A stretch of DNA of 64,000 bases, taken from positions 1 through 64,000 of the forward strand of contig JBHLON010000019.1 of the NCBI GenBank assembly GCA_048940445.1. The letters are read 5' to 3'. Shown here one piece after another: positions 1 through 64,000 of the stretch. The notes below the pieces were generated by a model, which saw only the letters and a program-made list of their open reading frames with translations, searched no databases and was not told where the DNA came from. Origin of the DNA: Promethearchaeota archaeon. Lineage in GTDB: Archaea > Asgardarchaeota > Lokiarchaeia > Sigyniarchaeales > SOKP01. The translations under genes were made by a program, and so were the position numbers. Each line of letters opens with the position of its first letter. Position 1 is the first letter of the stretch.

Positions 1-53
1 AAAATTTAGAGATTAATTCAAAGAAAAAATTGAAACAAATAATTATAGAAATT

Positions 54-1544
54 TTAATGGAAGACTGGCCTTCCTTTTTTATGAATAGCTACACCAAATA
101 CATCTTCTGCGGCTTCTAAAACCATTTCTGAAATAGTAGGATGACTGTGGATTACCTCTCCAACTTCATGAACTGTCAATCCATGGTGCATCGCTAAAGC
201 TATTTCTGCAATGAGTTCGGAAGCTTCAGCTCCGATACAGGATGCACCAATGATCTTATGAGTCTTATTATCAGCTAAAATCATTAAAAATCCCTCTTCA
301 TGACCAGCACACTTCGCTTTTCCTAATGATGCATAAGCAAATCTTCCCATAGCTACATCTATTCCTAAATCCTTTGCATGGCTTCTTCTCAATCCTACTG
401 AACCAATATTAGGTTTAGTAAATATCGTTGCTGGAATTACATGATAATCTGTTGTTCTCTCTTTTACTGGGAAATCTCCGATACTTGTTAGAGCGTTTGC
501 AACAGCCACATCTCCCATATAACTAGCTACATGTGCTAGCATTGGAGCACCTGAAGCCGCTACATCTCCAATCGCATAAATTCCCTTTATGGTCGTTTCA
601 GTTGTCTTAGTATCGATAGTAATAGCACCTCTTTGAATTTGAATTCCAAGATTTTCAAGCCCTAAATTTTGAGACTCTCTTGCTCGACCTATTGATACTA
701 AACAATAATCTGCTTCATAAAAGAATTTTTCAGCACTGTCGATTTGGTCTCTAGGGACATCAGCAGAACATGTAGTAGCTTTTACTCCGGATCCAGTATT
801 TTCAACAGATATTACATTTTGAGAAACATGTACCTTTATACCTAAATTAGTTAATTTCTTTTGTAATTCTTTTATAATCATCGGTTCTTCTGTAGCGATT
901 GGTGATGAAAGGAATTCTAAAATCTCTACTTTTGAGCCAAAAGTAGAAAATATGTTGGCAAATTCACAGCCTATAACCCCTGCTCCGATAATAAGCAATC
1001 GTTCAGGAACGATCTTAAAATCAGGATGAAGAATATCATCACTAGTTAGAATCCTATCATGATCTATATTGAAAGCTGGAATCATTGCGGGAGAAGACCC
1101 CGTAGCAATAATCACCCTTTTTGTCTTAATAGTTTTTGTTTCAGTTCCCTCAATTGATATTTCGAAACCTTTATCTGCGTTACCTCCAATAATTTTCCCA
1201 TACCCATTATATACGTCATTTTTCCAAGCTTTTTCTAAGCCAGCGATTCCCTCTACTAACTCTTGTACTACTTTATTTTTTCTCTCAACAGCCTTACCAA
1301 AATCTAATGTAGGATTACAAGAAATTCCGAATTCTTCTCCCTTTTCTTTTATCTCATGAACTAATTCAGCGGAAGCGTACAATGCTTTAGTTGGAATACA
1401 CCCCCAATTAAGACATGTACCACCTAATTTTGCTTTTTCGATTAAGGCAACTTTAGCGCCATATTGTGCAGCTCTAATAGCAGCATGATAACCACCTGGT
1501 CCAGCACCTATTATTGCTATATCATATAGTTCATTTTCACTCAT
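54..1544 (-). CDS. lpdA: Dihydrolipoamide dehydrogenase (E3)
   Basis: GAGPGG FAD motif, redox disulfide GGTCLNWGCIP, GAGVIG NAD motif, C-terminal HPTISE. Confidence 0.95.
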   Translation of the reverse strand: MSENELYDIAIIGAGPGGYHAAIRAAQYGAKVALIEKAKLGGTCLNWGCIPTKALYASAELVHEIKEKGEEFGISCNPTLDFGKAVERKNKVVQELVEGIAGLEKAWKNDVYNGYGKIIGGNADKGFEISIEGTETKTIKTKRVIIATGSSPAMIPAFNIDHDRILTSDDILHPDFKIVPERLLIIGAGVIGCEFANIFSTFGSKVEILEFLSSPIATEEPMIIKELQKKLTNLGIKVHVSQNVISVENTGSGVKATTCSADVPRDQIDSAEKFFYEADYCLVSIGRARESQNLGLENLGIQIQRGAITIDTKTTETTIKGIYAIGDVAASGAPMLAHVASYMGDVAVANALTSIGDFPVKERTTDYHVIPATIFTKPNIGSVGLRRSHAKDLGIDVAMGRFAYASLGKAKCAGHEEGFLMILADNKTHKIIGASCIGAEASELIAEIALAMHHGLTVHEVGEVIHSHPTISEMVLEAAEDVFGVAIHKKGRPVFH

Positions 1545-1676
1545 CTAAGAATTCACTTTCTAATTTTTTATGTATTCAAATCTTTTTAGATAATGATATT
1601 TAATTAAATTATACAACTAATTTTAAGTTTAATAAAACATATGGTATTGTTAAATATTTAGAGAGATTCTATTAAT

Positions 1677-3110
1677 ATGACTCAAAGGTTTATTAAGAAT
1701 TATGATCAATTATTATCTGAAGAATTACCGCAAAGATATAAAATTTTAAGAGAAATTGTACTTAATGCACTAGAAATAGCTATTATTTCTATTAAACCTG
1801 ATAAATTAATGCAAAAAGCAATCAAACTTAATAATAATAATTTAGTCATTAATGGAAAAGTCTTCGACCTTAATGATTACCATAAGATATATATAATTGG
1901 TGGGGGGAAAGCAACAGCAAGAATGGCACTTTTTTTAGAAAAAGTATTGGTAGATTATGGAGATATTGATTATGAAGGAATCATAAATGTTCCCGATAAT
2001 TTAAATTTAAAGGAAAAAGATTTTCCAAAGAAAATTGAACTCAATTTTGCATCACATCCTACTCCTGATGAGAGAGGTTTAAATGGAACAAAAACAATGA
2101 TACAAATGATAGAAAGAACTTCAGAAAATGATTTAATTATTTGTTTAATTTCAGGAGGCGGGTCTGCTCTATTACCTTTGCCAAAAGAAAACATATCCTT
2201 AAAAGATTTACAGAGTATAAGTTCATTATTACTAGCTTCTGGAGCATCGATTGATGAGTTTAACTCGATTCGGAAACATATATCTGATTTCAAAGGAGGA
2301 AATATAGCTAAGAAAGTATATGAATGCAGTGGAGCTACCCTAATTGCTTTAATAATGTCTGATGTTGTTGGTAACAAGCTAGATACTATTGCTTCAGGTC
2401 CTACTGTTCCAGATTCTACTACATATAAAGATGCCTACAAAATTTTAAAGAAATATAATTTAATAGAAAGAATTCCATCTTCAATTAAGGAAATAATTGA
2501 GGCAGGATTAAGTAATCCCGATTTAGAGAACCCTAAAAAAGAAGATATTTATTTCGGCAAGGTTTTTAACTTTTTAATTGGTAGTGTAGAAACTGCTGTC
2601 CAGGAAATTTCTAAATATTTTGATCAATTAGCAATTAGCTATAAGTATTTCTCTAGAAATATTATTGGAGAAGCAAGAGACTTTGCCTATAATCTCTATA
2701 AAATTATCTCAAATGAAGCAAAAACATTATCTACTAAAAAAAATATGAAAAAACGTATTGCTCTTTTAGGAACGGGGGAACTAACGGTAACTCTTAAGGG
2801 GAATGGGGTTGGTGGTAGAAATCAGGAATTACTACTTAGTTATTTAGATATTATAAGGAATAAAAATTTAGAATATGATTATGTTCTTTTAGCAGTAAAT
2901 CTTGATGGAATTGAAGGAAACAGTAAAGCCATGGGAGCTTTAATTGATAATTATTTAGTAAAACAAATAATCTATAAAAATGTTGATTTACAAGAATTTT
3001 TAATTAATAATAATTCAAATTCATTCTTTAAAATGGTTTGTTCTGAAATAGTTACAGGTTCAACTGGAAGCAATGTCAATGATTTAATTATAGCATTGCT
3101 TTCTATATAA
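1677..3110 (+). CDS. Glycerate kinase type 2 (MOFRL family)
   Basis: GGGKA, SHPTPD, LISGGGSAL, SDVVG, IASGPT, GGRNQE and TGSNVND motifs. Confidence 0.9.
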   Translation: MTQRFIKNYDQLLSEELPQRYKILREIVLNALEIAIISIKPDKLMQKAIKLNNNNLVINGKVFDLNDYHKIYIIGGGKATARMALFLEKVLVDYGDIDYEGIINVPDNLNLKEKDFPKKIELNFASHPTPDERGLNGTKTMIQMIERTSENDLIICLISGGGSALLPLPKENISLKDLQSISSLLLASGASIDEFNSIRKHISDFKGGNIAKKVYECSGATLIALIMSDVVGNKLDTIASGPTVPDSTTYKDAYKILKKYNLIERIPSSIKEIIEAGLSNPDLENPKKEDIYFGKVFNFLIGSVETAVQEISKYFDQLAISYKYFSRNIIGEARDFAYNLYKIISNEAKTLSTKKNMKKRIALLGTGELTVTLKGNGVGGRNQELLLSYLDIIRNKNLEYDYVLLAVNLDGIEGNSKAMGALIDNYLVKQIIYKNVDLQEFLINNNSNSFFKMVCSEIVTGSTGSNVNDLIIALLSI

Positions 3111-3131
3111 CATAAACATTAAGATAGAAAA

Positions 3132-3335
3132 ATGAGAGAAGATAAAGAAGGAATAAAGATTAAAGGAATAAATAACAATTTTATAAGAACCTGTCCCGTG
3201 TGTGGATATACTTTTAGAATCTTTGATCCTAAAACAAAGAAAAAGGTAACCATGTGCCCTATGTGCGGACATAAGTTTTTAGACCCAGATCTTAAACCAG
3301 ATGATAGGGATCAGTTGAAAAAAAGATTTTTCTAA
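3132..3335 (+). CDS. Small zinc-ribbon protein
   Basis: CPVCG...CPMCG in a 67-aa ORF. Confidence 0.75.
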   Translation: MREDKEGIKIKGINNNFIRTCPVCGYTFRIFDPKTKKKVTMCPMCGHKFLDPDLKPDDRDQLKKRFF

Positions 3336-3471
3336 GGAAAAAAAAATTTATTCTCTGAATTAGCGAAAAAATCTTTTTTAACTATCGTGTTTATATTTAT
3401 TTTACTAATCAAATATTTATTAGTCTATAAATAAATCAACTCACAAAAATGTAAATATAGGGAAATCTAAT

Positions 3472-5637
3472 ATGGCACGAAAGAAAGATAAGAAAAAACG
3501 AGAAGAAAGGCGAATGGGTTGGGATGCTACAGAAGCAGATGAAGCAAAGGTTGCTGAAGGTTTAAAAAGAACAGATATGGATGAAGGAAAAGTTCGATTA
3601 GTTGATAGAGATATATCTACTCCCGTAATAGAAACATATGACGCTGATACAGGAGCTCTTGAAGGATCGATTCTATTGAAGGATGGAAATCGTGAAGGTC
3701 TACTAGCATTAGTTAAAATTGTTGAAGATGTAAATACTGAACTTGACCATGATGGTAATATAGAAGCGATTAATTTTAAAGGTAAATTCAGTGTTGAGAA
3801 TCCCAGTAAAAAAGATAGATTATGGGATATAGATTTAAGCTTAAAAAACATTGATGAAACAAATTTAAAGTCAAAAGAATTAAACATTCGAGAATTAGGA
3901 ACTGACCCGGATACAAACGCAGAGACTCAAGATTTTTTAATTAAAGGGGAAGCAAAAAATCTTTTACTTATAAAAGAATATGTGAATACACTTCCTAATG
4001 CTGATGATGTGTTAAATATTAGGGATATCGAGAATGATTTAATGAAATTAAAAGATAAAAAGGCTAAAGCAGGTTCTGGTGTAAAGCAACGAAAAGTTGA
4101 AGTAGAGGAAGAAGAAGAAGAGGAAGAAGAAGATGAGGATGAAGAAGAAGATGAGGATGAAGAAGATAATGATACATATGATGTTGCTTCAACATCTTCA
4201 TTACAGTCCTTTGGCATTTCTATTGATAAGGAAAATACAGTCACATTTGCTATTGCAATGAGAAGTCTATTTGAAAAGACTATCTCAAATGTAAAGATGG
4301 TTAAAAGTATCCCAGATGATTTTAAAAATCCATCCGTTAGAGAAACAAACATTGGAAAAGCAGAAGTTGAAAATGGTAATGTTGTATGGAAAATTGAGAA
4401 ATTACCACCAGAAAGGACTGCTTTATTAAAGTTTACTTGCGATATAATGGTCACCGATATAACAAAAAGGAGAACAGGTCCAATAGAAGTAACATATGAA
4501 GGGTCATCTTCATTTGCGGGAGGTCTCGCTGTAGATAAATACGATGCATATTCTAGAAATAAATTTTATGTGGATACAGTAGAAAGAGATGAAGAACCGG
4601 GAGTCTGGGATTGTAAATTGGTATTTGAAAATCCATCTGAGTTTATATTCCAATTGTTTAATGCTGACGTCTATGCTCCCGATGATGAATCTACAAAATT
4701 CGTAGACATAGATCCACAAGACGTCCCATTGCTTCCTGCTGGAGCACAATGGCATTCCACTAAATGGCGATATGAATCTGAAGAATATCCGGCATTTAGA
4801 AAGAAACTCGAGTTTCGAGTTATGCCTGACTTTCAGACAATGGTAAACGGTACAATAGATATTTCTGATGTAATATTAGAAATCGCCAGTATTACCGGTG
4901 ATATGAAATATGATATTACACAAGTTCCGACATATAAAGAACAGGATGTAGAAACTACTCTAAAAATAATAAATAATGGTTCTGCTCCCTTAGATCAATT
5001 AATTATATCACAACAATACTTTACCAATGAATTTCAACCACCAGAGGCATCTGAAATCACAATGCTCTGGGATAATAAAGAAATTGAGTTATCATCTGGA
5101 GCAGTAAGTTTTGACGGGAGAATTTTTAGAATTAGCTTAAAAGATTTGAGAAATTCTGACACAGGAATGTTTGTACCAGAATCAAGTCTAGCATTTAAAT
5201 ATCCCATTCATTGTATAAACCCTGTCCAAGAATCTACTTTTGATTCTCAAATTGTATATAACGCAAATACGTATCCACTGTCTCAAGAATTAGAATTTAT
5301 GCCTGAGGTACCAATAATCGAAGCCTTACACTTGAGAAGAAAGTTCAGAATTGGAAAGGAAGTTTTACATATTGGTGACTTAGGGAATTATAAAATCATA
5401 TTAACAGTAGAAAATATAGGTACTGCACCTCTCCAAAACATGATTTTGATGGATAAAGTGCCTGATCAATTTGAATACGGTACATATAGCGAAAAACCAG
5501 AAATAACTGACGAAGTAGGGGAAGATACTCTAAAATGGACTATTGATTTATTAAATGCTGGAGAAAAAGTAGAAATAACATATGAGATAAATGGTACTGG
5601 TGAATATAGTCCAAGTGATGCTCAGCTTGGATTATAG
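3472..5637 (+). CDS. Acidic cytoplasmic beta-sandwich protein with putative mu-homology domain (adaptor medium subunit/delta-COP-like) and C-terminal Ig-like domains
   Basis: Segments VKIVEDVNTELDHDGNIEAINFKGKF, NVKMVKSIPDDFKNP..IGKAEVENGNVVWKIEKLPP and GPIEVTYE..AGGLAV resemble MHD strands in order; no signal peptide. The ORF is certain, the fold call is by eye. Confidence 0.6.
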   Translation: MARKKDKKKREERRMGWDATEADEAKVAEGLKRTDMDEGKVRLVDRDISTPVIETYDADTGALEGSILLKDGNREGLLALVKIVEDVNTELDHDGNIEAINFKGKFSVENPSKKDRLWDIDLSLKNIDETNLKSKELNIRELGTDPDTNAETQDFLIKGEAKNLLLIKEYVNTLPNADDVLNIRDIENDLMKLKDKKAKAGSGVKQRKVEVEEEEEEEEEDEDEEEDEDEEDNDTYDVASTSSLQSFGISIDKENTVTFAIAMRSLFEKTISNVKMVKSIPDDFKNPSVRETNIGKAEVENGNVVWKIEKLPPERTALLKFTCDIMVTDITKRRTGPIEVTYEGSSSFAGGLAVDKYDAYSRNKFYVDTVERDEEPGVWDCKLVFENPSEFIFQLFNADVYAPDDESTKFVDIDPQDVPLLPAGAQWHSTKWRYESEEYPAFRKKLEFRVMPDFQTMVNGTIDISDVILEIASITGDMKYDITQVPTYKEQDVETTLKIINNGSAPLDQLIISQQYFTNEFQPPEASEITMLWDNKEIELSSGAVSFDGRIFRISLKDLRNSDTGMFVPESSLAFKYPIHCINPVQESTFDSQIVYNANTYPLSQELEFMPEVPIIEALHLRRKFRIGKEVLHIGDLGNYKIILTVENIGTAPLQNMILMDKVPDQFEYGTYSEKPEITDEVGEDTLKWTIDLLNAGEKVEITYEINGTGEYSPSDAQLGL
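4098..4170 (+). repeat. GAA/GAG/GAT low-complexity tract encoding poly-Glu/Asp
   Basis: Encodes EVEEEEEEEEEDEDEEEDEDEEDN. Confidence 0.9.
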
Positions 5638-5799
5638 TTTTTCTTTTATTCTTTATCTATTATTTTTTTTTATAATCTTTTTAAAATCAAAAGCATTAAT
5701 TAGATTTAGAATACGTTCAATTATATTTTTAAAATTAGAAACGCATTTATTATCAATGGTTCTATATTAATTAATTCTATCATATTAAAAACTTAGAAT

Positions 5800-7476
5800 A
5801 TGTCCGCTCTTAATAAAAATTTTAACTTAAACTGGATGTTTGAAGCTCCTGAGGCTGTTTTAACATGCTCAACTCTGAGATGTGAAGACAAATGTTATTT
5901 AGTATTTGGTGGACACGATAAGACCTTATACTTAATGGATGACGAGTTAAATATTCTTGATAGCATCACTTTTGATGGATGGGTAAGAACTACGTATCCC
6001 ATTGATATTACTGGAGATGGATGTGATGAGATTCTTGTTGGAGCTGGTGATGGAAATTTCTTAGTGGTAAAATTCGTTAAAGGTATAAATAAATTAGCAG
6101 GAATAATGAATTTTAAGACTAAGGGTAAAGTTTTATGCGTAACTGCTGGGGATTTCACCAGAGACGGAAATGTTGAGCTAATTTATGGGGGAGAAGATAA
6201 GACTCTCAAAATTTTTAAGAATATAGACGCAACAGACCCTCAATTTACACTCTATTATGATTCTTGGGTGACAGCATGTAATATAGATTATTTAAAGTTA
6301 CCAAAAGTAGAATTTCCTATTAATGGATTGTTAGTTGGAACAAAAAATGGGTTACTCCAATTAATTCAATCTATTGAAAGCAAACCAGATATAATTTGGC
6401 AGAAAGATCTCGGATCTCAGATTAATGCTATTCAAATCGGTGACGTAACTAATGATGGATATCATGAAATAGTAGTTGGTTCTGATGATTCTACCATCTC
6501 AATCTTTAACAGTGAAGGTGAGAGCTTAAAAATTATAAATATTGAAGAAGGTCGTCCAGTTTCATTAAAAATTGCAGATATTGATGGAGATAAAGCGAAT
6601 GAAATCCTTGTAGGATGTGCTGATGGGTCCTTAAGAATCTATCATAACACAAAATTAGATTCAACTGATATTGAGTTAAAATGGAAAACATCAAGCTCAA
6701 CTTCAATAAAAATAGTATCAACTATGCCAAATCCAGAAGCAGAGTCACCAAATATTATATTTGGTGGTTATGACAGGAGTATTCGATGTATAAATGATCT
6801 TGAGTGTGGAGAAAAACCTGTTTTAGAAATACCACAAACAGTTGATACATCTGAACAACAAGGATCACCAGCAGAGGAATCTCCTGAAAAAACTCTCAAA
6901 TTAGAAATAGTTCCTACAAATATTAGAGAATTTATTTTTAAAGATTTAATTGATAAAAAGATCATTCAAGAAATTGCTAATGATTTAGAAAAAAGAGGCT
7001 ATCTTAAAGATAGAGTTATTGAAGAATTTGAGAAGATGATTACTGAGAAACAAGATAAATTTGAAAAAGTTACCTATTCTATTTGGACTTTACCTGAAGA
7101 TAAAATTGGTTTAGGAGGGGCTGTAGGAGCTCCTGTCAAAAAGAGCAAAAAGATAACACCTATTGTAATTGAACAGGAGGCCGAGAAACCTAAAGGTGAG
7201 GCATTAATTGATGCTTTGACTAAAGAAACAGAAAAAGAGAGTCCGAAAAATGCAAGAGCCCCACAAGGGACAATAACAGAAGAAAACTTAAGAACAATTA
7301 TCATTCATCATTTAGAAAAAAATAGAATTATTCCAACAAAGACTAAATTTATCGAAGATATTGTCATTTTAGGATATGACAAGGATTTAGTAGAGACACA
7401 AATTGATTTATTAAAAAATCAAGGAATTATTGCCTATTCTCGATCAGATCCAAAAGGATGGTATTTATCTAATTAG
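5800..7476 (+). CDS. FG-GAP/WD40-like beta-propeller protein (BBS2/ITFG-like repeats) with C-terminal winged-helix-like region
   Basis: Repeats DITGDGCDEILVG, DFTRDGNVELIYGGED, DVTNDGYHEIVVGSDD, DIDGDKANEILVGCAD; no signal peptide. Confidence 0.75.
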   Translation: MSALNKNFNLNWMFEAPEAVLTCSTLRCEDKCYLVFGGHDKTLYLMDDELNILDSITFDGWVRTTYPIDITGDGCDEILVGAGDGNFLVVKFVKGINKLAGIMNFKTKGKVLCVTAGDFTRDGNVELIYGGEDKTLKIFKNIDATDPQFTLYYDSWVTACNIDYLKLPKVEFPINGLLVGTKNGLLQLIQSIESKPDIIWQKDLGSQINAIQIGDVTNDGYHEIVVGSDDSTISIFNSEGESLKIINIEEGRPVSLKIADIDGDKANEILVGCADGSLRIYHNTKLDSTDIELKWKTSSSTSIKIVSTMPNPEAESPNIIFGGYDRSIRCINDLECGEKPVLEIPQTVDTSEQQGSPAEESPEKTLKLEIVPTNIREFIFKDLIDKKIIQEIANDLEKRGYLKDRVIEEFEKMITEKQDKFEKVTYSIWTLPEDKIGLGGAVGAPVKKSKKITPIVIEQEAEKPKGEALIDALTKETEKESPKNARAPQGTITEENLRTIIIHHLEKNRIIPTKTKFIEDIVILGYDKDLVETQIDLLKNQGIIAYSRSDPKGWYLSN

Positions 7477-7480
7477 TTTT

Positions 7481-7918
7481 TTAAATAAGAAAACTTTCAA
7501 TCTCTTTTTTGAAGGAGTGAAATTGACTTAATTCTGTAAAATCTTTATTTTGAAACCTTGATATAAACAATTGTAAGATAATTTGAAACTTGCTAAGAAA
7601 TTTTTTCACAATTTTGTCAGTATCTCTCTTTTTCTTATCTATTAGACCGTATAGAATTATAGGTTCTGGTTCATGGCAATCAGAAGTTTTAATTTCGGAA
7701 GCTTTGAATATAAATAGAATGTTATTAGATTCAAGGTATTCTAAAGTTAGATTATTAAAAGCATTCTTTGCAAAAGTATCTATTGCTGAAATAAATGCTC
7801 CTCTTAAATCCTTGCTCCCTTCACTAAAATTATCTTGCTCATCCAATATCTCGGAAGTATAGTTTACTAAAACAAATCCTCTAAAAACTATTCCGAGTTC
7901 ATAAAGACCTTTCATCAT
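7481..7918 (-). CDS. Longin-like domain protein
   Basis: 145 aa; beta-beta-alpha-beta-beta-beta-alpha pattern with DLRGAFISAIDTFAK helix and C-terminal F..F...I, typical of Asgard longins. Confidence 0.65.
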   Translation of the reverse strand: MMKGLYELGIVFRGFVLVNYTSEILDEQDNFSEGSKDLRGAFISAIDTFAKNAFNNLTLEYLESNNILFIFKASEIKTSDCHEPEPIILYGLIDKKKRDTDKIVKKFLSKFQIILQLFISRFQNKDFTELSQFHSFKKEIESFLI

Positions 7919-8043
7919 TCCCTAAAATGTTAGATTAAATGGCTAGACTATAAAATTAGAAAAAATTTTCATATTTAATTTTAAACTAAATTCCTAATGA
8001 ACTACTCCTCCAATAGAAAAAATAAGTTTTAAAAATTTTTAAA

Positions 8044-8847
8044 TCAGTTATCTCTTTTCTTTAATACTATAGCTTCTTCTGGGCATTTATTAACACATAT
8101 CCCGCATCCAAAACATAGATTCGATTTAAATTCTAATTTTTTATTGATTACTCTTGCTCCAAAATAACACCATCTTGAACATATTCCACAATTTTTACAT
8201 TTATTTAAGTTAGTTTCAGCAATAAAATCACTTTTAATAATTTGAGGACTTCCCATTTTTAAAAACTTGCTCAGAACAATACAACAGCATGGACAGCAAT
8301 TACAAATCACATAATAATAAAAAGGATTTGGGAAGAATATGATCTGATGTATCAAACCCCTATCTTCAAATTTGATTAAAAGTTGTTTAACACGTTTCTT
8401 AGAAATCTCTCTTAAGTTTTCGGACTTGAACGGTATTTCATGTAGAGAATTCCCATACGATAAATGTATGCAAGTATTTAGAGGATGAGTACAATTTGCA
8501 GTAATTTCGTGCTTTCTTTGTGTATCTCTACAATAACAAGTAGCAAGACCCACAATATTAGACCTACTTATTAATTCTAATATCTCCTGAGATGGAAGAA
8601 ATTTAACATGAGAATCAATACTTTGAGATATTGGAATTACTCTTCCACCCCATTTGGCTTTAAATATGTACTTAATTACAAAATTAAGCGAATTAATATG
8701 AAAAATTTTTCCAGTTAAACGAAGAAACTCTAAAATATAATATTCCAAAAATCCAAAAATTGAGGAGAATAATTTACCTAAGACTCTAATCCTGATAGTA
8801 ATTAAATCAAAAAATGCTTGATTTCTTCTTCGCTTTAAAATACTCAA
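8044..8847 (-). CDS. 4Fe-4S ferredoxin-domain protein
   Basis: CYCR, ICNCCPCCC and two CxxCxxCxxxC motifs. Confidence 0.85.
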   Translation of the reverse strand: MSILKRRRNQAFFDLITIRIRVLGKLFSSIFGFLEYYILEFLRLTGKIFHINSLNFVIKYIFKAKWGGRVIPISQSIDSHVKFLPSQEILELISRSNIVGLATCYCRDTQRKHEITANCTHPLNTCIHLSYGNSLHEIPFKSENLREISKKRVKQLLIKFEDRGLIHQIIFFPNPFYYYVICNCCPCCCIVLSKFLKMGSPQIIKSDFIAETNLNKCKNCGICSRWCYFGARVINKKLEFKSNLCFGCGICVNKCPEEAIVLKKRDN

Positions 8848-8937
8848 TTTTAAACGATTTTAGAAGATTAATTTAGCTTCAAAAAATATTTAACAAATAT
8901 TAATTGTTATGCTTTTTTTCCAAAAAATAGGATCAAA

Positions 8938-9480
8938 ATGAATCACAATAATAAGTTTTTAGGATTTGGTCTTTTTACAATATTGATTTTTATGCTTCCT
9001 ACCTGTTTTTTGGGAAATTTCCCAATTGTTGGAAAATCAAATAATCTAGATTTAAGATTAAACGATTTTGATGATATTTTTGGTGAAATCTTTATAATAA
9101 GGCCATCAAGTTCAGATATTTTAAAAATAGGGGAAAATTTTACTATTAAATGGGAGTATAAGGGTTCGATTGACCTAGTTTCAATCGCATTATATAATGG
9201 AATTAATTTTTTCCATATGATTGCTATAGTAACAATTAATGATGGTGAATATTCATGGTTTATTGCTAATTATACTGAATCAAATGATTATTCAATAGGA
9301 ATTTGGGATTATAATGATTTTAATAATAATGATTTTAGTGAATTTTTTACAATTACATCCCTTTCAAATAATAATTTAAATCATTTGATTTATCTACTGA
9401 TTGGACTCTTTCTTAGTATCCCATTAATCAGTGTCCTATATTACCTGATAAAATTAAGAAAACCTTCTCTTTCAGTATAA
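8938..9480 (+). CDS. Secreted, C-terminally anchored protein with a Ser/Thr-rich GPI-anchored-family-like Ig domain
   Basis: N-terminal hydrophobic segment; GENFTIKW..V.I.LY..NDGEYSW..Y.I..SEFFTI pattern; C-terminal TM plus basic tail. Confidence 0.65.
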   Translation: MNHNNKFLGFGLFTILIFMLPTCFLGNFPIVGKSNNLDLRLNDFDDIFGEIFIIRPSSSDILKIGENFTIKWEYKGSIDLVSIALYNGINFFHMIAIVTINDGEYSWFIANYTESNDYSIGIWDYNDFNNNDFSEFFTITSLSNNNLNHLIYLLIGLFLSIPLISVLYYLIKLRKPSLSV

Positions 9481-9556
9481 AAGTGGAAATTAAAAGTTTT
9501 TAAATTATTAAATTCTTATTTAAATTATTCTAAAAAAATTATCAATTTGAAATAGC

Positions 9557-9805
9557 ATGTCTTCTGAAGAAGAATCTTCTCGCTTTTGTCCCTATTGTGG
9601 TATAGAGTTAACCCACCCCTATTGGGTTCACGTTCAGAAGGAACATCCAGAGAAATATAGTCAGAAGCAAACCTGGATTAAACTATATGAGGATTATAGG
9701 AAGTTAGGGATGGATCAAGACATTAGTCTTACTGTGATTTCTGAACTCTTCAATGCAACTACAGAAGAAGTGAAATCCTTTTTGAGGAATGCAAAAGTAT
9801 TGTAA
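9557..9805 (+). CDS. Small C2H2-type zinc-finger protein
   Basis: CPYC-x8-HVQKEH. Confidence 0.7.
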   Translation: MSSEEESSRFCPYCGIELTHPYWVHVQKEHPEKYSQKQTWIKLYEDYRKLGMDQDISLTVISELFNATTEEVKSFLRNAKVL

Positions 9806-9861
9806 ATCACGTAATTATTTAATGGAAATTAAAATAAATATAAAAAAAGATATAAGTCAAG

Positions 9862-10152
9862 CTAAAAATCTTCTTCGTCTTCTTCTAAAAATCCCGCCTG
9901 TTTTAATAAATCCTCAACAGAATCACGAGCTTTCATTACTTGTTCATTATCCGTTAATTTTAGATTTTCCAGAACAGAATCAGAAAATTCCATGAACTTT
10001 TTGATAGATTGTGAGGAAAAGTCTTTTATTTTTTCAGATGTTTCTTCAATAAAATCCTTTCCACTTTCACCGAATGCTCCTCCTACAAAATCTACAAATG
10101 CATCATTAAGTTTGTCCAATAGATTTTTTTTCTTTTCTCCTTGTTCATTCAT
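9862..10152 (-). CDS. Hypothetical acidic helical protein
   Basis: 96-aa ORF with ATG start and coding-like composition. Confidence 0.6.
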   Translation of the reverse strand: MNEQGEKKKNLLDKLNDAFVDFVGGAFGESGKDFIEETSEKIKDFSSQSIKKFMEFSDSVLENLKLTDNEQVMKARDSVEDLLKQAGFLEEDEEDF

Positions 10153-10275
10153 TTTTTACTTACCTTTTGAATTCATTTTGATATATTTTAAAAAATAAAT
10201 ACATAGATGTTAAATAATTTTTTGAAATCCTTAATCATGTTTTTCATATTATTTCGTTTTTATTAAATTAGTAAT

Positions 10276-10839
10276 TCATGATTTCAGCAATTCACCAAAA
10301 TTATTAGCAAAATCTTTGATTTGGTCCCAATCTCTATAATCATGCTTTCTACCCTCTGGATTCTCAATTCCTTCCTCATTCTTCATAATACTGATAACAA
10401 TTTTGCGGGTTATACCAGTTAGAGGAGATCCTTCAGTTAAATCATAACATCCCCCAAATGCATCAATTAAGGCTGGCTTTATTCCTAAACTTTGCAATTT
10501 AGAGGTTATATATGAATTTATTGCACTATTTATTTTACTTTTCTCCGCCGCTTCTCCACAACACACATAGAATCCCAATTTAGTTTGACAATTAATTAAT
10601 TCCGATTTCCTCTTTTGCATAAATTTCTTAACACTTTTAGTCCACTTTTTCATTTTAATGCTGGTGCCTATTATAATACCATCGTAATTCTCTAGAAGTG
10701 GAATTTCTTTGGAATTATGTTCATCTAAATCATAACTTTCAGCAGTATTTCCCCCTTTTTGGATTATTTTCTGGATCTCGTTTGAGATTTCTTTAGTCGT
10801 TCCATATCTGGTTCCATATAACATTAAAACTTTACTCAT
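10276..10839 (-). CDS. Flavodoxin-domain protein (HemG-like)
   Basis: LYGTRYGTTKEI FMN loop and DYRDWDQI; probable start is ATG 10839 (MSKVL). Confidence 0.85.
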   Translation of the reverse strand: MSKVLMLYGTRYGTTKEISNEIQKIIQKGGNTAESYDLDEHNSKEIPLLENYDGIIIGTSIKMKKWTKSVKKFMQKRKSELINCQTKLGFYVCCGEAAEKSKINSAINSYITSKLQSLGIKPALIDAFGGCYDLTEGSPLTGITRKIVISIMKNEEGIENPEGRKHDYRDWDQIKDFANNFGELLKS

Positions 10840-11083
10840 AACAATCCCAAATTTTAGATTGAATTCTAAATATCTTATTTTAAAAGTTATTGGCACTATT
10901 TAAATAAATTGAAGACCATTTTTAGAATATTTTAGTTTCTAGATTAATTCTTTTCGTTTCCATCTTTATAGATTATGTTTATTATATTTAAGCAATCCAC
11001 AATAAATTACTTTATTATCTTCTCGGAATATTTTATTTTACATTTTAATTTGATGTAATCTTTTTAAAAATAAGGAAAAACAT

Positions 11084-12571
11084 ATGAGTGAGAATCATTT
11101 CCTCCATGGCTTTTTAAACCCTAAAAGTATTGCTTTTTACGGGGCTAATAATGATGGAAATTCATTAGGATCTCTTCAAATTATGAATTTAGTCATGTCA
11201 GGATACCAGGGTAAAGTCTTTCCAATCCACTTAAAATTAGAATATGTTATGGGGTATAAAGCTTATAAATCTATTCAAGATATTCCACAGATACCTGAAT
11301 TAGTAGTAATTGTTCTTCCTGCTACGATTGTCCCTCAAATTTTTAAAGAGTGTGGAGAAAAAGGAGTTAAAAGAATAATTTTAATTTCAGGTGGATTTCG
11401 TGAGTTAATTGGACAACGTAAAAATAACCTTACTGAAGAAATTAATAATATAGCTAAAGAGTATGGAATTAGATTTATTGGCCCAAACTGCCTAGGTGTA
11501 TTTAATAATTGGTACAGACCAGAAGAAGGAAAGAAATCATTCAATATTTTTATTTGGGAAAATCTAAAAAGGAGTAAATTTTCTATAGCCTCTCAAAGTG
11601 GGACACTCTCCTGCCATATATGGTGGGATCCTCTCAATTTAGATTTAGGTTTGAGCAGATCATTGTCCCTTGGAAATGAAGCAAATGTAGATATAGTAGA
11701 TTGTTTAGAGTATTATAAAGATGATAAATATACTGAAATAATAGGTTTATACGTTGAAGAGATCAAAAGAGGACGAAAATTCTTGAAATTAGCAAAAGAA
11801 ATCACTCCAAAAAAGCCAATTATCGCAATATATAGTGGTGGTACTAATGCTGGTAATCGTGCTTTACAAAGCCATACAGGATCCTTAGCAGGTAGTTCTA
11901 AAATTTATGAAAGTGTTTTTAAGCAGGTAGGGATAATAAATACAGATTATGTACAAGAATTTCTAGATATTGCTTTGATTTTTTCAAAAGGAATATTACC
12001 TAAGGGAGACAGATTAGGCATCATTACGAATTCGGGAGGCCCAGGAGTAATGGTGGCAAATAACGCAGAAAAACATGGCGTATTAATTCCAGAATTTTCA
12101 GAATCACTCCAAAAAGAGTTAAAAGAGATGCTTCCCTCTACAGCAAGTACTAAGAATCCTGTAGACTGTACATTTGATGTAACCTTCTCAAAATTTTATA
12201 TAAATTTACCGGAAATATTAATGAAATCAGGAGAAATAGACGCACTTATCCAATATGGAGTATACGGATTCCAAGATATTTTGGATAAGTATTTTAAATA
12301 TGATAGAATAGTTAAAAATGCTAAATTTCAACAGTTACCTGAAGAAAAAGTTATTAAATTAGCTCAAAACTTAATCCAACCAACAATTATAAATTCTAAA
12401 AAGTATTCGATTCCAATCTTATATGTAAATCCAATGAATCTAAATAGCCAGTGGTCAAAAATTTTACGTGATAACGGAGCAATATTATTTAAGTTATGGG
12501 ATCGCCCAGTAAATGCATTAGCTAAAATTGTGGATTATGTTAGATTTATTAATAAATTTAAAACTGGATGA
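11084..12571 (+). CDS. Acyl-CoA synthetase (NDP-forming), alpha-type CoA-binding protein
   Basis: PKSIA..GA, IGPNCLG, SQSG, SHTGSLAG phospho-His motif, TNSGGPG, NPVD. Confidence 0.9.
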   Translation: MSENHFLHGFLNPKSIAFYGANNDGNSLGSLQIMNLVMSGYQGKVFPIHLKLEYVMGYKAYKSIQDIPQIPELVVIVLPATIVPQIFKECGEKGVKRIILISGGFRELIGQRKNNLTEEINNIAKEYGIRFIGPNCLGVFNNWYRPEEGKKSFNIFIWENLKRSKFSIASQSGTLSCHIWWDPLNLDLGLSRSLSLGNEANVDIVDCLEYYKDDKYTEIIGLYVEEIKRGRKFLKLAKEITPKKPIIAIYSGGTNAGNRALQSHTGSLAGSSKIYESVFKQVGIINTDYVQEFLDIALIFSKGILPKGDRLGIITNSGGPGVMVANNAEKHGVLIPEFSESLQKELKEMLPSTASTKNPVDCTFDVTFSKFYINLPEILMKSGEIDALIQYGVYGFQDILDKYFKYDRIVKNAKFQQLPEEKVIKLAQNLIQPTIINSKKYSIPILYVNPMNLNSQWSKILRDNGAILFKLWDRPVNALAKIVDYVRFINKFKTG

Positions 12572-12583
12572 GATCTAAAAAGA

Positions 12584-13408
12584 TTAAATTCTATTTTCTT
12601 TAAACCATTTTACAGCAAAATCCACCATTTTCCTTTGAGACAATAAACGACTTTCTGCAAGTCCTACTTTTTTAGGCTTATATTGGATTAATAATTCATA
12701 ATTTCGGCCTAATTGATCAAAATCATCAATACTATGGTTTAGTTCATTCCAAATAAACCATCTTCTTCCATTTTTGACTTTTATAGCAGAAGCATTCGGC
12801 GTGTATTTTTTACCCTTATAGTCGCATCTGTATTCAGCTAAATGGAGGGATGTATTGCTCTCATGTGAAACTCCTAAAAGTAAGATTTGACCATCTAGAT
12901 CATAAATACGGGATAAAGGAGAATTTTCTCCTAGATCCGAATTTAAATCATGAATCTTTGTTATCTTTTTCGCATATTTACCCCAAGCTGCAAAAGATGA
13001 AACAGGATGGGTACTTCTAAAAACTTTCGGAAAACTTCGAAAAGTTTCAACAATTCTTCCCATTCCTCTGGTTGGTGTAGTCATTGGTTCAAATTCGGGC
13101 ATATTTTCTCTTATTATTTTCCACCATTTTTCAGGTACAGGTGGATTCTGCCAATTGGAAGGTTCAGTATTATCACCGGTAAAAGTGGGCATAATTAATG
13201 TTCCTTTTGGTGTTAAAATTTCCATCATTGCTTTTATGACGGATATAGGACCACCAATTGTCCATCCAATGCTACTCAGAGAGCTATGCATTATTATAAT
13301 TGCCTTTTCTTGTATCCCAAGGTTTTTTAGATCTTGTTTTAAGGAGTTTTTAGTATTCGGAGTATGAGTCTTATTGATTGTATCAAATTCCTTTTCTACA
13401 TATGTCAT
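12584..13408 (-). CDS. AAC(3)-family N-acetyltransferase
   Basis: HSSLSSIG, GTLIMPT, RSTHP..SFAAWG, NTSLHLAE. Confidence 0.9.
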   Translation of the reverse strand: MTYVEKEFDTINKTHTPNTKNSLKQDLKNLGIQEKAIIIMHSSLSSIGWTIGGPISVIKAMMEILTPKGTLIMPTFTGDNTEPSNWQNPPVPEKWWKIIRENMPEFEPMTTPTRGMGRIVETFRSFPKVFRSTHPVSSFAAWGKYAKKITKIHDLNSDLGENSPLSRIYDLDGQILLLGVSHESNTSLHLAEYRCDYKGKKYTPNASAIKVKNGRRWFIWNELNHSIDDFDQLGRNYELLIQYKPKKVGLAESRLLSQRKMVDFAVKWFKENRI

Positions 13409-13544
13409 AATATCAAGTGGAAAAATTATTGAAATAAGATAAAATTTAATAAAAAATGATAAGATGGAACTAGGATCAAAATATTTAATTTTAAAATTTA
13501 TCCAAAATTACTAAAATAAACTCAAGAAATTTTAAACATAAAAG

Positions 13545-15545
13545 GTGTTAAATATTTCAGATGTAAGGAAAAAATTATGGGAACCCTCAGATGTTTGGAA
13601 ACAAAATACTGAGGTAACTCGATTTATTAATTATGTCAATAAAAAGTACGGACAAAGTATTAAAAATGGAAAGGAACTCTATAAATGGTCTGTTGATAAG
13701 ATAACTGATTTCTGGGAAGCGATGTGGGACTTTGGAAAAATAATTTATTCTAAAAGATATGATAAGGTGGTTGAGGATTTAAATGTTTTTCCAGGAACAG
13801 AATGGTTTGTTGGTAGTCGTCTCAATTTTGCTGAGAACCTTTTAAAATACAAAGATAATCAACTAGCATTTATTTTTCAAGGAGAAACTAAATTATTTAA
13901 GCAAATAACTTATGCAGAGTTAAATAAGAATGTAGCTCGATTATCAAAAGCTTTAAAAGAGAGTGGAGTAGAAATTGGTGATCGGGTAGTATCATACATA
14001 CCAAATCTTATTGAAACTCCAACTGCTATGCTAGCTACTACTGCTATAGGTGCTATTTGGGCATCTTGTGGTGCTGAACTTCAAGCTAGTGCTGTAATTG
14101 ATAGATTTAGTCAAATAGAACCTAAAATCCTATTTACAGTAGATGGGTATTATTACCGAGGACAAATCTATGATATTAGAGAAAATGTAAAAAAAGTAAT
14201 CGAAGCTATTCCCTCTATTGAGAAAGTGATAGTGGTTTCTTATGTCTCTGATGGTAAAGTGGATGTTAATGACATTCCAAAAGCCATAAATTGGGAAGAT
14301 TTCATATCAAAAGAGTTAGATCTAATACCTAAATTTGAACAACTCCCTTTTAGTCACCCTGTCTACATAATGTTTTCTTCTGGTACAACAGGAGCTCCAA
14401 AATGCATTGTACAAAGTGCTGGCGGTGTTCTTATTAATCATTTAAAAGAACTTATCCTATCTACAGATTGCAAAAGAAGTGATGTGATAAACTATATCAC
14501 TGCCCCAAGTTGGATGATGTGGAATTGGTTGATAAGTGCTCTAGCAGTTGGTACAACTATTTTCTTATACGATGGGAATCCTCTTTATCCGGATCCACTT
14601 AGATTTTTTGAATTGATTGAAAAACATAAAATTTCAATATTTGGAACAAGTGCTGCTTATATCCATTATCTTATGGGACTTAATGCTAAACCTGCTGAGA
14701 AGTATAATTTAAGCTCACTTAGGGAAATCTCTCAAACCGCATCTACATTATCTCCAGAAGGATTTGAATATGTATACCGCGAAATTAAAAACGATTTGTT
14801 CTTTAACTCGATAAGTGGTGGAACTGACATTAATGGTTGTTTTGCTGGGGCAATTCCTATTTTACCTGTATACTCTGGTGAATTACAAGGAAGAGCACTT
14901 GGAATGAAAGTGGAGGCTTATAATGATAATGCAGAGCCGGTGGAAGATGAGCAAGCGGAACTTGTGTGTGAAGCACCTGCACCCTCAATGCCCGTATACT
15001 TTTGGGGGGATGATACAAATATGACTAAATATAAAGCAGCTTATTTTGACTTCTTTAAAAATGAAGGTAAAAATGTATGGAGACATGGTGATTATATTAT
15101 AATACATAGTAATACTGGTGGAATTACCTTCTGGGGGCGATCAGATGCAGTGCTTAAACCAAGTGGAGTACGCATAGGGACTGCGGAAATCTATAATGTT
15201 GTGGAACAATTGCCGGAAATAGCAGATTCATTAGTGATCGGGCAACAATGGGAAGGTGATATACGAATTGTAATGTTTGTGCTTTTAAATGAGGGAAAAC
15301 AACTAACAGAAGAATTAAAGACTAAAATACGCCAAACAATCCGAGAAAAGACTAGTCCAAGGCATGTTCCTAAACTAATCTTCGCGGCACCCCCTGATGG
15401 TATTCCATATACATTTTCTAACAAAAAAGTTGAGATTGCAGTAACTAAAATAATACACGGAATGGAAATCGCTAATCGTGGAGCCCTCAGAAATCCTGAG
15501 TCGTTAGATTTCTATATTGAAATGAAAGACAAACTTCAAAGTTAA
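13545..15545 (+). CDS. Acetoacetate-CoA ligase
   Basis: LNFAENLL, FSSGTTGAPKCIV, SISGGTD, WRHGD, GRSDAVLKPSGVRIGTAEIY, NPESL. Confidence 0.93.
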   Translation: MLNISDVRKKLWEPSDVWKQNTEVTRFINYVNKKYGQSIKNGKELYKWSVDKITDFWEAMWDFGKIIYSKRYDKVVEDLNVFPGTEWFVGSRLNFAENLLKYKDNQLAFIFQGETKLFKQITYAELNKNVARLSKALKESGVEIGDRVVSYIPNLIETPTAMLATTAIGAIWASCGAELQASAVIDRFSQIEPKILFTVDGYYYRGQIYDIRENVKKVIEAIPSIEKVIVVSYVSDGKVDVNDIPKAINWEDFISKELDLIPKFEQLPFSHPVYIMFSSGTTGAPKCIVQSAGGVLINHLKELILSTDCKRSDVINYITAPSWMMWNWLISALAVGTTIFLYDGNPLYPDPLRFFELIEKHKISIFGTSAAYIHYLMGLNAKPAEKYNLSSLREISQTASTLSPEGFEYVYREIKNDLFFNSISGGTDINGCFAGAIPILPVYSGELQGRALGMKVEAYNDNAEPVEDEQAELVCEAPAPSMPVYFWGDDTNMTKYKAAYFDFFKNEGKNVWRHGDYIIIHSNTGGITFWGRSDAVLKPSGVRIGTAEIYNVVEQLPEIADSLVIGQQWEGDIRIVMFVLLNEGKQLTEELKTKIRQTIREKTSPRHVPKLIFAAPPDGIPYTFSNKKVEIAVTKIIHGMEIANRGALRNPESLDFYIEMKDKLQS

Positions 15546-15723
15546 ATCCTTTTTTTTAAACTTATTTTTAACAATTATGTCATATGTTAAAATAACTTAA
15601 AAAATGTATTTTCTCTCCACGTAGAATAATGAAATGAAATTATGGTGACCAAAATTATTCTCCCCTAAGAAGTCACAAACCGTGACGCCCTCCGAAATCT
15701 TTAATTTAATCTTTTATAAAGAA

Positions 15724-16176
15724 TTATAGTAAATCATCAAGGAGATCGCCAACATCTTCCTCAAATTCTCTTGGACCAGCAAATAGTTCTAGAAAAATCG
15801 TACTAATCCCAAAGAAATCCATATCTGTAAGTGTTTCAATGCCTTCTCCTCTTAAATATATCTTTTCATTGTTGATATGATTCTGTATTTCACCTTTATC
15901 TTTATAAAAAGACAATATAAGTTCATCACTTCCGCTATAAAAAATGTTATTCTCTTTTAAATAACCTTGTTCCTCAAAATCCCAATCATCATTTAATGTT
16001 ATTTTACCATCATCTTTAATATACAACAAGGGATAACCGTTTTTATCCTTAGCAGCATTTCTATCTAAGTAACCCAATAATTTTTTTTTCTTACTCAAGT
16101 ATTTTTTCCCATCAACAAATCCTATAATCTTATCCTTTTTTTTACCTTTCATATATACTTCAATCATTAGATTCAC
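15724..16176 (-). CDS. Hypothetical protein
   Basis: 150-aa ORF, no recognised motif. Confidence 0.55.
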   Translation of the reverse strand: MNLMIEVYMKGKKKDKIIGFVDGKKYLSKKKKLLGYLDRNAAKDKNGYPLLYIKDDGKITLNDDWDFEEQGYLKENNIFYSGSDELILSFYKDKGEIQNHINNEKIYLRGEGIETLTDMDFFGISTIFLELFAGPREFEEDVGDLLDDLL

Positions 16177-16322
16177 CCATAATTTTAATAATATATAAAG
16201 AAAATACCTATATAAATGCTAAACCTAACATAATCTAAAAGAAACATATTACTTTCAATTGCCCTTAAATTAAGATATTATTTTGCTCTATATGCAATTT
16301 TTTTGATTAAGAAATGAAAGAG

Positions 16323-16994
16323 TTACATTGAAATGAAGGGAACAAGTAATAGCCATCCTCCCAAAATTATCTCAAAAATAAAAATTAACAACCCTCCTAT
16401 ATTCCAGAGAATTTTAAAGTTAGATTTTATAAGAAATATTCCATCACCCAAACCATAAAGGACGCTAGCAACAATTCCAAACCATCCGATAATTATTGGT
16501 ATAACTCCATAGGCAATAAACAAGATTGAATATGCGAGCGTTCCTATGAAAAATAATATCTGTGCGATTGCGAATCTAAACTCTTTTGTTTTAAGGATGC
16601 TACGACCTGAATCAATTAACTTATCTTTTTCAGAACTGCGTGTATCTGAGTATTTCATTGCTAGACTAAGAAGTCCCCAATAATTCTTTTTATCATAAAT
16701 TTGGATCAAGGCTTCTCCTATTCGAAAGATACACCAGATAATTCCTAGAATTAGATTATAAGAACCAAAAGCAATAAATAACGTTATGGCAAGAGAAATT
16801 ATGCTAAGATGCTCTATGAGGATTAATATTACACTAACTGTGAATTTTATTGGACTCTTGTTAATCTTTTGTAACTGAGCTTCTGAGTCCCATTTACCTA
16901 ATGTTTTATAACCAAATACACTACTTGCAAGGTTTGTAATTATAATAAATAGAAAGAGAAATCCAGATAATGGAATTTCGATACTCAAGGGCAA
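16323..16994 (-). CDS. DUF4386-like multi-pass membrane protein
   Basis: About 6 hydrophobic helices; RIGEA, IP.IIGWFG, FEIILGGWLL. Confidence 0.7.
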   Translation of the reverse strand: MPLSIEIPLSGFLFLFIIITNLASSVFGYKTLGKWDSEAQLQKINKSPIKFTVSVILILIEHLSIISLAITLFIAFGSYNLILGIIWCIFRIGEALIQIYDKKNYWGLLSLAMKYSDTRSSEKDKLIDSGRSILKTKEFRFAIAQILFFIGTLAYSILFIAYGVIPIIIGWFGIVASVLYGLGDGIFLIKSNFKILWNIGGLLIFIFEIILGGWLLLVPFISM

Positions 16995-17180
16995 TCCTCC
17001 AATTATTATTTTGAATCTATAATCTGTATCCTAACTTTTTATTATCTTTTTTATATTATTCCTAATACATTTAGCATTAAAAAAGTTGAGTTAAAAAGAT
17101 AATCTATTAAATAGCGGTAATAAATAGAAGAGCTCTAAAAACTCAAGTTCTACGACTTCGAAAAGTTTTTACTGTGATCA

Positions 17181-17834
17181 TTAAGACTTTCTTAAATATG
17201 GACATGATAAAATACATACCATACATCCATTATCACCCAAGCAAGTCTTAATATCTAGAACATCTTCCCGAGTTTTGGGGTGATCATCGAATGCCACGAA
17301 ACTGAGCGCATCTTGAGGACATGCTTCTATACACTTTTGGCAGTTACCACATTCATTTCTAATTGTTTGATTTGTTTGAAGCGGTAGATCTGTTAAAATA
17401 GCAATTAGCCGATGTAATGGGCCATATTTTGGAGAAACAATTAATAACGACCTACCTTGCCAACCAAACCCTGCTGCTTTAGCTAATAATTTCAGAGATA
17501 TGAATCCCAGGCGATTAATGGGATCAAATTCATCTTCTGTATGAATAATAAGTTGCCTATAACCCTTACTTTCTAAATATTCCATTACAGAAAACGCCGC
17601 TTCTTCCAAAAATAATGCGGTTCTGCCACCAGAGGCTTTTTTCCCTAACTTCCCATATTGAGCTCCTAAGACAATGGCATATGGAAACATATTTATGAAT
17701 TTTTTACTATCCGTAGGAATTCCGGTTTCAATTTCCATTAATTGACGCATGTCGGCGAAACCATAAATATCAATTCCCAGGTTTTTAATGTAATTTCTAA
17801 GATTTTTCGTTTCTATTACCATTTGTTGGTCCAT
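17181..17834 (-). CDS. Epoxyqueuosine reductase-like (QueG/RdhA-like) Fe-S protein
   Basis: AKAAGFGWQG..L.VSPKYGP..RL..ILTD, CxxCxxCxxxCP, CxxCxxxCP. Confidence 0.8.
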   Translation of the reverse strand: MDQQMVIETKNLRNYIKNLGIDIYGFADMRQLMEIETGIPTDSKKFINMFPYAIVLGAQYGKLGKKASGGRTALFLEEAAFSVMEYLESKGYRQLIIHTEDEFDPINRLGFISLKLLAKAAGFGWQGRSLLIVSPKYGPLHRLIAILTDLPLQTNQTIRNECGNCQKCIEACPQDALSFVAFDDHPKTREDVLDIKTCLGDNGCMVCILSCPYLRKS

Positions 17835-17873
17835 TTTCTACAACTTTTTTTATATTTTTTAAATTATGATTTT

Positions 17874-17942
17874 TTAATATAAAACATATTTAAACTTAAG
17901 AACCTCAGGAGTTCCATACCTTGTACATACAATTGCCTTCAT
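17874..17942 (-). pseudogene. N-terminal remnant of a third MDR/alcohol dehydrogenase gene
   Basis: ATG 17942 reads MKAIVCTRYGTPEVLKFKYVLY*, matching the N-termini of the two adjacent genes. Confidence 0.8.
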
Positions 17943-17947
17943 TAGAA

Positions 17948-18910
17948 TTACTCCAAGGTTATTACAACATTTCCCTTCTTGTGCCCTTGCTCTACATACC
18001 TATGAGCTTCAACTATTTCCTCCAATGGATAAATTCTATCTATAGCTGATCTTAAATTTCCTGTCTCAATTAATTCCTTGAGGAAGGTTAAGTTTTCAAC
18101 TTTTAATTTGTTTGGGGAATCTTTTATAACATTAAGATAAATACCAGTCTCCTTGAGTGCTTTTTTACCGTATGATGATGAAATTCGAGCCACAGCATCA
18201 AAAATAACATCATATTTAGTTCCGCTTTGAGTAAAATCTTCTTGGGTATAATCAATGACTTTATCTGCCCCTAATGATTTTACCATTTCTAAATTGGTTG
18301 TACTACAAACCCCAGTGACTTCTGCTCCAAAATACTTGGCAAGCTGCACTGCAAAGGTTCCAACACTTCCTGAAGCTCCATAAATCAGGATCTTTTGTCC
18401 ACTCTGAATATTTGCCTTTCTAAGAACCGTCAAAGCTGTAACTCCCCCTGAAGCAAAGCCACCTGCCGCTTCTGGATAGCTTATATTGGTAGGTTTTAGT
18501 GCTAATATTCCATCTTCAGGTAGACACTTGTTTTCAGCATAAGCACCAAATTTGAATTCAGTTGATGCAAAAATAGCGTCCCCTATATTATAAAACTTTA
18601 CATCTTCTCCGATAGCTTCAATTTCCCCCGATAATTCCATGCCTAGTATAGGTCTCTTAGGTTTTCTGATACCTAGCATGAGATGTAACATAAAAGTTTG
18701 AAATTTGGAAGTTGGATGTTTACCCCTTCGAACTATAACATCCCCGATTGTTACTGAAGTTGCGTGTATTTTAATTAGTATTTCATTGTCTTTGGGAATG
18801 GGTTTTTCCACCTCTTCGAGTTGAAGAACCTCTGGAGGTCCATATTTTGTACATACAATCGCTTTCATAACATTCTCTTTTAAATTATCCACCATTTCAT
18901 TTTCACTCAT
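17948..18910 (-). CDS. NAD(P)-dependent MDR oxidoreductase (QOR/ADH-like)
   Basis: [31 protein letters not shown]. Confidence 0.9.
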
Positions 18911-18915
18911 TTTAT

Positions 18916-19887
18916 TTAATTCTCCATAATTATTACTATTTTTCCTTTGTGGTGGTTTCCTTCAAAATACCGGAAAGCGTCAGGAACTTTCCTTAAAGGA
19001 TAACGTTTATCTATAAAAGGGACCACATTACCACTTTTAATTAACTTAAGAATGCAATTGATGTCTTTTTCATTGTTAGGTCTCCAAACTGCAATACTCA
19101 TTTTTTTATTCCCAAATAAAGGAATAAATGGTCCAATGAATAATGTTTGGAGAATGTACTTCCCAGATCCTCCAACAACTTTATAAGTTCCCTTGGGATT
19201 CAAACAACGCTTATAATTGAAAATAGAATGATGAGCTTGCATATCAAGGATCATATGATATCGTTCTCCACTCTTTGTGAAATCTTGTTGAGTGTAATCA
19301 ATGACATGATCAGCACCAATTGAGAGTAACATGTCTAATTTCTCTGAATTATCTACCCCAGTAACCTCTGCTCCAAAATACTTAGCAATCTGTACCGCAA
19401 AGGAACCCATCCCTCCTCCTGCACCATTAATCAAAATTTTTTGTTCTGGTTTAAAGCGTAGAATTTGTTTCTTATTACGAAGACCTTGGAGTGCAGCGAC
19501 TGCTGATTGAGGTATTGTAGCTGCTTCCTCGAATGTTAAGTTCTCGGGTTTCAACCTTAATTTTCCTTCAGGAACACATACATACTCTGCAAAAGCACCA
19601 TACTTTACCAATGATGTATCCCCAAATACTTCATCACCCTTCTGGAACTGTTTTACATCTTTTCCAATTTCATGAATCTTCCCTGCTATGTCAGTTCCAA
19701 GTATCTTGAATCTGGGCTTATGAATGAGAGGTTGCATTCTACCTCTGAGTATTTCAACGTCCATCGAATTGATAGATGATGCATGAATCTTTACAAGTAC
19801 TTCATTTTCTCTAGGTGTAGGAGTCTCAACCTCTTCGAATTTAAGAACATCTGGAGATCCAAATTTAGGGCATATAATCGCTTTCAT
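18916..19887 (-). CDS. NAD(P)-dependent MDR oxidoreductase (tandem paralog)
   Basis: [30 protein letters not shown]. Confidence 0.9.
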
Positions 19888-19948
19888 AATTGATACTTAT
19901 CTGATTTTTTTTTATTAAAATCTTTTTAAAAAAAATGATTTTTAAATA

Positions 19949-20203
19949 TTATCTTCCTTTTTTTCGGATATAAATATATATAATTGTCTCAAGAGCCAGA
20001 ATGACAATTAACCCAATAAACACATACAAATATTCAATTGGAAGTTCCCAAATATAGGTTTTAAAATCAACAAGTATGTGCCCCCCATATGAAAACTCAT
20101 AATAGGAAAGAACACCATTAGAATTATATCTAACATTTATATCAATGGCTACGCTGTTATTTTCAAATCCAAATGCAGGAATGTTTAATAAAAAGCCATC
20201 CAA
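19949..20203 (-). pseudogene. Probable C-terminal fragment of a membrane-anchored surface protein
   Basis: Short TTG-initiated ORF with C-terminal TM plus RKKGR tail, no signal peptide, and an in-frame stop shortly upstream. Confidence 0.45.
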
Positions 20204-20428
20204 TAATTTCTTTATATTCAGCCAAATCTTCCACTATCAAATTAATTTTTTAGAAGTTTTGTTTCTTTTTTAAATACTTACTTTCATTTATAGTTTCATT
20301 TTATTAATTTTAACGGGGGCTGAAACTAGAAGGTAATTTTTAATATTATAATAAAAAATCATCGTGCATGTTTTTTCTATATTCTATAGAGAACACATTA
20401 TAATATCTTATTTCTCTTTATATTAAGC

Positions 20429-21046
20429 ATGGATTCCTATGAAAAAATCCCTGATATGAAAATAGCACCTGTTGGAGTATTATCAAAAAAATTTTTAGAA
20501 TTAGGTGTACAATCATTTAAAGAAGCTTGTAACTACGTGCATAATACTGATTATGGATATAATACTGATTATGATGACAAAATGATTTTCTTTAAAGAAA
20601 ACATGGGAACTTGTACGACTAAACATGCAGTTATCGCAGGATTGGCGGCAGAATTAGGGATTCCTCTCTATAAAGAGATAGGAATTTATAAATTTACAGA
20701 AAAAATCTCTACTGGGGCAGATGAAATTTTAAGAAGATATAGCTTACCTTATATTCCTATGGTTCACTGCTTTTTAATCTATAAGGATTATCGATTTGAT
20801 TTAACAGAGGACAATTGTAACGGTAAAAATACTCATATAGATGAATTTATTCATACTGAAACAGTAGATCCATTTATCACTCAAAAGGATGAATATCTGC
20901 TTTATAAAAGAGTACTAAAACAGAAAGTACTTCAATCCAAGGAAATGCAGGGAATAAATGAAAAGCAAATACTTAAAGCAAGAGGAGAAGCTATCCAACT
21001 ACTAAAAAAGAATACAGAACTCCAGAAGAAACAAAGATTGAGTTAG
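20429..21046 (+). CDS. Hypothetical protein (possible transglutaminase-like Cys/His/Asp)
   Basis: 205 aa; GTCTTKHA, HCFL, DLT. Confidence 0.6.
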   Translation: MDSYEKIPDMKIAPVGVLSKKFLELGVQSFKEACNYVHNTDYGYNTDYDDKMIFFKENMGTCTTKHAVIAGLAAELGIPLYKEIGIYKFTEKISTGADEILRRYSLPYIPMVHCFLIYKDYRFDLTEDNCNGKNTHIDEFIHTETVDPFITQKDEYLLYKRVLKQKVLQSKEMQGINEKQILKARGEAIQLLKKNTELQKKQRLS

Positions 21047-21329
21047 TTTAAAATTTCATAAGTCTTATTGGCTTCTATTATTCTATACATATAGTTCAAA
21101 AGCCCAACACTTTTTTGCTTTTAACTAAAAACACAAAATACATATATGATCTAATTCTATCTAATTGGATTGTAAATAAAGATAATAGATAGTATTTTAT
21201 TTTTGAAATATTATTTCGCAAATATTGCGAAGTTCTATACTTTACACCGATTTTCAACTAATAAAAGCATTTTGAGATCTTAAGTAAATCGGATTTACAA
21301 TTTTAAATTGTAAAGAGAGTCAAAAAATT

Positions 21330-21719
21330 ATGCCAAAAATGAAAAAAAAACAAACTAAGAAAGGGAGGAGGACATATGGACCAAATCCACAACCTGAAGT
21401 TAAACGTGTGAAAATGCCATTTAGGAAAAATGGGGAAATGTTTGGTAGAGTTACCGATATTTATGGACAAGAACGTATGGGAGTTTATTGTGAGGATGGA
21501 AAACATCGTTTAGGACGGATACGAGGAAAGATAAAAAAAAGAGTCTGGATAAGGAAGGGTGATTTAGTGATAATTAATCCTTGGAAATTTGAAACAGAAA
21601 TTGAAGGTCAAAGTGAAAAGTGTGAAATCTTTTGGAGATATTTAAAACATGAAGTTTCTTGGCTGCAGCGAAAGGATTTGATACCAGAAAATCTTGATAT
21701 AAACAGGATTCCCCTTTAA
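21330..21719 (+). CDS. eif1a: Translation initiation factor aIF-1A
   Basis: C.DGK.RLGRIRGKIKKRVWIRKGDLVII.PW and WRY motifs. Confidence 0.95.
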   Translation: MPKMKKKQTKKGRRTYGPNPQPEVKRVKMPFRKNGEMFGRVTDIYGQERMGVYCEDGKHRLGRIRGKIKKRVWIRKGDLVIINPWKFETEIEGQSEKCEIFWRYLKHEVSWLQRKDLIPENLDINRIPL

Positions 21720-21885
21720 TTTTTTTGTTATTTTTAAGCCCTCAGAAATTGATTTATACAGGAGAAATCTCAGTTTATATAAAAAATTAAAAAAATAAAT
21801 AATTAAAAAAAAGATAGGGTTCGATAACTCGTAAAAAGAGATATTTACTCCTTCCTATTTATTATTATCTGTTGTTGATTTATAA

Positions 21886-22182
21886 CTAAAAACGAGATTT
21901 TCTACCGCCTCGACCACCACGATTTCCACCTTTTTTAAATGAACTAGGTTGGCGAGGTGCCTTTTCAGTAACCACAACATTACTTGCTTGTGGTCCTTTT
22001 TGACCTTCTGTAACTTCAAACTCGACTTTATCATTTTCATTTAATGTTTTGTATTCATTTTCTTCACCTACCAAAGCAGAAAAATGAACGAACACATCAT
22101 TACCTTCTTCAGAAGTTATAAATCCATAGCCTTTCCGGCCATTAAACCATTTTACTGTTCCGTGTACCAATTTTAAAACCAA
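21886..22182 (-). CDS. csp: Cold-shock domain protein with RGG tail
   Basis: GTVKWFN, RNP1 KGYGFI, RNP2 VFVHF, GQKGPQA; tail [10 protein letters not shown]. Confidence 0.95.
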
Positions 22183-22414
22183 TTTTCTATTTTAAAAAAA
22201 TTCTTTTATCTCTAAAAGAATTAATTGTAAAAAAATATACATCACAAATAAGTTTTTTCTTTTTATGGATATCTAAGATTATCAAACTTAAATCCTAATG
22301 TTAATTAATATTTAGAATAAAAAAAAAGAATAAGGTTCTATAAAAATCGTATAATTTTTATTTTTTCCTTATGATAATTTGCTAATTTTTATAGATTCAT
22401 TGATTTTCTAAAAA

Positions 22415-22675
22415 CTAAATCCGAAAACCGCCTTTTCGAAGTTGTGGAGGAGCTTTTTCAGTAATAACAACATTACTTGCTTGAGGTCCTTTTTGACCCT
22501 GAACCACATCGAAAGTAACCTTATCTCCCTCATTAAGAGTAATATATTCATCATCTCTGCCAGCTAAAGCAGTGTAATGAACAAATATATCTTTTCCCTC
22601 TTCAGAGGTTATAAATCCATAGCCTTTTTTGTGATTATACCATTTTACAGTTCCATTTACCAACTTTAAAACCAA
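22415..22675 (-). CDS. csp: Cold-shock domain protein
   Basis: GTVKWYN, KGYGFI, IFVHY, GQKGPQA; TTG start at 22675 by analogy with the neighbouring paralog (the longer ORF from 22792 is likely over-extended). Confidence 0.9.
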
Positions 22676-22916
22676 ATTTTTAATTTGTAAAATCTTTTTA
22701 AAACTAAATAGAAATAAGGTACACACATAATAAATCTTAACTTTTTTTAATTTTAGAAAAAATAAATCTTTCAAAGAATAAAAGAAATCCATTTTATTTT
22801 TAAAATAAGGAAAAAAATGATAAGTGTTGATAATAATCGTAAAAAGGGTTTTACTACTTATTACATACTACTTATATTAATTTGTTACTTTTTTAGATTT
22901 ATAATTATCCATAAAA

Positions 22917-23162
22917 CTAATAGAATCTATTATATGGATTACTTTGTTGAGGAGCCTTTTCAGTAACAACAACGTTACTGGCTTGAGGTCCTTTTTGACC
23001 TTCAACGACCTCGAATTCGACTTTATCATTTTCATTTAAAGTCTTAAATTCGTTATCGTCTCCAGTAATTGCAGAGAAATGAACGAACACATCATTTCCC
23101 TCTTCAGAGGTTATAAATCCATAGCCTTTACGGCTATTAAACCATTTTACAGTTCCTTGCAA
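22917..23162 (-). CDS. csp: Cold-shock domain protein
   Basis: [26 protein letters not shown]; TTG start. Confidence 0.95.
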
Positions 23163-23424
23163 TTAAATTACCAAGTTTCTTATTTTATTCAAATATATTT
23201 AAGTTCAAAAAGAACTATTTTAAAGATGCATCAAAAGCAATTAAATTTTTGCTTTTTTTGGACAACAGAAACAAATCATTTATTTATTTCACCCTTTTCA
23301 TAATTCTATTGATGGAAAACATATTCGAATATTGCTTATGAAAAATTAATGAATTATTTAATCATATTTCTTTTCTCCTCATTTTAACTAAATACATTTA
23401 TTTCTTATTTGATTTCTATATTGT

Positions 23425-24336
23425 ATGGATGAAATTGATCTCAAGATTATTTTACTTTTATTTAATAATTCAAGATTAACATACAGAGAGATTTCTGACT
23501 ATTTAGGCCTGTCTGTTAATGCAATTTATAAAAGAATACAAAGTCTTACGGACTTAAATATAATCGAAAAGTTTACAGCAAGTTTGAAACCATACGCGAT
23601 CAACGCAATCTATTGTTTTATCTTTGGGCAAAGTGAAGCTCAAGATTTGGGCAATCTAATTTCTGAATTAGGAACGCATGAAAATACCTGGCAGATAATC
23701 TTATCTAGCAGAAATTATTTATATATTGGTGCAATATTGGAAAGTATCCATCAACTGGATGATTATTCCTCATTTATATCTCAAACGGCTCATATTCAAT
23801 CTCCAGAAATTGGATTACTTTCTGGTGTGCAATATAATGCTCCTGTGCCTTATATTGTTCCAAAATCAAGATCTATGAATTATGACAAACTAGATTTAGA
23901 AATAATTCGATCATTGAATAAAGATTCCCGAAAACCTATCTCAGAGATAGCTGACGATCTTAATAGTACCTCAAATACAATTCGTCGCCGCTTGACTAGA
24001 CTAGTTCAAGAAGGGATTATTGAATTGTCGATTAATTTTAATCCTGAAGGTTCCAACGATATATTTGCTCTATTTCAAATTACTGTAAATCCTTCAATTA
24101 ATAAAAGCGAGTTTGCAAAGCATTTGAATAATATATATGAACCCAACCTCTTTTACTGTTGGACATTTAGTAATTTACCAAATCTAATTGTTTGTTGGGT
24201 GTGGTCTAATAATATGAAAGAGTTAACAGATTTGGTTGAGAATATAAAAAAAGAAAAGATAGATTCAATTGTTGTTGACATTATGTATAAGGTCTTTTAT
24301 TATGAAACTTGGAAAGAAAAACTGTTATATAAATAA
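23425..24336 (+). CDS. Tandem Lrp/AsnC-family transcriptional regulator
   Basis: Two AsnC HTH units (MDEIDLKII..NSRLTY; DKLDLEII..DSRKPISEIA). Confidence 0.9.
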   Translation: MDEIDLKIILLLFNNSRLTYREISDYLGLSVNAIYKRIQSLTDLNIIEKFTASLKPYAINAIYCFIFGQSEAQDLGNLISELGTHENTWQIILSSRNYLYIGAILESIHQLDDYSSFISQTAHIQSPEIGLLSGVQYNAPVPYIVPKSRSMNYDKLDLEIIRSLNKDSRKPISEIADDLNSTSNTIRRRLTRLVQEGIIELSINFNPEGSNDIFALFQITVNPSINKSEFAKHLNNIYEPNLFYCWTFSNLPNLIVCWVWSNNMKELTDLVENIKKEKIDSIVVDIMYKVFYYETWKEKLLYK

Positions 24337-24363
24337 GAATTTTAAGAATAGATTTATCTATTA

Positions 24364-24813
24364 TTACCTTATTATATCAGCAATACATAGACCAATTTGC
24401 ACTATTCTACGGGAATTAGAGTCTTCTAGAGGGTTCTCTTCATCTTGAACTATACAAGAGATAATCGGATGAATGAGTCTGAGTCCCTTTTTTTTCAAAT
24501 CTCTTCTTATTCTTTTGGCTACTTGACCTGCTAATGTATTACTTGTTATCACCTCAAATACAAAACCTATCTTGTTCCTTAAATTGTAATATTTAAATTT
24601 TGATAAGAGTATTTTCAATTGTTTAGAACAAAATAAACGGTTTGAAACGCCAATTCCAATAACATCATAATTACTCAACTCTTCTATATCTAAGTCTTGA
24701 ACAGAAATGCAATCTACATATACATTTCCTTCCTCTAATCCACGAGTTAGCAGCATCGCTACTTTTTTCGTATAGCTATGGACAGAATCATATAAAACTA
24801 CTACCTTTTTCAT
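24364..24813 (-). CDS. Flavodoxin-like protein
   Basis: VVVLYDSVHSYTKKVA, YDVIGIG. Confidence 0.75.
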   Translation of the reverse strand: MKKVVVLYDSVHSYTKKVAMLLTRGLEEGNVYVDCISVQDLDIEELSNYDVIGIGVSNRLFCSKQLKILLSKFKYYNLRNKIGFVFEVITSNTLAGQVAKRIRRDLKKKGLRLIHPIISCIVQDEENPLEDSNSRRIVQIGLCIADIIR

Positions 24814-25010
24814 ACCTGTCCTTCACTTTTTAACATTTGGACCATTTCATAGTTTTTTCGATAAAATAATTTTGTTAGAAAACCATGCTTTCGCTTACAA
24901 AAAGGTAAATTATTTGCATTAGAATGATAATTGCTACATTCTTCACAATTTCCATGATTTTTGCATGCATTCTTGGGACACGGACAAATTAGATTAACTT
25001 CTATCACCAC
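24810..25010 (-). CDS. Small Cys/His-rich putative metal-binding protein
   Basis: CPCPKNACKNHGNCEECSNYH...PFC; ATGA overlap with the flavodoxin gene. Confidence 0.7.
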   Translation of the reverse strand: MVIEVNLICPCPKNACKNHGNCEECSNYHSNANNLPFCKRKHGFLTKLFYRKNYEMVQMLKSEGQV

Positions 25011-25287
25011 ATTTATGTTTAATCTATGTAAGGAATGCTAATAGATATAATTCTAAGTTAGATCGTAAATAAAAAGAATAACCTCTTTCAATACTAATTT
25101 TTGTTAAAAATTTAACTAAATGGGAGACAAATATGATATGCAACTCAATTTTTATGAGCTCTATAAAATAAAAAAATTCTATTTCCACAACATATTTTTA
25201 TTGATTTATTTAATTCTTGTCGTACACGGAATTAAATGATAACAAATGTGTATAATAAATTGACTCAAAAAAATTGGGTGAATTAAT

Positions 25288-25578
25288 TTGCAGATTCAAG
25301 AAAATAGGATAATAGGTAACATTCAAAAAGTGTTTAAAGCGATAATGCTGGGATTCTACTTGATACTTTTAATTGGATTAATAGCAAGTGGTATTTCTAT
25401 GGGTATTATAACTATGATGCCTGATGAAGCAAGTAAGTCATGCTTTTTAGGATATTATGCACATTGTTCTTTCACACCTTTTAGTACATTAATCTTATTT
25501 ACATTGGCTATAATAGGTTTAATCTTATTGATAAGACTAATAAATCATTATAAAGGAAGGATTCCAAGAAAAAATTAA
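25288..25578 (+). CDS. Small two-TM membrane protein
   Basis: Two hydrophobic helices flanking ASKSCFLGYYAHCSFTPFST. Confidence 0.65.
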   Translation: MQIQENRIIGNIQKVFKAIMLGFYLILLIGLIASGISMGIITMMPDEASKSCFLGYYAHCSFTPFSTLILFTLAIIGLILLIRLINHYKGRIPRKN

Positions 25579-25613
25579 TCAAAATTTTTTTTAATTTTAT
25601 AAGTTATTTAAAA

Positions 25614-25958
25614 CTAAGTTAACACTTGCCGTGCCTTATTTCTTCTTTCTTCATGAAATATTTGTAACTTTTTTTGCATTTCACTAAATTGATCATTATT
25701 AATTGGAAAAAAAGCAAAAATGAGAACTGCACAGAAGCCTCCTAAAACCGGTACTAATGAAACTAAAATTTTCAGACCAGCAATAGCGGATCCAGGTTGC
25801 TTTAATGGGTTTTCTATATCTGGATCAAAACCAGTGACTTCTTGTACAATAATTAAGGTTATCCCAGAAAGAACAAGGGAAAGCCTCGCGATCAAAGCTA
25901 ATATGCCATTATTTGTAGCTTCTCTACATTTTCCAATTTTTAATTTTTTAGTACTCAA
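25614..25958 (-). pseudogene. C-terminal fragment of a GPH/MelB-type MFS transporter
   Basis: GKCREA..NGIL.LIARLS, TGFDP...Q..SAI.GL and the last two TMs only. Confidence 0.7.
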
Positions 25959-27214
25959 ATTTTTGAATTATTATTATATTGTTCTATAGCTTCAAACATA
26001 GCCACAATATTTTGAGGTGGGACATCAGGTAATATGTTATGAACTGTATTCCAAACATAACCTCCACCAGGACTAAAGATTTCTAACAGTTCTAGAATGT
26101 GGGCTTTAACTTCATCAGGAGTTTTACGATTTATGACATTGCGAGTATCCGCTCCACCTCCCCAAAAAGTAATGTCATCTCCGAAATTCTCTTTTAAAAA
26201 TTTTGGATCCATATCACGTGCATTAATTTGCACAGGATTAAGGATATCTATCCCAGTTTCAATCAAATCTGGAAGGATTTGAGTTATTGAACCGCATGAA
26301 TGGAACATAATTTTCATTGAACTATGCGTTTTAATAAAATCACATATCTCACTATGTCGAGGTTTAAACATTTTACGATAAATCTGAGGGCTAAAAAAGG
26401 GTCCATTATTTTCACCAAGATCATCTCCAATTCGAATTATATCCATAACGTCTCCAACATAACCACAAATCACTTTTAATGAATTAAGAGAAAATTCCTG
26501 TATATAGTCTAGCAATTTTTCAACTTTAGAAGGATTTCTTCGAATGTCAATAAGATGTTTATCCATACGTAAGAAGCTATTTCCAAATTCAAAACTAGTA
26601 CTTCCATAATTAAGTACGATAGCTTTTTTAGATTGTTCTTTCAATGTAATGGTATTTTGTCTTAACCTCTTCCAAAACTTTTTTTCTCCAATATTACTAA
26701 ATGGTGGTGTTGGAAAAGCTGTCCATGGACTTTTACTGAGTACTTTCTGAAAATCTTTGTAACTATCTGGATATTTCTCTAAACATGGGTAATAGGTTTG
26801 ATCAAAAACTAATGCATCTTTGGTCATTCTTGAAAAAATTGTTCCATCACGATGAAGAACATCATATGAATCATCAGCATTATGACGTGGCTGAAACCAT
26901 TTAGGCCATTGCATATCTATCCCATTTACATGTATATCATACCAATCTTCATCTTTTGTGTTAAATGTTCTCCCAATATCTAACGCATCAACATTAAAGC
27001 GTTCAAGGATGAAATCTTCTGGTTGAGCTAATTGTTGAGAAAGATCGTAGACTCTCGTGTGACCTCTAGTATAGCCTAAATACTTTTTCAAATTATGATA
27101 AGCAATAGCTGATATCCCAGTACAAGGAGTTGATCCCAAATCTACTGGTACTCTATCAGGTTCTTTATGATTTATAGTCTCGAGAATTCTTTGGATTGAA
27201 TCCATATAAATCAC
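25955..27214 (-). CDS. Uroporphyrinogen decarboxylase family (MtaA/CmuA-like methyltransferase)
   Basis: EPDRVP, GDDLG, FHSCG, LNPVQ, FWGG, GGYVWNTVHNI. Confidence 0.88.
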   Translation of the reverse strand: MIYMDSIQRILETINHKEPDRVPVDLGSTPCTGISAIAYHNLKKYLGYTRGHTRVYDLSQQLAQPEDFILERFNVDALDIGRTFNTKDEDWYDIHVNGIDMQWPKWFQPRHNADDSYDVLHRDGTIFSRMTKDALVFDQTYYPCLEKYPDSYKDFQKVLSKSPWTAFPTPPFSNIGEKKFWKRLRQNTITLKEQSKKAIVLNYGSTSFEFGNSFLRMDKHLIDIRRNPSKVEKLLDYIQEFSLNSLKVICGYVGDVMDIIRIGDDLGENNGPFFSPQIYRKMFKPRHSEICDFIKTHSSMKIMFHSCGSITQILPDLIETGIDILNPVQINARDMDPKFLKENFGDDITFWGGGADTRNVINRKTPDEVKAHILELLEIFSPGGGYVWNTVHNILPDVPPQNIVAMFEAIEQYNNNSKI

Positions 27215-27325
27215 ATCAATTTTTTAATTTATATTTAATTTCAAGAATCTTATATATAGATCCTACTTTACTATATTTTAAGATTAGTAACTGAAACTTA
27301 TTTAATAAAATTATATCACACAAAA

Positions 27326-27649
27326 ATGGAAAAGAATAACACATCGAAATTAACCAAGGAAGAATTAAGAGAATTCTATGAAAAAACTAAAAATTTAGAC
27401 AAAAAGCTCGATCATGGACGCGCATATAGAACTCTTACTAATCCAATTAGAAGAAATATTCTTAATTTTATAGGGTATAGTATTAAAAACAGTGAACAAA
27501 TCAAAAAAGAATTTCAACTGGACGATTCACAATTAAATTATCATCTTAATATGTTAAAACAAACCTTTTATATTTTAGATTCAAATGAAGGTTGGAAGCT
27601 AACTCCTCGCGGAATTGGATTCCTAGAGAATGCAAAATTATCTGATTAA
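27326..27649 (+). CDS. Winged-helix (ArsR-like) regulator
   Basis: LTNPIRRNIL...LNYHLNML...WKLTPRG. Confidence 0.75.
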   Translation: MEKNNTSKLTKEELREFYEKTKNLDKKLDHGRAYRTLTNPIRRNILNFIGYSIKNSEQIKKEFQLDDSQLNYHLNMLKQTFYILDSNEGWKLTPRGIGFLENAKLSD

Positions 27650-27658
27650 ATAATAGCA

Positions 27659-28813
27659 TTAAATGTTTAATGGGTATTTACCAAACTTGTGTGCTGCTTC
27701 AATCATCCATTTTAATCTTTCAACAGATATAGCTGGATGAAAGTTTGCAGGAGATAACATATAACCTCCATCATGACCAAGCGCTTTAATAGCAGATCTC
27801 ACATCTTCCTCGACCTCTTGTTTAGTAGCTTTAACTAAAGTATACCTTGTATCTATGTTTCCCGAAAGGCATATCTTATCTCCAACTTTTTTTTTTACTA
27901 AATATGGATCTACAATAGGGGGTTCTAAGCATTGTAAGCCATCAAAACCAGATTCAACAATAAAATCTAAAAGACTTGTAATATCTCCGTCTGTGTGTAA
28001 AATGTATTTACCTCCCCATTCATGAATTGTATCAGAGACTTCTTGAAAGCATGGCAATAGGTATTTGTAGAAATATTTTGGATTTATCATTGGACCTTGG
28101 CTATGAGCAATATCTCCTCCCTCCAGGAATATCTTAGCACCGCAATCATAATAAGCTTTAAAAATTGTTAGCACAAAATTAGTATTAAATCGAAATCTTT
28201 CTTCAATTAACTTTGGATCGTTTTTTAACGCGCGGACAAAATAATTCATTCCCATTCCCTGCCACACAGGTGGAAAAATAGAAGTAAGGGCATTTTGAGC
28301 TATTACACAAATATCATCTTTAATGTCTCGACACTTCCTCAATACTCCTTTATAAAATTTTTTAGCTCGATTATACTCTTCCTTCAAATCTGGTTTAGGA
28401 TAAGCTTCCCAATCTTTCCTATTCTTAATATACCCTCCATAATAATCAGGATACGGATTTCCATCAACATTTTTAATTTTATGTCGCTTTCCGAAAATAT
28501 CTGTCATTTCAGTTTTACTTTCTATAATGAAGGGAATATAATGGATACCGACTCCATCGAATCCCAATTTGTAAGCTGCTCTAACACATTTCGCAAAAAC
28601 TGATATTTCAATATCATCAAGGATGAGATTTATTTTATTCAGCCATTCATCTCCATATTCTTTTTCCATTTCATCAAAAACATCAAAAGCTGTTTTTTCA
28701 GGCCTACCAATCACTTGATCTGCTACATTACCATCAAATTGGATTGTGTGAGTTGGGATTCTGTCTGGTTCTTCTAGGTTTAAAGCACTCCAAATACGTT
28801 CAAAACAATTCAT
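27659..28813 (-). CDS. Uroporphyrinogen decarboxylase family protein
   Basis: EEPDRIP, GGDIA, LHTDG, LQCLEP, GNID, GGYMLSPANFH. Confidence 0.88.
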   Translation of the reverse strand: MNCFERIWSALNLEEPDRIPTHTIQFDGNVADQVIGRPEKTAFDVFDEMEKEYGDEWLNKINLILDDIEISVFAKCVRAAYKLGFDGVGIHYIPFIIESKTEMTDIFGKRHKIKNVDGNPYPDYYGGYIKNRKDWEAYPKPDLKEEYNRAKKFYKGVLRKCRDIKDDICVIAQNALTSIFPPVWQGMGMNYFVRALKNDPKLIEERFRFNTNFVLTIFKAYYDCGAKIFLEGGDIAHSQGPMINPKYFYKYLLPCFQEVSDTIHEWGGKYILHTDGDITSLLDFIVESGFDGLQCLEPPIVDPYLVKKKVGDKICLSGNIDTRYTLVKATKQEVEEDVRSAIKALGHDGGYMLSPANFHPAISVERLKWMIEAAHKFGKYPLNI

Positions 28814-28905
28814 AACGAGGAATCAATAATCTCAAAATAATAGTAATATATATTATTAATACACTGAAATAAATTTTAAGAAAAATAATTTTTTAACTAA
28901 TTGAT

Positions 28906-29667
28906 GTGAAAATTGAAGAGGACTTGGTGAAGATAAAAAAATTTTTAAATCGCCAATTTCAAAATGAAAAGAAAATAAAAATTTTTCAGAAAAGAGAAGA
29001 TCCTCAAAATTATTTTAAACAAATAAAGCTTGGAGTCAATTTAGAAGAATTTAAAGATATAATTCTTCAAGAAGAAACAAGTCTAGAATTAGGAGGTCCT
29101 AAGAAAAAGTCTTTTTCTCTTATTTATCCATTCAAGGATTTTAATTTCTTGGATGATGGAAAAATAGTTATAGTAGGACCAGAAACTAAAGAACTCTCAG
29201 AAAAAGCTATAGACTTTGGAATTATAATATTAATTGGTGTAAATTCTGTTTCAGAAAAAATTTTTGATCAATTCAGAAATATTGCGTTTATTTCAAACGG
29301 AATTGAAGGTTTTATGATACGGACAATTCCGCGGAAATTTTGGTGTCGTATTAGTAATAATGTGATTAATAAAATCTCCTTTGAACTCTTAGCAAATGCA
29401 ATTTTATATCTTTATAATGCTAGGTTTGGAAATTTTATAAAAGCTATAGAAATAATATTGATAAGTTCAGAATTAGATATTATAGATTCTTTGATTGATA
29501 TGACATCTTCCATTCAAGATGTGTTTAACCTAAAATGGAAGGAAAAAGTCAATGAATGGAAAAGAAGAATAGATTGTAATTTTAATTGGGAATGTGCAGA
29601 ATGTCCCTATTATGATTTGTGCGAAAATATCAAGGAAGTTTTAAAAAAGAGAGAGGTGTTAGATTAA
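28906..29667 (+). CDS. CdhC/AcsB-like domain protein (short, lacks the A-cluster region)
   Basis: ET.LELGGP..SF, DGKIVIVGPE, IEGFMIR..WCRIS; C-terminal C-x5-CxxC-x5-C. Confidence 0.7.
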   Translation: MKIEEDLVKIKKFLNRQFQNEKKIKIFQKREDPQNYFKQIKLGVNLEEFKDIILQEETSLELGGPKKKSFSLIYPFKDFNFLDDGKIVIVGPETKELSEKAIDFGIIILIGVNSVSEKIFDQFRNIAFISNGIEGFMIRTIPRKFWCRISNNVINKISFELLANAILYLYNARFGNFIKAIEIILISSELDIIDSLIDMTSSIQDVFNLKWKEKVNEWKRRIDCNFNWECAECPYYDLCENIKEVLKKREVLD

Positions 29668-30440
29668 TAGAAAATCTTGTCAGACCTATTAAGGTAGCTA
29701 TTGTAGGTAAGGGAGGAGTAGGGAAAACCGTAATAGTAGTTCTGCTCGCGAAAGTTATTTCAAAAGATTACAATTATAAGCTATTATTAATAGATGCAGA
29801 TCCTACTCATCCACACTTATGTAACATGCTAAAAATCAAACCTAAAAAGACTCTCGAAGAATTAAGGCTGGATGCCATTAAAAACGCCCATATCGCGAAA
29901 CAAAATCCTCAAAAACTAGCTGAAAAGATTGATTTTGATATATATGAAGGAATGGCTGAAAGTAAAGATTTTTGTATTTTTTCAATGGGTCAACCAGAGG
30001 GCCCTGGATGTTTTTGCCCTTCAAACATTCTATTAAGAAGAGTAATAGAATCAATTTCTCAAGATTTTGATCTTATTTTAATAGATGCAGAAGCTGGACT
30101 TGAGCAAATTAATCGAAAAGTTTTTGCATCTATTGATATTCTTCTAATAATAACTGACTCATCACTTAGAAGTTTGGAAACAGCAAACTCAATTAAAAAC
30201 CATGCTAAAAAGTTTACAAATTACAAAAGGATAGGTGTAATAATAAATAAAGCAAATGAAAATATAGAATTTCTGGTTGAAAAGCTTAAGGAATTAAATC
30301 TTCCATTAATAGGGACTATTCCCGTGGATAATATTGTCAGTGAATTTGATTTACATGGAAATCCTCTTATTGATTTACCAGATAATTCTAAAAGCCTGAA
30401 AAGTATAAGAATCTTGATAAAAGATATTCTTCCTTTTTAA
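29619..30440 (+). CDS. cooC: CooC/AcsF-type nickel-insertion ATPase
   Basis: GKGGVGKT, IDADP, GPGCFCP, DAEAGLEQ; the true start may be near 29667. Confidence 0.88.
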   Translation: MRKYQGSFKKERGVRLIENLVRPIKVAIVGKGGVGKTVIVVLLAKVISKDYNYKLLLIDADPTHPHLCNMLKIKPKKTLEELRLDAIKNAHIAKQNPQKLAEKIDFDIYEGMAESKDFCIFSMGQPEGPGCFCPSNILLRRVIESISQDFDLILIDAEAGLEQINRKVFASIDILLIITDSSLRSLETANSIKNHAKKFTNYKRIGVIINKANENIEFLVEKLKELNLPLIGTIPVDNIVSEFDLHGNPLIDLPDNSKSLKSIRILIKDILPF

Positions 30441-30545
30441 AACAATTTAATACTTTAGGTTAATTTATTAACAATTTCACTTGCCCATGAGACTAATCCT
30501 TCTTTCAATTCGTTAGGATTAATATTTAATGATTTGATGAAAAAA

Positions 30546-30556
30546 TTTTTATATTA
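30546..30556 (+). promoter_or_regulatory. Putative TATA box of the leader-leuS transcript
   Basis: TTTTTATATTA after a purine-rich stretch, about 25 nt upstream of ATG 30577. Confidence 0.5.
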
Positions 30557-30576
30557 AAACACATGATTACTATATA

Positions 30577-30675
30577 ATGATTTCAAATAACACTGCTTCA
30601 TATTCATCTGTAACAGAAGAATTTTATTTAGATGATTTGCTTGCTGTGTTATTGTTATTACTAGAAGCGGAATAA
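30577..30675 (+). CDS. Putative Leu-rich leader peptide of leuS (MISNNTASYSSVTEEFYLDDLLAVLLLLLEAE)
   Basis: 32 codons with 8 Leu, including TTA TTG TTA TTA CTA at 30649-30663; ends 131 nt before the leuS ATG. Confidence 0.75.
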   Translation: MISNNTASYSSVTEEFYLDDLLAVLLLLLEAE

Positions 30676-30765
30676 GTCTGCTTAATCTTTTTCTTTTAAT
30701 TTTTCGGCGGATTATTTCGCGTGGAGTGAACTTTACTTGAAAGAGATCACAGGCGGGCTTTTTCT
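30665..30765 (+). promoter_or_regulatory. Putative attenuator with alternative RNA stems and a U-tract
   Basis: 30665-30671 pairs with 30677-30683; 30667-30682 pairs with 30706-30720; 30674-30683 pairs with 30751-30760; U-rich 30686-30704. Confidence 0.6.
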
Positions 30766-30806
30766 AATAACCAACAAATAAAAAATTATAAAATTAGTGT
30801 GATAAT

Positions 30807-33698
30807 ATGTATAATGCTCTAGAAATTGAGAAAAAATGGCAAAACAAATGGGAAAGTGCAAAGATTTTTGAAGCAGAACCAGATAGCTCTAAAGCTAAAA
30901 TCTTTATTACTTCACCCTATCCGTATGCTTCAGGAACTCTTCATATCGGGCATGGTAGAAGTTTTGTTAATGGTGATATATTTGCACGCTATTACCGTGC
31001 TAAGGGATATAATGTTTTATACCCTATGGCATTTCATATAACAGGAACTCCAGTTTTAGCAATCTCTTCATCAATTAAGAGGAAAGACAAAAAAATTATA
31101 GCTAGAATGAAGGAATATGTTTCTTTACACACAGAGGATCCTAAAAAAGTAAGAGAAATAGTTGACAATTTTACTGATCCTTGGAATATTGTAAACTATT
31201 TTTCTAATACTATGAAATTAGATTTTAAATCAATTGGAATGAGTATAGATTGGAGGAGAGAATTTACAACTGGCGATAAAATTTATAATAAACTGATTGA
31301 ATGGCAGTTTTCTAAATTAGCAGAAAAGAATTATCTAGAAAAAGGAGAATATCCAATACTTTATTGTCCAAGATGTATGAATGCTGTAGGTGAAGACGAT
31401 ATAGCTAGTGGCGATGAATTAAACCTTGATATTAACGAATTCATATGCATAAAGTTTCCCTTCGAGGATGGATACTTAGTTCCCGCTACATTAAGACCAG
31501 AAACGATATATGGAGTAACAAATCTATGGATCAATCCCATTGGAGATTATGTAAAGGCGGATGTAGATGGGGAAATTTGGTTCATCTCAAAAGATGCAAC
31601 TAAAAAGTTAGAACATCAAAATAAAACGGTTAAAGTCCTTGAAACTTTTATAGGTGAAAAACTGATTGGAAAGAAAGTTAAAAACCTTGATAATTCTAAA
31701 GATTTGCCTATTTTACCTGGATATTTTGTTGATACCGACGCTGCAACTGGAGTGGTCTATTCGGTACCCGCTCATGCACCTTTTGATTATATAGCTTTAC
31801 TTGATTTACAAAAAAGTACTGAGTTGTTAGAGAAATTTAATTTAGATAAGAAAGAAATTCAAGATATTAAACCAATTCAAATCATAGAACTAAATGATTT
31901 CCAGGATTACCCTGCTAAAGTTTATTGTAAAAAATTTGAGGTCAAATCTCAGGCTGATAAGGAGAAATTAGATAAAGCCACCGCAGAGAACTATAAGGTC
32001 GAGTTCTACAATGGAATTTTAAATAAAATTTGTGGTCAATATGTAAATAAACCTGTAAGTGAAGCTGTTAATCTTGTAATTGAAGAACTTTTAACGAATA
32101 ACCAAGCAGATAAGATTTACATTCCTGTTACCAAGAGTCTCAAATGTAGGTGTGGGGAGAAAATAATAGTTACTATTCTTAAAGATCAGTGGTTTTTGAA
32201 TTTCGATGCTGGTGATTGGAAGGAAAATGCCTTTGATTGTTTAAGTGATATGATAATAGTTCCAAAAAAATATCGAATGAATTTTGAGAATGTATTTCAT
32301 TGGTTGAAAAAAAGACCTTGTGCTAGAAAACGAGGGTTAGGTACAAAATTACCTTTTGATAAGGATTGGATTATTGAATCCTTAAGTGATTCAACAATAT
32401 ATATGAGTTTCTACACAATAGTACACCATATCAAACTTAATGGAATAAAACCAAATCAATTAATTCCCGAATTCTTCGATTTTGTATATTTAAAAAAAGG
32501 ATCCATAAACACTATTGTAAAAAAGACGAGTATTGATGAAAAATTATTAAAGAAGATGCAAGAAGAGTTTCAGTATTGGTATCCAGTTGATCATCGGCAC
32601 ACAGCAATAATGCACATTTCAAATCATTTGAGTTTTTACATATTCCATCATGTTGCCATATTTCCTAGACATTATTGGCCAAAAGTTATCACTTTAATTG
32701 AACCTGTATTAATTGAGGGCCAAAAGATGGGAAAATCTAAAGGAAACATAATTTCTCTTGGAGATATAAAGACTAAATACTCCGCAGATTTGTTTAGATT
32801 TTATATTTCACATACAGCTGATTTAGGAATTAATATGGACTGGAGAGAGAAAGAAATTCAAGCAGTTAGAAATCATATTGCTAGATTTTATGAATTCATG
32901 CATCTACATATTGAAAATGTAAAAAATTTTGATTATCATTACAAAGATATTCAATCAAAATATGCATGTGTAATTTTATCAAAAATCTCTCAGAATTTTT
33001 TAGATGCTGATGATGCTTTGAAAAACTTCAATTTACGGAAATATCTTCAGCTATCTTTCTATGAGGCATTTAATTTAATACAAGATCTACAAAAACATGT
33101 TGAGGATTATAATGATTTTGAAATTGTATTTAGCATAATTTATAGAGAGTGGCTTAAAATTATATCTTTAACTATGCCTCACCTGTCTGAAGAGTTATGG
33201 GAAATTTCAGGAAGTCAGGGATTTGTTTCAAAATCAGTTTGGGGTCAATTAGATAGTAGATTTATTGATAAAGAACTTGAGATTGAATTTAATTATGTTT
33301 CAAACCTTATTGATGATATCTTAAATATAAAAAAATTAGTTAAAGCTCGAAATACAGAAATTATTTATATCTACACTGCTATTGATTGGAAATATAGTGT
33401 GAACAATCTAATTATAAATAAAAAAGGTGACTTTAACGCTGTTATTACTGAATTGAAAAAAGAACCTGATTTGATGAAGATTAAAGAATTAATTCCATTT
33501 ATCAAACATCAAATAAGTAAACGTAGTTGGAATACTTCTATTCCTAAGTTACATGAAAAACAACTATTAAATGAGTATAAAGGTTATATTGAAAATAGGA
33601 CAAATTCAAAAATCATTATAGATTCTGATATTGATCCTCAAAATAAGGTAAGTAAAGCCATCCCCTTTAAACCAGCAATATATATTGATATCAATTGA
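30807..33698 (+). CDS. leuS: Leucyl-tRNA synthetase (archaeal/eukaryotic type)
   Basis: PYASGTLHIGH, ATLRPET, TGVVYSVPAHAPFD editing motif, ESLSDSTIY, KMGKS. Confidence 0.97.
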   Translation: MYNALEIEKKWQNKWESAKIFEAEPDSSKAKIFITSPYPYASGTLHIGHGRSFVNGDIFARYYRAKGYNVLYPMAFHITGTPVLAISSSIKRKDKKIIARMKEYVSLHTEDPKKVREIVDNFTDPWNIVNYFSNTMKLDFKSIGMSIDWRREFTTGDKIYNKLIEWQFSKLAEKNYLEKGEYPILYCPRCMNAVGEDDIASGDELNLDINEFICIKFPFEDGYLVPATLRPETIYGVTNLWINPIGDYVKADVDGEIWFISKDATKKLEHQNKTVKVLETFIGEKLIGKKVKNLDNSKDLPILPGYFVDTDAATGVVYSVPAHAPFDYIALLDLQKSTELLEKFNLDKKEIQDIKPIQIIELNDFQDYPAKVYCKKFEVKSQADKEKLDKATAENYKVEFYNGILNKICGQYVNKPVSEAVNLVIEELLTNNQADKIYIPVTKSLKCRCGEKIIVTILKDQWFLNFDAGDWKENAFDCLSDMIIVPKKYRMNFENVFHWLKKRPCARKRGLGTKLPFDKDWIIESLSDSTIYMSFYTIVHHIKLNGIKPNQLIPEFFDFVYLKKGSINTIVKKTSIDEKLLKKMQEEFQYWYPVDHRHTAIMHISNHLSFYIFHHVAIFPRHYWPKVITLIEPVLIEGQKMGKSKGNIISLGDIKTKYSADLFRFYISHTADLGINMDWREKEIQAVRNHIARFYEFMHLHIENVKNFDYHYKDIQSKYACVILSKISQNFLDADDALKNFNLRKYLQLSFYEAFNLIQDLQKHVEDYNDFEIVFSIIYREWLKIISLTMPHLSEELWEISGSQGFVSKSVWGQLDSRFIDKELEIEFNYVSNLIDDILNIKKLVKARNTEIIYIYTAIDWKYSVNNLIINKKGDFNAVITELKKEPDLMKIKELIPFIKHQISKRSWNTSIPKLHEKQLLNEYKGYIENRTNSKIIIDSDIDPQNKVSKAIPFKPAIYIDIN

Positions 33699-33717
33699 AG
33701 AAAAATTAACATTAGTA

Positions 33718-36321
33718 TTATTGAATCATTGGTAATGAAAAGTAGAATGTTGAACCTTTTTTACGGCCTTCAGATTCTACCCATATTTTTCCATCGTGTA
33801 ATTCAATTATTTTTTTTGAAATATATAGTCCTAATCCCGAACCTTCAATATCTAAATCCCATCCTTGACCATATCGTTCAATCTTTCCAAACTGTGTGAA
33901 TATCCTCTGCTTCTCTTCTTCAGTAAATCCAATACCCTCATCTCTAATAGCTATTATAATATAATTGTCTTTTATTTCAGATAAAATCTCAATCTTTCCA
34001 TAAGGGGGAGTATATTTTATAGCATTGCTTAGAAGATTCCCTATTACTTGATGAATCTGTTCCTGTTCAAAATAAGTCATAAGATTATCATCAATATTCA
34101 ATCTTATTTCTTGATTCCTTAGTTGTGCTAAGCCTCTTAATTCCTTTACTGATAATTTTATCAAAAAGGATAGATCATCTTGAGTCTTTTTTAATTCAAT
34201 CTTACCAGATTCTAATTGTGCTGTTCTTAAAATATCTCCAATTAAATTTTCCAATCGTATGCACCCATTTCTAATTTGCTTAACAGTCTCTAAAATGTAA
34301 TCATCAAGTTTATCTTTGTGAAGGCTTAATAGAAGATCTGTATATCCTTTGATAGAAACTAAGGGAGTTTTCAATTCATGAGATGTTCTTCTCAGTAATT
34401 CTGATTTCAAATTATTCAATTTAATTAATTCTTGTTCAGCATCCTTTTTTTCTGTTGTATCCATAATTGTAACCAGTTCTGCTGGTTTTCCCTCATAGAT
34501 AATAGGCTTAGAAAATTGGTCTATCCATCTCAATTTGCCTGATTTTGTGAATACTCTGTATGAATAGTATGGCTTAATTTCAAATTCATTTTCTCGTAAT
34601 TTTTGGCGATATTCTCTTAGATATTGTAAATCATCTTGATGAATTAAATTAATTAGATCCTGTTTATTGAAATTTAAAACCTCCTCCTGATCAAATTCAA
34701 ATATATTAAGCAAAGCTTTATTCACATATGAAACTTTATCATCTTGAACGATTAAAATGCCCATAAATGTTTGTTCTGCTATAGTTCTGAATTTTCCTTC
34801 AGACTCAATTAAAGCCTCTTCTGCTTTCTTTCGTGCAGTTATATCTTCAGCGACAGAAATAAGATAATTAGGTTCCCCGTTTTGTTTAAATAATATTGCT
34901 AAATATAAATTAACCCATACAATTGATTCATCTTTCTTAATATATCGTTTTTCTATTGATAATGTTCTTAGTTCACCAGATAACATTCTCTTTAAAAATT
35001 CTATATCTTCTTGAAGATCATTTGGATGGGTAATTTCTTGAAAGTTTTTAGTTACTAGTTCTTCTTTAGTATAACCGACTATATCGCAGAAACGTTGATT
35101 CACATTTAGAAATTCTCCAATTGTTGAAAGTTGAGCAATTCCTACGGCAGCTTGTTCAAAAATAGATCGAAACTTTTCTTCGCTCTCTATGACTTTCTGT
35201 TCTGAAACTTTACGCTCAGTGATATCTCTTACCACAGCGTAAATTCGATCTTCACTATCAATATTAAAAAGTCTACCTGATACTGATACATAAACATACT
35301 CACCTCTTTTATTTAAAACCCTCAATTCAATGTAAATGCGTTTTTTTTTTAATAAAGTATATCTAAGAATCTCACGAGCAGGTTTAATATCTTCAGGATG
35401 AATAAACTCGAAACCGTTTCTACCAATAACTTCTTCTGGTGAATATTCTAAAATGTCCCTTACTTGGGGACTTACATATAAAAAGATACCATTTAAGTCA
35501 AAAATAGTAATTATCTCTGTGAGATTATTAATTAAATTACGATACTTTTCTTCAGATTCTTTTAGTTTGTGTTCAGTTTTCTTTAAATCTGTAATGTCAA
35601 TATTTACTCCTAATATCCCAATCACTTGATTTTTCTGCTTAATTGGGGAAATAATATTATACAAGAAACGTTCTTGACCTTTTATATCAAACCATACTTC
35701 ACCTTCTACAGTCTCTCCAGAAAATGCTTTTATATTATTACCTTTCCAAATTCTGCGAATTCTTTCATCTGTTGCTACATTTTCCGGAAATTCTCCTATA
35801 ACGTCTCCCCAATTTTCACGACAGACAGAATTTTGCATAATATATCGACCATCTTTACCAATAGCAAAAAAATCAAAAGGTAGACTCTCAATAGCGGTTC
35901 GAAATTTAGCCTCAGATTCCTTCAACTCTTTTTCCATCTTAACTCTTTCAGTAATATCATTTCCAATGACGCCTATTCCGTCTGCTACTTTGAATGCTGT
36001 GATATTATAATATCTTTCTTCTAAATGAGCAGGTGCTCTAATGTTTTTAAAACACTTAGGTGTACCAGTCTTGATAATTTCTAAATAATCATCATATCTT
36101 CCTGTTTCTTTAAAACCAGGAAACATCTCAGTCATGTTTTTTCCAATTACCTTATCTCTAGATATGTTTAAATGTTCCAGAGCTGTTTTATTAATTTCAA
36201 CTAAATTAAGCTTTGAATCCCAAATAGTTATACTATCTGTTGCTGATTGTATAAATTCATTTAATACTTTTTTAGATTCTTCTAATTTTTGTTTTAATAA
36301 TTTACGTTTAGTGCGGCTCAT
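33718..36321 (-). CDS. Multi-PAS sensor histidine kinase
   Basis: Five PAS/PAC units; SHELKTPL H-box, NLLSNAIKY, DEGIG, GSGLGL. Confidence 0.95.
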   Translation of the reverse strand: MSRTKRKLLKQKLEESKKVLNEFIQSATDSITIWDSKLNLVEINKTALEHLNISRDKVIGKNMTEMFPGFKETGRYDDYLEIIKTGTPKCFKNIRAPAHLEERYYNITAFKVADGIGVIGNDITERVKMEKELKESEAKFRTAIESLPFDFFAIGKDGRYIMQNSVCRENWGDVIGEFPENVATDERIRRIWKGNNIKAFSGETVEGEVWFDIKGQERFLYNIISPIKQKNQVIGILGVNIDITDLKKTEHKLKESEEKYRNLINNLTEIITIFDLNGIFLYVSPQVRDILEYSPEEVIGRNGFEFIHPEDIKPAREILRYTLLKKKRIYIELRVLNKRGEYVYVSVSGRLFNIDSEDRIYAVVRDITERKVSEQKVIESEEKFRSIFEQAAVGIAQLSTIGEFLNVNQRFCDIVGYTKEELVTKNFQEITHPNDLQEDIEFLKRMLSGELRTLSIEKRYIKKDESIVWVNLYLAILFKQNGEPNYLISVAEDITARKKAEEALIESEGKFRTIAEQTFMGILIVQDDKVSYVNKALLNIFEFDQEEVLNFNKQDLINLIHQDDLQYLREYRQKLRENEFEIKPYYSYRVFTKSGKLRWIDQFSKPIIYEGKPAELVTIMDTTEKKDAEQELIKLNNLKSELLRRTSHELKTPLVSIKGYTDLLLSLHKDKLDDYILETVKQIRNGCIRLENLIGDILRTAQLESGKIELKKTQDDLSFLIKLSVKELRGLAQLRNQEIRLNIDDNLMTYFEQEQIHQVIGNLLSNAIKYTPPYGKIEILSEIKDNYIIIAIRDEGIGFTEEEKQRIFTQFGKIERYGQGWDLDIEGSGLGLYISKKIIELHDGKIWVESEGRKKGSTFYFSLPMIQ

Positions 36322-36424
36322 ATTAATCTTAATTTATTAAATTTAGAGATATATTATAATTATCAAAATTTCAATTTTAATACTTTAATATTTAGATAAA
36401 ATTAAAATTAAAAATAGTTTTAAA

Positions 36425-37333
36425 TCACATTCCATAAACTTGTCTTGGTCCTAAATATTCGGGGTAATTATCTATTAATGCTTTTCTGGCTAAGAAACAT
36501 AAATGACATTCATCAACATAGGTATTCTCATGTGGGATATTAAATTTCTTTACTAATTCAGCAGGTCCACCTTGGATTAATGGACCAATAATAGGATGTG
36601 AACTAGGATGATAGTTTTTGATTAAATCAGAAAGATTCTTTGCCCAGAAATTTCCTATACTCAATCCCTGGCAAATCTGGGCGTTTCCAAATGAGTCAAC
36701 ATGAATTCTTCCAAGGCCCTCTAAATCTTCATATGGACATTTATTCAAATCTTGCCAGAATCTCTTCGGCAAATCAATAGTTAATTTTTCGATAGCTCTT
36801 CCTCGAAACATTGCTCCCCCTCCGATCACAGGACTTCCCTTTTTATGCTCTTTATCAATTCCATATTCCACTGTAGGTTCATCAATACTTATAGAACCTA
36901 CTGGTAGACCTAATGTATTAGCGGATTTTCTTGCAATTTTAGAAAGATTTTCTTCTTGATTACTATAATGAAAATTATCATCACTTACCGTAAAATCTTT
37001 TATTCCGCATTCAGCAATAGGATTTAACCAGATTTCTGCATCTCTTTGGCAAGTAGCCCAATATGAATTTGTCACTATGCCCACTTTATAACCTTTTTCT
37101 TTCGCTTTTTTAATCCCTTCAATCATAAGGGGATAATAAAGAAAAGGTTCCCCTCCCTCAAAATAAATCCACTCTATTGAATCAATTTTATCAGCCTCAT
37201 CGAGTATCTGCTCAATTTGGTCCATTGTGAAGGTACCCTTAGAATTTGGACTACAGTAGAGAAAACAATGGTCACATTCGTAGTTGCACGTATAAGTTAA
37301 CAAAAAATGGATTCCTTTCAGCATATTATCCAT
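36425..37333 (-). CDS. Radical SAM protein
   Basis: CNYECDHC, EGGEPF, VTN. Confidence 0.9.
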   Translation of the reverse strand: MDNMLKGIHFLLTYTCNYECDHCFLYCSPNSKGTFTMDQIEQILDEADKIDSIEWIYFEGGEPFLYYPLMIEGIKKAKEKGYKVGIVTNSYWATCQRDAEIWLNPIAECGIKDFTVSDDNFHYSNQEENLSKIARKSANTLGLPVGSISIDEPTVEYGIDKEHKKGSPVIGGGAMFRGRAIEKLTIDLPKRFWQDLNKCPYEDLEGLGRIHVDSFGNAQICQGLSIGNFWAKNLSDLIKNYHPSSHPIIGPLIQGGPAELVKKFNIPHENTYVDECHLCFLARKALIDNYPEYLGPRQVYGM

Positions 37334-37638
37334 CTATTTCTTTATAAGGTGATACCAAAAAAATAATTCTATATAAAGAGATTATTCTAAAGTATAAATT
37401 ATTTTCTTACGATAAATAATATAATTTCTTTTCCACTAGCTAAAACTATTATAATGTTTATTATGATCTTGAAGGGAAAGTCTTGCCTAAGCAATGGATT
37501 CTTTAAAAAAATCTTTTCAATTGATTGACTTCAAAATTTTATACAATTTTGAAATTATGAGTATATATTCATTCTCTAAAAACGTTAATTAATAAAAAAT
37601 CATTCAGTTTCATAAAATTACATTAAAATTGAACAATA

Positions 37639-38985
37639 ATGACAGAACCTATAAATTTATATGAGAAATATTTTAAAGATCCAAAAAGGGAGCCGGTATT
37701 AATTGATTATGTGAGAACCCCAGTCGGAAAAAGGAATGGAACAGTGGGGCTCCATAGAGGTGATGATTTAGTTGTACATTGTTATCAAACTATTATTGAA
37801 AGAAATGATTTCGATCCGAAAATTATTGGGGATTCTATCGTCTCATGTAATAGCCAAATTGGAGATTGTGCTTTGGATATTGGGAGAACTACTGCATTAG
37901 CAGCTCATTTACCCATTAACGTTCCTGGTTTTTCTATAAATCGTCAATGTGCAAGTGGTGCTCAATCGATAATGTCTGCTTGGCAAGCTATTGCATCTGG
38001 GATTAATGATTGTGTCATATGTGGTGGCGTTGAAGTACAAAATCGCTATCCTATCATGTCTGATGCTAATATTTTCGATGAAAAGCAAGGAAAGCAGGTT
38101 ATGATTGCTCCAAATGGAAAAATTTTAACACATCCATACGTCTCTCAAAAATTAAAAGAACATAAAACCTCATTTGCTGGGCAAATTAACTCTGCTCATG
38201 TTATGGGTCAAGTTTGGATGAAAAAATCAGGATTAAGTTTAGACGATTTTAGATATGAAATGGATAGTCTATCATTACACTCGCATAAAAAGGCATGTTC
38301 TACTTGGGATGAGAGAGGAAAAGAAATAGAGCCGATCTGGTGCCCTAAGCTTGATGAAAATGGAAAACCAACCTTAGATGAAAAAAATCAGGTAGCAAAA
38401 GATTCGAATCTTTCTGTATTAACTAAAAATGATGAGACTCCCAGACCAGGGACTTCAATGGAAAAATTAGCAAGCCTAAGAACGATTACTGGTAGGAAAA
38501 GTCAAGCCTTTCTTACGGCAGGTAACAGCTGTCCTACTAGTGATGGAGCAGCAGCTCAGTTATGGATGACTAGAAGTCTAGCTGAAGAATTAGGGTTAAA
38601 ACCAAGAGCTACAATTGTAAATTATATTGCAATCGGAACTGATCCAGTATTAATGCTCACAGGTCCAATAGATGCCATTCCTGAAGTTTTAAAAAGAGCT
38701 AATATGACATTAGATGATATGGATTTCATTGAAATTAATGAAGCTTTTAGCCCTGTTGTTTATGCTTCTTGTTATGAACTTGACTTAGATTGGAAAGACG
38801 AGAGATTTAATCCATGGGGAGGCGCTATCGCATTAGGTCATCCAACAGGTGCAACTGGCTGCAGGTTAATTGGTACTAATCTCCAACAATTGGAAAGATC
38901 AGAAAAAGAATTTGCTATTTCTTCGATGTGTGTAGGATTAGGAATGGGAGCTGCAACTATCATCAGAAATGAGAATCCAAAATAA
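37639..38985 (+). CDS. Thiolase (acetyl-CoA C-acyltransferase)
   Basis: NRQCASG, NEAF, GHPTGATG, MCVGLGMG. Confidence 0.95.
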   Translation: MTEPINLYEKYFKDPKREPVLIDYVRTPVGKRNGTVGLHRGDDLVVHCYQTIIERNDFDPKIIGDSIVSCNSQIGDCALDIGRTTALAAHLPINVPGFSINRQCASGAQSIMSAWQAIASGINDCVICGGVEVQNRYPIMSDANIFDEKQGKQVMIAPNGKILTHPYVSQKLKEHKTSFAGQINSAHVMGQVWMKKSGLSLDDFRYEMDSLSLHSHKKACSTWDERGKEIEPIWCPKLDENGKPTLDEKNQVAKDSNLSVLTKNDETPRPGTSMEKLASLRTITGRKSQAFLTAGNSCPTSDGAAAQLWMTRSLAEELGLKPRATIVNYIAIGTDPVLMLTGPIDAIPEVLKRANMTLDDMDFIEINEAFSPVVYASCYELDLDWKDERFNPWGGAIALGHPTGATGCRLIGTNLQQLERSEKEFAISSMCVGLGMGAATIIRNENPK

Positions 38986-39138
38986 AGCACAAATTCTTTT
39001 TTTTAAACTCTTATTTAAACTCAAGACACTTACTTATTAAACCCTCTAAAGAAAAAAAGAAAAAAATATTAAGGAATAAGCAAATAGTTACATTTAGGTT
39101 ATAAATTATTCATTACCAAATAATTCGGATTTTAAATA

Positions 39139-39612
39139 ATGACTGAAAACAATTTCGAAAAAGAGGATTGTAAGATCATTAACTTTAATGAAGTTTTCCA
39201 TCTAATAAATCTGATAAATAAAAAATATGAGAAGTTGCAACGCAAAATAATTCAAGACGAAAATTTAACACCCGCCCAATATTCTATCTTGCAGCAACTA
39301 TGGGAATCTGACAGTAAGCCTTTTAAGGATTTAGCCTCTGAATGTTGTTGTTCACAATCTACTATAACAGGTATTGTAGATACAATGGAAAAGAATAAAT
39401 TAGTCAACCGTAAAGCAAATCCAAAAGATAGACGAAGTATATTAGTTGTTCTTACAAATAAAGGGAAAAATATAGAGAATGAAACGCCTCCAATCGAAAC
39501 TATATTAAAAAGTTGTTGTGGTGGCTTAAAAGTTGAGGAAATTGAACATCTTATCATTTTGCTTAAAAAATTATCTTCTTCTTTCGATCCTAATGAAGTA
39601 GGGGAATGCTAA
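39139..39612 (+). CDS. MarR-family regulator, Cys-rich
   Basis: LTPAQY.IL, STITGIVD.ME, DRRS..V.LT.KG; also ECCC, SCCG and a terminal Cys. Confidence 0.9.
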   Translation: MTENNFEKEDCKIINFNEVFHLINLINKKYEKLQRKIIQDENLTPAQYSILQQLWESDSKPFKDLASECCCSQSTITGIVDTMEKNKLVNRKANPKDRRSILVVLTNKGKNIENETPPIETILKSCCGGLKVEEIEHLIILLKKLSSSFDPNEVGEC

Positions 39613-39661
39613 TTCTCCATTTTTTCATTTTTAAAAATAATATAATGTGATTTTTGGATCA

Positions 39662-39693
39662 TTCGGGACCGAAATGTTCGGAACCTTTATATA
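39662..39693 (+). promoter_or_regulatory. Palindromic operator plus TATA box upstream of arsM
   Basis: TTCGG-GA-CCGAA then TTCGGAACC-TTTATATA; repeated at 40694. Confidence 0.7.
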
Positions 39694-39768
39694 TGGATAT
39701 TAACTATAAATATATAAAGAAAAATTAGAAAAAAATGACATTAAAATTAAAGAGAAGTGGTTTATTAA

Positions 39769-40608
39769 ATGGAAGATCATGAAATAAAAAAAATAGTTAG
39801 AGAGAGATATGGTAATGTAGCAAGAACTTCAAACTGTTGTGGTTCTTCTTCTACTAATGATGCAAAAGTTAAAGAGTCCTCAGATCGGTCATCTTGTTGT
39901 GGTACAACTGAAATAGGATATAAAGTAGAGGAACTTAAAAATATTCCTGAAGGTTCAGACTTAGGATTAGGTTGTGGAAATCCTACTGCTTCAGCAAATT
40001 TAACAGAAGGTGAAGTTGTCCTTGATCTTGGTTCTGGAGCAGGAATTGATTGTTTCTTGGCTGCAAATAAAGTTGGAGTTGAAGGAAGAGTTATTGGTGT
40101 AGATATGACTCCTGATATGATTGATAAAGCACGAGGAAATGCTCTAAAAGGAGGTTACAATAATGTTGAATTTAGACTTGGAGAAATTGAAAATTTGCCA
40201 GCAGCAAATAATGAAATAGATGTTATTATCTCAAATTGCGTAATTAACTTATCTACTGATAAAGATAAGGTCTTTAAAGAAGCATTTCGAGTTTTGAAGC
40301 CAAATGGAAGAATTATTGTTTCAGATATTGTTTTAAGAAAAGAGTTACCTGATTATATTAGGAATAATCCTGATGCAATTGCTGGATGCGTTGCTGGAGC
40401 AATTTTGAGAGAAAAATATTTAGAAAAAATTAGGAATGCGGGATTTAGAAATATTCAAGTTATTGAACAGACTACTTATTCAGAAGCAAATTTAAAAGAA
40501 GAAGAAATAGAAGTTCGTGGAGAACATAGCTTTACATTGGAAGATATGGAAAAAATCTTGCCAGCACTTCAAAGTATAAAGGTTAAAGCGGTAAAAGATT
40601 ATAAATAA
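39769..40608 (+). CDS. arsM: Arsenite S-adenosylmethionine methyltransferase
   Basis: LGLGCGNP, LDLGSGAGIDC, ISNCVINL, GCVAGA and N-terminal CC pairs. Confidence 0.92.
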   Translation: MEDHEIKKIVRERYGNVARTSNCCGSSSTNDAKVKESSDRSSCCGTTEIGYKVEELKNIPEGSDLGLGCGNPTASANLTEGEVVLDLGSGAGIDCFLAANKVGVEGRVIGVDMTPDMIDKARGNALKGGYNNVEFRLGEIENLPAANNEIDVIISNCVINLSTDKDKVFKEAFRVLKPNGRIIVSDIVLRKELPDYIRNNPDAIAGCVAGAILREKYLEKIRNAGFRNIQVIEQTTYSEANLKEEEIEVRGEHSFTLEDMEKILPALQSIKVKAVKDYK

Positions 40609-40693
40609 TTCTAATTTTTAGTATTTTTTAATTGTTAAAAATATGGCTTAAATTTAGTAAGGCGTCTCAGGTACTATCATATTGAGATAATTG

Positions 40694-40725
40694 TTCGGGA
40701 TCGAAACATCCGGAACCTTTATATA
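40694..40725 (+). promoter_or_regulatory. Second copy of the operator plus TATA box
   Basis: TTCGGGATCGAAACATCCGGAACCTTTATATA. Confidence 0.7.
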
Positions 40726-40812
40726 CGGAAGTTAATTATTATTATTCAAACAAAATTAATTTTTAAAAAACCCAAAAAGACTTTTAATAACCAAAAAGAA
40801 GTGATCTATTAT

Positions 40813-40947
40813 ATGGAAGACTATAAAACAAAAAAAATAGTTGAAGAAAAACAAAGTGAAATAGTAAAATCTTCGAGTTGCTGTGGTTCTTCTTCTAGTA
40901 TAGAAAAAGAAACCAAAGAATCAGATAACAAATCTTGTTGTGGCTAA
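40813..40947 (+). CDS. 44-aa ArsM-N-terminus-like mini-protein with two CC pairs
   Basis: MEDYKTKKIVEEKQSEIVKSSSCCGSSSSIEKETKESDNKSCCG*; has its own promoter copy and tandem TAA TAA stops. Confidence 0.7.
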   Translation: MEDYKTKKIVEEKQSEIVKSSSCCGSSSSIEKETKESDNKSCCG

Positions 40948-41070
40948 TAATTCTCTATAAGGATTATAATTTGGTAATAACAAGATTTCATTAACTTCAA
41001 AATATAAAGTTTAATGTAATAAAAATATCAGAATTTTTTTTTCTCTTTTTATTGAAATTAATAGAAATTA

Positions 41071-41243
41071 TTATTTGGTTCTCTCTAAAATAATTACTAT
41101 ACCTTGATACACACCAGAAGGAACAGTTTCAACCACATAATTTCCATGTTCAGATTCCATAATTCTTGCTAATGTTCCAATTAAATATACCAATCATACC
41201 AATAAGATTTCTCAATGAATAGGCAGTTCTTTTATATTTAATC
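41071..41243 (-). pseudogene. Degenerate thiolase C-terminal remnant
   Basis: With frameshifts reads RLNIK..SLRNLIGMIG../LIGTLARIMESEHGNYVVETVPSGVYQGIVIILER*, resembling a thiolase C-terminus. Confidence 0.55.
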
Positions 41244-41328
41244 GAGCTCTTCCATTTAATTATCACAATTTTTTTATTATTTTACTAAATTATTATTAAA
41301 TAGTATTATAAGAAGTTGTAGTATCTTT

Positions 41329-42414
41329 TTACTTTTGAACTACCCAGAAATAAGTTCCCCCTTCTTTTATAAATTCTGCTTTTGTAAATTGTGTTGATTC
41401 GATAAACTCTCTAAAAGTTTTCTCATTATAAAAGTGCGCGGAACCCGCTTCAGAGAATTTATGAGTAATATCAAAAAGGCGAAATCTACTTTTAGGAGCA
41501 AAAGTATCAGGAACCATAGTCTCACCAACAAGCAAAATCCCTTCATCTTTTAATAGAGCATATAAATCTTGAAAGAACACGATACTGGAATCTTCATCAA
41601 GATTCATTTCGTGAAAAACTTGATTTAAAATGATTAAATCAAACTTCTTTTTTACACTATCTTTATATTTATGAATGCTACTTTTAATTAATTTAACTCT
41701 TTGATTCCAATTATTTCGTTCTAGCATCTCCTGTGTTGATTCAATAGCTATTGAGTCAATATCAATTCCCACGAATTGTGCTTTTTTGTATGCATTTGCC
41801 CAAGTCTCAAGATTATATCCATAACCACATCCAACCTCGAGAATCGTGCCATTTTCTTTTAATTTCTCACAGAAATCTTTATAATTTTTTGCAAATAGGC
41901 TATGTATTAAATTACCAAATCTCTTGCTTCTTTCTTGTAACTCTTTTACAATCTCGGGAGGCAATTGAAGGAGATTTATCGTTTTACCTGTCTTAAAATT
42001 ATTTAACATCAAATCTTGAATTAAGGCTATATTATAAAAGGCTCCAAGAGTACCTCCCACGTATGATTTATGGTTGCAATCAATAAGTAATTCATAAATA
42101 TATGGAGAAGTCCTTAACCATTTTTTTTGAGGATCATCTATTTCAAGAAGATCACATTCGAGCGCTAAATGAATCCATGCATCTAAATATTCTCTATCTA
42201 AACCAAGATTTTCGGATATTTCATCAGGTGTGAATCTTACAGCTGTATAATCAGATATTGATACTTTCTTACCCTTTATATAAAAATAGTCAAATATGCC
42301 CAATTTTCTGCCCATTCCAATTAAGATTATAGTGTTAAATCCATATAAGCTTTCTATAGCAAATCTTTTGATTTGATCTTTTAATGTAATAGTTCTTTCG
42401 GTATCCATTTTCAT
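41329..42414 (-). CDS. Class I SAM-dependent methyltransferase with N-terminal wHTH
   Basis: ILEVGCGYG, GIDID, FDLI...VFHE. Confidence 0.88.
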   Translation of the reverse strand: MKMDTERTITLKDQIKRFAIESLYGFNTIILIGMGRKLGIFDYFYIKGKKVSISDYTAVRFTPDEISENLGLDREYLDAWIHLALECDLLEIDDPQKKWLRTSPYIYELLIDCNHKSYVGGTLGAFYNIALIQDLMLNNFKTGKTINLLQLPPEIVKELQERSKRFGNLIHSLFAKNYKDFCEKLKENGTILEVGCGYGYNLETWANAYKKAQFVGIDIDSIAIESTQEMLERNNWNQRVKLIKSSIHKYKDSVKKKFDLIILNQVFHEMNLDEDSSIVFFQDLYALLKDEGILLVGETMVPDTFAPKSRFRLFDITHKFSEAGSAHFYNEKTFREFIESTQFTKAEFIKEGGTYFWVVQK

Positions 42415-42601
42415 TACCAGTCACACAGACATTTCAAATATAAATCTTTGCAAATTCTTTTTAGATGACTATAATTTGACATTTAATTAATTATATTCGA
42501 ATAATAAAACTTAAGAATTATTCGATTTTACTAAATTCACTATAGTTTTTAATGATTAACATCCTAAAATCGATTAAAATTTCGTTAAAAAGGGAAAAAT
42601 A

Positions 42602-43786
42602 ATGAGTATAAATTTTACTGAAGAACAAGAAATGATTCAGGAAAGTGTAAGAGAATTTGCTCAGAGTAAAATTGCTCCAATTGCACTTAAAATGGAAGAG
42701 GCAAAAGAAATACCTAGGGAAATCGTTAAAGGAATGGCAGAATTAGGACTTATGACATGTACTGCGGATGAGAAATATGGAGGTCCTGGCTTGAGCGCTG
42801 TAAGTGCTGGTGTTATAGCAGAGGAATTAGCTAAAGCAGATTGTACTGGATCTACTTGTGTATATTTTTTAGTCCCTGCCTCATGGGGTTTTCTATTAAA
42901 TAAATACGGAACAGAAGAAGCTAAACAAGAAATTTTTCCGAAAACTGTCTCCGGAGAATGGTTTCTTGGAATAGCAACTACTGAAAGTGATGCTGGTTCG
43001 GATGTTGGTGCTACTAAAACAACCATAAAACCTGATGGGGATGGATTTGTTGTTAATGGTGAAAAAATGTACATCAGCGGTGTTAGAGAAGCTGCAACTT
43101 ATGGTGGTGGTCATGTTACAATTGCACACCAAACTCCCAGTCTTGGAACAAGAGGTATGACGATGTTTTATTTACCATTAACAGCTGAAGGTATTACTCC
43201 CACCTATGTGGCTGATTTAGGACGAGAAGGTATTTCTTGTGGAGGTTTTTCAATTGACAATGTAAAGATACCGAAACATTATATTATTGGTGAAGAAAAT
43301 AAAGGATTTTATATAGTACACGAAGGATATGAATATGCAAGAGCATTGATTACTGTTATATGTGCTTCTGCGGGTTTAAAGTCGTTAGAAAATGGAATGA
43401 ATTATATCCAAGAAAGAAAATCATTTGGAAAACCATTAGCACAATATCAAGGTATTAACTTTAAATTAGCTGAACATTACACAAAATTAAATATGTTAAG
43501 AGATTGGGGGTACAAAGCATTAAAAACCATTGACTTAGAACAAGCTGGAAAAGTAAGCAGATTTGAAACAAGCAAAATTGTAGCAATGGGAAAAATGTTT
43601 TGTTCTCAATGGGCGTGTGAGGCAATAAATGATGTAATGCAATGGCAAGGAGCTTTTGGATATTCTCGAGAATGCCTCGACCAGGCTGCATGGCGAGCTG
43701 TTAGATCATTTTCACTTGCGGAAGGAAGTTCAGAGGTTATGAAGATGATTGTTTCCAGAGAGATACTCGGTAAGAAACAATATTAA
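42602..43786 (+). CDS. Acyl-CoA dehydrogenase
   Basis: TTESDAGSD, NGEKMYIS, ERKSFGKPL, GAFGYS, EGSSEV. Confidence 0.95.
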   Translation: MSINFTEEQEMIQESVREFAQSKIAPIALKMEEAKEIPREIVKGMAELGLMTCTADEKYGGPGLSAVSAGVIAEELAKADCTGSTCVYFLVPASWGFLLNKYGTEEAKQEIFPKTVSGEWFLGIATTESDAGSDVGATKTTIKPDGDGFVVNGEKMYISGVREAATYGGGHVTIAHQTPSLGTRGMTMFYLPLTAEGITPTYVADLGREGISCGGFSIDNVKIPKHYIIGEENKGFYIVHEGYEYARALITVICASAGLKSLENGMNYIQERKSFGKPLAQYQGINFKLAEHYTKLNMLRDWGYKALKTIDLEQAGKVSRFETSKIVAMGKMFCSQWACEAINDVMQWQGAFGYSRECLDQAAWRAVRSFSLAEGSSEVMKMIVSREILGKKQY

Positions 43787-43874
43787 TTAACTTTTTTTTA
43801 TATTTTTAATATCTTTATTTAACTCTTAAAAGATAGAGAATGAATTTAGAATTTCAAGTTCGTTTTGATAAATA

Positions 43875-44663
43875 ATGAGATTCATAGTATGTGTTAAACA
43901 AGTACCAGATACAACTGAGGTCAAGATTGACAGTGAAACTAATACTTTAATTCGAGAAGGTGTTCCAAGCATCTTGAATCCTTTTGATCAGTTTGCACTT
44001 GAAGAAGCAATTAAGATCAAAAAAGAAGATGATAAAATTACTGTCATTTCTATGGGACCTCCTCAAGCTAAAAAGGCATTATTGAAATGTCTGGCTTTGG
44101 GAGCAGATGAGGCGATCTTATTAACTGATAAAGCATTTGCAGGTGCAGATACTTGGGCGACATCCTATACGCTTGTCAAATGTATAGAGAAAATTGGAGA
44201 TTTTGATATTATTTTCTGTGGTTTACAAGCAATAGATGGAGATACAGCTCAAGTTGGTCCTGAAATTGCAGCTCAATTAGGGATTCCACAGATAACTTAT
44301 TGTGAGAATGTTGAAAAATTAGAAGGAAAAAAATTAACAGCTAAAGTTCAAACTGATGATGGATATGAAATTGTGGAGGCAAGACTTCCAGTACTTATAA
44401 CTGGAATCACTCCATCTTCATTTGAGCCATCAAACCCGCCTATGATGAGTATAATGAAGGCTAATAAAAAACCATTTTTTACATGGAATGCTGATAATCT
44501 TGGAGGCAAGAAAGAGGATTATGGATTAAATGGGTCTTTAACAGAGGTTATAAGAATTTATTCGCCACCTGCAAGACCACAAGGGGTTATTCTAGAGGAA
44601 GATACACCTGGAACTTCTGTTCAAAAACTAATAGAACTATTATCAAAAGATAAGGTGATTTAA
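43875..44663 (+). CDS. etfB: Electron transfer flavoprotein beta subunit
   Basis: VCVKQVPDT, NPFD.FALEEA, GADTWATS, DGDTAQVG. Confidence 0.95.
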   Translation: MRFIVCVKQVPDTTEVKIDSETNTLIREGVPSILNPFDQFALEEAIKIKKEDDKITVISMGPPQAKKALLKCLALGADEAILLTDKAFAGADTWATSYTLVKCIEKIGDFDIIFCGLQAIDGDTAQVGPEIAAQLGIPQITYCENVEKLEGKKLTAKVQTDDGYEIVEARLPVLITGITPSSFEPSNPPMMSIMKANKKPFFTWNADNLGGKKEDYGLNGSLTEVIRIYSPPARPQGVILEEDTPGTSVQKLIELLSKDKVI

Positions 44664-44664
44664 T

Positions 44665-45861
44665 GTGATCAATGTGGACAAAGAAAAATGTACTGGATGT
44701 GGATTATGTGAAAAAGCATGTCCCTTCGGTGCTATTATAATTGTTGATGAAATTGCCAATATAGGAGATGAATGTACCCTATGTGGTGCATGTGTAGATA
44801 AATGTAATGTAGGTGCAATTACAATTCAACGAAAAAAGGTTGAAAAAGTGGATCTCTCAAAGTATCAAGATGTGTGGGTTGTTGCTGAAATAAAGGATAA
44901 GCATGTTAGGAATGTTTCATATGAACTATTAGGTAAAGCTAAGGGACTTGCAAATGAATTGAATCAAAAAGTATGTGTAATACTCATAGGAGATCAAATA
45001 AAAAAATTTATACAAGATTTTTCTAAACGTGGTGCTAAAAAAATATATGTTGCTGAGCATGAGGCTTTAAAGTATTATCACACTGAAACCTATTCGTCTG
45101 TAATCACTGGGATAATTTCAAGATATAATCCAAATATAGTATTATATCCAGCAACTATAAATGGAAGAGATTTAGCACCTAGAGTTGCCGCAACACTTCA
45201 ATTAGGTCTTACTGCTGACTGTACTGGGTTATCTATACGAGATGGATTATTATTACAAACAAGGCCAGCCTTTGGGGGTAATATCATGGCTGATATAATC
45301 TGCCCTTCGACAAGGCCCCAAATGGCAACTGTTAGGCCTAATGTAATGGAGCCAGCACCAATTCAAGAAGATGATAATAGCACAGAGATCATTGAAATAC
45401 CAGTAAAGATAGATCTCCAAGGCTTAAAAGTAAAAGTAATAAAAGAAATTAAGGCGATGGCTGCTGAATGTGGGATCCCAGTCTGTGAAGCTGATACTAT
45501 TGTATCTGGTGGAAGAGGTGTTGGAAGTAAGGAAAATTTTAAGTTAATCGAAAATTTAGCTAATGTTTTAAATGCTGCTGTGGGAGCAAGTAGAGCAGCT
45601 GTTGACTTGGGCTGGATTCCAAAGTCACAACAAGTTGGACAGAGTGGTAATACTGTCTCTCCCAAGATTTATATCGCATGTGGAATAAGCGGGACAATCC
45701 AACATATGGTTGGAATGAAGAGTAGTGATATAATAATTGCTATCAATAAGGATCCCAATGCTGCAATATTCAGTATCGCAAATTATGGGATTGTTGGAGA
45801 TTTATGTGAGGTAGTACCTTTATTAACCAAAGCCTTTAAAAAGAAATTAAGCCAAAATTGA
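44665..45861 (+). CDS. etfA: Electron transfer flavoprotein alpha subunit with N-terminal 2x[4Fe-4S] domain
   Basis: Two CxxCxxCxxxC motifs, GLTADCT, SGGRG, QVGQSG, GISGTIQH. Confidence 0.95.
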   Translation: MINVDKEKCTGCGLCEKACPFGAIIIVDEIANIGDECTLCGACVDKCNVGAITIQRKKVEKVDLSKYQDVWVVAEIKDKHVRNVSYELLGKAKGLANELNQKVCVILIGDQIKKFIQDFSKRGAKKIYVAEHEALKYYHTETYSSVITGIISRYNPNIVLYPATINGRDLAPRVAATLQLGLTADCTGLSIRDGLLLQTRPAFGGNIMADIICPSTRPQMATVRPNVMEPAPIQEDDNSTEIIEIPVKIDLQGLKVKVIKEIKAMAAECGIPVCEADTIVSGGRGVGSKENFKLIENLANVLNAAVGASRAAVDLGWIPKSQQVGQSGNTVSPKIYIACGISGTIQHMVGMKSSDIIIAINKDPNAAIFSIANYGIVGDLCEVVPLLTKAFKKKLSQN

Positions 45862-45971
45862 ACCCTATGGGAAAAGGACTCTTTTTCTTATTATTATTGT
45901 ATTTTTATTGTTTTTAAAATTTAAATTTATTAAAGTTGAATTAATAATAAATATCTGAAAAGTGATTAAAA

Positions 45972-47261
45972 ATGGTTAAATTCACAACACAAGCAATTAA
46001 GGATGAGATCCTTGAAAAATTAAATCTTAAGTATAGATACAAATTTCTCAATGAAAATCTGATATCTATTCTTTCTGAAGATCAACTAAACTTCCTCAAT
46101 GAAGTTCAAAAATTTTGTTTAAGATTTGAAAGAGACAACCATATCACTCATGGACCTGACGAAGATATCTATGAGTGGTATCCTGCTTTTGGGAAAGAAG
46201 GTTACATTACTCGTCAACATGACTTTGAAGTGATTGGTGAAAATTATCAAGAATATGGATTAGCAATGGACTTTATGAGGACTTTAGCTCTTGATTTTTT
46301 TGACCCTCAATTAGCTATGAGTTTTGGAGCTACTGTAATCGGAATTAACCCAATCTATGACCATCATGAAAACGTCCCTGTAAGATTACAAGCATTAAAG
46401 GAATTGGTAACGGGACAAACACCAGGATGCCTTCTAATAACAGAACCAGAACGAGGTTCTGATGCAGTACATCAACTAACATTATGCGAAGAGCAAAGTG
46501 ATGGTAGTTTTCTCTTAAATGGAGAAAAAATTTATCAAACCAATGCTCCAAAATCTAAGTGGGCAGTAGCCTATGCCACCGCAGAGAAAAATAATGGTAA
46601 TAAAATGGCTCAATTCTTAATTAACACGTCCTGGGAAGGATGGAATTGTTTAAGAATCGACATTCCTTGGGTACCTAAACTCTACCTCGGAAAAGAATAC
46701 CTGGTTAATCTTAGAGTACCGAAAGAATATATATTAGGGGGAATCGGAAAAGGGAGAGATCATCTTTTTGAAGGATTAGTTCCAGAAAGAATTGCTATTG
46801 CATTACGAGGGGTGGCAGAAAGTTGGGGAGCCTTAGCACATGCAACTATTTATGCTAATATGAGAAAGCAATTTGATCAAGAAATTTTACTTTTTCAAGG
46901 GGTAGGATTTCTACTAACAGATCTCTGGGCGAAAACAACTCAATTGACTCATGCAATATTAAAATTTTGTGAATCCTATGATGATAAAATGTTCAAATAT
47001 GGAGGAAGTTTACCAAAAGATATCTCAGATTCTATGGTGGCATCAGCAAGTCAATATAAATATAGCTGTGCTAAATTGTCTCAAAAAATTTGTTATGAAG
47101 CTGCTAATCTAATGGGTGGGGCAGGTCTATGTTCAGATACATTAATGCATGACCTCTTGAATATATCTAGAATTCAAGAAATAATTGGAGGAGCTAGACA
47201 AATTCATAACTTTATCATGTCTCGAGGGTTAAGGAGATTGTTCAAAAAAGTTATTAATTAA
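45972..47261 (+). CDS. Acyl-CoA dehydrogenase family protein
   Basis: ITEPERGSDA, LNGEKIY.TN, RKQFD, GGAG, EIIGG. Confidence 0.9.
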   Translation: MVKFTTQAIKDEILEKLNLKYRYKFLNENLISILSEDQLNFLNEVQKFCLRFERDNHITHGPDEDIYEWYPAFGKEGYITRQHDFEVIGENYQEYGLAMDFMRTLALDFFDPQLAMSFGATVIGINPIYDHHENVPVRLQALKELVTGQTPGCLLITEPERGSDAVHQLTLCEEQSDGSFLLNGEKIYQTNAPKSKWAVAYATAEKNNGNKMAQFLINTSWEGWNCLRIDIPWVPKLYLGKEYLVNLRVPKEYILGGIGKGRDHLFEGLVPERIAIALRGVAESWGALAHATIYANMRKQFDQEILLFQGVGFLLTDLWAKTTQLTHAILKFCESYDDKMFKYGGSLPKDISDSMVASASQYKYSCAKLSQKICYEAANLMGGAGLCSDTLMHDLLNISRIQEIIGGARQIHNFIMSRGLRRLFKKVIN

Positions 47262-47297
47262 AAAGTAAAGAGAAGCTGCATTTAATCTATTGATAAA

Positions 47298-48152
47298 TCA
47301 AAGTTTTCTTATTTCATTTATGATATCTGAGCTTTCTTTTATTTTTTCATTAAAAATGTCAATTACTTCAATTAACTTTTCATCTTTATTTGCATTGACT
47401 TTATTGATGATTAACTTATTTGCCAGATCCAAAGCTTGGAGTACATTTGCTAAATTATGAGAATATAAGTCTTTTAACTTATTCTTTTGTTTAAAATTGA
47501 TATTATATTCTAGATGGATTAAGAAAATAACAATTAAAATTGTTGAGATCAGACCAGGTAACCAATACAACATTAAAAAAATTGTATTGCTTGATGTATA
47601 GATACCTACAGAGCCCAACTGAAAAGTGGTATAAAATGTAAGAGGGAGATAAATTGATAAAAATAAACCTGTTATGTAATACCATCTTATACTACTCCCA
47701 AGTCTTTCCTTTAAGGGTTCAAATTTAATCACAAGTATAAGAAAAATGCTTACAACAGAGATAATCAAAACTGTACTGGCAAATATCGAGCCGATTGCTT
47801 TTCCGAAAAAAAGTAAGAGGACTAGAGGAATTAAAATTATTAATAGCGAAATTAGCAATATAAATTTAGGCTTTATTTCCATAAAATAAGAAAATACGCC
47901 TAATAATAAATAAAATCCAGCTAATGCCGCAAATATTGAATTAATAAATATAAAGTCTTCTAAAAAAAATGCATTGTAATATAACGCCCCTATTATTAGT
48001 AATAAACTAGCAATTGCCCAACTAATCCACCCAATAATGAAGAAGATAAACCCTCTTTTTCTATTAAAATAAAAGAAATCAGTAGAAACTCCTAATGCTA
48101 TTATTCTAATAATAGTTAATGCCATCAAACTATAAAGCGCAATTATATTCAA
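47298..48152 (-). CDS. 7-TM membrane protein with C-terminal HisKA-like helix
   Basis: About 7 hydrophobic segments then DLYSHNLANVLQAL; no ATPase domain. Confidence 0.6.
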   Translation of the reverse strand: MNIIALYSLMALTIIRIIALGVSTDFFYFNRKRGFIFFIIGWISWAIASLLLIIGALYYNAFFLEDFIFINSIFAALAGFYLLLGVFSYFMEIKPKFILLISLLIILIPLVLLLFFGKAIGSIFASTVLIISVVSIFLILVIKFEPLKERLGSSIRWYYITGLFLSIYLPLTFYTTFQLGSVGIYTSSNTIFLMLYWLPGLISTILIVIFLIHLEYNINFKQKNKLKDLYSHNLANVLQALDLANKLIINKVNANKDEKLIEVIDIFNEKIKESSDIINEIRKL

Positions 48153-48559
48153 TCTATTCCCCTCCTTAGTGTTATAATCACAATCTATTTGAACAATCAG
48201 ATTAATTTAATTTAAATCTATTTCTTAAAATTGTTTTATATTAACTAATTTTTTACATAAGAAAATTACTTAATTGACAATAAATCATATTCTTTAACAA
48301 ATGCATTTATCTTTAATTTAAAAAATTACGAATTAACAGAGTCAGCCATAGATTTATACACTGACTCTTTTAAAACTACTAAATTAAGAAGTAAAACTTA
48401 TATGTTTCTTATCTTTCTCTTCTTTCCTCTGACTCATTACTTATTAAAATTCTGAGATTCACGGCATATAATCTTTATTAAATTCTGGTAGGTCATTTAT
48501 TTATTAAATGAAATATTAAAATATTTTATTACAACGTAACCGGAAAGGGATGCATTAAA

Positions 48560-49783
48560 ATGAATGAAGTTGCAATAATTGGGGTTGGTCACACTAAATT
48601 TGGAGTTTTAAAAAATAAGGATTTATTAGATTTACTTTGTGATGCATCATTAGACGCTCTTGAAGATTCAAATACAACTGAGAAAGATTTTGATTCTGTT
48701 TATGTTGGAGTTATGTGCCCGGGAGAATTCAATCACATTACAGGAGTTGCAAGCGCTTTAGTTGACAGAATTAGCTTATTACCAGCAGCAGCAGATCATA
48801 TTGAAAATGGACCTGCAAGTGGAGGGTCAGCTATTAAAGCAGGATTTCAAGCTATAGCATCAGGTATGAGTGATTTAGTTTTAGTTGTTGGGGGAGAGAA
48901 GATGACTCATATTGATATTCCAGGATATGTGACTTCAATAGTTGCTACAATAACCCATCCGCAAGCAGAGCGTTCACATGGTGTATCATTACCTTCTTTA
49001 GGGGGGTTGTTAACTAGAAGTTACTTAGAAAAATATAATGCTAAATTAGAATGGATATCGGAAATTGCCATAAAAAATCACAAAAATGGAGCTCTTAATC
49101 CTAATGCTCATTTTCAAAGATCTATTAATGATTTCATGAAAAGTGCGATAAATAAAGGAAAAGGGAATTGGAATAGCGTTTATGAATTTTTAGATGATGT
49201 CAAAGTTAACCCAATTATCGCTGATCCATTAAGGCTTTTCCATGTTTGTCCTATTTCAGATGGAGCTGCAGCTTTGGTTTTATGCAATGCAGATATTGCC
49301 AATAAGTATTCTGATACTCCCATTTTAATATCAGGTATTGGTCAAGCTACGGATACACATGCAATTATTGAACGTGAAGACATTACAACCCTAAAAGCTC
49401 TTAGATTATGTTCAAAACAAGCATACAATATGGCCAATAAAAAACCAAGTGATATAGATGTTGCTGAACTTCATGATGCATTTGAAATTCTTGAAGCTGT
49501 TCAAAGTGAAGATATTGGTTTCTTCAAAAAGGGAGAAGGTGCGAAAGCTGCACATGAAGGTTTAACCGAAATAGGTGGAAAGATTCCAATTAATCCATCG
49601 GGAGGACTGAAAGCCAGAGGGCACCCGCTTGGAGCAACTGGGGTAGCGCAAGTCGTAGAACTAGTATGGCAATTACGAGGAGAAGCAGGAAAAAGACAAG
49701 TTAATGGGGCTAATGTGGGCATTACATGTAATTTTGGAGGATTTGGGAACAATATTATATCAATTTTAGCAGAAAGAATTTAA
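48560..49783 (+). CDS. Archaeal/SCP2-type thiolase-family protein
   Basis: CPISDGAAA, ELHDAF, NPSGGLKARGHPLGATG; ENGPASG in place of ENACASG. Confidence 0.9.
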   Translation: MNEVAIIGVGHTKFGVLKNKDLLDLLCDASLDALEDSNTTEKDFDSVYVGVMCPGEFNHITGVASALVDRISLLPAAADHIENGPASGGSAIKAGFQAIASGMSDLVLVVGGEKMTHIDIPGYVTSIVATITHPQAERSHGVSLPSLGGLLTRSYLEKYNAKLEWISEIAIKNHKNGALNPNAHFQRSINDFMKSAINKGKGNWNSVYEFLDDVKVNPIIADPLRLFHVCPISDGAAALVLCNADIANKYSDTPILISGIGQATDTHAIIEREDITTLKALRLCSKQAYNMANKKPSDIDVAELHDAFEILEAVQSEDIGFFKKGEGAKAAHEGLTEIGGKIPINPSGGLKARGHPLGATGVAQVVELVWQLRGEAGKRQVNGANVGITCNFGGFGNNIISILAERI

Positions 49784-50148
49784 ATCTATCTCAAAATAGT
49801 TAGAGTTGTCTATTAATCATTGTTTAAAAAAAAAATTCAAAAAAAAAAACGATTTAACTTTTAAAAATTGAACATAAATTTTTAGACATATTTAAAAGAA
49901 GGGGATTTTAAAGGAATCCAATTAGAATTATAATTGTAGCCACGAAATTTCCTCCTTCTGTAGTATAAAGACTGATTCCCCCATTTGGTGATGTTAAATC
50001 TGCAAGTGTTACATTTGATAATTGTAGATCAACAAATAGACCAATTAAGATTGAAAATAGAACATTAAAAAACAAAAACCAGTAAATATATCAACTCCCG
50101 ATAGAAATGAAAGATATTAAAAAAATTGGTTTGATTTAAAGACAATTA

Positions 50149-50178
50149 TGTCAAAGATCCTTCCTTGTGATTTTATAT
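50149..50178 (+). promoter_or_regulatory. Conserved upstream motif, copy 1
   Basis: TGTCAAAGATCCTTCCTTGTGATTTTATAT. Confidence 0.75.
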
Positions 50179-50233
50179 TGATAAATAGATCTAATTTATA
50201 ATAATCAAATATCTTAAAAAAAAGGCGTTTCTA

Positions 50234-52618
50234 ATGAAAAAATCTAGAAATTTTCAATTTAAATTAGCTATATTTGGATTACTTATATTAGTTAGTTTTA
50301 CTTTCCTTACTCCATCATACGCTCAAAGTCAATTTAATAATGCTAATCCTGTTATTATTGATGGCAATAATGGAACTATGGAACTATCATTGGTAGGAGA
50401 TGGTTCAATTTCTAAGGGAACTAACACTGATAACACAGTTGATAACCCAGATGACATGGTTGAATTATCTGAGGAGGATAAGCTATATAAAATTCCAAAT
50501 TACAATTATAGTGATGCCAATCTAAATGTATACCCAAAATACTATGCTAAAGACGAGACTTTGAAAGAAAATTTTGCTTATATTGATGAAGAGAGAATCA
50601 ATTTAGATTATGGTGATCATCAATACATATCAGATGTGGAAGCGCAAATATCTTCAGTTCAATATACTGTTGATCCTGGAATAGATAATGTTCAATATTT
50701 AAGTGGGTATGAAAGAACATACATAAGTGGAGTAACTGATATGACATGGGAAACTGGAGATATTTCAAAACTTCATGATGAAGATATTACCACGGAAGTG
50801 ATTGAGGTTTGGAAATCTGTAATAGTTCCAGGTGTCGCAGTACCTTGTTCAGCTGATGGTGCAATTTTTGTTGGATCTGAAATACGCAACTCTAGAATGA
50901 ATAAAACTGGAGAACTAGAATGGGATTGGAACTGGGATCTTGAATCTGTTTCTATAATTTTTTGTCTTGAGGGAGAAGCTTTTCTGGGTAATCTTGATGT
51001 AATAGCTGTGGCACAATATGTTTTATTTCAAATGGATATAATGGCAAGAACTGCAGAAGGTCAAAATTATGCAATTCATATTATTAACCCTATTATTAAA
51101 CAAGTTAACCCACTTTTTCAAACAGGTATACAATTATCAGAGATACCAGGAGTAGTAGCAGTTAGTGGGAATGTTGGTTTGTTTTATTATACTCTTGATG
51201 ATTCATATTTTACTAATTTAACTGATATTAATAGATATAGTTCTGAAGTATTAGGATGGAATGGAACCTATGGAAATCCAGTAATAACCTACCGTTTTTG
51301 GTCATATGCGTTAGAAAATGTCATGGGATATGTTGCAGCTAGTCATTTAGGTCTCAATGAATTTAACAGTTTCGATTATACATTTCGTTGGAATAAAGCT
51401 TCGGGAGAACTACATCGTAATTCTGATGTTTACCTCAGTGAACAATTTTATGGTGATGACATAGATATGGATCAGAATTATTTTTTCTCTTCTACAGGGC
51501 ACCTTAGTATTAAACATGGTTGGGATAATAGATTAGAGTTAACTGAAAATAAAAACTACTTCACACTTAAAACTAATTTCTATGAAGGATCAACCTCAGA
51601 TTATTATGAAGCGTATAAATTTATCGTAGTTCATATGGAATATCTAAAAATTCGTTATTACTCCTTTATTCCTTATACTGGATGCGATCTGGAAATCAGT
51701 GGTGATCCTACAACTAGAAATCCAAATTACTGGCAGTATACTTTTACTGAGATTGACCAAACGTTGCTATATAATACAATAGATTCATTTGCTTATATTA
51801 ATTTATCTTATTTGTCGTTAGAAAGCTGGGACGTGGGTTGGGAGTATAATGCTAGTCTGGTGTTTGCATTCCATATTAATATTGGAGAATTTATCTTTGA
51901 AGATACAATCCCTTACTATGATTGTTATGGTGAATATCTCTACGATCTGGGATTCTGGTATAGAGATCTTATCATCAATTGGAAAGAGGTTCAATTAAAA
52001 GGGGTTTATCTTGAGGAGCTCTATATTGACAATATGCTTCAAGCCCCTGACCGAATCTTTTTATATAATAATGATAATAATATTCCAATTTGGGCAACTA
52101 AACAGTCAATATCTAAAAATTGGAGTGAAGGTGAAAGTTATGAGAGCATTGCAATCAAATTTTACACAGAATTCTTCGAACCAGCACTTCTTACCTTACT
52201 TATTGAATTACAAGAGCAAATCTTTTCTAAAAATCACTTTAACTTTACTTTCTCTATATCAGATGAAGAAGGAACATCCATTGACAGTGCTACGATTCAG
52301 ATGTGGTGGCATGGAACAGATGTTTCTAGTGATATTCAAAATATAGGGGGTGGATTATATTTAATCTCTTTAGACCCAATAACAGTTGATCCTGGAGAAG
52401 ATTCAATCTTATTAACTATGATTGCTTCTGCTAGTGGATATGAGGATGCATATTTTGAAACGTATATCTCAGTAGATCCTGATTTACTCCAAGAAGGAGG
52501 TGTTAGTCCTCCTGGAGATTTAACTTTAATTATAACTATTTCTGTTGCAAGTGCTGGAGCTATTATAGGAATAATGAGTATATGGCTAATTAAAAGAAGA
52601 AAAAAAGCGAGAAGTTAA
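50234..52618 (+). CDS. Large secreted cell-surface protein with C-terminal Ig-like module and TM anchor
   Basis: Signal peptide, IDSATIQMWW module, TM plus KRRKK tail. Confidence 0.85.
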   Translation: MKKSRNFQFKLAIFGLLILVSFTFLTPSYAQSQFNNANPVIIDGNNGTMELSLVGDGSISKGTNTDNTVDNPDDMVELSEEDKLYKIPNYNYSDANLNVYPKYYAKDETLKENFAYIDEERINLDYGDHQYISDVEAQISSVQYTVDPGIDNVQYLSGYERTYISGVTDMTWETGDISKLHDEDITTEVIEVWKSVIVPGVAVPCSADGAIFVGSEIRNSRMNKTGELEWDWNWDLESVSIIFCLEGEAFLGNLDVIAVAQYVLFQMDIMARTAEGQNYAIHIINPIIKQVNPLFQTGIQLSEIPGVVAVSGNVGLFYYTLDDSYFTNLTDINRYSSEVLGWNGTYGNPVITYRFWSYALENVMGYVAASHLGLNEFNSFDYTFRWNKASGELHRNSDVYLSEQFYGDDIDMDQNYFFSSTGHLSIKHGWDNRLELTENKNYFTLKTNFYEGSTSDYYEAYKFIVVHMEYLKIRYYSFIPYTGCDLEISGDPTTRNPNYWQYTFTEIDQTLLYNTIDSFAYINLSYLSLESWDVGWEYNASLVFAFHINIGEFIFEDTIPYYDCYGEYLYDLGFWYRDLIINWKEVQLKGVYLEELYIDNMLQAPDRIFLYNNDNNIPIWATKQSISKNWSEGESYESIAIKFYTEFFEPALLTLLIELQEQIFSKNHFNFTFSISDEEGTSIDSATIQMWWHGTDVSSDIQNIGGGLYLISLDPITVDPGEDSILLTMIASASGYEDAYFETYISVDPDLLQEGGVSPPGDLTLIITISVASAGAIIGIMSIWLIKRRKKARS

Positions 52619-52773
52619 TAAAATTTTAAATTATCTTTTTTTTAATAAATATTGAAAAAAGTAAATCATAAACTTTGGCGGTTTACTATTAGTAAGAAGA
52701 AATAGAAAGCCAAACTAAACTTAAATTCTTATTTTTTATATTTCATATCGAAAAATGAATTAATAGATATTTT

Positions 52774-52803
52774 TGTAAAAAATCCTTCCTTGTGGTTTTA
52801 AAT
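52774..52803 (+). promoter_or_regulatory. Conserved upstream motif, copy 2
   Basis: TGTAAAAAATCCTTCCTTGTGGTTTTAAAT. Confidence 0.8.
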
Positions 52804-52850
52804 ATATAGTTCAAAGAATTATCTCATAACTACAATATTGTATAAAAAAG

Positions 52851-55800
52851 ATGATAAAAATGCGAAAAAACAAAAAAATCTTGTTAATAACAACATTAGT
52901 CATATCACTAATCATAGTCTCAAGTTTATTAGGTAATCAAAGAAACGTTAAACATTCCATTGTTAACAAAAATAATAAGGAGAATAGAAATGTGAGAAAC
53001 TATCTATCTACTAGTAATTCACATACACAGGAGTGGAATCGTACATGGGGCGGGAGTAATTATGATGAAGGTATGGGAGTGGCAGTGGATTCAGCAGATA
53101 ATGTATATCTTGCAGGTTACACATATAGTTTTGGAGCAGGATCAGATGATATGATTCTGACGAAATATAACAGTTTGGGTGTGCAGCAATGGAATCGCAC
53201 ATGGGGCGGGAGTAATTATGATGAAGGTATGGGAGTGGCAGTGGATTCAGCAGATAATGTATATCTTGCGGGTTACACAGAAAGTTTCGGGGCGGGATCA
53301 GGTGATATGGTTCTGGCGAAATATAACAGTTTGGGTGTGCAGCAATGGAATTGCACATGGGGCGGGAGTAGTTCGGATATGGGCACGGGAGTGGCAGTGG
53401 ATTCAACAGATAATGTATATCTAGTGGGTTACACATATAGCTTTGGAGCAGGCTATTATGATATGGTTCTGGCGAAATATAACAGTTTAGGTGTGCAGCA
53501 ATGGAATCGCACATGGGGCGGGAGTAGTATTGATGAAGGTACTGGAGTGGCAGTGGATTCAGCAGATAATGTATATCTTGCGGGTTACACATATAATTTC
53601 GGGGCGGGATCAGGTGATATGGTTCTGGCGAAATATAACAGTTTGGGTGTGCAGCAATGGAATTGTACGTGGGGCGGAAGTAGTTTGGATGAAGGTACGG
53701 GAGTGGCAGTGGATTCAGCAGATAATGTATATCTAGTTGGTTACACACTTAGTTTTGGAGCAGGCTATTATGATATGGTTCTGGCGAAATATAACAGTTT
53801 AGGTGTGCAGCAATGGAATCGCACATGGGGCGGGAGTAGTATTGATGAAGGTACTGGAGTGGCAGTGGATTCAGCAGATAATGTATATCTTGCGGGTTAC
53901 ACATATAATTTCGGGGCGGGATCAGGTGATATGGTTCTGGCGAAATATAACAGTTTGGGTGTGCAGCAATGGAATTGTACGTGGGGCGGAAGTAGTTTGG
54001 ATGAAGGTACGGGAGTGGCAGTGGATTCAGCAGATAATGTATATCTAGTGGGTATCACAAGTAGTTTTGGAGCAGGATCATATGATATGGTTTTGGTGAA
54101 ATTTACTATATTACCAAGGATTAACATAATTACACCAGAAAATATAACCTATACCGCACCGATGAGTGGATATTATCCAGCGAACTATGGATTTGAGAAT
54201 GATAATAATGGAGATGTACCAAAAGGTTGGAATTATTGGGTATCTATGAATAATCCTGTCCCTCAGGTTATTGCATCAATGGAAACTCACAATAAAGTTG
54301 TTGAGTTTTACGATCAAACAAGTGGTGGACAAGTGAGTCTTACTCAAACTTTCAATGAGAATAAAACTAGTGGAACAATAGAATTTTGGTTTTATACCAC
54401 GGATATAACTCAAAGAACAAGGATTGCTGCTCGGAATTCGACCTCAAGTCAATCATTTGATATCAGGGTAGAATCCTCCAAATGGCAGTATTATAATGGT
54501 TCAACATGGAATGATGTTCCGAATGTGGCAGCGCCGCAAAATAATAGATGGATGCATGTAAGGATTGATTTTGAATGTGGTAATGGAGGGTATTTAGGAT
54601 TAGGAAATGATGAATATTATCTCACTATTGATGGAATAAAGTCAAATAACCTCCCTTTTAGCAATAAAATGGATAAAATTGAAATATTTATTCTATTTTC
54701 TGGAGTCGATGCAACTAATTTTCATTTTTATATAGATGCGGTTGGGTATTCTTGGGATCCAAATTACAATATTGGAGATAATCTCTATGAAGGATTATTA
54801 CTTAGCTATGAATCCAATATAAACTCAGATTGGTGGGAATATTCGTTAGATAGTCAAAATAATGTAACAATATTAGGGAATACAACTATTCCATTGCCCG
54901 AAAATGGGACTCATACAATTCAAGTATTTGGAAATAGTTCCTATGGCATGGAATGTCAATCTGAAATAAGACATTTCATTATTGATTATCCAATTGAATT
55001 AATAACTCCAGAAAGCGGAGTATTTACAGGACCAATGAGTGGGTATTATCCAGCGACCTATGGATTTGAAAATGATAATAATGGAGATGTACCAGAAGGT
55101 TGGCATTATTGGGTATCTAGTATTAATCCTGTCCCTCAGGTTATTGCATCAATGGAAACTCACAATAAAGTTGTTGAGTTTTACGATCAAACAAGTGGTG
55201 GACAAGTGAGTCTTACCCAAACTTTTAATGAGAATAAAACTAGTGGAACAATAGAATTTTGGTTTTATACTACGGATATAACTCAAAGAACAAGGATTGC
55301 TGCTCGGAATTCGACCTCAAGTCAATCATTTGATATCATGGTAGAATCCTCCAAATGGCAGTATTATAATGGTTCAACATGGAATGATGTCCCGAATGTG
55401 GCAGCGCCGCAAAATAATAGATGGATGCATGTAAGAATTGATTTTGAATGTGGTAATGGAGGGTATTTAGGATTAGGAAAAAATGAATATTATCTCACTA
55501 TTGATGGAATAAAGTCAAATAACCTCCCTTTTAGCAATAAAATCGATAAAATTGAAACATTTATTCTATTTTCTGGAGTCGATGCAACTAATTTTCATTA
55601 TTATTTAGATGCGGTTGGGTATTCTTGGGATCCAAATTACAACATCGGAGATAACTTAAATGAAGGACTATTGCTGAGTTTTGAAAATAACACTGTTTTA
55701 GATTGGATTGGGTATTCACTTGATGGCCAAGCTTATAGAACCATCTTAGGAAATTGTACTTTCCCATTACCTGAAAATGGACCTCATTCAATTAAAATTT

Positions 55801-56540
55801 TTGGTAATAATTCATTAGGAACTATAGTTCACTCTAATATTAGGCATTTCTTAGTTACAATTTATCCTGAGATTGAAATCATCTCTCCTTGTCAAAATGA
55901 AATTTTTGGGAGTATCGCCCCAAATTTTGAAATAACTGTTAAAGAACTTAACCTACATTCTACATGGTATTCCTTAGACGGTGGTGTTACAAATATTACA
56001 TTTTCTGGATTAATTGGGACAATAGATCAACTAGAATGGGATAAGAAAGGAGATGGTTTAGTGATTATAAGATTCTACGCAAATGATACTGGTGGCTTAA
56101 AGAGTTTTATAGAAGTCCAAGTTCTAAAAGATACGACAGATCCGATTTTTACAGATACACCGAGCGATTTCACTGTTGATTATGGCTACACTGGAATAAG
56201 TATTTCATGGACTGCAACAGATTTAACTCCTAGGGCCTATACCATTGAACTTCAAGGGTTTGGTATTGTAGTTCCTCCAACTACATGGTTAAGCGGAGTG
56301 GTTATCACATATAATGTTCCCAATGGTCTATCTGCAGGAACTTATCTTTATACCATCAATATCACAGACGGTTGCGGAAATTCAAATGATCATACAGTAG
56401 TTATGACAGTAAAGGAAGAAATTCCAAGTGGAGTAATTCCTTTCGAACTAATACTTATTGTTTCGACTGTCATAGGTGGAGGGGCAGTGATTGGTATTGC
56501 AGTTGCGTTATTCATGAGAAGACGACGAAAGGCACCCTAA
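52851..56540 (+). CDS. Cell-surface protein: SBBP-type beta-propeller, two LamG/ConA-like domains, Ig-like domains and TM anchor
   Basis: Signal peptide; seven WNxTWGG..D.G.GVAVDSADNVYL.G repeats; duplicated SGTIEFWF domain; TM plus RRRRK. Confidence 0.9.
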   Translation: MIKMRKNKKILLITTLVISLIIVSSLLGNQRNVKHSIVNKNNKENRNVRNYLSTSNSHTQEWNRTWGGSNYDEGMGVAVDSADNVYLAGYTYSFGAGSDDMILTKYNSLGVQQWNRTWGGSNYDEGMGVAVDSADNVYLAGYTESFGAGSGDMVLAKYNSLGVQQWNCTWGGSSSDMGTGVAVDSTDNVYLVGYTYSFGAGYYDMVLAKYNSLGVQQWNRTWGGSSIDEGTGVAVDSADNVYLAGYTYNFGAGSGDMVLAKYNSLGVQQWNCTWGGSSLDEGTGVAVDSADNVYLVGYTLSFGAGYYDMVLAKYNSLGVQQWNRTWGGSSIDEGTGVAVDSADNVYLAGYTYNFGAGSGDMVLAKYNSLGVQQWNCTWGGSSLDEGTGVAVDSADNVYLVGITSSFGAGSYDMVLVKFTILPRINIITPENITYTAPMSGYYPANYGFENDNNGDVPKGWNYWVSMNNPVPQVIASMETHNKVVEFYDQTSGGQVSLTQTFNENKTSGTIEFWFYTTDITQRTRIAARNSTSSQSFDIRVESSKWQYYNGSTWNDVPNVAAPQNNRWMHVRIDFECGNGGYLGLGNDEYYLTIDGIKSNNLPFSNKMDKIEIFILFSGVDATNFHFYIDAVGYSWDPNYNIGDNLYEGLLLSYESNINSDWWEYSLDSQNNVTILGNTTIPLPENGTHTIQVFGNSSYGMECQSEIRHFIIDYPIELITPESGVFTGPMSGYYPATYGFENDNNGDVPEGWHYWVSSINPVPQVIASMETHNKVVEFYDQTSGGQVSLTQTFNENKTSGTIEFWFYTTDITQRTRIAARNSTSSQSFDIMVESSKWQYYNGSTWNDVPNVAAPQNNRWMHVRIDFECGNGGYLGLGKNEYYLTIDGIKSNNLPFSNKIDKIETFILFSGVDATNFHYYLDAVGYSWDPNYNIGDNLNEGLLLSFENNTVLDWIGYSLDGQAYRTILGNCTFPLPENGPHSIKIFGNNSLGTIVHSNIRHFLVTIYPEIEIISPCQNEIFGSIAPNFEITVKELNLHSTWYSLDGGVTNITFSGLIGTIDQLEWDKKGDGLVIIRFYANDTGGLKSFIEVQVLKDTTDPIFTDTPSDFTVDYGYTGISISWTATDLTPRAYTIELQGFGIVVPPTTWLSGVVITYNVPNGLSAGTYLYTINITDGCGNSNDHTVVMTVKEEIPSGVIPFELILIVSTVIGGGAVIGIAVALFMRRRRKAP
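53028..54105 (+). repeat. Intragenic 156-bp tandem repeat x7 with 312-bp higher-order unit
   Basis: Units start at 53028, 53184, 53340, 53496, 53652, 53808 and 53964. Confidence 0.95.
54159..55675 (+). repeat. Intragenic direct duplication, offset about 873 bp
   Basis: About 54159-54800 and 55032-55675 are near-identical at DNA level. Confidence 0.9.
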
Positions 56541-56577
56541 TTTTAAAATATTAAAATTATTTTTATTTTTTTTCTTT

Positions 56578-56607
56578 TGTAAAAAATCCTTCCTTATAGT
56601 TTTATAT
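56578..56607 (+). promoter_or_regulatory. Conserved upstream motif, copy 3
   Basis: TGTAAAAAATCCTTCCTTATAGTTTTATAT. Confidence 0.8.
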
Positions 56608-56659
56608 ATAGAGTTCAACTCCATTTATAACAAACATAAAATTTGTAAAGGTGAGATAA

Positions 56660-58216
56660 TTGAAAAAGAGATTAATTATTTTACTATTGAGCGTTGTTTT
56701 ATTCTTAATTATTCTACAATCTTCTGTTGTTATTAATGGCCGTTCAAAAAGCCAAATTTCAGGAGATAATGACATAAGAACCGTAAAAAGTTCATCAAGT
56801 GATTGTGGAATTGCTATTTGTGATTATAATGGATCTCAGTGGAATCCTAAAATATGTAGTAGTGGAGCTGGAAATGCTATTATTATATGGTGTGATCATA
56901 GAAGTGGTTCAGATACCGATCTCTATGCACAAAAAATCGATCTAGATGGTAACGCTGATTGGCAAACAAATGGCATTATGATCTTTAACTCTACAAAGGA
57001 AAATCTTAATTTAGAGACATGCAGCGATGGGATGGGAGGAGTTATAATGACATGGAATCAAGTAGTACTTGTTACTGAAAGTGCAATATACGCTCAAAGA
57101 ATTGATTCAAATGGAAATATAGTATGGAATCCGAGCGGTGCCTTGATATTGTTCTCAGATACTTTCAATTTATTTACTCCTCATTTATGTTCCGATGAGA
57201 CAGGTGGAGCAATTGTAACATGGTTTAATGAAGACAATAATAGTATACAAGCTCAGCGGATTGATATGAATGGTGATTTATTATGGGGTAGTAGCGGTAT
57301 AACTGTACGCTCAATTAATGCCAGTGAACCCATGATATGTAGTGATGGTTTTGGTGGAGCTATCATCAGTTGGGAAGATTCAAGACATTATAATATGAAC
57401 TATCAAGATATTTATGCTCAAAGAATAGATTCAAATGGTAACTTAATGTGGGATACTAATGGTGTAGCAATCTGTACAACAACAGATTCTCAAGCTTATC
57501 CTAAAATATGTAGTGATAATGCTGGAGGTGCAATAATCACGTGGGAAGATTCAAGAAATGGTTTATATGCACAACGAGTAGATTCTGATGGTAATTGCTT
57601 ATGGGACAATAATGGTTCCTGTATATCTGAATTTAATGGATGGGATATCTCTATTCAACCAGATGGACAAAATGGTGCTGTATTTGGCTTTGATACTTAT
57701 GTGGACATAACTCCAACCATAGGTGCACAAAGGATAGATTCCAACGGAAATCGATTGTGGGGCATAAATGGCACAACTTTATATTCAGGTGAATACGGAG
57801 AAAATAACTGTGAATATCCCCAAATATGTAGTAATCAGGGAGGAGCAATTATAACATGGCAAATCTATAACTATAATACACATACAATAGATATTTATGT
57901 TCAAAAAGTTACTTCTGGTGGAAATATTTTATGGCAATCAAATGGCGTACCTATTTGCATTTATGCTTCAGACCTTCGGGATCCCTTTCCACAGATATGT
58001 AATGATGGTTTTGGTGGAGCATATATAACTTGGAGACATGACATAAATTTGGCTAGTGATATCAGAGCTCAACATATTACTTCAGATGGTCATTTTCCCT
58101 GGACTGAACCTAGTATTCCATTTGGAAATGTCCATTTCTTATGGATTATTATTTCCGTTTTATCATTGATACTATTCATAAAGCGCAAACGTGTGAAATA
58201 TTTTAATCCAAAATAA
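56660..58216 (+). CDS. Secreted beta-propeller repeat surface protein with C-terminal anchor
   Basis: Signal peptide; about 7 repeats of P.ICSDG.GGAIITW..YAQRIDSNGN..W; IPFG, TM and KRKR tail. Confidence 0.85.
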   Translation: MKKRLIILLLSVVLFLIILQSSVVINGRSKSQISGDNDIRTVKSSSSDCGIAICDYNGSQWNPKICSSGAGNAIIIWCDHRSGSDTDLYAQKIDLDGNADWQTNGIMIFNSTKENLNLETCSDGMGGVIMTWNQVVLVTESAIYAQRIDSNGNIVWNPSGALILFSDTFNLFTPHLCSDETGGAIVTWFNEDNNSIQAQRIDMNGDLLWGSSGITVRSINASEPMICSDGFGGAIISWEDSRHYNMNYQDIYAQRIDSNGNLMWDTNGVAICTTTDSQAYPKICSDNAGGAIITWEDSRNGLYAQRVDSDGNCLWDNNGSCISEFNGWDISIQPDGQNGAVFGFDTYVDITPTIGAQRIDSNGNRLWGINGTTLYSGEYGENNCEYPQICSNQGGAIITWQIYNYNTHTIDIYVQKVTSGGNILWQSNGVPICIYASDLRDPFPQICNDGFGGAYITWRHDINLASDIRAQHITSDGHFPWTEPSIPFGNVHFLWIIISVLSLILFIKRKRVKYFNPK

Positions 58217-58376
58217 CTTTTTTTTTATTATTTCTTGACTTTCAATATTTTCTTAATTATTATTGTTTTATCAGAGAGCAGAGAATTTGTCATAATGATA
58301 AATCGTTTTTAGAAAATGATTTAAGTATTATATTGGTTTCATTTTAAAAAAAAGAAATTAGTAATTAATGTCCGAT

Positions 58377-58406
58377 TGTAAAAAATCCTTCCTTGTGATT
58401 TTAAAT
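58377..58406 (+). promoter_or_regulatory. Conserved upstream motif, copy 4
   Basis: TGTAAAAAATCCTTCCTTGTGATTTTAAAT. Confidence 0.8.
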
Positions 58407-58467
58407 AGATCACTAAACATAATTTGTTTTAAACATAAATTTTCTAAACAAAAATAGGTGAAGAATT

Positions 58468-59103
58468 ATAGAAATAAAGGATAATATTAAACAAAGTGAA
58501 TTAAAACCATTTAAAATAACATATATAACAACATTTTCAATCATCTTACTATTCGATATTATTATTATAGTTGTGCTATTTTCAATATGGGCGAATCTTG
58601 AAGCATTAACTATATTAAAATATCCGATGTTTATATGGATGTATATTCTATTTTTATTTTCTCCGATTATCAAAGTAGGATTTGAAATTTATGAATTGGT
58701 GAGATTTTCAAAATTTTTAAAATCGGGTCAGCAAAATAAAGAACAAGCTATGAGGGTGGCTCGAGGCTTTCTAGGAACCAGAATTTATCGTGTTTATTAT
58801 ATCGCATTAATGATGGGATTGATTGTTTGGATGGAAATAATTCAATATATTTCGTTGCTGCCATTTGCCCATGGTCCAGGAGAATCAGAATACCTAGAAT
58901 TTTACTTTTGGTTTTCAATCTTACTCTTTATTCATATCCTTCCTTTATTCATCGGTCCACAGATCATAAAGTTTTCGATAGATCCAACTGATAGAGTGAA
59001 TAAAATTAAAATGATCGTTTACACAATAGTCTGGACGATTGTGTTGATACTTGTATTAAACCTAAATTTCATAATACTATTATTTGCTTTTATCCTTGGA
59101 TAA
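58468..59103 (+). CDS. Multi-pass membrane protein
   Basis: The frame of the 58573 ORF stays open back to 58462; ATA 58468 follows AGGTGA; about 5 TM segments; start uncertain. Confidence 0.6.
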   Translation: MEIKDNIKQSELKPFKITYITTFSIILLFDIIIIVVLFSIWANLEALTILKYPMFIWMYILFLFSPIIKVGFEIYELVRFSKFLKSGQQNKEQAMRVARGFLGTRIYRVYYIALMMGLIVWMEIIQYISLLPFAHGPGESEYLEFYFWFSILLFIHILPLFIGPQIIKFSIDPTDRVNKIKMIVYTIVWTIVLILVLNLNFIILLFAFILG

Positions 59104-59211
59104 AAACCTACTATCAACTTTTTATTTTTTCTTTCTATATTAAGTGATAATCTTCATGATCATGATCATCAAATAATAATTATTTTGTTCTAGTAATATT
59201 GATTTTCCCTC

Positions 59212-59392
59212 GGAGGTTTGAAATCAGAGACGTGCTTTAGGAACAATTGGTGACATACAAGTTGTAAAACTAGTATGGCATTTAAGAGGTGATTCTGAAA
59301 AAAGACAAGTTGATGGTGCTGAAACTGGAATTACATGCAATTTTGGAGGATTTGGTAATAATTTAACATCAATATTATTAAAGAGAGTGTGA
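59212..59392 (+). pseudogene. Diverged copy of the 3' end of the 48560-49783 thiolase
   Basis: GGLKS/(frameshift)RALGTIGDIQVVKLVWHLRGDSEKRQVDGAETGITCNFGGFGNNLTSILLKRV*. Confidence 0.85.
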
Positions 59393-59522
59393 TTTTGATA
59401 AAATATTACTTTTATTCATAATATGAGAGAAAATTATATTGTAGAATTTGTGATTGTTGCTGAGATTCTTGAATTATCCCCCAAAATAAGAAGAATTTTA
59501 AAAAAAAATAAATTTTAAGATT

Positions 59523-62258
59523 TTATTGAGATTTTATCCTTCTCTTCCTCAACCAATATATACTTATTAACCCTATAATTGCTGCTGCAATTATTGTTGA
59601 AATGGTGATAGTTAAGGCTAAAGGAAATCCCTCAGTTGGTCTTCCTCCTCCTTTTAAAAGTGAAGCTGGATCTACCGCAATAAATGTTTCAAAATATTTA
59701 TCCTCATATCCTGAAATAGAAATGATCATTTTAAGTAGGATTGGATCCTCTCCAGGAACTACAGGTATTGCATCTAATGATACAAAATAGTATCCATTTC
59801 CAAGATTTTCAATATCAGCAGATACATCAATTCCATTCCACCACATCTGAATTGTTGCTGAATCTATTCCTTGATTAAATTCATTGAATATAAAAAACGT
59901 GAAATTAAAGTGTTGAGTTGAATAAAAATGTTCAGTTATTTCCACTTGTAAAAATTTAACTATTTCAGATGGTTCTACAGCAATGAACATTTCGAAATAT
60001 GTTTCCAAATGATAAGGTGCTGAGATTGTCATATTTAATAAGATTGGAGCTTCACCTGGATTTATAATTATCGGAGTTAATGATATATTATATAGTCCAT
60101 TTCCAAGTTCCGCAATGTTATTTGGAGCTACTTTGTTTCCATTCCACCACATCTGAAAATAAGGGTCAGAAATTGTAAGACCTATAATTTCACAGGAGAT
60201 CTTAATGATAACAGTAAATTCTGTAGTTGTGAACGATTCAGCAATTACTTCGATGAGAATACTAGGAGGCATATTAGAAATATATTGTAGTTTAATTATT
60301 GTATTGTTTCCCAAGTCCTCAATAAATTTTCCATTATTGCTAACTAATACATTTCTTTCGATAGTATTATTATCACAATTAGCAGAAGATATAGAGATTG
60401 CCCAATTTAAGTTATAATATACATAATTTTCCAGTATGGTGTTCTTGTCGCAATTCTCAACTAAATACACTCCATATTGTGAATTATTATTTATGACATT
60501 ATTCGAGATGGTCACATTATGACTATCATATAGATAAATCCCGTCTTCTGAATTGCTATTTATAACATTATGTGAGATAGTCACATTATTAGTACGATAT
60601 AAATAGATACCATTTGATGTGTGAGATGTATTTAAGTTCGATATGACTGAATTATTACAATAGAATAATAAGATTTGTCCGCCTCCTGTAAAATTGAGTG
60701 CACTTAACCCACTTTTATTTACATAATAATAAATAGATCTTTCATTTACAGTATTGTTTGGATAAATCATAAGTGAAGATAATTGATCAATTGAACCATC
60801 GACCATCAAGCCACATCCATTCATGTTGTTATCTGATAATTCTATTCTATAGACATTTACTAAATATATCCCATAATAATTATTGTTTAGAGTATTTCCT
60901 ATAATTGTTGTATTATCACAATCTCTCCCCTCTATAAATATTCCAGATTTTTGGTTGTTATTTACTTTATTTCCCGAAATAATATTATTATAGGATTCAT
61001 ATTGTAAATGTATACCTGATTCTTCGTTGTTATTAATTGTATTATTTAAAATGTTATTATCATCGCAATCATAATAGACTTCTAATCCATAGACATTATT
61101 GTTTACTATGTTTTCTAAAGCAGTGTTGTTGTTTGAATAATAACGTATTCTAATCCCATATATCGAATTATTCTCAAAGATATTATTCAAAACAATATTA
61201 TTATCGCAATAATAATAAATATATATCCCATATCCATTATTGGTAGCGGTATTTCCGAAAACTGTGTTATTATCGCAGTAATAGGTAATATATATCCCAT
61301 AATCCTGATTAGTAGCGGTATTTCCGGAAATTGTATTATTGTAGCAATATTCATCAAAAGCTATTCCCCACCAGCGATTGTTATCAACACTATTTCGAAT
61401 TATGGTATTGTATTTGCATCTATAAAGATAAATCCCCACATAATAATTATCATTTGCAGTGTTTCCCGAAATTGTATTATTATTGCTATTAGACGATATT
61501 GAGATCCCAAAATTATTGTCATTAACTATATTTCCCGAAATTGTGTTATTATTAGATTGGCCGGATAAAACCATTCCCCTATCGTCGTTATTCTTGACTT
61601 CGTTTTCCAAAATCGAATTATTATTACAATGTTGAGCTAAAACTATCCCACGTGCCGTGTTATAACTTGCTATATTTCCCAAGATGGTATTATCAGTACA
61701 ATTGATTTCTAATATTATTCCATGATTATCATTGTTATTTGCAGTATTATTCAAGAGTATATTATTATTACATTTATCATGCAAACATATTCCATTATAA
61801 TTATTATTAGAGCAGTTGTTGTCCACCAAATATCCATTAGATGTATGATTCAAAAATATTCCAGCATTATTCCCAGATCCTGAATTTGTCAATGTACAAT
61901 TCCTAATTATAAAAAAAGCACTTGAATTCTCTATTAATATCGCAGATCCCAACCCACCAGCGTCAATAGTGACATTCTCTATGATATGAGGATCATTTTG
62001 AGTTCCAGAATTAACTTGAATCCAATCAATGGAGCTCTCTGACCAATTATCATTTTTAATATGGATACGGGAACAATTCGGCCAAAATCCCGATTTCTTT
62101 AAATTTCCAAAATTATCTTTCTGGTGGTTCTCCTTTACTTCTTTCGTATTTACTTGATTATTGAATGTTATATAATTCTTGACACTTAAAAATGCAGTAA
62201 TTATCACTAAAGCTATAATAATTTTTTTTGTTTGATTTCTCATTATAAATCCCCCCAT
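59523..62258 (-). CDS. NosD/PbH1 parallel beta-helix cell-surface protein with two Ig-like modules and TM anchor
   Basis: Many N.ISGN...NN..GI repeats, QMWWNG module twice, TM plus RKRR. Confidence 0.9.
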   Translation of the reverse strand: MGGFIMRNQTKKIIIALVIITAFLSVKNYITFNNQVNTKEVKENHQKDNFGNLKKSGFWPNCSRIHIKNDNWSESSIDWIQVNSGTQNDPHIIENVTIDAGGLGSAILIENSSAFFIIRNCTLTNSGSGNNAGIFLNHTSNGYLVDNNCSNNNYNGICLHDKCNNNILLNNTANNNDNHGIILEINCTDNTILGNIASYNTARGIVLAQHCNNNSILENEVKNNDDRGMVLSGQSNNNTISGNIVNDNNFGISISSNSNNNTISGNTANDNYYVGIYLYRCKYNTIIRNSVDNNRWWGIAFDEYCYNNTISGNTATNQDYGIYITYYCDNNTVFGNTATNNGYGIYIYYYCDNNIVLNNIFENNSIYGIRIRYYSNNNTALENIVNNNVYGLEVYYDCDDNNILNNTINNNEESGIHLQYESYNNIISGNKVNNNQKSGIFIEGRDCDNTTIIGNTLNNNYYGIYLVNVYRIELSDNNMNGCGLMVDGSIDQLSSLMIYPNNTVNERSIYYYVNKSGLSALNFTGGGQILLFYCNNSVISNLNTSHTSNGIYLYRTNNVTISHNVINSNSEDGIYLYDSHNVTISNNVINNNSQYGVYLVENCDKNTILENYVYYNLNWAISISSANCDNNTIERNVLVSNNGKFIEDLGNNTIIKLQYISNMPPSILIEVIAESFTTTEFTVIIKISCEIIGLTISDPYFQMWWNGNKVAPNNIAELGNGLYNISLTPIIINPGEAPILLNMTISAPYHLETYFEMFIAVEPSEIVKFLQVEITEHFYSTQHFNFTFFIFNEFNQGIDSATIQMWWNGIDVSADIENLGNGYYFVSLDAIPVVPGEDPILLKMIISISGYEDKYFETFIAVDPASLLKGGGRPTEGFPLALTITISTIIAAAIIGLISIYWLRKRRIKSQ

Positions 62259-62345
62259 ATATAATTAGATTACATAAAATTATGTTAAATTAATATATAA
62301 CATTTTATTTAAAGAAATAATTTTATAGAGATGTGATGACGAATT

Positions 62346-63518
62346 ATGAGAAATTTTAATTATTACAATCCCACTCGAATTCAGTTTGGATGGGGGCGTA
62401 TTAATGAACTTGGAAGAATTGTAAAAAGAAATGGTGTAAAGTGTTTATTAGTTACAGTTAAACCTTTTCCTGCGATGAAAGATTTATTTGTAAAGGTAAA
62501 TCAGTTATGTCAAGAAGAAGGAGTAGAAACAATTCATTATGATGGTGCTATTCCCGAACCCACCGATGAATGTGTAGATAAAGGTTCTGAGATTGCAAAT
62601 GAAAATAAAGTAGAGGTAATCTTAGGAGTAGGAGGGGGATCAACCATTGATACAGCAAAAGCTATTGCGGTTGGAACCACGCATGAAGGAGGTGTTTGGG
62701 ATTATAGGATAGGCAAAAAGCGTATCGATGGTAAAAAAGTCCTTCCAATCATTGCAGTACCAACTACAGGCGGTACAGGAGCAGAGGTTACTAATATGGC
62801 AGTGATAAAGAATTCTAAAGACAAATTCAAATCTGCATTAGCTGATTGGAATCTTACTCCTAGTGTTGCTCTTGTTGATCCTGAACTTACATTAACCGTT
62901 CCACCACAAATTACAGCAACTACTGGATTTGACGCATTCACTCATTCATTTGAAACCTTTATAAATAAAAATTCTTCAGATTTTATAGATTTATACGCTC
63001 TGCGAGGATTAAAAAATGTCATTAAATATTTACCAATCGCTATTGAAAATGGTACAAACAAGGATGCAAGGGAAGCTCTTTCATTTGCCGCTACACTTGG
63101 TGGGCTCTGCATTTCAAATATAGGAACTACACTCCCTCACGGTATAGCAATGGCACTTGGAGGACATTCTTCCGGTATCAGCCATGGTCAGGGGCTTGCG
63201 ATTCTCTATCCGGAAGTTAATCGTTGGACTTGGAAACACGCAATTGAGAAATATGCTGCAGTTGGACGAATATTCAATCCTGCACTAGAAGAAAGTTCTG
63301 ATGAGATGGCTGCTGAAAAATGTTGTGATGAGATTGAATCATTCTTAAAGAGAATTGGATTATGGATAAGTTTGGAAGATAAGAAAGTATCTAAAGAGGA
63401 TATTGGAATGATTGCTGCTGATACACTTAATCTTCGTAATTATACACTTCATCCAAAAATAGCTAATTATGAAGAAATCTTTAATTTGATTAAAAAAAGC
63501 TTTAGAAGATATAATTAA
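62346..63518 (+). CDS. Iron-containing alcohol dehydrogenase
   Basis: GGGSTIDTAKA, PTTGGTGAE, DAFTHSFE, PHG, HGQG. Confidence 0.93.
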   Translation: MRNFNYYNPTRIQFGWGRINELGRIVKRNGVKCLLVTVKPFPAMKDLFVKVNQLCQEEGVETIHYDGAIPEPTDECVDKGSEIANENKVEVILGVGGGSTIDTAKAIAVGTTHEGGVWDYRIGKKRIDGKKVLPIIAVPTTGGTGAEVTNMAVIKNSKDKFKSALADWNLTPSVALVDPELTLTVPPQITATTGFDAFTHSFETFINKNSSDFIDLYALRGLKNVIKYLPIAIENGTNKDAREALSFAATLGGLCISNIGTTLPHGIAMALGGHSSGISHGQGLAILYPEVNRWTWKHAIEKYAAVGRIFNPALEESSDEMAAEKCCDEIESFLKRIGLWISLEDKKVSKEDIGMIAADTLNLRNYTLHPKIANYEEIFNLIKKSFRRYN

Positions 63519-63617
63519 ATGCTAAAATTTTTTCCTCTACAATTAGATATCTTACTAAATTGTAATTGAATTTACCTAGCTATAAATATTTTAGGAACAC
63601 TATTACTTACAAAATCA

Positions 63618-64000
63618 TTAAATTTTTAAGAATAAAGAAATAATTAACGCAATAGAAATCCCTAAAATGCTCAATAGTAATATAATCACAGAGGGATTCT
63701 TCTCATGAGCATCTGGTAATAACTCACTTGCTCCTAGGTATAAAAAACTTCCAGCAAAGAATGGAAGTATTAGGATTAAAATTACCTCGGGGAAACTTAT
63801 AAAAAAAGTAGTAACAACACCTAAAAAAGGAGTAGATGCATCAAGTAGTAAAATCCATATACTTTTTTTAAGTGAATTCCCAGTTGTAAGCATTAAAGTT
63901 GTTGTATTTAAACCATCAGAAAAATCATGGGATATTACCGCAATTGCAATAATTAAACCTACTGTGGGACTAAATTGGAATCCAACACCTATAGCAAAAC
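63618..64000 (-). CDS. ZIP-family metal transporter (5' part outside the window)
   Basis: FAIGVGF...AVISHDFSDG and AGSFLYLGASELLPDAH. Confidence 0.85.
   Translation of the reverse strand, partial: FAIGVGFQFSPTVGLIIAIAVISHDFSDGLNTTTLMLTTGNSLKKSIWILLLDASTPFLGVVTTFFISFPEVILILILPFFAGSFLYLGASELLPDAHEKNPSVIILLLSILGISIALIISLFLKI

Follow-up and report, generated by a model that had tools for sequence, protein, structure and literature searches.

A mu-homology-domain gene and a beta-propeller gene form a probable two-gene module, with two local neighbours, in an order of Asgard archaea

Introduction

In the AP, COPI, TSET, muniscin and stonin adaptors, cargo and lipids are read by the mu-homology domain (MHD), which is generally regarded as a eukaryotic invention. 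Eukaryotic mu and delta-COP subunits consist of a longin domain and an MHD, and in both COPI and TSET subunits with an MHD occur together with propeller subunits. The propellers of TSET/TPLATE and COPI are of the WD40 type and are fused to alpha-solenoids, and adaptin-type large subunits and sigma/zeta longins belong to these complexes as well. Propellers of the FG-GAP type that reside in the cytosol are found in ITFG2 of KICSTOR and in BBS7 and BBS2 of the BBSome, and an Asgard-eukaryote BBS7/ITFG2 structural cluster has already been catalogued (bioRxiv 10.64898/2026.10.28.762692).

Adaptor-related domains have indeed been published for Asgard archaea, as a preliminary description of the DNA studied here had stated. 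Candidates carrying PF00928 (Adap_comp_sub) were reported with a distribution that is sparse by Pfam, and the domain was described as never fused to Clat_adaptor_s, according to the Supplementary text and Table S3 of that work (Eme et al. 2023, PMC10307638). In the passages of the paper retrieved by keyword, these candidates are given no verified fold, no partner gene and no relation to DUF11, and we found no paper in the literature on an MHD-propeller gene pair or an MHD-DUF11 link in Asgard archaea. Here we analyse a locus near one end of a window of 64,000 nucleotides from Promethearchaeota archaeon (GCA_048940445.1 JBHLON010000019.1:1-64000), an archaeon of the Lokiarchaeia type, in which the preliminary description had seen clustered coat- or adaptor-like building blocks and had proposed that they are the unfused components of a proto-coat.

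Results

Four conserved genes at the locus

The open reading frames (ORFs) for a Zn-ribbon protein, a 721-aa protein and a propeller on one strand, and for a converging longin-like protein on the other, lie exactly where the preliminary description had placed them (Table 1), and the stop codons of the propeller and longin genes are separated by 4 bp (7477-7480). Its view that the proteins are cytoplasmic is borne out as well, with no signal-like or transmembrane hydrophobic segment in any of the four (maximum Kyte-Doolittle 19-residue mean <=1.28). Because database searches yield hundreds of homologues, at 60-92% identity, for both the 721-aa and the 145-aa protein, and the propeller has orthologues in related genomes at 40-86% identity, we conclude that the four ORFs are real conserved genes and not chance frames. 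The database homologues are labelled Promethearchaeota or Lokiarchaeota, together with some bins that are probably mislabelled, and DNA of the locus is also contained in mangrove and sediment metagenomes.

The spacer between the MHD and propeller genes carries long T runs past the MHD stop and TATA-like runs ahead of the propeller start. Since the spacers of the locus (136 and 162 nt) contain T runs, separate transcripts are suggested, and the two genes are probably each served by a promoter and a terminator of their own, as far as can be read from the DNA. Among ten ORFs scanned at 54-12571, none encodes an adaptin-type solenoid, an Arf-like GTPase or a Rag-like GTPase.

Table 1. Features of the locus, in positions of the window.
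Feature	Position	Strand	Length	Basis
Zn-ribbon ORF	3132..3335	+	67 aa	ORF call and translation
MHD-Ig protein P0002	3472..5637	+	721 aa	Pfam, AF2 model, Foldseek, VIA-align
Mu-homology domain, P0002 residues 74-466	3691..4869	+		VIA-align, family profile
Acidic poly-Glu/Asp loop within the MHD, ~residues 205-240	4084..4191	+		pLDDT, composition
Middle beta-sandwich of the MHD, residues 250-370	4219..4581	+		Pfam, hhalign
Two Ig-like domains: pilin-type (471-621) and DUF11 (625-715)	4882..5616	+		VIA-align, Pfam, hhalign
AT-rich spacer	5638..5799	none	162 nt	Sequence reading
FG-GAP-type propeller P0003	5800..7476	+	558 aa	Pfam, orthologue profile vs PDB
Longin-fold protein P0004 (model-based)	7481..7918	-	145 aa	AF2 model, VIA-align

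The 721-aa protein is an archaeal homologue of adaptor MHDs

P0002 is an all-beta protein in which a polybasic N-terminus is followed by a full MHD with an acidic loop and then by two Ig/DUF11-like domains. PF00928 matches the whole protein at 33.5 bits (cut-off 31.6) and its residues 250-370, when scanned alone, at 36.1 bits (E 5.7e-9), while 14 control genomes gave no PF00928 match. A phmmer search of PDB sequences with the single P0002 sequence found nothing, AP mu chains being reached by the family profile only; the best PDB sequence matches of that profile were all AP mu C-terminal domains, with AP-3 mu at E 3.8e-4 and AP-2 mu also matched. In the AF2 model (mean pLDDT 89.6), residues 74-466 align with residues 168-435 of mu2 over 228 residues (VIA-align Z 17.0, rmsd 3.5-3.9 A), and the MHDs of mu1, mu3 and mu4 follow at Z 14.8-15.4 and that of delta-COP at Z 14.3-14.4. 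The complete two-subdomain beta fold of the MHD is present in the model with its chain order kept, and this whole two-sandwich fold is common to the MHDs of AP-1 to AP-4 mu and delta-COP (7ofp, 5wrk, 4en2, 4ikn, 3l81, 4o8q; Z 14-17 over ~210-228 residues). Foldseek likewise matched the model to the MHDs of mu and delta-COP. Because PF00928 scores above its cut-off, the family profile matches AP mu and the model aligns over the whole MHD, we conclude that in P0002 an archaeon has a true homologue of the MHD found in AP mu, delta-COP and the adaptor subunits related to them.

In several respects P0002 nevertheless differs from these subunits. It lacks the N-terminal longin domain: residues 1-73 of the model form one helix and two short strands, P0002 has no match to Clat_adaptor_s, and eight longer members of the family that were scanned are without a longin or propeller domain. 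Nor does it have adaptin partner genes nearby, among the ten ORFs scanned. What it adds is a polybasic tail, the two Ig/DUF11-like domains and an acidic loop of ~35 residues, in which 24 of the 35 residues at 206-240 are Asp or Glu, and whose pLDDT below 50 over residues 207-240 indicates disorder. Close orthologues have an acidic window at the same position, and the polybasic N-terminus is likewise conserved, the first 20 residues of P0002 orthologues having a median net charge of +5 (n=114). All 94 family members compared have N110, and E85, G104 and E169, in the N-terminal part of the MHD, are conserved to at least 90%. The tyrosine-motif pocket of mu2 is formed by F174, D176, W421 and R423. 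Opposite Asp176 there presumably lies Lys82 of P0002, an assignment of low weight that combines the VIA-align offset (74 = 168) with a short mu2 motif; the pocket Asp would then not be conserved in P0002, and canonical YxxPhi binding by its MHD would not be expected if this alignment is right.

The genome also encodes a paralogue of P0002, a 312-aa MHD-only protein in an unrelated context. In the Foldseek list of the P0002 model, multi-Ig chains are crowded together; at an rmsd of ~40 A, we rejected these as domain-array artefacts.

A query with the P0002 family found it in 244 of 301 Asgard genomes, whereas the PF00928 Pfam model alone reached 55 of the 301, 13 of these above the cut-off. By these searches the family is near-universal in Asgard genomes and not sparse, which is new here. 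The published candidates apparently belong to this same family, a Jordarchaeia candidate listed in Table S3 of Eme et al. 2023 showing, by eye, the family's short conserved motifs.

A DUF11-like sandwich within the MHD

DUF11 (PF01345) matches the whole of P0002 at 39.9 bits (cut-off 24.6), with its best stretch at residues 635-706, and the C-terminal DUF11 domain scanned alone remains above the cut-off at 25.1 bits. The same model matches the middle sandwich of the MHD (250-370) at 21.8 bits (E 2.5e-4), just below the cut-off, on a stretch that coincides with the PF00928 match. Comparison by hhalign of the middle sandwich with the C-terminal DUF11 slice gave a probability of 97.8% (E 9e-13), and in six more distant family members DUF11 is called at 28.7-44.6 bits on the equivalent MHD segment, equivalence being judged via query-to-hit coordinates. 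On these profile comparisons the middle sandwich of the MHD is related in sequence to DUF11 repeats, a relationship that is also new here. Of the two Ig-like domains, the one at residues 471-621 aligns with pilin domains of BcpA, RrgB and SpaD (VIA-align Z 13.6-14) and, by hhalign, with the domain at 625-715 (probability 96.4%).

A propeller related to ITFG2 and BBS proteins

P0003 consists of an FG-GAP-type cytosolic beta-propeller (~residues 1-340) followed by two winged-helix-like C-terminal modules. In Pfam it matches Beta-prop_BBS7 at 84 bits (cut-off 27) and BBS2_Mid at 52 bits, as well as Itfg2 and FG-GAP; by these family models it is an FG-GAP-like propeller of the BBSome kind (BBS1/2/7/9), presumably with seven blades. 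The profile of its orthologues found ITFG2 as the best sequence match of known structure (E 1.6e-13), ahead of BBS7 (8.9e-7) and BBS2 (3.6e-5), with kaptin not significant at E 2.5. The BBS2_Mid and FG-GAP models also match bacterial FG-GAP proteins, and the similarity to BBS proteins and ITFG2 is therefore partly at the level of the class.

The C-terminus comprises two repeated modules of ~60 aa, each of which ends, in the alignment, in a conserved YSRSxPRGW-type motif. A winged-helix fold for these modules is weakly indicated: in the protein atlas the C-terminal 190 residues gave winged-helix leads only, at scores of <=0.86, and Pfam returned nothing significant. They occupy the place where BBS2, BBS7 and BBS9 carry GAE, platform and helical domains, for which P0003 has no Pfam match. 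We identified no kaptin-like or other BBSome partner for P0003.

The converging gene encodes a predicted stand-alone longin

The AF2 model of P0004 (pLDDT 77.8) has the topology bb-a-bbb-a-a. Comparing it by VIA-align with 48,161 chains, we found sedlin at Z 11.8 (TRAPPC2, 2j3w), synbindin at 10.6, Sec22 at 10.5, the longin domain of a Lokiarchaeota roadblock-longin protein (8yqg) at 10.2 and AP mu-N/sigma at ~10. Together with VAMP7, SRX and Mon1/Ccz1, these matches range over Z 8-11.8 at nearly full-length coverage, and longin domains make up nearly all of the ~40 best structural matches. Foldseek gave weak E-values only, the longin call coming from the wide VIA-align search, and the model also resembles LAMTOR, Lst4, FLCN and the C-terminal domains of Lokiarchaeota Rag proteins.

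In sequence, neither P0004 alone nor its profile has a Pfam or PDB match: 40 members of its family gave no Pfam match at E <=1 to Longin, Clat_adaptor_s, Sedlin_N, Robl_LC7 and similar entries, and the family profile found no longin among PDB sequences. Thus P0004 is, by its model, a stand-alone longin-fold protein, alike over its full length to known longins (Z 10-11.8 for those closest in fold) but not placed in any longin family by the sequence profiles searched and largely confined to one archaeal family: queries with P0004 found it in 68 of 68 genomes of the home family and in only five of 232 elsewhere, all of these weak matches. A second longin with ~33% identity to P0004 is encoded elsewhere in the same genome in an unrelated context.

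The MHD and propeller genes stay together and the longin does not

We compared gene order in the home family (f1, 68 genomes) and in a sister family of the same order (f2, 14 genomes in seven genera). In ~51 home-family genomes the MHD gene adjoins the propeller gene, and all four genes are collinear in ~47. Eleven genomes of the home family are without both MHD and propeller genes (those of genera g3 and g4 and three of the five g6 genomes), and there the flanks remain. In the sister family, the two genes lie near each other in all ten assessable genomes, which span six of the seven genera, at distances of <=1.5 kb in nine of the 14 genomes and ~5.4 kb in one; of the other genomes, three are interrupted by contig ends and one is without the MHD gene. 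The sister-family pair is mostly convergent and otherwise tandem, and its flanks are unrelated to those of the home family, with none of 11 flank genes of the window found by BLAST in three sister-family loci checked. The pair thus exists in at least three different arrangements. A small ORF of 85-106 aa, with no informative match, lies between the pair genes of the sister family.

The longin behaves differently. It is kept in all 68 genomes of the home family, including the 11 without MHD and propeller, and it adjoins the pair within that family only; a longin was looked for beside the sister-family pair and none was seen, relatives being on other contigs or not found. Metabolic flanks of the home-family locus, a pyridine-nucleotide oxidoreductase gene and a glycerate-kinase-like gene, are as syntenic as the longin. 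Conservation of the neighbourhood in related genomes, which the preliminary description had named as a test, therefore holds for MHD and propeller across both families, and for the longin in one.

The Zn-ribbon protein contains two CxxC pairs, its Zn-ribbon Pfam matches being sub-threshold only. By tblastn its gene lies immediately 5' of the MHD gene in 18 of 19 further loci fetched from genus g1, in one g2 locus and in one g6 locus; g5, g7 and g8, and the loci without the MHD and propeller genes, gave no match. Longin and Zn-ribbon are accordingly neighbours in a single family or in few genera only, and need not be subunits of anything that the pair forms.

Outside the order, MHD-like genes are not found beside the propeller family, and in three families (f9, f10 and f21) they adjoin a gene for a metallo-beta-lactamase-fold protein. 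Propellers are present without an MHD orthologue in two genomes (G135, 99% completeness; G285, 89%). No fusion of MHD and propeller was seen among the eight long MHD-family members or, as weak evidence, among the longer propeller homologues.

Discussion

We consider it probable, with some reserve, that the locus is a conserved two-gene module of MHD and propeller with two local neighbours, and not a complete coat. The presence of MHD and propeller proteins as presumptive partners is shared with TSET/TPLATE and COPI, yet neither adaptin-type large subunits, nor sigma/zeta longins, nor WD40 propellers fused to alpha-solenoids are linked to it. The folds, the sequence-level homology, the linkage across the order and the 11 home-family genomes without both genes are established here; beyond this, we infer that the two proteins would cooperate, probably within one complex. 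The MHD protein could be a peripheral-membrane or motif-binding adaptor that would bind anionic lipids or short linear motifs through its polybasic tail and its MHD, in the manner of eukaryotic MHDs, and the propeller-winged-helix protein may serve as an interaction scaffold.

The reading of the preliminary description went further, joining MHD, propeller, longin and perhaps the Zn-ribbon in one adaptor- or coat-like complex in which the longin takes the role of a mu N-terminal domain or sigma subunit. Its three fold assignments hold up in Pfam, AF2 models, Foldseek or VIA-align and profile matches, the collinearity of the four genes across most of the home family speaks for it, and so does the make-up of eukaryotic mu and delta-COP from longin and MHD and of COPI and TSET from MHD and propeller subunits. 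What survives of it is the folds and the two-gene module; the longin's membership does not. Because the longin is not co-conserved with the pair, persisting where both genes are gone and lying apart from them in the sister family, and because the ten ORFs scanned at 54-12571 include neither an adaptin solenoid nor an Arf-like gene, the term proto-coat is overstated. The longin gene is moreover convergent and so not co-transcribed with the other two, it is no more syntenic than metabolic genes, and it has no sequence affinity to Clat_adaptor_s. We regard a four-part complex as very doubtful. We hold in equally low regard a signalling scaffold in which the ITFG2-like propeller and the longin take part in regulation of the Rag/GATOR/KICSTOR kind and the MHD protein has an accessory role. 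ITFG2 does head the PDB matches of the propeller profile, the longin model does resemble Rag C-terminal domains, LAMTOR, Lst4 and FLCN, and solved structures of Lokiarchaeota Rag-like GTPases exist; however, BBS7 and BBS2 score comparably to ITFG2, models of this class match bacterial proteins too, kaptin is not significantly matched, the ten ORFs include no Rag-like GTPase gene, and the linkage of the longin is weak.

A less remote alternative, though still an unlikely one, is that the pair has no joint function, its adjacency being ancestral gene order that decays slowly and the 721-aa protein a cytosolic structural or binding protein of DUF11 repeats that acts alone. That protein is indeed largely an array of DUF11-type repeats, gene order in the home family is generally well preserved, promoter and terminator are probably separate for the two genes, no linkage was seen beyond the order, and two genomes have the propeller alone. 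Against this stand the survival of the pair in several arrangements and across six sister-family genera where the home-family flanks tested were not found, and the joint absence of both genes in three genera. A rough estimate, not a calculation, puts the probability that two low-copy families adjoin by chance at ~1% per genome for genome sizes of 3-6 Mb.

Returning to the two-gene module, a broader and more tentative possibility, which we would bet against, is that in this pair the core of a pre-eukaryotic adaptor for membranes or cargo has survived, its MHD having arisen in archaea by assembly of DUF11-type beta-sandwich repeats, as the middle sandwich, still recognisable as a DUF11 unit, would suggest.

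Our analysis adds to the published candidates a complete MHD fold, presence in most of the Asgard genomes sampled, a faithful propeller partner gene within one order and kinship in sequence with prokaryotic DUF11 repeats. It also corrects an over-reading, in that three coat-type folds side by side do not make a proto-coat. What had been an entry in a list becomes a two-protein system that can be tested for mutual binding, for membrane binding and for the motifs recognised. Were the pair indeed such a surviving adaptor core, with an MHD built from DUF11-type repeats, the cargo-binding domain of the AP, COPI and TSET adaptors would have a concrete origin in prokaryotes and, in the propeller, an ancestral partner.

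Four real genes at the locus

All four ORFs lie exactly where the preliminary description placed them (Table), including a longin gene that converges on the propeller gene, their stop codons 4 bp apart, in an AT-rich region (GC ~27-35%). For the 721-aa and 145-aa proteins, metagenome bins supply hundreds of homologues apiece (60-92% identity), and the ORFs are therefore real genes; the bins carry the labels Promethearchaeota or Lokiarchaeota, apart from a few under other names, probably in error, and the same DNA is also present in mangrove and sediment metagenomes. A hydrophobicity scan found no signal-like or transmembrane segment in any of the four proteins, in keeping with the cytoplasmic location first proposed for the 721-aa protein and the propeller. 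Beyond the longin gene lie a 180-aa Kre9/KNH-like Ig-domain protein, probably secreted or surface-anchored given the hydrophobic segments at both its ends, and three short ORFs (82, 68 and 68 aa) overlapping head to tail, the first of which is kept at 50-61% identity near the locus across the home family (f1).

Table. Coordinates of the genes discussed (plain numbers, window; L, fetched loci; G, genomes, G000 being the own genome)
Feature	Position	Strand	Basis
Zn-ribbon protein, 67 aa	3132-3335	+	ORF call
721-aa protein (MHD-Ig)	3472-5637	+	ORF call
558-aa protein (propeller)	5800-7476	+	ORF call
145-aa protein (longin)	7481-7918	-	ORF call; convergent on propeller gene
180-aa Kre9/KNH-like protein	8938-9480		
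Three short ORFs	9557-10198		
312-aa MHD paralogue	G000:C104:36626-37564 (L044:7626-8564)		
Second longin	G000:C59:26947-27342 (L045:6885-7349)		
Further PF00928-positive ORF, about 690-713 aa	G189:C1:49601-49960; G270:C115; G243:C134; G147:C102; G213:C45; G135:C68		
Lactamase_B_3 gene, 229-235 aa	f9 L031:8488-9186; f21 L032:8379-9068; f10 L034:4968-5675		
Small ORF, 85-106 aa	L021:9242-9538; L022:3632-3952; L046:6542-6799		

A predicted complete MHD in a widespread family

Several lines of evidence indicate that the 721-aa protein, previously called MHD-like, contains a genuine and complete mu-homology domain (MHD). In a Pfam scan residues 253-364 score 33.5 bits against PF00928 (Adap_comp_sub), whose curated cut-off is 31.6 bits, and DUF11 matches the C-terminus; the gene is the sole PF00928 match in its own genome, and 14 control genomes gave zero matches. 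When a profile of 94 family members was searched against all PDB sequences, the best matches were AP-3 mu (E 3.8e-4) and AP-2 mu, with no other kind of protein outscoring AP mu. The AlphaFold2 model built from the 94-member alignment (mean pLDDT 89.6, disorder confined to residues 9-14 and 207-240) is matched by mu2 and mu1 MHDs in Foldseek (target-normalised TM-score 0.6-0.67). VIA-align equates model residues 74-466 with mu2 168-435, covering the entire MHD (Z 17.0, rmsd 3.5-3.9 A, 228 aligned residues), and gives Z 14.8-15.4 for mu1/mu3/mu4 domains and 14.3-14.4 for delta-COP. Downstream, residues 471-621 resemble a pilin-type Ig domain (VIA-align Z about 14) and residues 625-715 are a DUF11 domain; a longin domain is absent from both the Pfam scan and the model. 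A poly-Glu/Asp loop interrupts the MHD at about residues 205-240, where close orthologues also have an acidic window, and the first 20 residues are polybasic (median net charge +5, n=114 orthologues). The residue facing mu2 Asp176 appears to be Lys, a low-weight placement from the VIA-align offset and what we take to be the mu2 motif containing Asp176, and canonical YxxPhi recognition is therefore doubtful.

The MHD family appears broad across the phylum and near-universal, with the 721-aa query finding a match in 244 of 301 sampled genomes, mostly ORFs of ~600-750 aa whose alignment spans residues ~245-718. The family also shares the N-terminal part of the MHD, as N110 is invariant in 94/94 aligned members and conservation reaches at least 90% at E85, G104 and E169. 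The PF00928 model itself finds 55/301 genomes at E <= 1e-3 (13 above cut-off), so the sparse distribution of Asgard PF00928 candidates described by Eme et al. 2023 (PMC10307638) is most simply explained by limited sensitivity of the Pfam model. A Jordarchaeia candidate printed there has, by eye, motifs in common with the 721-aa family, and the 721-aa protein as such is a catalogued ESP candidate, not a new discovery.

A further PF00928-positive ORF is present at another locus in several f1 genomes; a PF00928 scan did not find it in the own genome. The own genome does encode a 312-aa paralogue matching residues 78-172 and 255-428, that is, the MHD region without the acidic loop or Ig tail, adjoining an ICMT/PEMT-like membrane methyltransferase gene and a DJ-1/PfpI gene. 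In three other Asgard families (f9, f21 and f10), a metallo-beta-lactamase-fold gene (Lactamase_B_3) precedes a distant ~600-aa MHD-like gene on the same strand, a conserved neighbour that differs from the propeller of the home order. Two distant members of the 94 (P0384 and P0391) have signal-peptide-like hydrophobic N-termini, so that export, which is typical of DUF11 proteins, or membrane anchoring may occur in a few relatives.

Kinship of the MHD with DUF11 repeats

The MHD's middle sandwich (residues 250-370; PF00928 profile positions 123-241), when scanned on its own, matches PF00928 at 36.1 bits (E 5.7e-9) and, over the same stretch, DUF11 at 21.8 bits (E 2.5e-4). hhalign aligned this sandwich with the C-terminal DUF11 slice over 72 columns at 97.8% probability (E 9e-13, a pairwise value not calibrated to a database), and the pilin-like domain with that slice at 96.4%. 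Six more distant family members match DUF11 at 28.7-44.6 bits, each on the segment equivalent to the middle sandwich as judged by query-to-match coordinates. We infer that a DUF11-type repeat array surrounds the archaeal MHD and makes up part of it, and this composition suggests that the eukaryotic MHD arose by a prokaryotic route, the comparison being within the archaeal family. A literature search found no paper making this link.

The propeller and longin proteins

A beta-propeller had been proposed for the 558-aa protein, and Pfam bears this out with Beta-prop_BBS7 at 84 bits, alongside BBS2_Mid, Itfg2 and FG-GAP. Its phmmer matches among PDB sequences are ITFG2, BBS2 and BBS7, and a profile of eight orthologues strengthens the matches to ITFG2 (E 1.6e-13) and BBS7 (8.9e-7); a 'BBS7/ITFG2' Asgard-eukaryote structural cluster is already in a published ESP catalogue (bioRxiv 10.64898/2026.10.28.762692). 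Because the BBS2_Mid and FG-GAP models also match bacterial FG-GAP proteins, the similarity is partly class-level. Beyond a charged linker, the orthologue alignment contains two modules of about 60 aa ending in a conserved YSRSxPRGW-type motif, for which weak leads suggest a putative winged-helix (WH) fold.

The 145-aa protein has no sequence-family matches among Pfam and PDB sequences, and its longin-like assignment holds by structure: the AF2 model (pLDDT 77.8) has the longin strand/helix order, and its best ~40 matches among 48,161 chains are almost all longin domains, with sedlin at the top (Z 11.8) and synbindin, Sec22, VAMP7, a Lokiarchaeota longin domain and AP mu-N/sigma among the other top chains. 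With the 145-aa query the family appears almost confined to f1 (68/68 genomes, and 5 weak matches among 232 genomes outside it). Nearly every f1 genome has a second longin paralogue at about 33% identity, which in the own genome lies between deoxyhypusine synthase and M29 peptidase genes.

One system or neighbours

Within f1, about 51 of 69 genomes have the MHD and propeller genes (the pair) side by side, and the longin gene is next and convergent in about 47 of these, both counts being from match coordinates. This synteny is weak evidence for a functional link, and is what inheritance of gene order without function would also give, because the entire block is syntenic, metabolic flanks included, from a pyridine-nucleotide oxidoreductase and a glycerate-kinase-like gene through to an Fe-S protein. 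More informative are joint absence, persistence in the sister family of the same order (f2) and the independence of the longin. Both pair genes are missing from genera g3 and g4 and from 3/5 genomes of g6 (11 genomes, 82-100% completeness), and the longin is kept in all 11; in the fetched g3 and g4 loci it directly adjoins the genes that once flanked the pair, and the Zn-ribbon gene is also gone. Among the 14 f2 genomes (7 genera), the pair lies within 1.5 kb in nine and within about 5.4 kb in one, mostly convergent and tandem in one; three genomes are uninformative (contig ends) and one is without the MHD gene. Three f2 loci were checked for f1 flank genes, and none of those tested was present; nor was a longin found beside the f2 pair, f2 longin relatives being on other contigs or not found. 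Conservation of the pair does not extend to the longin gene. The case for one system is weakened by MHD-like genes outside the order, which are not beside the propeller family, by two genomes with a propeller and no MHD orthologue, and by T runs in the 136-nt and 162-nt spacers, which suggest separate transcripts.

Across six f2 loci (L023, L047, L048, L050, L051 and L052), a TFIIB (TFB) paralogue precedes the propeller gene in five and a gelsolin-repeat protein, another ESP family beside the pair, is alongside in five, four of them shared. In f2 genera g11 and g73 the convergent propeller and MHD genes are separated by a small conserved ORF with no informative family match.

The observations of the preliminary description were thus confirmed as a whole, and its proto-coat reading survives in part. 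A full coat would draw on the complete MHD and the real propeller partner gene, and the pair is kept in most f1 and f2 genomes; against it, longin linkage is limited to f1, the longin being a local neighbour (as the Zn-ribbon gene probably is), and the ten ORFs scanned at 54-12571 include neither an adaptin nor a GTPase component. A KICSTOR/Rag-like signalling scaffold is a further rival reading, to be set beside the ITFG2 matches and that same lack of a linked GTPase. The individual proteins are already catalogued ESP candidates, and our literature search found no publication on the conserved MHD-propeller pair or on the near-universal distribution of the MHD family. On the most likely reading the two proteins would form a cytosolic adaptor or scaffold: the polybasic tail and MHD would let the MHD-Ig protein attach to anionic membrane or short motifs, with the propeller-WH protein as the platform for interactions.

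What the first reader, a model, noticed from the sequence alone, without database searches (positions are those of the whole stretch)
30546..30806. Leucine-codon leader peptide upstream of leucyl-tRNA synthetase: candidate ribosome-mediated attenuation in an Asgard archaeon
Seen: ORF 30577-30675, below the ORF-track cutoff, encodes MISNNTASYSSVTEEFYLDDLLAVLLLLLEAE*. Seven of nine codons at 30637-30663 are Leu, five of them consecutive, and all 8 Leu lie in the distal half. A TATA-like box about 25 nt upstream suggests a leaderless transcript starting at this ATG. A tiny MITI* ORF (30563-30577) overlaps it as TAATG. The next gene is the cognate synthetase. Established: cognate-codon leader peptides control bacterial leu/trp/his and pheST operons by sensing charged tRNA, and archaea couple transcription and translation. 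I am not aware of this being described for archaeal synthetase genes. Inference: a Leu-tRNA-sensing attenuator. Caveat: TTA/TTG runs arise more easily in AT-rich DNA.
Basis: partly seen in the sequence, partly recalled or inferred. Interest (0 to 1): 0.93.

Follow-up and report, generated by a model that had tools for sequence, protein, structure and literature searches.

The report
Leucine-sensing leader before archaeal leuS
A tiny upstream gene ending in a run of leucine codons, followed by an RNA that can fold in two competing ways around a termination-like U-tract, sits in front of a second leucyl-tRNA synthetase gene throughout one family of Asgard archaea; it looks like the ribosome-based amino-acid gauges known from bacteria, which I found no published report of in archaea.

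Summary
The leader is real and conserved. All 45 distinct archaeal-type leuS loci of this Promethearchaeia family with upstream DNA carry a 27–32-codon ORF ending in a Leu run; four more distant homologues lack it. In the 31 loci analysed in detail, a TATA box lies 28–34 nt before the ATG, and only this frame stays open.

After the stop lies a covarying RNA switch. Hairpin S1 holds a U-tract in its loop; the more stable stem S2 buries it. The tract resembles the aCPSF1/FttA signal. A Trp-codon leader precedes trpB2 in 30/30 loci, which AT-richness cannot explain. The gene is a second LeuRS; the bacterial-type copy has no leader. MITI* is not conserved.

Best reading: a Leu-tRNA gauge. A stalled ribosome covers arm A, S2 forms and transcription reads through; otherwise aCPSF1 cleaves and terminates. 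Ribosome sensing about 0.85; this exact wiring about 0.5. Nothing is shown by expression data.

It works like bacterial leader-peptide attenuators but lacks their intrinsic terminator. I found no published archaeal case. This scan has found the same element before in other genomes.

The parts
30539..30553 (+). BRE-like A-run and TATA box of the leader promoter
   Evidence: TATA-like hexamer 28-34 nt before the leader ATG in 31/31 loci (27/31 with a stricter pattern). The start site is inferred, not mapped.
30563..30577 (+). MITI* mini-ORF; incidental, not part of the system
   Evidence: Present in only 2/31 loci; begins upstream of the expected start site.
30577..30675 (+). Leader ORF, 32 codons, leaderless or with a 5' UTR of about 5 nt or less (inferred)
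   Evidence: Homologue in 45/45 family loci. Stops among codons 2-20: 0/31 in this frame, 31/31 and 28/31 in the other two.
30586..30653 (+). Helix P0 inside the ORF: 30586-30593 pairs with 30646-30653 (codons 4-6 with part of the Leu run); candidate pause or no-translation hairpin
   Evidence: Fold. Native pairs beat cross-species swaps in 26/31. Its role is inferred.
30637..30663 (+). Leu control codons (7 of 9; five in a row)
   Evidence: The last ten codons are 66% Leu across 31 loci against 10% in codons 2-16 and genome-wide. All six Leu codons occur; TTA is 184/280.
30666..30721 (+). Hairpin S1: arm A 30666-30680 with arm B 30708-30721, closing a 27-nt loop
   Evidence: 88% of cells paired, 7 pairs with changes on both sides, 0/500 shuffles as high. 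Native better than swaps in 31/31.
30686..30704 (+). U-tract (U5-C-U4-AA-U5) in the S1 loop; candidate aCPSF1/FttA signal
   Evidence: At least two U4 tracts in 21/31 loops against 6.7% of intergenic 27-nt windows. Kept in paralogous modules whose arms differ.
30728..30757 (+). Segment C: pairs with the 3' end of arm A plus the U-tract (30677-30704) to form stem S2
   Evidence: 77.6% paired, covariation score reached by 1/500 shuffles. Native better than swaps in 28/31, controls 13-15/31. S2 is lower in energy than S1 in 29/31, by 7.2 kcal/mol on average.
30807..33698 (+). Archaeal-type leucyl-tRNA synthetase, the second of two LeuRS genes in the genome
   Evidence: NCBIfam TIGR00395 and PRK12300 over cut-off; a bacterial-type LeuRS (TIGR00396) lies on contig C111.

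Best explanation
A ribosome-based gauge of charged tRNA-Leu that controls an auxiliary leuS. One promoter makes a near-leaderless RNA whose first ORF ends in a Leu run abutting arm A of hairpin S1. When Leu-tRNA is scarce, the ribosome lingers on the last Leu codons. It covers the 5' part of arm A and may also keep the termination nuclease off the nascent RNA. Segment C can then pair over the U-tract (S2), and RNA polymerase reads on into leuS. When Leu-tRNA is plentiful, the ribosome finishes and leaves, S1 forms first and is kinetically trapped, the U4 tracts stay unpaired in its loop, and aCPSF1/FttA cleaves and terminates. Shown: the anatomy, conservation and covariation. Computed: folds and barriers. 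Inferred: translation of the leader, leucine sensing, the role of aCPSF1 and the assignment of states to ON and OFF.
For: Leader in 45/45 family loci behind different upstream genes. Open frame kept while codons 2-16 vary. Parallel Trp leader before trpB2 in 30/30 loci. S1 and S2 both covary. The last Leu codon lies 2-6 nt from arm A in all 31 (3 nt in 23). The computed S1-to-S2 barrier falls from 19.1 to 8.9 kcal/mol when the first ten positions are covered. Two U4 tracts are the minimal aCPSF1 site and Loki-aCPSF1 cooperates with U-tracts (PMC8716108). aCPSF1 is encoded here, split over two contigs. The leuS start region is equally accessible in both folds (0.69 and 0.67).
Against: No expression, start-site or 3'-end data were examined. 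S2 is the equilibrium fold even without a ribosome, so the model rests on kinetics. In the FttA structure cleavage is set up within about 36 nt of the RNA 3' end (PMC11616081), before arm B and segment C have left the polymerase, so a later cut in the loop must be assumed. Only the last two or three Leu codons place a ribosome over arm A (footprint from general knowledge). 10/31 loops have fewer than two U4 tracts. Part of the Leu run is also constrained by helix P0. The same RNA module follows Ile/Val- and Val-run leaders before genes with no evident cognate link. The loci are kin, so the counts are not independent.
Confidence: 0.5

Rival explanations
1. Same Leu-tRNA sensing, opposite wiring, as in classical attenuators: a ribosome stalled early in the run leaves arm A free, S1 forms and is the read-through state; a ribosome that reaches the stop covers arm A, and S2 forms and acts as the terminator or decay signal.
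For: Most of the Leu codons lie too far upstream to cover arm A. A ribosome at the stop does cover it, and covering 15 positions abolishes S1. The displaced stop in this genome is tolerated. Roughly half of the loci have a short U-run after segment C.
Against: No conserved U-tract follows S2 (U fraction 0.47 at columns 95-100). A terminator stem would not need a conserved U-rich 5' arm. A stall on the last Leu codons would mimic the fed state.
Confidence: 0.18
2. Leucine-sensing leader whose output is post-transcriptional: stability of the full-length mRNA (loop cleavage) or translation initiation of leuS, as in the mycobacterial polycysteine leaders.
For: Same anatomy as the leaderless polyCys short ORFs (bioRxiv 10.1101/834739). 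No bacterial-type terminator is conserved. aCPSF1 is also an RNase.
Against: The leuS start lies 112-158 nt from the stop, the spacer is not conserved, and its accessibility does not differ between folds. This argues against ribosome-binding-site occlusion but not against a stability effect.
Confidence: 0.15
3. The nascent peptide does the sensing: an arrest peptide (TnaC-like) that responds to free leucine or another ligand, or a general gauge of translation rate or hydrophobic amino acids rather than of Leu-tRNA.
For: Short motifs are conserved (NNTA-like, LLAVLLL). Paralogous modules carry Ile/Val or Val runs, all hydrophobic, before genes of unclear function.
Against: The NNTA-like motif coincides with helix P0. 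The middle of the peptide varies freely. The Leu run sits before leuS and the Trp run before trpB2, matching their products.
Confidence: 0.1
4. The ORF encodes a small hydrophobic protein with its own function, and leuS has a separate promoter; the RNA folds are unrelated to translation of the ORF.
For: The C-terminus is hydrophobic. A TATA-like word occurs in the S1 loop of about 19/31 loci.
Against: The hydrophobic stretch is only about 9-10 residues. The loop word has no purine-rich BRE before it and is absent from about a third of loci. S2 needs RNA from upstream of any such start. The ORF always travels with leuS at a fixed distance from the hairpin.
Confidence: 0.05
5. A chance Leu run in AT-rich DNA.
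For: The genome is 30% GC and TTA is half of all Leu codons. Two other intergenic ORFs have comparable runs.
Against: 45/45 conservation, frame-specific absence of stops, synonymous variation, and the G-rich Trp leader.
Confidence: 0.02

Closest known systems
Classical leader-peptide transcription attenuators of synthetase genes: E. coli pheM-pheST, and the predicted leuS and trpS attenuators of Streptomyces (Seliverstov et al. 2005, PMC1262725); also leuL, trpL, ilvL
   Same: Short ORF with cognate codons ahead of a synthetase gene, followed by competing RNA helices.
   Different: Archaeal TATA promoter and near-leaderless ORF; control codons abut the stop; the conserved U-tract is in a hairpin loop and not behind a GC-rich stem; no conserved intrinsic terminator; no Rfam match.
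Mycobacterial polycysteine leaderless short ORFs (Canestrari et al., bioRxiv 10.1101/834739)
   Same: Leaderless short ORF with a terminal run of the sensed amino acid; the stalled ribosome blocks a downstream pairing.
   Different: There the output is release of a ribosome-binding site. Here the start region is far away and unaffected by the fold.
Factor-dependent attenuation: E. coli tnaC/Rho (own knowledge; mentioned in PMC1262725) and the actinobacterial cys leaders without terminator
   Same: A ribosome held near the stop of a leader protects the RNA from a termination factor whose site lies just downstream.
   Different: TnaC stalls on excess free Trp through the nascent peptide. Here the stall is inferred from hungry codons, and the factor would be the nuclease aCPSF1/FttA.
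Archaeal aCPSF1/FttA U-tract terminators (PMC8716108, PMC11616081)
   Same: Tandem U4 tracts; the factor is encoded in this genome and the Loki orthologue is active.
   Different: Described at gene ends. Here the tract is in a 5' leader and can be masked by a competing helix.

Membership tests
Classical leader-peptide transcription attenuator | Short ORF with a run of codons for the cognate amino acid upstream of the regulated gene | tested here: met
   45/45 family loci; LeuRS identity.
Classical leader-peptide transcription attenuator | Leader and gene in one transcript from an upstream promoter | tested here: inconclusive
   Conserved TATA before the leader; no RNA data. A TATA-like word in the loop is not formally excluded.
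Classical leader-peptide transcription attenuator | Mutually exclusive RNA structures within reach of the ribosome | tested here: met
   S1 and S2 both covary and share the 3' end of arm A; partial coexistence as a pseudoknot is not excluded.
Classical leader-peptide transcription attenuator | Intrinsic terminator (GC-rich stem followed by a U run) as one of the two states | tested here: not met
   No conserved U run after S1 or S2. The one small stem plus U-tract at 30665-30693 is not kept across the alignment.
Classical leader-peptide transcription attenuator | Read-through depends on translation of the control codons and on tRNA charging | not testable with these tools
   Needs reporter, Ribo-seq or in vitro work.
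Mycobacterial-type leaderless short-ORF translational attenuator | Leaderless ORF with a terminal amino-acid run | tested here: inconclusive
   Terminal run met; leaderless start inferred from TATA spacing only.
Mycobacterial-type leaderless short-ORF translational attenuator | Structure that sequesters the downstream ribosome-binding site | tested here: not met
   Start-region accessibility 0.69 against 0.67, with 6 loci shifting each way.
aCPSF1/FttA-dependent terminator | At least two U4 tracts in a short stretch | tested here: met
   Three in this window; 21/31 loci against 6.7% background.
aCPSF1/FttA-dependent terminator | RNA 3' ends at the tract that depend on aCPSF1 | not testable with these tools
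   No RNA data; the gene is present.
T-box or other Rfam cis-regulatory family | Match to the family covariance model | tested here: not met
   Four weak hits, all far below gathering score.

The most novel reading that the evidence does not exclude
Asgard archaea run a ribosome-coupled attenuation system of their own: cognate-codon leaders (Leu, Trp, Ile/Val) gate the access of the CPSF73-like nuclease aCPSF1/FttA to a U-tract through a reusable two-state RNA module. This would be transcription attenuation built on the archaeal-eukaryotic cleavage-type termination machinery.
Probability: 0.5. Interest if true: 0.9.

Novelty: new variant of a known kind. Interest (0 to 1): 0.8.

Why it matters
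A 2021 paper states that no transcription attenuation or antitermination mechanism is known in archaea (PMC8448881), and ten literature searches here found no archaeal leader-peptide case. The library lacks most subscription journals, so this is not proof of absence. If the reading holds, it gives a natural, roughly 190-nt test substrate for two open questions: whether archaeal transcription-translation coupling regulates genes, and whether ribosome and FttA exclude each other on nascent RNA, which PMC11616081 leaves as a hypothesis. [quoted passage not shown]

Tried and rejected
Rfam search: nothing near a gathering score. MITI* as a conserved part: rejected, 2/31. Ribosome-binding-site occlusion: no support. 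Equilibrium folding of the whole leader with a ribosome mask did not separate the states, because S2 wins in both; only length-limited folds and barriers did. The first pair count used a mis-registered structure and was discarded; one search is the correct one. Sequencing runs: no RNA holder listed, so no reads were laid; this is no evidence either way. Motif-based scan of other synthetase and biosynthesis genes in this genome: no cognate leader seen before IleRS, CysRS, GluRS, HisRS, ProRS, ThrRS, AspRS, AsnRS, AlaRS, bacterial-type LeuRS, ilvC or ilvD; the scan was crude and missed several synthetases. A cognate link for the Ile/Val- and Val-run paralogues was sought in their neighbourhoods and not found. 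The Methanothermobacter TrpY paper, which from memory proposes sensing of charged tRNA-Trp at the second codon of trpY, could not be fetched, so that precedent is unchecked. No protein folding or complex prediction was run, as it would not bear on the question.

Full report
Observation. The ORF, the Leu run, the TATA box and the downstream synthetase are as described. The organism is a member of the Promethearchaeia (Lokiarchaeia): the closest named LeuRS records are Promethearchaeota genomes at 62-87% identity. Within this genome, 3 of 1548 intergenic ORFs of 20-45 codons have seven Leu in nine codons.

Conservation. I collected archaeal-type leuS loci from relatives. All 31 distinct loci of the first set with upstream DNA have a 27-32-codon ORF ending in a Leu run. 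A further 18 loci from two other genera of the family, 14 of them new, all have it too. Three loci from another family and one unassigned locus (44-53% identity) lack it, as do more distant archaeal leuS genes. The gene upstream varies, so the element travels with leuS. Among codons 2-20 the leader frame has no stop in any of the 31, while the other frames have stops in 31 and 28. The last ten codons are 66% Leu against 10% in codons 2-16, and all six Leu codons are used, with TTA at 184 of 280. A TATA-like box lies 28-34 nt before the ATG in all 31, which by known archaeal spacing implies a leaderless or nearly leaderless RNA; this is inferred. The MITI* ORF occurs in only two loci. These genomes are related, so the counts are not independent trials.

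Which gene is regulated. The genome has two LeuRS genes: this archaeal-type one and a bacterial-type one on contig C111. The bacterial type appears in nearly all genus members searched, and the four upstream regions I read have no Leu leader. The archaeal type was found in 28 of 42 genus genomes and keeps its catalytic and editing motifs. The leader therefore controls what looks like an auxiliary copy; that it is inducible is inference.

RNA anatomy. Directly after the Leu run comes arm A, then a 27-nt loop holding U5-C-U4, then arm B, then segment C. Hairpin S1 (A with B) has 88% paired cells and seven pairs with changes on both sides; no shuffle reached its score. Stem S2 (end of A plus U-tract, with C) has 78% paired cells and a covariation score reached by 1 of 500 shuffles, though its count of doubly changed pairs was not above the shuffles. 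In a swap test that tolerates register shifts, native partners beat partners from distant species in 31/31 (S1) and 28/31 (S2), against 13-15/31 for two control pairings. S1 forms first and S2 is about 7 kcal/mol more stable. The computed barrier between them is 19 kcal/mol with arm A free and 9 with its first ten positions covered (pseudoknotted intermediates are not modelled). A third helix, P0, pairs codons 4-6 with part of the Leu run, which means the nucleotide sequence of the run is partly constrained by structure.

Independent support for codon sensing. A scan of the genome for short upstream ORFs with amino-acid runs gave a single Trp-rich ORF, ending WQWPWRWQ, and it lies before the TrpB2-like gene on C98. 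A leader with two to four Trp codons is present in 30/30 genus loci, two of them with a GTG start that I read by eye. TGG runs cannot come from AT bias. A covariance model of the leuS module also found the same S1/U-tract/S2 design, with different arm sequences, behind Ile/Val-run leaders before an FrhB-TrmB fusion protein and behind Val-run leaders before a 45-65-residue protein, one of them on C48 of this genome. The module is reusable. The function of those downstream genes is unknown, so they do not by themselves show cognate sensing.

Mechanism. Three conserved features need one explanation: the U-tract is kept as sequence, S2 buries it, and the Leu run abuts arm A (2-6 nt). Two U4 tracts are the minimal binding site of aCPSF1, and the Loki orthologue cooperates with them (PMC8716108). 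This window has three tracts; 21 of 31 loops have at least two, against 6.7% of intergenic windows. aCPSF1 is encoded, split by an assembly break. I therefore favour this reading: a starved ribosome over arm A favours S2 and read-through, and a released ribosome allows S1, an exposed tract and cleavage. The weak points are timing (FttA acts within about 36 nt of the RNA end in the structure; PMC11616081), the reliance on kinetics, and the fact that only the last Leu codons reach arm A. The opposite wiring and an mRNA-stability output remain open. Occlusion of the leuS start is not supported. Summing the first three readings, ribosome-based leucine sensing gets about 0.85.

Comparison. It works like bacterial leader-peptide attenuators, including the predicted Streptomyces leuS attenuator (PMC1262725), and resembles the mycobacterial polycysteine leaders in anatomy. 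It fails a defining feature of each: there is no intrinsic terminator and no masked ribosome-binding site. I do not file it as a member of either. No Rfam family matches. A 2021 paper says no archaeal attenuation was known, and my searches found no later report, within the limits of the library.

Earlier scan notes. After forming this reading I looked up the scan's own findings. The same leuS leader has been reported several times from other genomes, as have Trp, Cys, Met and branched-chain leaders in Asgard archaea. These are unchecked AI notes and are not counted as support.

Verdict. A real, conserved regulatory element; a new variant of leader-peptide control in a domain where I found none published; function inferred from comparative evidence only. 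Interest 0.8.

Noticed in passing
G000:C98:70310-70550 (-); L131-L160: Trp-codon leader (16 codons from the second ATG) before the TrpB2-like gene, conserved in 30/30 genus loci, with a hairpin over the Trp codons and a U-rich stretch after it.
   Followed up: partly
G000:C48:39720-40150 (-); L170, L172-L174, L177-L180: Same RNA module behind a Val-run leader, followed by a 45-65-residue protein of no Pfam family; where the neighbourhood was read (this genome, L213), it is convergent with an aminotransferase-like gene. Function unexplained.
   Followed up: partly
L161-L169: Same module behind an Ile/Val-run leader before a 474-484-residue FrhB-family Fe-S protein with a C-terminal TrmB-type HTH domain; no cognate link found.
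   Followed up: partly
G000:C111:1426-4212 (-): Bacterial-type LeuRS in an Asgard archaeon, apparently the widespread copy in this order, coexisting with the archaeal type in many genomes of this family.
   Followed up: partly
window 30664-30675: The leader stop is displaced by three codons into arm A (TAA changed to GAA) relative to all relatives; some trp leaders show similar extensions. A natural variant useful for testing polarity.
   Followed up: partly
window 29619-30440: Upstream gene is a MinD/ParA/CooC-like ATPase; it is not conserved next to leuS in relatives.
   Followed up: no
G000:C122:6-848 and C119:72724-73836: aCPSF1/FttA gene found in two overlapping pieces on two contigs, most likely an assembly break.
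   Followed up: no
whole genome G000: ARAGORN finds only 10 tRNA genes, and no tRNA-Leu(UAA), although TTA is the main Leu codon; probably incomplete assembly or non-canonical introns.
   Followed up: no
L212:489-722 (G013:C39): A module with a mixed Leu/Val run precedes a 78-residue protein of no Pfam family.
   Followed up: no

Follow-up and report, generated by a model that had tools for sequence, protein, structure and literature searches.

A leucine-rich leader ORF and two mutually exclusive RNA folds upstream of archaeal-type leuS in Lokiarchaeia: a candidate ribosome-read attenuator

We analyzed a 64,000-nt stretch of a Promethearchaeota contig (hereafter, the window), in which, according to the gene annotation, a short leader ORF and the gene for archaeal-type leucyl-tRNA synthetase (leuS) lie 3' of a CooC/MinD-like ATPase gene. 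The nearest relatives were mostly Promethearchaeota (Loki) MAGs. The TATA box proper occupies 30548-55, with the leader ATG about 29 nt further 3', and a TATA-like motif begins 28-36 nt 5' of the leader ATG in 55 of 57 homologues; the leader transcript is probably leaderless. Toward its 3' end the ORF reads two Leu codons, Ala-Val and then five Leu codons. The coordinates of all features are collected in Table 1.

Archaeal-type leuS gave a strong match in approximately 25 of 36 genomes of the genus. The same genome also carries a bacterial-type LeuRS gene (TIGR00396) on another contig (C111:1426-4212, minus strand), which is not preceded by a leader, so that only the archaeal-type copy of the two leuS genes has one. 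A leuA-family gene was not found in this genome (93% complete), and Rfam leader families and T-boxes yielded no matches at gathering score in the window. Fusion of the leader to LeuRS by readthrough or frameshifting was ruled out, as no open frame runs from the leader into leuS. Further upstream, positions 28906-30440 encode a truncated acetyl-CoA synthase beta-like protein that overlaps the CooC-type ATPase gene.

Table 1. Features of the leuS leader region, in window coordinates
Feature	Position	Strand	Remarks
BRE-like A-run and TATA box	30539..30555	+	from the sequence
Leader ORF, 32 codons	30577..30675	+	Leu codons 30637-42 and 30649-63; stop 30673-75
Helix P0, 5' arm	30586..30596	+	inside the ORF; own/foreign duplex test
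Helix P0, 3' arm	30643..30653	+	Ala-Val-Leu-Leu codons; own/foreign duplex test
Family stop codon position	30664..30666	+	GAA here, which adds three codons to the ORF
Segment 1, shared strand	30667..30683	+	partner is segment 3 in fold A and 4c/4d in fold B; masked when a ribosome occupies the stop
Segment 2, two-part U-tract, candidate aCPSF1/FttA site	30685..30704	+	looped out in fold A, base-paired in fold B
Segment 3, 3' arm of stem (b), fold A, proposed antiterminator	30706..30720	+	covariation
Segments 4a/4b, partner of the U-tract	30730..30747	+	30739-47 with 30685-93; 4a pairing weak here
Segments 4c/4d, arm (c) with the stretch that extends it	30751..30775	+	fold B partner of segment 1 and of Leu codons
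Archaeal-type leucyl-tRNA synthetase gene (leuS), presumed regulated gene	30807..33698	+	TIGR00395, 951 bits (cut-off 648.5)

From genomes and metagenomes we obtained 67 usable leaders, 58 of which were non-redundant, and the covariation and ribosome-footprint tests were performed on 57-58 of these. Every recovered leader was an ORF with a Leu run ending shortly before segment 1. The last 10 codons contained a median of 7 Leu codons (minimum 5, in 57 homologues), and Leu occupied positions -1 to -3 before the stop in 86-96% of homologues. Across 114 codons of the Leu run, 16 were synonymous non-TTA Leu codons and none was TTT or ATA, although both are easy changes in an AT-rich genome. The leader's start and reading frame were kept among homologues, as were the place of its stop and its length, mostly 26-30 codons, and the peptides were alike at their ends while varying freely in the middle.

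In the strain analyzed here, the stop codon of the family is replaced by GAA. The G was confirmed by contigs of three runs, one of them possibly the source sample, all carrying G, whereas a co-occurring strain has T at the same site, which restores the stop. The co-occurring strain further differs at 30682 and 30689, where the changes turn G-U pairs into G-C pairs, and at 30759, where the change breaks one end pair.

The initial annotation had described four RNA stems in this region, and all four were present where it had placed them. Stem (b) (30667-82/30706-20) comprised 15 bp with four G-U pairs and one bulged A, at -16.0 kcal/mol. Arm (c) likewise forms a duplex (30674-83/30751-60, -11.6), but the U's said to trail it were not conserved (a U4 run in 10 of 57 homologues), and the first two of them belong to the arm itself. 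Hairpin (a) (30665-71/30677-83) has 7 bp and -7.5 kcal/mol but is a local feature, the median in homologue windows being -1.9 kcal/mol; it spans the stop codon only because this strain has GAA where its relatives stop. Hairpin (d) (30726-50) reached -5.5 when folded alone, against a median of -0.2 kcal/mol in homologue windows, and contributed at most 1.7 expected bp, mostly <0.5, at every footprint and length tested. Because of this weak folding in homologues, hairpins (a) and (d) were rejected as family features, and a role for either of them or for the U's 3' of (c) found no support, none of these being conserved. As a whole, the region 30640-790 folded at z=-3.33 (0 of 200 shuffles). When 30660-765 was dinucleotide-shuffled 1000 times, 62 shuffles equaled the fold of the 66-nt prefix, none equaled the full fold, and none combined a stable prefix fold with a disjoint full fold, indicating that the combination of stems exceeds chance.

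Stems (b) and (c) belong to two folds that exclude each other through the common segment 1. Fold A corresponds to stem (b), and fold B to an extended hairpin that joins the U-tract to 4a/4b, segment 1b to the arm of (c), and segment 1a to 4d. The U-tract helix of fold B (30685-93/30739-47), for which the partner strand overlaps the non-conserved hairpin (d), had been missed by the initial annotation, as had helix P0 inside the ORF. For fold A, 88% of alignment cells were paired and 9 of 13 pairs showed two-sided changes, above both shuffles and slid controls; in the mostly paralogous copies, stem A was 89.5% paired and co-varied strongly in an alignment that was fitted to A. The U-tract:4b helix of fold B was 89% paired in the homologue alignment, and the column test for fold B gave a weaker result (13 two-sided pairs vs 10.5, 56/500).

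Because bulges shift the register between homologues, we also asked whether each strand pairs better with its own partner than with foreign ones, using 20 clusters, a clustering that reduces relatedness without removing it. Own partners outperformed foreign ones for 1:3, 2a:4b, 2b:4a, 1b:4c and 1a:4d (p<=0.0012), while five control pairings showed nothing and two were weak (p=0.03 and 0.07). Helix P0 co-varied as well, with an own-partner duplex of -11.4 vs -8.0 for foreign partners (17 of 19 clusters, p=0.0002), and it explains the conserved peptide ends. RNAalifold returned no pairs on the full alignment and a mutual-information ranking was swamped by relatedness; named-structure counts and own/foreign tests were therefore used. 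The expectation of conserved, co-varying and exclusive stems was thus borne out for (b) and (c), but not for (a) and (d). Judged from the sequences, a real and conserved RNA switch is located before leuS. One homologue (L012:1296-1503) appears to be devoid of segments 4c/4d (about 44 nt), whereas fold A and the U-tract helix are retained.

A search with a covariance model detected the element in 41 of 60 genomes of the family and in 0 of 40 genomes searched outside it. Twenty further copies were examined, which carry Ile-, Val- or Leu-rich leaders. Nineteen of these precede either a FrhB-TrmB fusion protein or unknown proteins of 52-78 aa; the remaining one (L233) is cut off after segment 3 and precedes a leuS with an apparently broken or misassembled start. 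The same RNA, behind Ile-rich leaders (L221-L229, L236), was located before a 465-485 aa FrhB-like Fe-S protein with a TrmB-type domain. A second copy in the present genome (C48:39942-40094, minus strand; L191:1501-1704) has a 25-codon leader ending in Ile/Val/Leu and precedes a 64-aa protein that belongs to no Pfam family and is present in 36 of 42 genomes of the genus. In addition, a Trp-rich leader ORF followed by a U-rich RNA, different from the leuS-type RNA, precedes trpB2 (C98:70473-70553, minus strand; L157) at 30 of 30 genus loci examined.

To relate the folds to translation, ribosome footprints, assumed to be 13-16 nt, were masked during folding. When the RNA available for folding reached 65 nt beyond the stop, fold A formed in 56 of 58 naked leaders, in 57 of 58 with a ribosome stalled eight or five codons upstream, and in 0 of 58 when the ribosome occupied the stop; a stall at -2 left it with at least 8 bp in 42 of 58. 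The initial annotation had proposed that a ribosome at the stop exposes the U-tract while stalling at Leu codons allows the read-through fold, and constrained folding agreed on both points: the stop ribosome abolished (b) and left the U-tract unpaired, and stalls at early Leu codons permitted (b). The present strain behaved as its homologues did, its shifted stop blocking A fully. At 115 nt past the stop, the U-tract was paired in fold B in 50-58 of 58 leaders in every ribosome state. Fold B formed in 58 of 58 when the ribosome occupied the stop, and in the stalled states it likewise won at full length (53-54 of 58). Only fold A on the part-made transcript was sensitive to the ribosome at equilibrium, which in this modeling points to a fold choice made co-transcriptionally. 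The U-tract was still unpaired under (b) (p ~0.8); stem (b) therefore cannot work by hiding it.

The accessibility of the leuS start region was nearly equal under folds A and B (0.46 vs 0.52; 7 vs 2 of 57). The accessibility test on 57 leuS leaders found no fold that hides the leuS ribosome-binding site, and the leuS start codon is located 128-160 nt past the leader stop, outside the folds. These results weigh against a reversed logic or a control of translation, in which fold A would be the off state formed after the ribosome leaves and a stall at the last Leu codons would yield fold B and free the start region. The place of the Leu run, directly next to the stop, would fit such a scheme, and among the paralogous copies the start region was less accessible under A than under B in 10 of 20 and the reverse in 1, although some of these starts are loosely assigned. 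On the other hand, fold B was the more stable fold in 40 of 57 homologues, which would be an odd default for an "on" state. We regard a scheme of this kind as distinctly unlikely.

We then considered the U-tract as a site of termination. According to PMC11616081, FttA cuts 22 nt from the RNA 3' end and prefers U at -23 and a U-rich stretch at -30 to -36, and Loki aCPSF1 cooperates with U-tracts (PMC8716108). Of 77 leaders, 99% had an FttA-type pattern 35-39 nt past the family stop, compared with at most 17% in any bin beyond +50; this match partly restates the U-richness of the tract. A second such site, in segment 3, was found in 57% of the 77 leaders. In this strain, the cut is predicted near 30701-05, with the polymerase then at about 30722-27, where the inner pairs of A are just able to start. 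The genome encodes aCPSF1, as a TIGR03675 match in two pieces at the ends of contigs C122 and C119, each below the whole-protein cut-off. The oligo-U/aCPSF1 site suggested in the initial annotation is thus compatible, at the sequence level, with both FttA geometry and the gene content of the genome.

The test for an intrinsic terminator, namely a GC hairpin followed by a U-run, gave a negative result in the homologues: a U4 run followed fold B in 10 of 57, compared with 54 of 57 in segment 2. For this reason, the element was not filed as a classical attenuator. In the classical layout, fold A would be the antiterminator and fold B the terminator hairpin, with the transcript ending just after (c) at about 30760-70. 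The universal formation of B with a ribosome on the stop, its covariation and the U's at 30759-65 in this strain are all in line with such a layout. However, the U's of the stretch after (c) are explained by the covariation of that stretch with segment 1a, and B also prevails at full length when the ribosome is stalled. We consider the classical layout unlikely.

Overall, some ribosome-read Leu gauge is probably present. Its specific form may be a leader-peptide transcription attenuator of leuS with aCPSF1 cleavage and fold A as the antiterminator, a model to which we assign roughly even chances; here, we infer both termination at the U-tract and which fold is "on". The ribosome would start at the RNA 5' end and trail the RNA polymerase; a possible role of helix P0 is to make the polymerase pause or to restrict re-initiation. 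With ample Leu-tRNA, the ribosome would be on the stop while segment 3 emerges, A could not close, and aCPSF1/FttA would bind the U-tract, cut near 30701-05 and end transcription. With scarce Leu-tRNA, the ribosome would wait in the Leu run and A would close at the exit channel, blocking FttA loading so that leuS is transcribed. Stem (b) would act by closing the U-tract in a loop and by pairing the RNA beside the exit channel. The read-through RNA would subsequently relax to fold B, perhaps via a loop:4b pseudoknot toehold, thereby hiding the U-tract, and B would be the resting fold of the read-through mRNA.

The Trp-rich leader before trpB2 in the same genus favors this attenuation model, while several points argue against it. 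In most homologues the Leu run extends right up to the stop, so that stalls at the last codons would partly block A as well, and at the predicted cut the polymerase would still cover part of segment 3. The model also leaves only a secondary job for B, a strongly selected fold, and paralogous copies precede genes without an evident link to branched-chain amino acids. Moreover, ribosome-free RNA forms A too, so that fast release at the stop would mean read-through and the window for cleavage is short. This short dwell would be solved by a TnaC-like arrangement, in which the nascent peptide and free leucine hold the ribosome on the stop and A stays open until FttA cuts. The sign of regulation would be right and the peptide ends are similar, but P0 accounts for the latter, the middle of the peptide varies and this strain tolerates three extra codons, making a TnaC-like arrangement very improbable.

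It is also conceivable, though improbable, that the leader is not read by the ribosome at all, being instead a structured RNA bound by a protein, a small RNA in its own right or the source of a hydrophobic peptide, while an internal promoter at the A/T-rich 4a would drive leuS. The Leu codons are indeed partly held in P0, and paralogues precede unrelated genes. A caution comes from the actinobacterial LEU element upstream of leuA, in which mutations of the leucine codons were reported not to affect regulation and for which protein binding was proposed (PMC1262725). Like the leuS leader, the LEU element has a leader ORF with a run of Leu codons, holds Leu codons within a helix, offers pseudoknot/hairpin alternatives and lacks a terminator; however, the Leu codons of the LEU element pair with the Shine-Dalgarno box, whereas those of the leuS leader pair with the start of their own ORF and the leuS start remains outside the folds. 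Against an element that is not ribosome-read, the start, frame, length and stop are kept and substitutions retain Leu. In addition, motif 4a is not TATA-like here, is absent from two homologues and co-varies with the U-tract, and the leader amino acid matches the gene in both Leu-leuS and Trp-trpB2.

Ribosome-mediated attenuation is a textbook form of bacterial control, and E. coli trpL, leuL and pheM-pheST are leader-peptide transcription attenuators. The leuS leader shares with such systems a short ORF in which the cognate codon abounds, alternative folds with a common strand, a stop versus stalled ribosome geometry (in silico here) and an aminoacyl-tRNA synthetase target; leuS attenuators have been predicted in Streptomyces (PMC1262725). 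It differs from them in being archaeal, TATA-driven and presumably leaderless, in the absence of a conserved GC hairpin with a U-tail, in placing the U-tract in the loop of the first stem, and in that the untranslated RNA takes the stalled-state fold. Rho-dependent attenuation, known from E. coli tnaC and proposed for Mycobacterium cys leaders (PMC1262725), is similar in that ribosome position would gate a termination factor without an intrinsic terminator. In contrast, the leuS leader is proposed to involve the nuclease aCPSF1/FttA on a U-tract, gating by an RNA stem and sensing of hungry codons. With archaeal aCPSF1/FttA terminators it has in common two U-runs at the spacing of the solved pre-termination complex; the available parts of PMC8716108 and PMC11616081 describe these terminators at transcript ends and do not describe a conditional site in a 5' leader.

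A search of the open-access literature found no published case of ribosome-mediated attenuation in archaea. Functional transcription-translation coupling and ribosome-FttA competition in archaea are described as open questions in PMC13681488 and PMC11616081, and a natural archaeal attenuator would directly test both. Methanococcus maripaludis, in which Loki aCPSF1 is known to function (PMC8716108), offers a host for such a test. More tentatively, and with slightly less than an even chance, we suggest an archaeal attenuator family in which a stall at hungry codons switches an RNA stem gating cleavage by the CPSF73-like nuclease aCPSF1, and whose members are reused behind leaders rich in Leu, Ile or Val and upstream of a variety of genes. 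If true, bacterial-style amino-acid sensing would be joined to eukaryote-like cleavage termination in the Asgard lineage.

No Leu leader was found before archaeal-type leuS outside the family. Among genes away from contig ends, no comparable leader was found before ileS, cysS, serS, proS, thrS, hisS or bacterial-type leuS. A tRNA-Cys-like sequence, apparently intron-bearing, was located directly 5' of cysS (contig C47). Among the loci with leader copies, L252:1529-2361 contains two small proteins in tandem, the second of which is located behind a leader copy; the pair lies between a sugar-hydrolase-like gene and an aminotransferase gene. Several small proteins behind leader copies have a common acidic motif near the C-terminus.
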